Shown: positions 1-14,867 of the stretch, one piece after another | How positions within the stretch are numbered: position 1 is the stretch's first letter | How the letters are laid out: every line of letters starts with the position of its first letter | Position numbers and translations under genes: made by a program | Notes under the pieces: model-generated | The model's input: only the letters and a program-made list of their open reading frames with translations | Databases searched by the model: none | What the model was told of the DNA's origin: nothing | Origin: a candidate division FCPU426 bacterium | GTDB taxonomy: Bacteria; Oederibacteriota; JAAXVQ01; JAUVAV01 | Reading direction: 5' to 3' | Length of the DNA: 14,867 nt | Assembly (NCBI GenBank): GCA_030637655.1 | Contig: DAOWGI010000078.1 | Span: 1 to 14,867, forward strand

Positions 1-118
1 CTGGAAAAACTGTAGGGGCGAACCTTGTGTTCGCCCGAAAAAAACGCAGGGGCGACCAGCCGGTCACCTGTGTTGTGGAAAAATGGGAATCTGATTAATG
101 GTGCCAGGCACCTAATCC
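1..118. repeat. Composite REP-like repeat, copy 1 (5' end cut by window edge): two tandem GTAG/GCAG-type hairpins plus a GGTGCCAGGCACC palindrome
   Basis: Near-identical to 5112-5229 and 6907-7021. GTAG (12-15) is followed by stem GGGCGAAC/GTTCGCCC (16-36). GCAG (46-49) is followed by GGGCGACC-AGCC-GGTCACCT. GGTGCC-A-GGCACC lies at 100-112. Confidence 0.93.
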
Positions 119-119
119 G

Positions 120-473
120 CTGAAAACCGGCAAACCGGTGTGGAGACACCGCGACAAGGCCCGGTTCTATGACTCACAGGGGGGCGCTGGTCCGCGCTCA
201 ACACCGACCCTCAGCAATGGTCGCGGATACACCTTTGGTGCGACCGGAATCTTAAACGTGCTCAACGCAACTGACGGTACTGTCATATGGCCGCCTAACG
301 CGGCGTCTGACACCAAGGCAAAACTCCCGACCTGGATCTTCACGAGCCCGCCTTTGGTGGTCGATGATGTTGTCATCGTTGCTATTGCCGGCACGCTCGC
401 TGCTTACGACCTCGTTACCGGCGAGCCGCGCTGGGTTGGACTCAAGCATACAGATGGCGGAGAAATCCAATAA
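120..473 (+). pseudogene. Fragment of a PQQ-binding-like beta-propeller (BamB/PQQ_2-type) gene
   Basis: The frame reads [12 protein letters not shown]...[32 protein letters not shown]...[29 protein letters not shown], i.e. repeated (D/N)xxTGxxxW blade motifs. Only ~2-3 blades are present, with no RBS or proper N-terminus, and the fragment begins immediately after the repeat. Confidence 0.8.
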
Positions 474-590
474 AAGGATAGCGGTGGTCCGGATGGATTC
501 GGCCGGGCAGTGGAGCTGGAAAAATCGCGGCTGCTCACGGAAAATAACCTGGTGATTTTTTATTTAGGAGTTGGGGCCCGGAGTAATCAG

Positions 591-618
591 TTGAAGAGTT
601 CCTCTAAAAGTGTATAAT
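591..618 (+). promoter_or_regulatory. Putative sigma70 promoter for the DUF4157 gene
   Basis: TTGAAG (591-596), a 16-nt spacer and a perfect TATAAT (613-618), about 85 nt upstream of ATG 705. Confidence 0.5.
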
Positions 619-704
619 AATTCCGTTAGTGGTGTAACAAAAATCTGCCGGTATTGTTCATAAACGCTGTTTAACAGCACATCTTGCTTCACGAGGTGAC
701 GCCA

Positions 705-3095
705 ATGCTGCATGTCCATACCCCACAAGCCACTAAACATTTGCCACAGCATAATAAAAAGCCTCGCCCAAAACCAATGCATCAAAAAAGCAGTTCAAGG
801 GCATTAACCATGACTGTTAGATGTGTATGTGAAGGGCAATGTCCAAAATGCAGTGATTCAGGAATCAATACCCATACGCTTCAGAACAAAGCGGAGCTTT
901 CAGGGGGACCGCAGGTCCCCCTGACGCAAACGCCGATGCGTTTTGCTGGCCCCTCCTATCCGATTCAGGGGCTCCGCCCCCGAACCCCCGCTCTCTATTT
1001 TTATAGAGAGCCAAAGTATGAGCATGAAGCTGATATTCAGGCAGACCAATTGAACACTGGTCAGTCACAGGATAAGTCCGCGCATGACATTACAGCCGGC
1101 CGGTCAATGCAAAACCAGGGCTTGCCAAGCGCAATTGAAGCAGCAGTTAAAGGTCATGCTGGAAATGTCCTGGATGATCCAATAAAGGATCAATTTGAAG
1201 AGACGTTTGCTCGTGATCTATCTGCTGTTAGAATTCATGCTGATGTTAAATCAAATACACTTGCTCGGAATATAGGTGCGACGGCCTTCACCTGCGGTCA
1301 ACACATCTTTTTCAACCAAAACGCATTTCAACCCGGGACGCAGGCAGGGCAGCGGTTACTTGCGCATGAATTGACGCACGTCATGCAACAAACCCATCAT
1401 AGTCAAATACAAAAAGCTGAATTGGAATCACAGACAGCAATGTCCGTTGATGAAGATGTTCTCTTGGCCTTGCAAATTGCTGTTGATATGATGAATGGTG
1501 GTAACTGGTGGGAATCACAATTATTTCCAGCGCCGTGGCAGGAAGCATTGAATCAATTGATGGTCACTGTTGCCCGAGGCTCGACCCAATACGCAGGGAG
1601 GGAAGCGCAAGTTGTATTTCAAGAAGCTATTTTATGCTTGGAAGAAGCGATTCCTTATGTTGATGATCAATGGTTGGATACTCATTATTTTCCTAAAGTC
1701 ACAGCCTGGCAGAAAAAGTTTAGAGAAGAGGAACTGCGACTAGGTGTGGAAAATACCTATGAGCAGTTTGTGAACAATGAACTTCCGTCAATGGATGATT
1801 ATCCGGGACAGGCGGCCTACTTGGCTGCGAAAATGGATGAGCTTTATCGAACTGTTGATGTGGTTGATCAAGTCAAAAAAATAAGTAATTTTAAATTAGC
1901 ACGCAAAGGTGCATCTCTGGTTGATTGGTATGACACCTTTGGAAGGACCGAAAGTTATGCCACCCCCAAGTCCTTTTGGACTGGCAATGCGGTTATTGCC
2001 TACAGTACTGATCGTGGTGCAATGGTTAAGGACGGGATTACCCGCGCCAAAGGCATATTAATGGGTATTGATGCTGTTTTTAAAACACCGAAAATGTTAT
2101 CCGCTGAACCAATTTATGAAGACAATACCTTTGCTGATGTGGCCACTCGGGTGAAATGGGGGATTGAATTTATTAGTGGTGTATCAGCCCTGGTAGCAGA
2201 AACCGGGAATGTCGTATTAACTGCGATCGCGCCTTTTGTTAAAGATAAAGCCCTCCGGTTTGCCATACTTGGGCATGCTGATGATTGTATTGAAAAGTCA
2301 CGAAGCCTCTCCAAGTCTTTAGGATTAACGGGTGCTTTGGCAGCATTGGATTTGGCCAAAAACATGGCCATTATCGTAGACGCTAATTCAACATCCTTTG
2401 AGCGAATAGATGCAGGTGTTGGTGCAACTGTTGCTACCTTAAAATTGATGGAAGTAGGTGTCAAATATGGCGCACGCCCTGGAAGCCTCCTGGCAAGGCA
2501 TGGATTGCAATTTGGCGCCATGGAAGGTAGCATGGCCACAGTTGGAGGCGTAGCTTTGGCGCCCTTGGCGATATCCATCTCATTGAATTGGATGCTGTTC
2601 AAAGATGTGCTATTACCTTTGATGGGAAGCACCCGAATTAATGTTACCGCAGTGCTTATGCACGATGAAGTTGAAGATATGATTGAACAGGTGAATGCAA
2701 TTGGCCGGAGTTATGCTAAAGTCATTATTGCGCAGTCTATGAAAAATAATACGGAAGATGCTGAAAAGATTGAAATGTATCAATCCATTGAAAATGCAGC
2801 AGCAAAAGAAGTTGCCTATATGATTTATGAGTTCAATTTACATCATATTAACAGTTGGCGGTCCCGGACACTTAAACGTGAATTTCAGCAAATTATCTTA
2901 GAGCATAAAGACGCCCTGGAGGATCAGTTTGCAACTCCGGAAACCATAGCTCCGATTGTGGCTGCCTTGGTATATAAAGCAGAAATGTGCACAGTCTTCA
3001 TTCAATATTTGGTGGCTGATGAAGCAGGATTAAGTGGACCACAGGAAATTGATCGTTTGATTGCAGAAAAAAATCAAGGTGAAACCGTTCCCTAA
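705..3095 (+). CDS. DUF4157 (eCIS core domain) protein with hydrophobic helical C-terminal region; candidate toxin/effector, 796 aa
   Basis: GAGGTG RBS at 693-698 precedes ATG 705 (preferred over TTG 684). N-terminal CxCxGxCPKC and KYEHEADxxAD motifs are typical of DUF4157 leaders. The core is FEETFARDLSAVRIH...ARNIGATAFTCGQHIFF...GQRLLAHELTHVMQQ (HELTH at 1365-1379). Several Gly/Ala-rich hydrophobic segments lie at ~2150-2620. Confidence 0.9.
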   Translation: MLHVHTPQATKHLPQHNKKPRPKPMHQKSSSRALTMTVRCVCEGQCPKCSDSGINTHTLQNKAELSGGPQVPLTQTPMRFAGPSYPIQGLRPRTPALYFYREPKYEHEADIQADQLNTGQSQDKSAHDITAGRSMQNQGLPSAIEAAVKGHAGNVLDDPIKDQFEETFARDLSAVRIHADVKSNTLARNIGATAFTCGQHIFFNQNAFQPGTQAGQRLLAHELTHVMQQTHHSQIQKAELESQTAMSVDEDVLLALQIAVDMMNGGNWWESQLFPAPWQEALNQLMVTVARGSTQYAGREAQVVFQEAILCLEEAIPYVDDQWLDTHYFPKVTAWQKKFREEELRLGVENTYEQFVNNELPSMDDYPGQAAYLAAKMDELYRTVDVVDQVKKISNFKLARKGASLVDWYDTFGRTESYATPKSFWTGNAVIAYSTDRGAMVKDGITRAKGILMGIDAVFKTPKMLSAEPIYEDNTFADVATRVKWGIEFISGVSALVAETGNVVLTAIAPFVKDKALRFAILGHADDCIEKSRSLSKSLGLTGALAALDLAKNMAIIVDANSTSFERIDAGVGATVATLKLMEVGVKYGARPGSLLARHGLQFGAMEGSMATVGGVALAPLAISISLNWMLFKDVLLPLMGSTRINVTAVLMHDEVEDMIEQVNAIGRSYAKVIIAQSMKNNTEDAEKIEMYQSIENAAAKEVAYMIYEFNLHHINSWRSRTLKREFQQIILEHKDALEDQFATPETIAPIVAALVYKAEMCTVFIQYLVADEAGLSGPQEIDRLIAEKNQGETVP
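891..992. repeat. GC-rich multi-hairpin element inserted in frame in the DUF4157 gene (MITE/palindromic-element-like)
   Basis: Perfect 11-bp IR TCAGGGGGACC/GGTCCCCCTGA (900-924). Hairpin GCAAACGC/GCGTTTTGC (926-946). GCGGAGC (891-897) pairs with GCTCCGC (971-977). The element ends in GGGGCTCCGCCCCCGAACCCCCG and is 102 nt = 34 codons long. Confidence 0.65.
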
Positions 3096-3345
3096 AACTC
3101 ATAGAGTAACAGGTCAGTGAAGTGTTGTGTTAAAAAATCCCGGAAACTTATGGGCTGCGGATTTATTTTTTCCCTGGGACGCGACTTACCTGCAGATGGA
3201 AAAGGTGCCAAGCACAAAGTCCATCATTTATGCAGCTTATCTGCGGCGTACTAAGAAATTGATTTTCAAGAAAAGTTTAACAAAATCCGAAATAGTGTGT
3301 CAATGCCTAAAAATAGGCCGCAGGAGAATGGGTGAATTGTTTGTG

Positions 3346-3410
3346 AATGAGGGTCAGAGTTCGTTTTATTATTAAAACCTTAAGTTAACAAGCGAACTCT
3401 GACCCTCATT
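3346..3410. repeat. Perfect 18-bp inverted repeat with 29-nt AT-rich spacer (REP-doublet/MITE-like)
   Basis: AATGAGGGTCAGAGTTCG (3346-3363) is the exact reverse complement of CGAACTCTGACCCTCATT (3393-3410). Confidence 0.85.
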
Positions 3411-3490
3411 ATTAGTCGGGCAATCCGAATAGTGTGGTCGAAAAAAAAGTGGCTGGCACCAGTTCCCGCGCGGATTCTCAGTATAAGGGC

Positions 3491-3519
3491 TTGACGCTTT
3501 TCCTATAACTGGATATAAT
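3491..3519 (+). promoter_or_regulatory. Near-consensus sigma70 promoter for the AAA ATPase gene
   Basis: TTGACG (3491-3496), a 17-nt spacer and TATAAT (3514-3519); GGAG RBS at 3559-3562 before ATG 3570. Confidence 0.75.
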
Positions 3520-3569
3520 TACTGCCGGATACGTTAATAACTGAAAACAATAATTACCGGAGAAAACAG

Positions 3570-4949
3570 ATGATATATCGCAGGAATATAAATAAAAGCA
3601 AGAGCGGGGGTCGAAGTTATAGTGTGAGTCAAAGCCGCAGTACTGGGACGATCAAATCGATTATCCTGGATTTTCAGGAAATGAAGTTGGAAACTGGAGT
3701 GTCCCGCCGATTAAGCATCCGGACAGTTCCCGGCAAAGCCACTGTCTGCATTGGGGTTCGCCGGAGCGGGAAATCAACATATCTATATCAGATCATTGAA
3801 CGGTTTTTGAAAAGAGGAGTCCTTCGGGAGAATATTCTCTATTTGAATTTTTTTGATGACCGTCTTCACAACCTGCAACAGACAGGCCTTGACGTGATCG
3901 TCGAAGCCTATTATTCAATTTACCCGGAAAAGAAAAACATTGAGACGGTCTACTGCTTTTTTGACGAAATTCAAGCAGTTGTCGGATGGGAGCCTTTTGT
4001 CGACCGCTTAATGCGCACGGAAAAATGCGAGGTTTACCTGACGGGCTCGTCAGCCAGAATGCTTTCAAAGGAGATTGCCACGCAGATGCGCGGGCGGGCG
4101 TTGTCGTGGGAGCTGATGCCGTTCTCGTTCAGGGAATTCCTGGACCGGAAGGAATTAAAAAGCGCCGGTGCACTGTCCACTAAGCAGCGGTTTCTCATAC
4201 TGAAGGCTTTCGAGGAATACTGGGAGACCGGCGGTTTTCCGGAGGTGGCCGGCCTTGACCGGAACCTGCGAATAAAGATTCACCAGGAATATTTTAATGC
4301 CATTCTGTTTCGGGATTTGATCGAGCGCCACGACATTTCCCATCCCAAGGCTCTGACGGATCTGGCGCACCGGCTGGTAGACAACGCGGCTTCGCTTTAT
4401 TCCGTCAACAGTCTTACGGGATATTTAAAATCGCTGGGGCACAAGGTTCCCAAGGCAACGGTTTCAGAGTACCTGGAATGGTTTGAAGACGCCTATTTTC
4501 TTTTTACGGTGAGGATATTTGATGCATCGCTTGCACGCAGCAACACCAACGCGAAGAAAGTCTACTGTATCGATCACGCGCTGGTTGTTTCAGTGTCGTC
4601 CGGCATTCTGCTTAATTCCGGACATCTTCTGGAAAATCTCGTTTTTCTAGCGCTTAGGCGCCTTCAGCCGGAGATTTACTATTATAAGACAAAAGCCGGC
4701 CGGGAGGTCGATTTCATCGTCCCGATGAGCGGCCGCAAGCGGATGTTAGTCCAGGTTAGTGAGTCTTTAGCCGAACCGCAGACGAGGAATCGGGAAGTGA
4801 CGGCGCTGCGCGAGGCCATGGAAGAACTGGGGCTAAAATCCGGGACCATAGTAACCCGAAATGAAGAGACGATAATAAAATATTCCGGTAGTAGTACAAT
4901 CGAAGTGGTTCCGATATGGCGTTTTCTACTTGATCTGCCGGAAGCGTAA
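3570..4949 (+). CDS. AAA+ superfamily ATPase, AAA_14 + DUF4143 (COG1373-type)
   Basis: Walker A GVRRSGKS (3753-3776), LYLNFFDDRL, Walker B FFDEIQ, YLTGSSA, GGFPE, KKVYCID, GHLLENLV and C-terminal REVDFIV..LVQVS (DUF4143 PD-(D/E)XK-like fold). The true start could be slightly downstream (e.g. GTG near 3624). Confidence 0.92.
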   Translation: MIYRRNINKSKSGGRSYSVSQSRSTGTIKSIILDFQEMKLETGVSRRLSIRTVPGKATVCIGVRRSGKSTYLYQIIERFLKRGVLRENILYLNFFDDRLHNLQQTGLDVIVEAYYSIYPEKKNIETVYCFFDEIQAVVGWEPFVDRLMRTEKCEVYLTGSSARMLSKEIATQMRGRALSWELMPFSFREFLDRKELKSAGALSTKQRFLILKAFEEYWETGGFPEVAGLDRNLRIKIHQEYFNAILFRDLIERHDISHPKALTDLAHRLVDNAASLYSVNSLTGYLKSLGHKVPKATVSEYLEWFEDAYFLFTVRIFDASLARSNTNAKKVYCIDHALVVSVSSGILLNSGHLLENLVFLALRRLQPEIYYYKTKAGREVDFIVPMSGRKRMLVQVSESLAEPQTRNREVTALREAMEELGLKSGTIVTRNEETIIKYSGSSTIEVVPIWRFLLDLPEA

Positions 4950-5100
4950 ACTTTCCGGTTCACATTATAAGCTTGAAAAAGGGCCAAAACAAAGCACATA
5001 CTTATTTGTGCACACCTGAAAAGTAGTTCTCCAGACTTGTAGGACTTGTAAAAAGAGCAGTACAGGCAATCCAAAGCAGACAATTAGAAAACATGAGCGT

Positions 5101-5229
5101 TCCTAGTCATGCTGGAAAAACCGTAGGGGCGAACCTTGTGTTCGCCCGAAAAAAACGCAGGGGCGACCAGCCGGTCGCCTGTGTTGTGGAAAAATGGGAA
5201 TCTGATTAATGGTGCCAGGCACCTAATCC
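5101..5229. repeat. Composite REP-like repeat, copy 2
   Basis: TCCTAGTCATGCTGGAAAAACCGTAGGGGCGAAC...GGTGCCAGGCACCTAATCC shares 126 bp with 6896-7021 and 118 bp with 1-118, with only single-base differences. Confidence 0.95.
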
Positions 5230-5296
5230 CCTGTAAAGGTAAGTTTGATGCTTGTTTATTTAGACGGGGAATAGCGGGAAAAATTGCAGGAAAAAT

Positions 5297-5326
5297 AAAA
5301 AAAGTGGCCGGCACCAGCCGCGCACA
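5297..5326 (-). terminator. Possible intrinsic terminator for the minus-strand gene pair (also a member of the GGTGCCAG palindrome family)
   Basis: The minus strand reads GGCTG-GTGC-CGGCC-AC followed by a T7 run, just after the stop of the 5342-5770 gene. Confidence 0.4.
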
Positions 5327-5341
5327 CCTTCTTTTTTTTTA

Positions 5342-5770
5342 TCATCTGTGAAGTATCTCTGAGAGTGTTCTATGACTTCGACAAAGAAACCGACTTTTCT
5401 CTGGGAGGAACGCATGGTAGGTGGCATTCTCAACAAATTTATTTCTCCGGAAACTCCACAAATATCCCCTGTTTTCACAGATCAGCCCGAAATGTATGGG
5501 GATTCCATAGTACTGCCGCTGATACTCCGACAACATCAAGCGACGCCAAACCACAGTGTAGAAGAACATCTCTGAAATAGATTTGAGCTTCTTGAGTTTA
5601 TTTGTGTTGTGATCCGGCTGTATCACCAGGCAATATGTACGGCCTCCGGCGATTTGCTCGGCCTTCGCTGTCACCAGCTCCGGGAAACGTCGCACGTATA
5701 GATGAACGACAAGAAGAAGCAGGCAACTCAGTACAAGAAGAATGGTGCAGATTTTCGCAATTTTTTTCAT
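5342..5770 (-). CDS. Hypothetical protein with N-terminal membrane anchor/signal, 142 aa
   Basis: A purine-rich GGAAGGAAAAGGA precedes ATG 5770. MKKIAK is followed by hydrophobic ICTILLVLSCLLLLVVHLYV. No recognisable family. Confidence 0.65.
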   Translation of the reverse strand: MKKIAKICTILLVLSCLLLLVVHLYVRRFPELVTAKAEQIAGGRTYCLVIQPDHNTNKLKKLKSISEMFFYTVVWRRLMLSEYQRQYYGIPIHFGLICENRGYLWSFRRNKFVENATYHAFLPEKSRFLCRSHRTLSEILHR

Positions 5771-5863
5771 TCCTTTTCCTTCCAACCTTTGACTCCGTCC
5801 CCCAACCTCTGACAGAGGTGAGCCGGCCAAAGAAACTGAAGTTAAAAAACCTCGTGAGATGTT

Positions 5864-6580
5864 TTATTCCTTATATTCCTCATCCGAATATAGATGTTTT
5901 TCCAAATAGTTCCAAGCATGACGCTTGATCGATTGGTGAATGATCTTATCCCGCAGTTCGAAGGGCAAGTCAAGAAATCCATCGTTTGCCGTCATTAACC
6001 CAACGCCAATTCCGGACTGTTCATCATTCCAATCATCATGATGCCCCATTGGCATGTAAAGCAATTCTCGTATTTTAATAAAAGCCTTATCACAGACGCG
6101 ATAAACGTATGGTTCTTCTTCGGGCGCTGGTCTCGAATAATTAGTATTATAGGGAATTTCTCTTTTGTCTTCTAATAGCGCATAAAGACGCTGGTAGGTA
6201 GAATGTTCAATCATCATTGCTCCTTCAACCAGGTCTTCTGTCCAAAGGGCTTGCTGCCTCACATCTTTCGGTACTGGCATGACCAAATAAGCCGCTGACT
6301 TAATTATCAAACTCAGTTGCTCCATAGTATCCAAGACTTTAGCATCAATGGTGGAATTATCTATAATTTGATAACATTGATCAGATAAAGCATTTATATG
6401 ATGGGTGATATCCGTAATCAGCATCTCAACCTTAGCAGCGGCTAAACCTTGAGGATTCAATTTGATCAGGGATTGTATTTTATGACTAATGGGCATATCG
6501 CGGATTATTAATAATCGACCGGTGAAAAAACCGCCTATAAATACGCTGATTACAACTATTATTAGCAATAATAATTTCAT
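5864..6580 (-). CDS. Hypothetical protein with N-terminal transmembrane/signal segment, 238 aa
   Basis: AGGAGG RBS (complement of 6589-6594) lies 8 nt before the ATG. MKLLLLIIVVISVFIGGFFTG is a hydrophobic N-terminus, followed by a helical-looking soluble part. No recognisable family. Confidence 0.8.
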   Translation of the reverse strand: MKLLLLIIVVISVFIGGFFTGRLLIIRDMPISHKIQSLIKLNPQGLAAAKVEMLITDITHHINALSDQCYQIIDNSTIDAKVLDTMEQLSLIIKSAAYLVMPVPKDVRQQALWTEDLVEGAMMIEHSTYQRLYALLEDKREIPYNTNYSRPAPEEEPYVYRVCDKAFIKIRELLYMPMGHHDDWNDEQSGIGVGLMTANDGFLDLPFELRDKIIHQSIKRHAWNYLEKHLYSDEEYKE

Positions 6581-6895
6581 AACAAAAGCCTCCTATTACC
6601 TGAATTTTGTACCGCTAAGTGAAGCCAGCCTATAAAAGCTTTCCAAACGGATAACCGGCCCCCGGCGAAAAAAGGGCCGGCTTATCCGGCGCTGAGGACA
6701 ACTCAGCGGTTGTCTCCCCGGCCACGAATAACCAGAATACGGCCATATTTCGAGTTCCCGGTATGGTTAACGAAAAATAACTAAAAAAATAATACCACCA
6801 TTTCGGAGAGTTGCAAGCAGGATTGCTATTTGGGACTGTCGACAAAAGCATAAAAAAATGAAAAAGTTGTCATTCCGGGGCTCTGTTGAGGAATC

Positions 6896-7021
6896 TCCTA
6901 GTCATGCTGGAAAAACCGTAGGGGCGAACCTTGTGTTCGCCCGAAAAAAACGCAGGGGCGACCAGCCGGTCACCTGTGTTGTGGGAAAATGGGAATCTGA
7001 TTAATGGTGCCAGGCACCTAA
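6896..7021. repeat. Composite REP-like repeat, copy 3
   Basis: 126-bp match to 5101-5226 with two substitutions. Confidence 0.95.
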
Positions 7022-7140
7022 CAGACTTAAAGAAAAGAGAAAATAAACCCGATAATACTTATGGAATTTAGTTGTTTTTAAAGTATTAGAGAGGTTCTGA
7101 AATTTGGTATCTGAAATACCAACGATCGAGAGGGAGCCTT

Positions 7141-7290
7141 ATGCCGAATCGAACCAGCATAACCGGCAGTAAGCTTTTTATCGTGGAGAAATTTCAGGAA
7201 TACAATACATTTCTTCGATCTGCCATCTCAATTGAGTACGGTGTCACCGGAATTTGTGACCGTTGCGGATCACCACGGGAAAAATCGTAG
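7141..7290 (+). pseudogene. 49-aa ORF, possible 5' remnant of a larger (PLD/SNF2 helicase-type) gene
   Basis: A strong RBS GAGAGGGAG precedes ATG 7141. The N-terminus MPNRTSITGSKLFIVE resembles, from memory, the MPxRTSxTGSELFIVDN start of restriction-associated PLD-helicase proteins. The ORF then runs into repeat-like DNA and stops at the TAG of a GTAG REP. Confidence 0.4.
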
Positions 7291-7330
7291 GGGCGACCGG
7301 CCGGTCGCCCGTGTTGCGGGGAAATGAGAA
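7278..7330. repeat. Single-unit GTAG REP related to the composite repeat
   Basis: GTAG (7287-7290) is followed by the perfect 20-bp palindrome GGGCGACCGGCCGGTCGCCC (7291-7310). The flanks GGAAAAAtC and GTGTTGcGGggAAATGaGAA match the composite's flanks. Confidence 0.88.
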
Positions 7331-7507
7331 CCAAGTTAAACGGATATTAGGACTACGGCTCGGGTCAGAGAGGGTAGGAGTTAAGAAATTAGAAGTTCTT
7401 AAATTATTTAACTCCGGCCCCAATCGCACCGATCGCACATAAAGTTGCAGGCTGTTGGAAAAAAAGAAAAATATCGGGATGAAATCTGCATAGGGCGGAA
7501 GAATAAT

Positions 7508-9649
7508 ATGGAAAGAAAATTGATTGTTTGGGAGCAAGATTTCGAGCGATCCTTCCAGGCATCAACACCCTCTGACTGGAGAAAGGCAGGCGGGATACTG
7601 TCTCTTATTCCTAATCGTGCCGATTGGGACTGCTTTATTGAAACAGTAAAAAAAGACTGGGACAATTGGAAGGTAAATCTACTTCAATATAAAAATTGTT
7701 TGATTATTTTATACGATGGTTTGGCTTTTTATGAATATGGAGAAAATAGATTTTGGCCACAGTTCGCTAAAACACTTGGCAAAGAAGTATTACCAAGCAA
7801 TCTAATAAATGAAATCAATAAAAAATTTGCAAAAGCCGCAAAAAACCATGGCTTAAAAATTCTGCAACGTAACAATAGGATGGATTTTAACGGTTCTGCA
7901 GTGTATCACATAGGCATTCCTCTCTCATTATGGGACGGATTTTTGGATATTTGCGAATGGGCGTTATGGCGAAATAATTGGAAATTACTACTTGATGATG
8001 AGTGGGAAAAAACAATTACTAAACTTGCCGGAAGCCGTGTAAGACTAAGAATTTTTTTAATTGAAAATCGTGAAGCAGCAAGCATGCTTATTCAAGAAGT
8101 AATAGACGCGCGTAAAATATTGACCGAAGATCAGAAATTAAGTATTAGTGATATTTCTCAAGCAACCACTCTTCGAATTGAATATTTTGAAGAAGTTCCA
8201 GAAACTGCAGAATTTCTCCGCCTGGATAATCTCGAGTCTCTTTATAGAGGTCGTGCGATCCTCACTTGGAACGATCAACGAGGTATTATCAGCCTCTACT
8301 TGCCTGCGATTGACAAAGATAAACTACCAGCCACTTGGTGCGTCGACACATTAAAGCAGGAAGCTTCTACCACTCCTGATGAATTTATTCTGAATTCATT
8401 ATCTTTTGAATCTTTGTTGAAATTAAAACTAGAATCAAGTCTGTTTACCGAGGTGATAAAACTTAGAGGCATCAAGCCTTGGGGTATGTTTGAGGCGAGG
8501 TGTGGTGGCAATTTTGTTAATTCGGACCGAGAGCAATTGCCATATAGAAGTTATGTGATTATTTCTCAAGAAAAAATAGAAAATATTACTCGAGAAGGTT
8601 TTGAAGAAAAGGAAAATCCCATCAATGAACATTTTGAACTTGCGGATGGTAAGACATGCTTTGTTACCCGTCTCTGGCCTAATGACAAGCATGGGGTGTT
8701 ACGAATTAAACAAAAACAATTGGACAAAGAAACGACGATTCGCTTTAGAGCGAATACGAAAATTGAGGCCAAAATTTATCCTGGGATCGGAAATCGCGCC
8801 GCAAACTTTACCCGGTATCCTAGCGAAAATAAAATAGTGACTGATCAGTTGCCAACAGTGTGCGTTGCAATACCATATGGATATGAGTATAGCGAATCAT
8901 ATCTTAACGATAAATTCAGTATATTTGTTGACAAACTGCCAGCAATAGGCAAGTGGAAAAAATATCCTGTTCATTCGGATGAGAAGAATTTTTATAGGTG
9001 GATTTGGGATAAAAAACCCTTTAGAGAGCAAACCAAAACTGGTGTAAAACTCAGAGGTTTTAAGCAACTCAATGAGTGCTACAAAGCACCCGACCTGAAA
9101 GGCGACAGAACATTTTTTATCCGATCTCCTGAATTTGTTAAAAGCTATCGAGTTTATTTAGAACACACAAAATATAGCATGACAGATTGTTGGGAAAATC
9201 TGCCAGGTGCATATCTCATCTGGTTTTTGCTTTGCCAAGAACCCACAGGGAGTAAGTTGGAGGATTTGTTGCTTGCAAAGGATATAATTGCTCCTGAAGC
9301 CAGGCAGTTAAGCACATACTTGCTGCATAAGTACGCAAATTTCGGTTTTCTCATACAACGCGGCCGGTTATGGGAAATTGCGAAATCCCATGCCGCTATT
9401 ACTTGCCATACAGATAGATTTTGTCAGTTAGATTATTGTGGCGACCCCTCTATCCTTTGGGGTCTGTATCGCAAAATGTATCATGAGTCACCCAATCATG
9501 AATTGCCTGTCATTGAGGTTATAAATAAGTGGGGCGCACAAGAGGTTCCTTTTCTTCAAATGAAATGGAACATTGCTTTGCAAGATAAGTTAATAAAATA
9601 TTTACAAAGTAGAGATGTTATGACGGGGGGAGCTCTATGGACTCACTAA
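7508..9649 (+). CDS. Large hypothetical protein (~713 aa), partner of the DUF1998 helicase; DruH-like position and N-terminal motifs
   Basis: Long AT-rich ORF; ATG 7508 is preferred over TTG 7445. It has an aromatic-rich N-terminal motif LAFYEYGENRFWPQF and AVYHIGIPLSLWDGF, a beta-rich middle and a possible winged-helix near the C-terminus. It overlaps the helicase start by 13 nt. Confidence 0.8.
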   Translation: MERKLIVWEQDFERSFQASTPSDWRKAGGILSLIPNRADWDCFIETVKKDWDNWKVNLLQYKNCLIILYDGLAFYEYGENRFWPQFAKTLGKEVLPSNLINEINKKFAKAAKNHGLKILQRNNRMDFNGSAVYHIGIPLSLWDGFLDICEWALWRNNWKLLLDDEWEKTITKLAGSRVRLRIFLIENREAASMLIQEVIDARKILTEDQKLSISDISQATTLRIEYFEEVPETAEFLRLDNLESLYRGRAILTWNDQRGIISLYLPAIDKDKLPATWCVDTLKQEASTTPDEFILNSLSFESLLKLKLESSLFTEVIKLRGIKPWGMFEARCGGNFVNSDREQLPYRSYVIISQEKIENITREGFEEKENPINEHFELADGKTCFVTRLWPNDKHGVLRIKQKQLDKETTIRFRANTKIEAKIYPGIGNRAANFTRYPSENKIVTDQLPTVCVAIPYGYEYSESYLNDKFSIFVDKLPAIGKWKKYPVHSDEKNFYRWIWDKKPFREQTKTGVKLRGFKQLNECYKAPDLKGDRTFFIRSPEFVKSYRVYLEHTKYSMTDCWENLPGAYLIWFLLCQEPTGSKLEDLLLAKDIIAPEARQLSTYLLHKYANFGFLIQRGRLWEIAKSHAAITCHTDRFCQLDYCGDPSILWGLYRKMYHESPNHELPVIEVINKWGAQEVPFLQMKWNIALQDKLIKYLQSRDVMTGGALWTH

Positions 9650-12600
9650 CAACTCGATTTGAGAAGGAGGTTTTTTCGCCATATCTTGAGATACTCAAGG
9701 CGCAGTATCGCATACACCCAATGTACGCCCATGCTAAAAAGATATGGGAAGAAAAACTTACCTTAAAAGAATTGGTCAATGGTCCCTATTTGGAAAAAAC
9801 ACAGGTTTATGAACCTGGTGACCCTTTAGAGTCTCTTGATCTCCATGAAAAAACCGTAAAAACCATTCGCAAGCGACTTGGTGATATGGAAAATCTTTAT
9901 CGTCATCAAACCGATGCTTTAAATCTTTTACTTTCCGGTAAAAACGCTGTTATTGCAACCGGTACAAGCAGCGGAAAAACCCTCTGTTATCAGATACCAA
10001 TTCTTGATGACTTAATACGCAATTCTACATCGGGCTTAAGGGCTGTTATTATCTACCCGCTTAATGCCTTGGTGAATGATCAACTCACCGAATGGGAGGA
10101 AATGCTAAAGGACCATTCACACATTTCTTTTGCGAGATTTACAGGCCAGACCCCGGATAATCAGGTTGAATATGAGAGCGGGCTCCGCGCTGTGATCCGA
10201 GATAAACTTATTAATGAGAAACTTTCGCAGCAAGAGTTGCACAAGCAGATTGAACTTAGACTAGCAGACACGGTACGCAATGAAATACCTAACCGTCTCA
10301 ATCACCGCGAAGATATTCGCGCAAAAGGTCCACAAATACTCATCACAAATTTTTCAATGCTTGAATATCTTCTGGAGCGGCCGATTGACTCGTCTGTTTT
10401 TGATAATGCAAGTCTTAAGTATTTAGTGCTTGATGAAGCACATGCATACAGAGGAGTACAAGCGACGGAAATATCCTTCTTGATACGACGATTAAAAGAT
10501 CGCTTGGGTATTGAGCGGTTAACTTGCATTGCAACCTCAGCCACTTTGGGCAAGAAGGATGATGTGGAGAGTCAAAAGAAAGTCCGCAAATATTCCGCAG
10601 ATATGTTCGGTGAGGAATTTAATGAGCCGAACCCGATTTACGGCACACTGGCCACACTCAAGATTGAACAGCCGGCATATAAGCCTTCAGCTTTGCAGTA
10701 TATCCAAGCGGCCGAAGCCATGAGAGCATCTAGTCAGGCGGATATCAGAAAATATCTCGGTATAACTGTCTCAGATAATGACGTGGCCGTCATTCTTGCT
10801 CATGATGAGAATTTGTTTAGTTTGCGAAAAGAGATATTAAAAAAGCCGATATTGGTGAGCGAGGCAGCGAAATTACTTTGGCCGACCGATTCAAATGCGG
10901 AAAACGGGCTATTAGCTTTGTTGGAAATTGTGGCAGGAGCGAGGAGAAACGGAGTACATGAAGACTTACTTCCAACGCGTCTTCATTATTTTGTGAGAGC
11001 CCAGGATGGGTTGCACATTTGCCTTCACAAAGAATGTCCCGGGCGTAAAGGTGGACAGCCTGCTTTTTTTGTATCTAGAAAGGCCGATTCGGAAGTGCTA
11101 GAGGGGTATTGTCCAGAGTGTCAGCAAAAAGGTCGATCCTCTAAATTGGTTGAAGTCGTAACATGTCGTAAATGTGGTTACCTATATGGTGCATTGCAAG
11201 ATTTGGGTCCGCGCCGAGCTCAGACTCCAGAAAATGATTCGGACGCCATGAGAGCTGCTTTTGATTCCTTTAGCACAGAATTGGGCTGGGCAGCCGATTC
11301 TTTTTGGTCGTACTTTTGTGTCGAAAACGAACTACCATATCCGAAAGAACCGAAAGCCGATGAAGAAGATATAGACGATGTTTTTCAGTTGGAATGGTGT
11401 GTTATATGTGGCAAAAAACATGATTCTGGTGCCGGGGACAAATGCACCTGTTTAACACCACATTTGCGAAAGATCCAAATAATTCATCGTCAATGCTTCC
11501 ATTCCGGTAAACCAAAGGACCTAGCAAATCTTTATAGCTCGCAGAAAAGGTCTTTGAGGGCTTGCCCAAATTGTGGTGCTCAGAATAGTTCTGGGCTTGA
11601 GCCAGTGCGCCGCTTTCAGGAGTCTGATGACGAGACCGGCTTGGCCATGGCAATTCCGCTTGCTCATTTTCAAGTCACCCCTGTTTTAGACAAAAAGAAA
11701 CCCCCACGTAAGCTACTTTGTTTTACTGATCACCGGCAGAGGGCCGCAGCGTTTCCATCACTTCTTGAGGAAGAGACGTTTGTTCATGATATGGGGCGTA
11801 AGATCGTAGAAATAACCAATGCGGAAGGTAAATCCCTTGATTTAGTGACATTGGGGGAACGCCTTGCTGATATATCGGATAGCCAGTCAAACAACTATGA
11901 CCCTGATTTCTTTTTGCCTGTTTCACGTTTCCCAGATGGAGAACTGGATACAAGAGGGGGGATTAATTTATGGATAGCGGAGACATTCAGCTATTTTGGT
12001 ATCCCAGATGCTGCGCGTGAATCTGCAGAAGATTTAGGGCTTGTAACAGCCGAATATCTGCTTGAAGAGAAGGAAGCGCTTGTTTTTCATAGGTTGCTAA
12101 ATAAATCGAATCTTTCTCTTCAAGATTCTACAGCAGCTTTGCAGATATTACTCGGAATTATACGACAAAGGAAAGCCTTTACTCTTCCAACAGGGCGTGT
12201 TCATTACTCAGACCCAGCTTTCGGACGTGTTACGGTTGATATAGCGTACATTTTACGCAGAGAGGGCGTGGGAAAGCTGCAGGGTAAATACGTAAAAGGA
12301 TGGTTGCCGCGGTTAAATAAAGACGGCACTTACCGCAATAATTTCGTTACAGACTATCTACGCCGTTTACTACAGTTGCCTCCGCAAGAGATTTTAAATA
12401 TAGCAGAAAAAATATGGCAATTTCTTACAACGGAGTTTTTACTAATCCCACATAGGGAAACATGGAAGCTCGGATATGAAAGAATATGCGTTAAGAAAGC
12501 ACCCTCACGCTATGTCTGTAAACGTTGTGGTTATGTGACCGCTTATTCTGCGCAGCAATGTTGTCCTCGGAAGGAGTGTGACGGCAAACTAGAAATACGT

Positions 12601-14532
12601 CCATTTGATTCTGCGAAAGAAAATATTATAGCACGGTGGGTCGCCGACCAAATAATGCCTCGGTTTACTAATTTGAAATCAGAGGAACACAGCGCACAAA
12701 TAAGCAAGCCAGTTGCGAAAAGGATTGAAGACGAGTTCCGGGCAGAAGGTATAAATCTTCTAAGTAGTACTACGACGTTTGAGATGGGTATCAACATAGG
12801 AGATCTTCAAAAGATTCTTCTCCGTAACGCACCTCCGACGAGTGCGAGCTACGTGCAGCGCGTTGGACGAGCTGGGCGCGGTATCGACAAAAATGCCGTT
12901 TGCGTTACGTTATGCCGTCGTACTAAGTATGATGCAGATGCGTGGCAGGAGCCGTCGCGTTTAATGTCCGGCGAAGTGAGAACTCCGACGGTTTTTACTC
13001 AGAATCCAATAATTGCACAACGACACTTTAATGCAGTACTTTTTGCAAAATATTTACGTGAAAATGTTCTTGAAAGACAACTTCTTGGGGAATTGAAACA
13101 AGAAATACGTTTAGAGCCTTTTTTATCCTCAGCTATTCGGGATCAGTCAAAATTATTACCGAAACCCTGGCTAATTTTTCCGCCTGATTTGTATCTGGAT
13201 TTTACCAGTTGGCTTGACAGGACTAGCGAGCAAGATGTTTTCAGCACTTCCGCGTGCCTAGCTATTCTATCAGCCGTTGGTACGTTCTCTATCGGTAAAA
13301 TTGAGGCTATAAAGAAATACACATATATTCTTACCGCTATAACCGATGAACTAGAAACTCTTCTCAGAGAACGACTGCAGATAGTCAGCTATGGTCGTCA
13401 TGTGGTGGATATTGATCGATCTATCAAATCACTGCTAAGAAACGGCATCATAAATGTACTAGCAAGGCGTGGATTCCTGCCTCGCTACGCTTTTCCTCTC
13501 GACGTAGTATCCCTTGAAACTGGCCCAAGTCGGTGGTCTCGCGAATCTGATGTTGAGTTAAGTCGTGACAGGGGGATTGCAATTGCCGAATTTGCTCCAG
13601 GAGCCCAAGTCATAGCACATAAAAAAGTCTTCACTAGTGAAGGTCTCTACATCGTAAGTAAGAGAGACGTGCCGGAGAAGAGGTTCTATGTAAGATGTAG
13701 AAATTGCGATCAAATAAGAACTGCATCGACGCAAGAAAAACTGAAGGGAAGATGTTTAGTTTGTAATAAAGCAGTAAATCCAGTGCAGGATATAAAGATT
13801 TTTGTCGAACCAGAGGCGTTCAGTATACGCATAGACAAACACAGTGAGGGATCAGCAAGATATCGTCGTACCACACTGATCCGTCAGCGGCAATCGCTCA
13901 CTCACTTCATTGATTCTGTTAAAGACGATCAGTTTGAAGACTATGGTATTTTCAAGCTGGTGCTCAAGGTGCCGGGGACACTATTTCGATATAATCTAGG
14001 TCCGAATAATGGCGGATTCATTCTGTGTCCCCATTGTGGTTATAGTGCGCCAAAGAAAGTATTTACTATAGCTAAGAAACATCAAAGGCTTAGAGTGTTT
14101 CGTGGAAATGCAGATTGTATTCAACAGCCATGGTCAAAAGAAATTGCGTATGGGCATCAGTTCCAGAGTTATTGCCTTATCGTCCGTCCTGCCGTCCCCT
14201 CAACATCAATTGTGTCCCTCGCGTTTGCATTAAAAAAAGGATTGTGCACAGTTCTAGATATCGAGCCATCTGATATTGGCGTATCATGGAGATGGTTAGC
14301 GAATAAAAACGACAAGGTTGGTGAAATTATCCTGTATGATTATGCACCGGGGGGCGCGGGATTTGTAAAGGAGGGGATTGATAATTGGCAACAGGTTGTA
14401 AATATAACTCGCGAAATATGTAAAGTCTGTAAATGTGAAAAGGCATGCTATGATTGTTTGAAGGATTATGGTAATCAATCTTATCATGAAAAATTAAATC
14501 GATACACAGTGACAGAATTTTTACGAATATAA
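9637..14532 (+). CDS. SF2 DEAD/DEAH-box helicase with multiple Zn-ribbons and C-terminal DUF1998 (DruE-like), 1631 aa
   Basis: RBS GGGGGAG at 9626-9632. Motifs: Q LYRHQ, I ATGTSSGKT (9955-9981), Ia IYPLNALVNDQ, Ib ILITNFSMLEYLL, II DEAH (10432-10443), III SAT, IV LLCFTDHRQRAA, EEHSAQ, V STTTFEMGINIGDL, VI YVQRVGRAGR. Also GFLPRYAFP, LSRDRGIAIAEFAPG, many CxxC pairs and a C-terminal LYDYAPGGAG...CKCEKACYDCL (DUF1998). Confidence 0.95.
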   Translation: MDSLTTRFEKEVFSPYLEILKAQYRIHPMYAHAKKIWEEKLTLKELVNGPYLEKTQVYEPGDPLESLDLHEKTVKTIRKRLGDMENLYRHQTDALNLLLSGKNAVIATGTSSGKTLCYQIPILDDLIRNSTSGLRAVIIYPLNALVNDQLTEWEEMLKDHSHISFARFTGQTPDNQVEYESGLRAVIRDKLINEKLSQQELHKQIELRLADTVRNEIPNRLNHREDIRAKGPQILITNFSMLEYLLERPIDSSVFDNASLKYLVLDEAHAYRGVQATEISFLIRRLKDRLGIERLTCIATSATLGKKDDVESQKKVRKYSADMFGEEFNEPNPIYGTLATLKIEQPAYKPSALQYIQAAEAMRASSQADIRKYLGITVSDNDVAVILAHDENLFSLRKEILKKPILVSEAAKLLWPTDSNAENGLLALLEIVAGARRNGVHEDLLPTRLHYFVRAQDGLHICLHKECPGRKGGQPAFFVSRKADSEVLEGYCPECQQKGRSSKLVEVVTCRKCGYLYGALQDLGPRRAQTPENDSDAMRAAFDSFSTELGWAADSFWSYFCVENELPYPKEPKADEEDIDDVFQLEWCVICGKKHDSGAGDKCTCLTPHLRKIQIIHRQCFHSGKPKDLANLYSSQKRSLRACPNCGAQNSSGLEPVRRFQESDDETGLAMAIPLAHFQVTPVLDKKKPPRKLLCFTDHRQRAAAFPSLLEEETFVHDMGRKIVEITNAEGKSLDLVTLGERLADISDSQSNNYDPDFFLPVSRFPDGELDTRGGINLWIAETFSYFGIPDAARESAEDLGLVTAEYLLEEKEALVFHRLLNKSNLSLQDSTAALQILLGIIRQRKAFTLPTGRVHYSDPAFGRVTVDIAYILRREGVGKLQGKYVKGWLPRLNKDGTYRNNFVTDYLRRLLQLPPQEILNIAEKIWQFLTTEFLLIPHRETWKLGYERICVKKAPSRYVCKRCGYVTAYSAQQCCPRKECDGKLEIRPFDSAKENIIARWVADQIMPRFTNLKSEEHSAQISKPVAKRIEDEFRAEGINLLSSTTTFEMGINIGDLQKILLRNAPPTSASYVQRVGRAGRGIDKNAVCVTLCRRTKYDADAWQEPSRLMSGEVRTPTVFTQNPIIAQRHFNAVLFAKYLRENVLERQLLGELKQEIRLEPFLSSAIRDQSKLLPKPWLIFPPDLYLDFTSWLDRTSEQDVFSTSACLAILSAVGTFSIGKIEAIKKYTYILTAITDELETLLRERLQIVSYGRHVVDIDRSIKSLLRNGIINVLARRGFLPRYAFPLDVVSLETGPSRWSRESDVELSRDRGIAIAEFAPGAQVIAHKKVFTSEGLYIVSKRDVPEKRFYVRCRNCDQIRTASTQEKLKGRCLVCNKAVNPVQDIKIFVEPEAFSIRIDKHSEGSARYRRTTLIRQRQSLTHFIDSVKDDQFEDYGIFKLVLKVPGTLFRYNLGPNNGGFILCPHCGYSAPKKVFTIAKKHQRLRVFRGNADCIQQPWSKEIAYGHQFQSYCLIVRPAVPSTSIVSLAFALKKGLCTVLDIEPSDIGVSWRWLANKNDKVGEIILYDYAPGGAGFVKEGIDNWQQVVNITREICKVCKCEKACYDCLKDYGNQSYHEKLNRYTVTEFLRI

Positions 14533-14546
14533 TCGGTGTCGGAGTT

Positions 14547-14867
14547 TTGCGCCAGGCCAAGTCTGGACAAAGGGAATGAGGTGAGAAGCAAACTCTGAAA
14601 CTTTGTAACGAAACCTAGTGGGTAACCAATCCCACCCGGCAAAGCCTAGCCAGCAGCCGGAAGCGAGTCTTGCGTGGCAGAGAGGTAACTCTCTGTGGCG
14701 AAGCGTAGACAGCGAGTACACAGGCCGTGTGATAGAGTCCCGAAATCACCAATGCGAAAGCCGACGAGTTGACTCCAACGGAAGGCAGCATCCAACCATC
14801 GCAAGGGCAAGATGGTAGGGTTTCGCCGGGATCGGAGAGCAGGGCATGTGTACAGGAGGTTTCCCAG
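14547..14867 (+). mobile_element. Group II intron, 5' part of domain I (IIB-type RNA; truncated by window end, intron-encoded RT not in window)
   Basis: Begins TTGCG (variant of GTGCG). Contains characteristic DI strings GCCGGAAGCGAGTCTTGCG, GAAGCGTAGACAGCGA, GAGTCCCGAAA, GCCGACG...GGAAGGC and CGCCGGGATCGGAGAGCAGGGCATG...CCCAG. The loop GACTCC (14771-14776) is complementary to the 6 nt GGAGTT directly before the 5' end (EBS1/IBS1). Confidence 0.88.

Follow-up and report, generated by a model that had tools for sequence, protein, structure and literature searches.

Gene pair and its surroundings

The window, i.e. the whole stretch of DNA that we analysed (14,867 nt of contig DAOWGI010000078.1 from a candidate division FCPU426 bacterium), carries two co-oriented genes, the first encoding a protein that we call the partner and the second a large helicase (Table 1). 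The partner ORF has an alternative start at 7445; the ATG at 7508 is the start found in homologues, which share the consensus MxxxLxxWE. Overlap or near-abutment of the two genes was seen repeatedly in related loci. A first-pass annotation, made from the sequence alone, had described a co-oriented pair with a 13-nt overlap and an internal ribosome binding site; both ORFs and the Shine–Dalgarno-like sequence are indeed present. It had also seen no methylase or other Dru gene adjoining, and PADLOC models applied to the partner and five neighbouring ORFs likewise gave no Dru match, the only match among the neighbours being PDC-S01 (ORF 3570-4949).

Table 1. Coordinates of the gene pair, its predicted domains and motifs, and flanking elements in the window
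Feature	Position	Strand	Basis or remark
REP-like palindrome GGGGCGACCGGCCGGTCGCCC	7290..7310	.	upstream of cassette, context
Partner gene, 713 aa	7508..9649	+	ORF calling
Partner N-terminal helical domain (aa 1-246), candidate remote homologue of DruH/YjiT N-terminal domain	7508..8245	+	
Partner beta-rich middle (aa 248-552), about three Ig/FnIII-like sandwiches	8249..9163	+	
Partner C-terminal alpha/beta domain (aa 556-713)	9173..9646	+	DSSP of models; DruH counterpart all-alpha
Shine–Dalgarno-like GGGGGGAG	9625..9632	+	within partner 3′ end, 4 nt 5′ of helicase ATG; sequence read directly
Gene overlap, 13 nt	9637..9649	+	helicase ATG 9637, partner TAA 9647-9649
Helicase gene, 1631 aa, DruE, nuclease-less ‘III-B-like’	9637..14532	+	ORF, PADLOC
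Walker A/motif I GTSSGKT (residue 109; K114)	9961..9981	+	kept in 33-35/35 clade members
Motif II DEAH (D266, E267)	10432..10443	+	D, E, H each kept in 34/35
Cys-rich zinc-module insert (aa 462-646)	11020..11574	+	Cys pairs kept in 31-35/35
Helicase_C (RecA2) core including motif VI	12670..12879	+	Pfam PF00271, 2.2e-11
MZB/DUF1998 zinc-binding domain	14221..14460	+	Pfam PF09369, 1.9e-12; protein end 23 residues later
Group II intron domains D1-D4 (context, outside system)	14626..14841	+	Rfam RF02005, 154 bits, E 6.5e-45

Placement of the pair between a REP and a group II intron in an AT-richer, horizontally acquired segment had been proposed in the first pass. Both flanking elements were found. 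Further copies of the palindrome lie at 5160-5180 and 6957-6974 (the latter in a terminator scan), and the 3.28-Mb genome has 22 sites per strand with at most two mismatches, whereas the reversed control has none. The AT-richness is weak: GC content is 41.8% in the cassette and 44.8% in 187 kb of the same genome (ten regions, 41.8-47.2%), and only the partner gene deviates (38.5%). Base composition was dropped as a sign of transfer, being too weak. Acquisition by horizontal transfer is supported far more by the phyletic pattern, as within its own phylum the partner is present in one of 99 genomes, and within its own family in none of 10, yet it occurs in more than 10 phyla elsewhere.

Enrichment in defence islands, which the first-pass annotation had named as a check on its reading, was observed: PADLOC defence models matched 33 of the 146 nearest flanking ORFs of cassette homologues (22 of 42 loci; E ≤ 1e-10) versus 8 of 142 control ORFs, taken from ten regions elsewhere in the single genome that contains the window (Fisher p 3.5e-5). 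The flanking matches include DarTG, DRT, R-M, pAgo/SIR2, AbiE, ZorA and PDC-S01. Another contig of the same genome carries a separate YprA-like frame of 983 aa.

The DruE-family helicase

The helicase matched the PADLOC models DruE3 (7.4e-167) and DruE1 (2e-163), with DruE2 and DruE4 strong too; matches to other models were far weaker (DpdJ 2.5e-20, DrmA 1.8e-11). Pfam domains are DEAD (aa 89-177), Helicase_C (aa 1012-1081) and MZB/DUF1998 (aa 1529-1608). Besides motifs I and II, we located TSAT at residue 300 and QRVGRAGR (motif VI) at 1074. Among 35 clade members the helicase motif positions are kept in 21-35, most of them in 33-35. Conserved cysteines occur at 462/467/492/495, 510/513, 588/591, 603/605/620, 643/646 and 961/964/976/981, the pairs falling in the ∼700-residue stretch that separates the DEAD and Helicase_C matches. 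Zinc-binding modules were reported for defence YprA helicases by Bell et al. (2025, PMC12458937). The SF2 motifs, long Cys-rich insert and DUF1998 that had been read in gene 2 are all present and conserved in the clade.

The closest solved relative is 9tu7_Y (9e-81). Alignment with E. coli DruE ends at residue 1712 of 2104 and shows 24-29% identity both in RecA1 and from RecA2 to MZB; the DruE3 profile match ends at position 1672 of 2055. By profile match, E. coli alignment and Pfam, the PLD nuclease domain of E. coli DruE is absent from the helicase, and neither the helicase nor the partner showed any nuclease domain. Scores against NCBIfam helicase equivalogs were far under the cut-offs of those models. 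Helicase orthologues are 58-64% identical, and three of the four accessions searched are given as ‘III-B-like’ in Table S1 of Bell et al., which has 1,449 helicases under that label; we place the helicase as III-B-like by these identities and that published table. The same source describes type III-B as having a compact DruE that lacks PLD. Gene 2 encodes an SF2 helicase of the DruE family that has intact ATPase motifs, several zinc modules, a terminal MZB and no nuclease domain.

The partner family and its likeness to DruH

Conserved linkage of the two genes had been set beforehand as a test of the first-pass reading, and it was found from both sides. Starting from the partner, the helicase lies immediately downstream on the same strand in 45 of 48 loci; of the other three, two are cut off by the end of the contig and the third is a truncated remnant (45 of the 46 genome loci that have downstream DNA). 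Starting from the helicase, at identity of at least 44%, the partner is upstream in 33 of 33 loci (32 by tblastn, one by hhalign, E 4e-39), and in 0 of three loci at 27-29% identity. The two proteins diverge together (Spearman 0.77, 51 loci), conservation being lower in the partner than in the helicase at all 51. Flanking genes gave no conserved third member, the largest flank cluster covering 3 of 45 sets. Gene 1 is an obligate, faster-evolving partner of the helicase, and the type III trait of a two-gene unit with the partner upstream, spreading as a module, is present.

The partner belongs to a family of 285 clusters, ∼710 aa in length. It gave no matches in PADLOC (E ≤ 10), whose DruH models number at least 10 (E. 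coli DruH matches 10 of them), none in NCBIfam or among PDB sequences, and none (E ≤ 10) in our local Pfam copy, which is without YjiT_N (PF27201) and YjiT_2nd (PF27205). In precomputed Pfam annotation the latter two domains are assigned to DruH homologues and to none of the 120 partner homologues listed. A profile search of 1.84 billion representatives yielded 180 matches, none of them DruH-sized. Full-length hhalign of the partner and DruH profiles was not significant (probability 0.3%; 0.6% for the N-domain alone), nor was any such comparison with a clostridial partner family or with single other partners. The ESM Atlas returned the partner's own cluster and, at 0.90, two clusters whose lengths are 925 and 1009 aa; a YjiT-bearing cluster appeared only at rank 22 (0.80) and is a lead at most. 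In the literature and databases searched we found neither a model nor a text covering the 713-aa partner family. The partner represents a conserved family strictly coupled to the DruE helicase.

The AF2 model of the partner (pLDDT 89.6, pTM 0.83) has a helical N-domain, approximately three Ig-like domains and, at the C-terminus, a small alpha/beta domain. It does not contain the DruH C-terminal domain, which in published work holds an ssDNA/ATP pocket and contacts the DruE stalk. The partner C-terminal domain alone found no usable match in the ESM Atlas, and fold libraries covered it poorly. For the N-domain, functionally essential in published work on DruH, local hhalign of partner and DruH is collinear over 229 columns, with E 0.1 (not significant). 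Along this alignment DSSP states of the two models agree at 177 of 229 positions (77%), compared with 98-131 (44-57%) in shifted registers. The loosely DruH-like N-terminal motifs pointed out in the first pass line up with invariant DruH residues, if in this weak alignment: invariant partner W83, G136, P138 and P231 face invariant DruH W88, G137, P139 and P231, and partner Y69/W83/G136-I-P138 corresponds to DruH Y72/W88/G137-L-P139. The DruH essential residues E75, R78/R79 and Y114/W115 stand opposite partner L72, Y75/E76 and N113/H114 in the same weak alignment. Top fold matches are identical for the partner and DruH models. A third partner family aligns in the N-domain in a likewise collinear way, with motifs Y-W-P-x-F and Y-H-x-x-I-P. 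We infer that the partner is a shortened, very remote relative of DruH. Complex prediction with the full-length partner and DruE residues 705-990, chosen as M. smegmatis interface residues sit in the corresponding insert, scored 0.00; it was run without controls and speaks neither for nor against binding.

Place among Druantia systems and competing explanations

A DruE helicase with an SF2 core, DUF1998/MZB and DruE profile matches, the mark of Druantia of any type, is present here, and the first-pass description of a DruE helicase with its partner in the DruH position was correct, given the DruE3 match and the order of genes in the loci. With type III-A (DruH-DruE of E. coli ATCC 8739 and P. 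aeruginosa; PDB 9tu7 for DruE and 9tud for DruH) the pair shares gene order, the helicase core (24-29% identity) and, going by the predicted structure, a partner in which a helical domain is followed by Ig-like domains. However, E. coli DruE has 2104 aa and two PLD domains whereas the helicase here has 1631 aa and no PLD; E. coli DruH has 1119 aa and six Ig-like domains, and its all-alpha C-terminal domain is missing from the 713-aa partner. Both proteins are, as had been remarked, shorter than the canonical ones. Full-length matches to canonical models had been put forward as what would identify a known system: DruE matched in part, with the profile alignment stopping short of its end, and DruH did not match. 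In types III-A and III-B the partner is DruH (YjiT/STY4851; PADLOC DruH3; PF27201, PF27205), and at the sequence level the partner here does not answer to that description.

Type III-B and III-B-like systems (PMC12458937; M. smegmatis, PMC13316683) are closer, likewise having two co-oriented, overlapping genes (by 13 nt here and by 17 bp in M. smegmatis MSMEG_1253/1254, PMC13316683). The III-B-like DruE and the DruE here are both ∼1630-1670 aa long and end at MZB without PLD. The M. smegmatis pair (1132 + 1667 aa) blocks phage DNA circularisation (PMC13316683), and its genus is among the III-B-like rows of Table S1 of Bell et al.; the main text of that paper does not name DruH. The partner here differs from the M. 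smegmatis protein in length (713 versus 1132 aa), in its approximately three Ig-like domains and in its C-terminal domain, and is matched by no DruH model. Druantia type IV consists of DruE, DruF and DruL (PMC8565338), and neither DruF nor DruL was found in the partner and five neighbours. DISARM (DrmA/DrmB) and Dpd (DpdJ) have YprA-family helicase modules with DUF1998 in common with the cassette; DrmC, methylase and dpd genes were not found among its neighbours, and the DrmA and DpdJ matches are weak.

Taken together, these data make the pair probably a self-contained, horizontally mobile candidate anti-phage cassette of Druantia type III, in its compact III-B-like branch; the literature yielded no phage-tested member of the clade. 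By analogy with studied type III systems, the partner would sense infection and/or engage phage DNA intermediates, its Ig-like scaffold perhaps serving as a protein sensor, as is thought for DruH, and its N-domain perhaps as a regulatory or DNA-processing surface, as in DruH. The partner might then license DruE to load on single-stranded or forked phage DNA, along which DruE would translocate 3′-to-5′. Since DruE here has no nuclease, the system could act by blocking circularisation and replication of the genome, which is the outcome reported in M. smegmatis, whose system is nuclease-less too; alternatively, the partner or nucleases of the host might do the cutting. The analogy with DruH is on unsettled ground, as 2026 preprints disagree on its role (a nuclease-free ssDNA binder, a 3′-5′ exonuclease or a dimer-dependent nickase and sensor).

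The partner might instead be unrelated to DruH, DruE having recruited an unrelated helical and Ig-like protein into a separate system that is built on DruE and follows a trigger and effector logic of its own. Every sequence test against DruH was negative, the C-terminal domain is unlike that of DruH, and DruE elsewhere stands behind other upstream families missed by DruH models (a 1069-aa family in Clostridium with at least 374 clusters; proteins of 907-931 aa and 1069 aa at metagenome loci), which suggests partner turnover. Yet the N-domains correspond helix by helix at the same residue numbers, with a DSSP agreement well above that of shifted registers; the invariant W, G-[IL]-P and P fall at matching positions, the top fold matches are shared, and the third partner family shows the same collinear alignment. 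We regard independent recruitment as unlikely.

Neither a repair function nor a role in the biology of mobile elements accounts well for the pair. Housekeeping or stress DNA repair of the MrfA/MrfB (YprA) kind would fit the YprA/MrfA core and MZB shared by the helicase (6znp_A, 5.9e-26), and in one paper DruE could reportedly be replaced by a mycobacterial homologue of the repair type. The helicase, though, is more than twice as long as YprA (1631 versus ∼750 aa), has zinc-module inserts and scores much higher against DruE; its orthologues are placed in the defence branch; the partner has no exonuclease domain of the MrfB type, nor any other Pfam domain; the cassette is sporadic (one of 99 phylum genomes) in a variable, defence-enriched context; and the genome has its YprA-like frame separately. 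A repair role is therefore very improbable. Much the same holds for service to a mobile element's replication, transfer or inter-element competition (e.g. anti-plasmid activity) rather than phage defence. Sporadic distribution and the flanking intron and repeats are what such a role would lead one to expect; on the other side, no conserved integrase, replication or transfer gene adjoins the pair. A scan of IMG/VR viral contigs gave no partner relatives among 57 candidate stretches and only DruE relatives of 23-33% identity, and plasmid relatives are distant only (202 records carry DruE relatives, none reaching 60% identity, with 24-28% among the 30 listed). We give this explanation little credence.

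Within the preferred assignment to Druantia type III, what is already known is the helicase side (III-B-like in Bell et al. 2025), and what no model or text that we found covers is the 713-aa partner family. The first-pass suggestion of an undescribed subtype was thus overstated for the helicase. It is conceivable, if doubtful, that the 710-aa family marks a compact Druantia subtype in its own right, with a DruH-type N-domain, a three-domain Ig-like stalk, a new alpha/beta C-domain and a nuclease-less DruE. Immunity would then need no dedicated nuclease, the helicase stripping or blocking phage replication intermediates, or else all type III systems would have the shared N-domain as their minimal catalytic or licensing module, which would help to settle the dispute over DruH. 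The partner family may be seen as a natural deletion experiment on DruH, with the N-domain and a short Ig-like array kept and the C-terminal domain dropped; paired with a nuclease-less DruE, it bears on which parts of DruH are indispensable and on immunity without a built-in nuclease.

Detection tools that require DruH would presumably see an orphan DruE at this locus, and Druantia would be undercounted in environmental phyla, among them Nitrospirota, Acidobacteriota, Planctomycetota and Verrucomicrobia. DruH models also miss at least three other families of partners linked to DruE, so that type III Druantia is much more diverse on its partner side than the models capture.

Organization and linkage of the gene pair

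The first-pass annotation was correct about the gene pair, both in its coordinates and in describing two co-oriented overlapping ORFs with an internal RBS. Homologues of the first gene product (hereafter, the partner) start at a position corresponding to the ATG at 7508. The ATG of the second gene, which encodes the helicase, lies 13 nt ahead of the partner TAA, and GGGGGGAG, a Shine-Dalgarno-like site, is placed 4 nt 5′ of this ATG.

Features of the window and domains of the structural models
Feature	Position	Strand	Description or evidence
803-aa ORF	684-3095	+	eCIS_core (PF13699, 3.2e-28), residues 163-239
AAA_14/DUF4143 ATPase, PDC-S01-type	3570-4949	+	PADLOC 7.4e-109
REP-like GC-rich palindrome	5160-5180, 6957-6974, 7290-7310		
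Partner ORF	7508-9649	+	713 aa counted from ATG
Helicase ORF	9637-14532	+	1631 aa
Group II intron domains D1-D4	14626-14841	+	RF02005, 154 bits
Partner model	residues 1-246, 251-551, 556-713		helical; beta-rich; alpha/beta (AlphaFold2)
E. coli DruH model	residues 1-247, 260-831, 842-1118		helical; beta; all-alpha (pLDDT 82.7)

The partner alignment gave 51 loci (one genome per species), three of them short fragments of 31–34 residues. In 45 of the 48 non-fragment loci a helicase with 49–67% identity was situated directly downstream on the same strand; two of the other loci stop at a contig edge and one holds a 306-aa remnant. A second collection, seeded with the helicase in metagenome contigs, comprised 36 loci with the helicase N-terminus and at least 600 nt of upstream sequence. 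The partner was present in all 33 loci with helicase identity of at least 44% (32 detected by tblastn and one, L137, by hhalign, E 4e-39) and in none of the three loci with identity of 27–29%. Over 51 loci, partner and helicase co-vary in their identity to the window's pair (Spearman 0.77), with the partner always less conserved than the helicase (median 42% vs 61%); these figures are descriptive only, since the two collections share some contigs and related loci are not independent of each other. No third conserved gene was found, the largest flanking cluster occurring in only 3 of 45 sets.

A shortened 306-aa partner copy (residues 26–288) was located at 5704–6624 of locus L044, with no helicase downstream. 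Fragments of 29–34 residues with 65–69% identity to partner residues 128–161 were detected at ∼8001–8100 in three Acidobacteriota loci (L049, L050 and L051). These are probably gene remnants; no helicase is close by, and in L049 and L050 no ORF of at least 150 aa covers the fragment.

The helicase and its partner compared with DruE and DruH

The helicase matched the PADLOC models DruE3 (7.4e-167) and DruE1 (2e-163), while models of other YprA-type defence helicases were much weaker (DpdJ 2.5e-20, DrmA 1.8e-11), and all NCBIfam equivalogs stayed far under their cut-offs. Pfam identified DEAD, Helicase_C and the MrfA zinc-binding domain (DUF1998) at residues 1529–1608, the latter ending 23 residues short of the C-terminus. 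The DruE3 profile match reaches only position 1672 of 2055, and the BLASTP match to E. coli ATCC 8739 DruE (2104 aa), which spans RecA1 and, further on, the stretch from RecA2 to MZB (24–29% identity), ends at residue 1712; therefore, the pair of PLD nuclease domains present in type III-A DruE is missing from the helicase. Motifs I, II, III and VI, as well as ∼30 cysteines in CxxC-type pairs, are kept in nearly all of 35 aligned clade members. Two short rows of this alignment (L017 and L019) are interrupted ORFs ending after 1092 and 280 residues; the tblastn match resumes in a second piece, and the breaks are frameshifts, pseudogenes or assembly errors.

Three of the four orthologue accessions obtained (MBI3563015.1, MBL8203987.1 and BFU89524.1) are present in Table S1 of Bell et al. 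(PMC12458937) as III-B-like, and the fourth, MGQ0792611.1, is absent from that listing. Within this set, the orthologues of loci L009 and L045 have 64% and 58% identity to the window's helicase. As orthologues were already printed under the III-B-like label, the helicase side belongs to an already catalogued clade. A separate 983-aa open frame with weak YprA-like matches to the helicase (E 1e-9), situated at ∼1300–3400 of contig C60 of the same genome, is possibly a housekeeping MrfA/YprA homologue.

Searches with the partner sequence produced no matches in PADLOC or Pfam (both at E ≤ 10), in NCBIfam or among PDB chain sequences. The partner is not an orphan, as 285 clusters match at E ≤ 1e-3; the 120 matches listed have 45–100% identity and lengths of 655–805 aa (most ∼700–750), and no precomputed Pfam family is assigned to any of them. 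When 1.84 billion cluster representatives were searched with a profile, only 180 matched, ∼35 full-length and the rest fragments, with no DruH-sized protein among them. E. coli DruH (1119 aa, ‘STY4851/ECs_5259 family’) matches ten PADLOC DruH models, and its homologues bear PF27201 (YjiT_N) and PF27205 (YjiT_2nd). When the profiles of the two families were compared, with 41 sequences for the partner and 27 for DruH (reaching down to 18% identity), the probability was 0.3%. At the sequence level, the partner is not a DruH.

The AlphaFold2 model of the partner (41-sequence alignment) is confident, with pLDDT 89.6 and pTM 0.83. The top two Foldseek matches of the E. coli DruH model are the same two SbsC entries as those of the partner model. 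Local hhalign of the N-terminal sub-alignments, run without secondary-structure scoring, was collinear over 229 columns with a non-significant E-value of 0.1. In this alignment the two models, which are independent of each other, have the same DSSP state at 177 of 229 positions, as compared with only 98–131 in twelve shifted registers. Invariant partner residues W83, G136, P138 and P231 stand opposite DruH W88 (nearly invariant) and G137, P139 and P231 (invariant); near-invariant Y69 stands opposite Y72, which is outside the conserved columns of DruH. Although the alignment statistics alone would not carry it, the alignment, the DSSP agreement and the shared residues together incline us to regard the partner N-domain as a remote homologue of the DruH N-domain. 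Against this reading, the residues that have been reported to be essential in DruH (E75, R78/R79, Y114/W115) are not conserved at the aligned partner positions. The DruH C-terminal domain, which according to published work makes an ssDNA/ATP pocket and contacts the DruE stalk, is clearly missing; in place of this all-alpha domain the partner has an alpha/beta one.

Genomic context and mobility

Among the nearest flanking ORFs, 33 of 146 (in 22 of 42 loci) match PADLOC at E ≤ 1e-10, including DarT/DarG, DRT reverse transcriptase, type II R-M, pAgo with SIR2 partners, AbiE, ZorA and PDC-S01. The control, with the same ORF caller and threshold, gave 8 of 142 ORFs, mostly with generic domains; against this control of ten other regions, all from the window's own genome, the odds ratio is 4.9 (Fisher p 3.5e-5). 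In the Elusimicrobia locus L023 (5046–7628) two genes of PDC-S01, a candidate system in PADLOC, are located directly upstream of the cassette. The 803-aa ORF of the window has no PADLOC or NCBIfam match.

Horizontal acquisition, proposed earlier from the AT-richer composition and the flanking elements, is argued for by the phyletic pattern, as the window's own genome is the only one to carry the partner among 99 species genomes from its phylum, none of 10 from its family has it, and record titles of related loci span more than 10 phyla; the GC difference is small and too weak to serve as evidence of transfer. No copy was found in viral contigs and no close copy on plasmids. The REP-like palindrome has ∼22 copies per strand across the 3.28-Mb genome, vs 0 for the reversed control. 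The intron domains begin 94 nt past the helicase stop, and the intron continues toward the window end.

Possible mode of action and other DruE partners

Direct support extends to the parts list only, and we infer a mechanism from the type III DruE/DruH systems already studied. In the published accounts, DruE is a 3′–5′ helicase loading on ssDNA, 3′ overhangs or forks. DruH is presented in one account as an ATP-inhibited ssDNA binder with no nuclease activity, in a second as a 3′–5′ exonuclease that recruits DruE on forked DNA and whose putative active site lies in the N-terminal domain, and in a third as a sensor that has an Ig/J-like scaffold, a regulatory surface at the N-terminus and a nicking activity dependent on dimerisation. 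The M. smegmatis pair, as described in PMC13316683, has a 1667-aa DruE without nuclease, stops phage DNA circularisation and replication, requires DruH–DruE interaction and has a minor tail protein as its trigger. By analogy, the most probable interpretation of the window's pair is that the partner would sense or engage an infection-specific protein or DNA via its Ig-like stalk and DruH-like N-domain and, once engaged, would license the helicase to unwind phage replication intermediates; any degradation would be carried out by the partner or by host nucleases.

No description of the partner family was found in full-text literature searches or in the main text of Bell et al. (PMC12458937), which has zero mentions of DruH. 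DruE genes were also found behind genes for other upstream proteins, of 1069, 1069, 907 and 931 aa, in L052 (2765–10650, a Clostridium butyricum plasmid), L143, L144 and L145, respectively. None of the four proteins matches a PADLOC DruH model, and hhalign ties them to neither DruH nor the window's partner. The clostridial partner family alone has at least 374 clusters. The unrelated 931-aa protein of L145 shows a similar collinear, non-significant N-domain alignment with the same motifs, and the DruE of this locus retains the PLD region, its profile match extending to 2014 of 2055.
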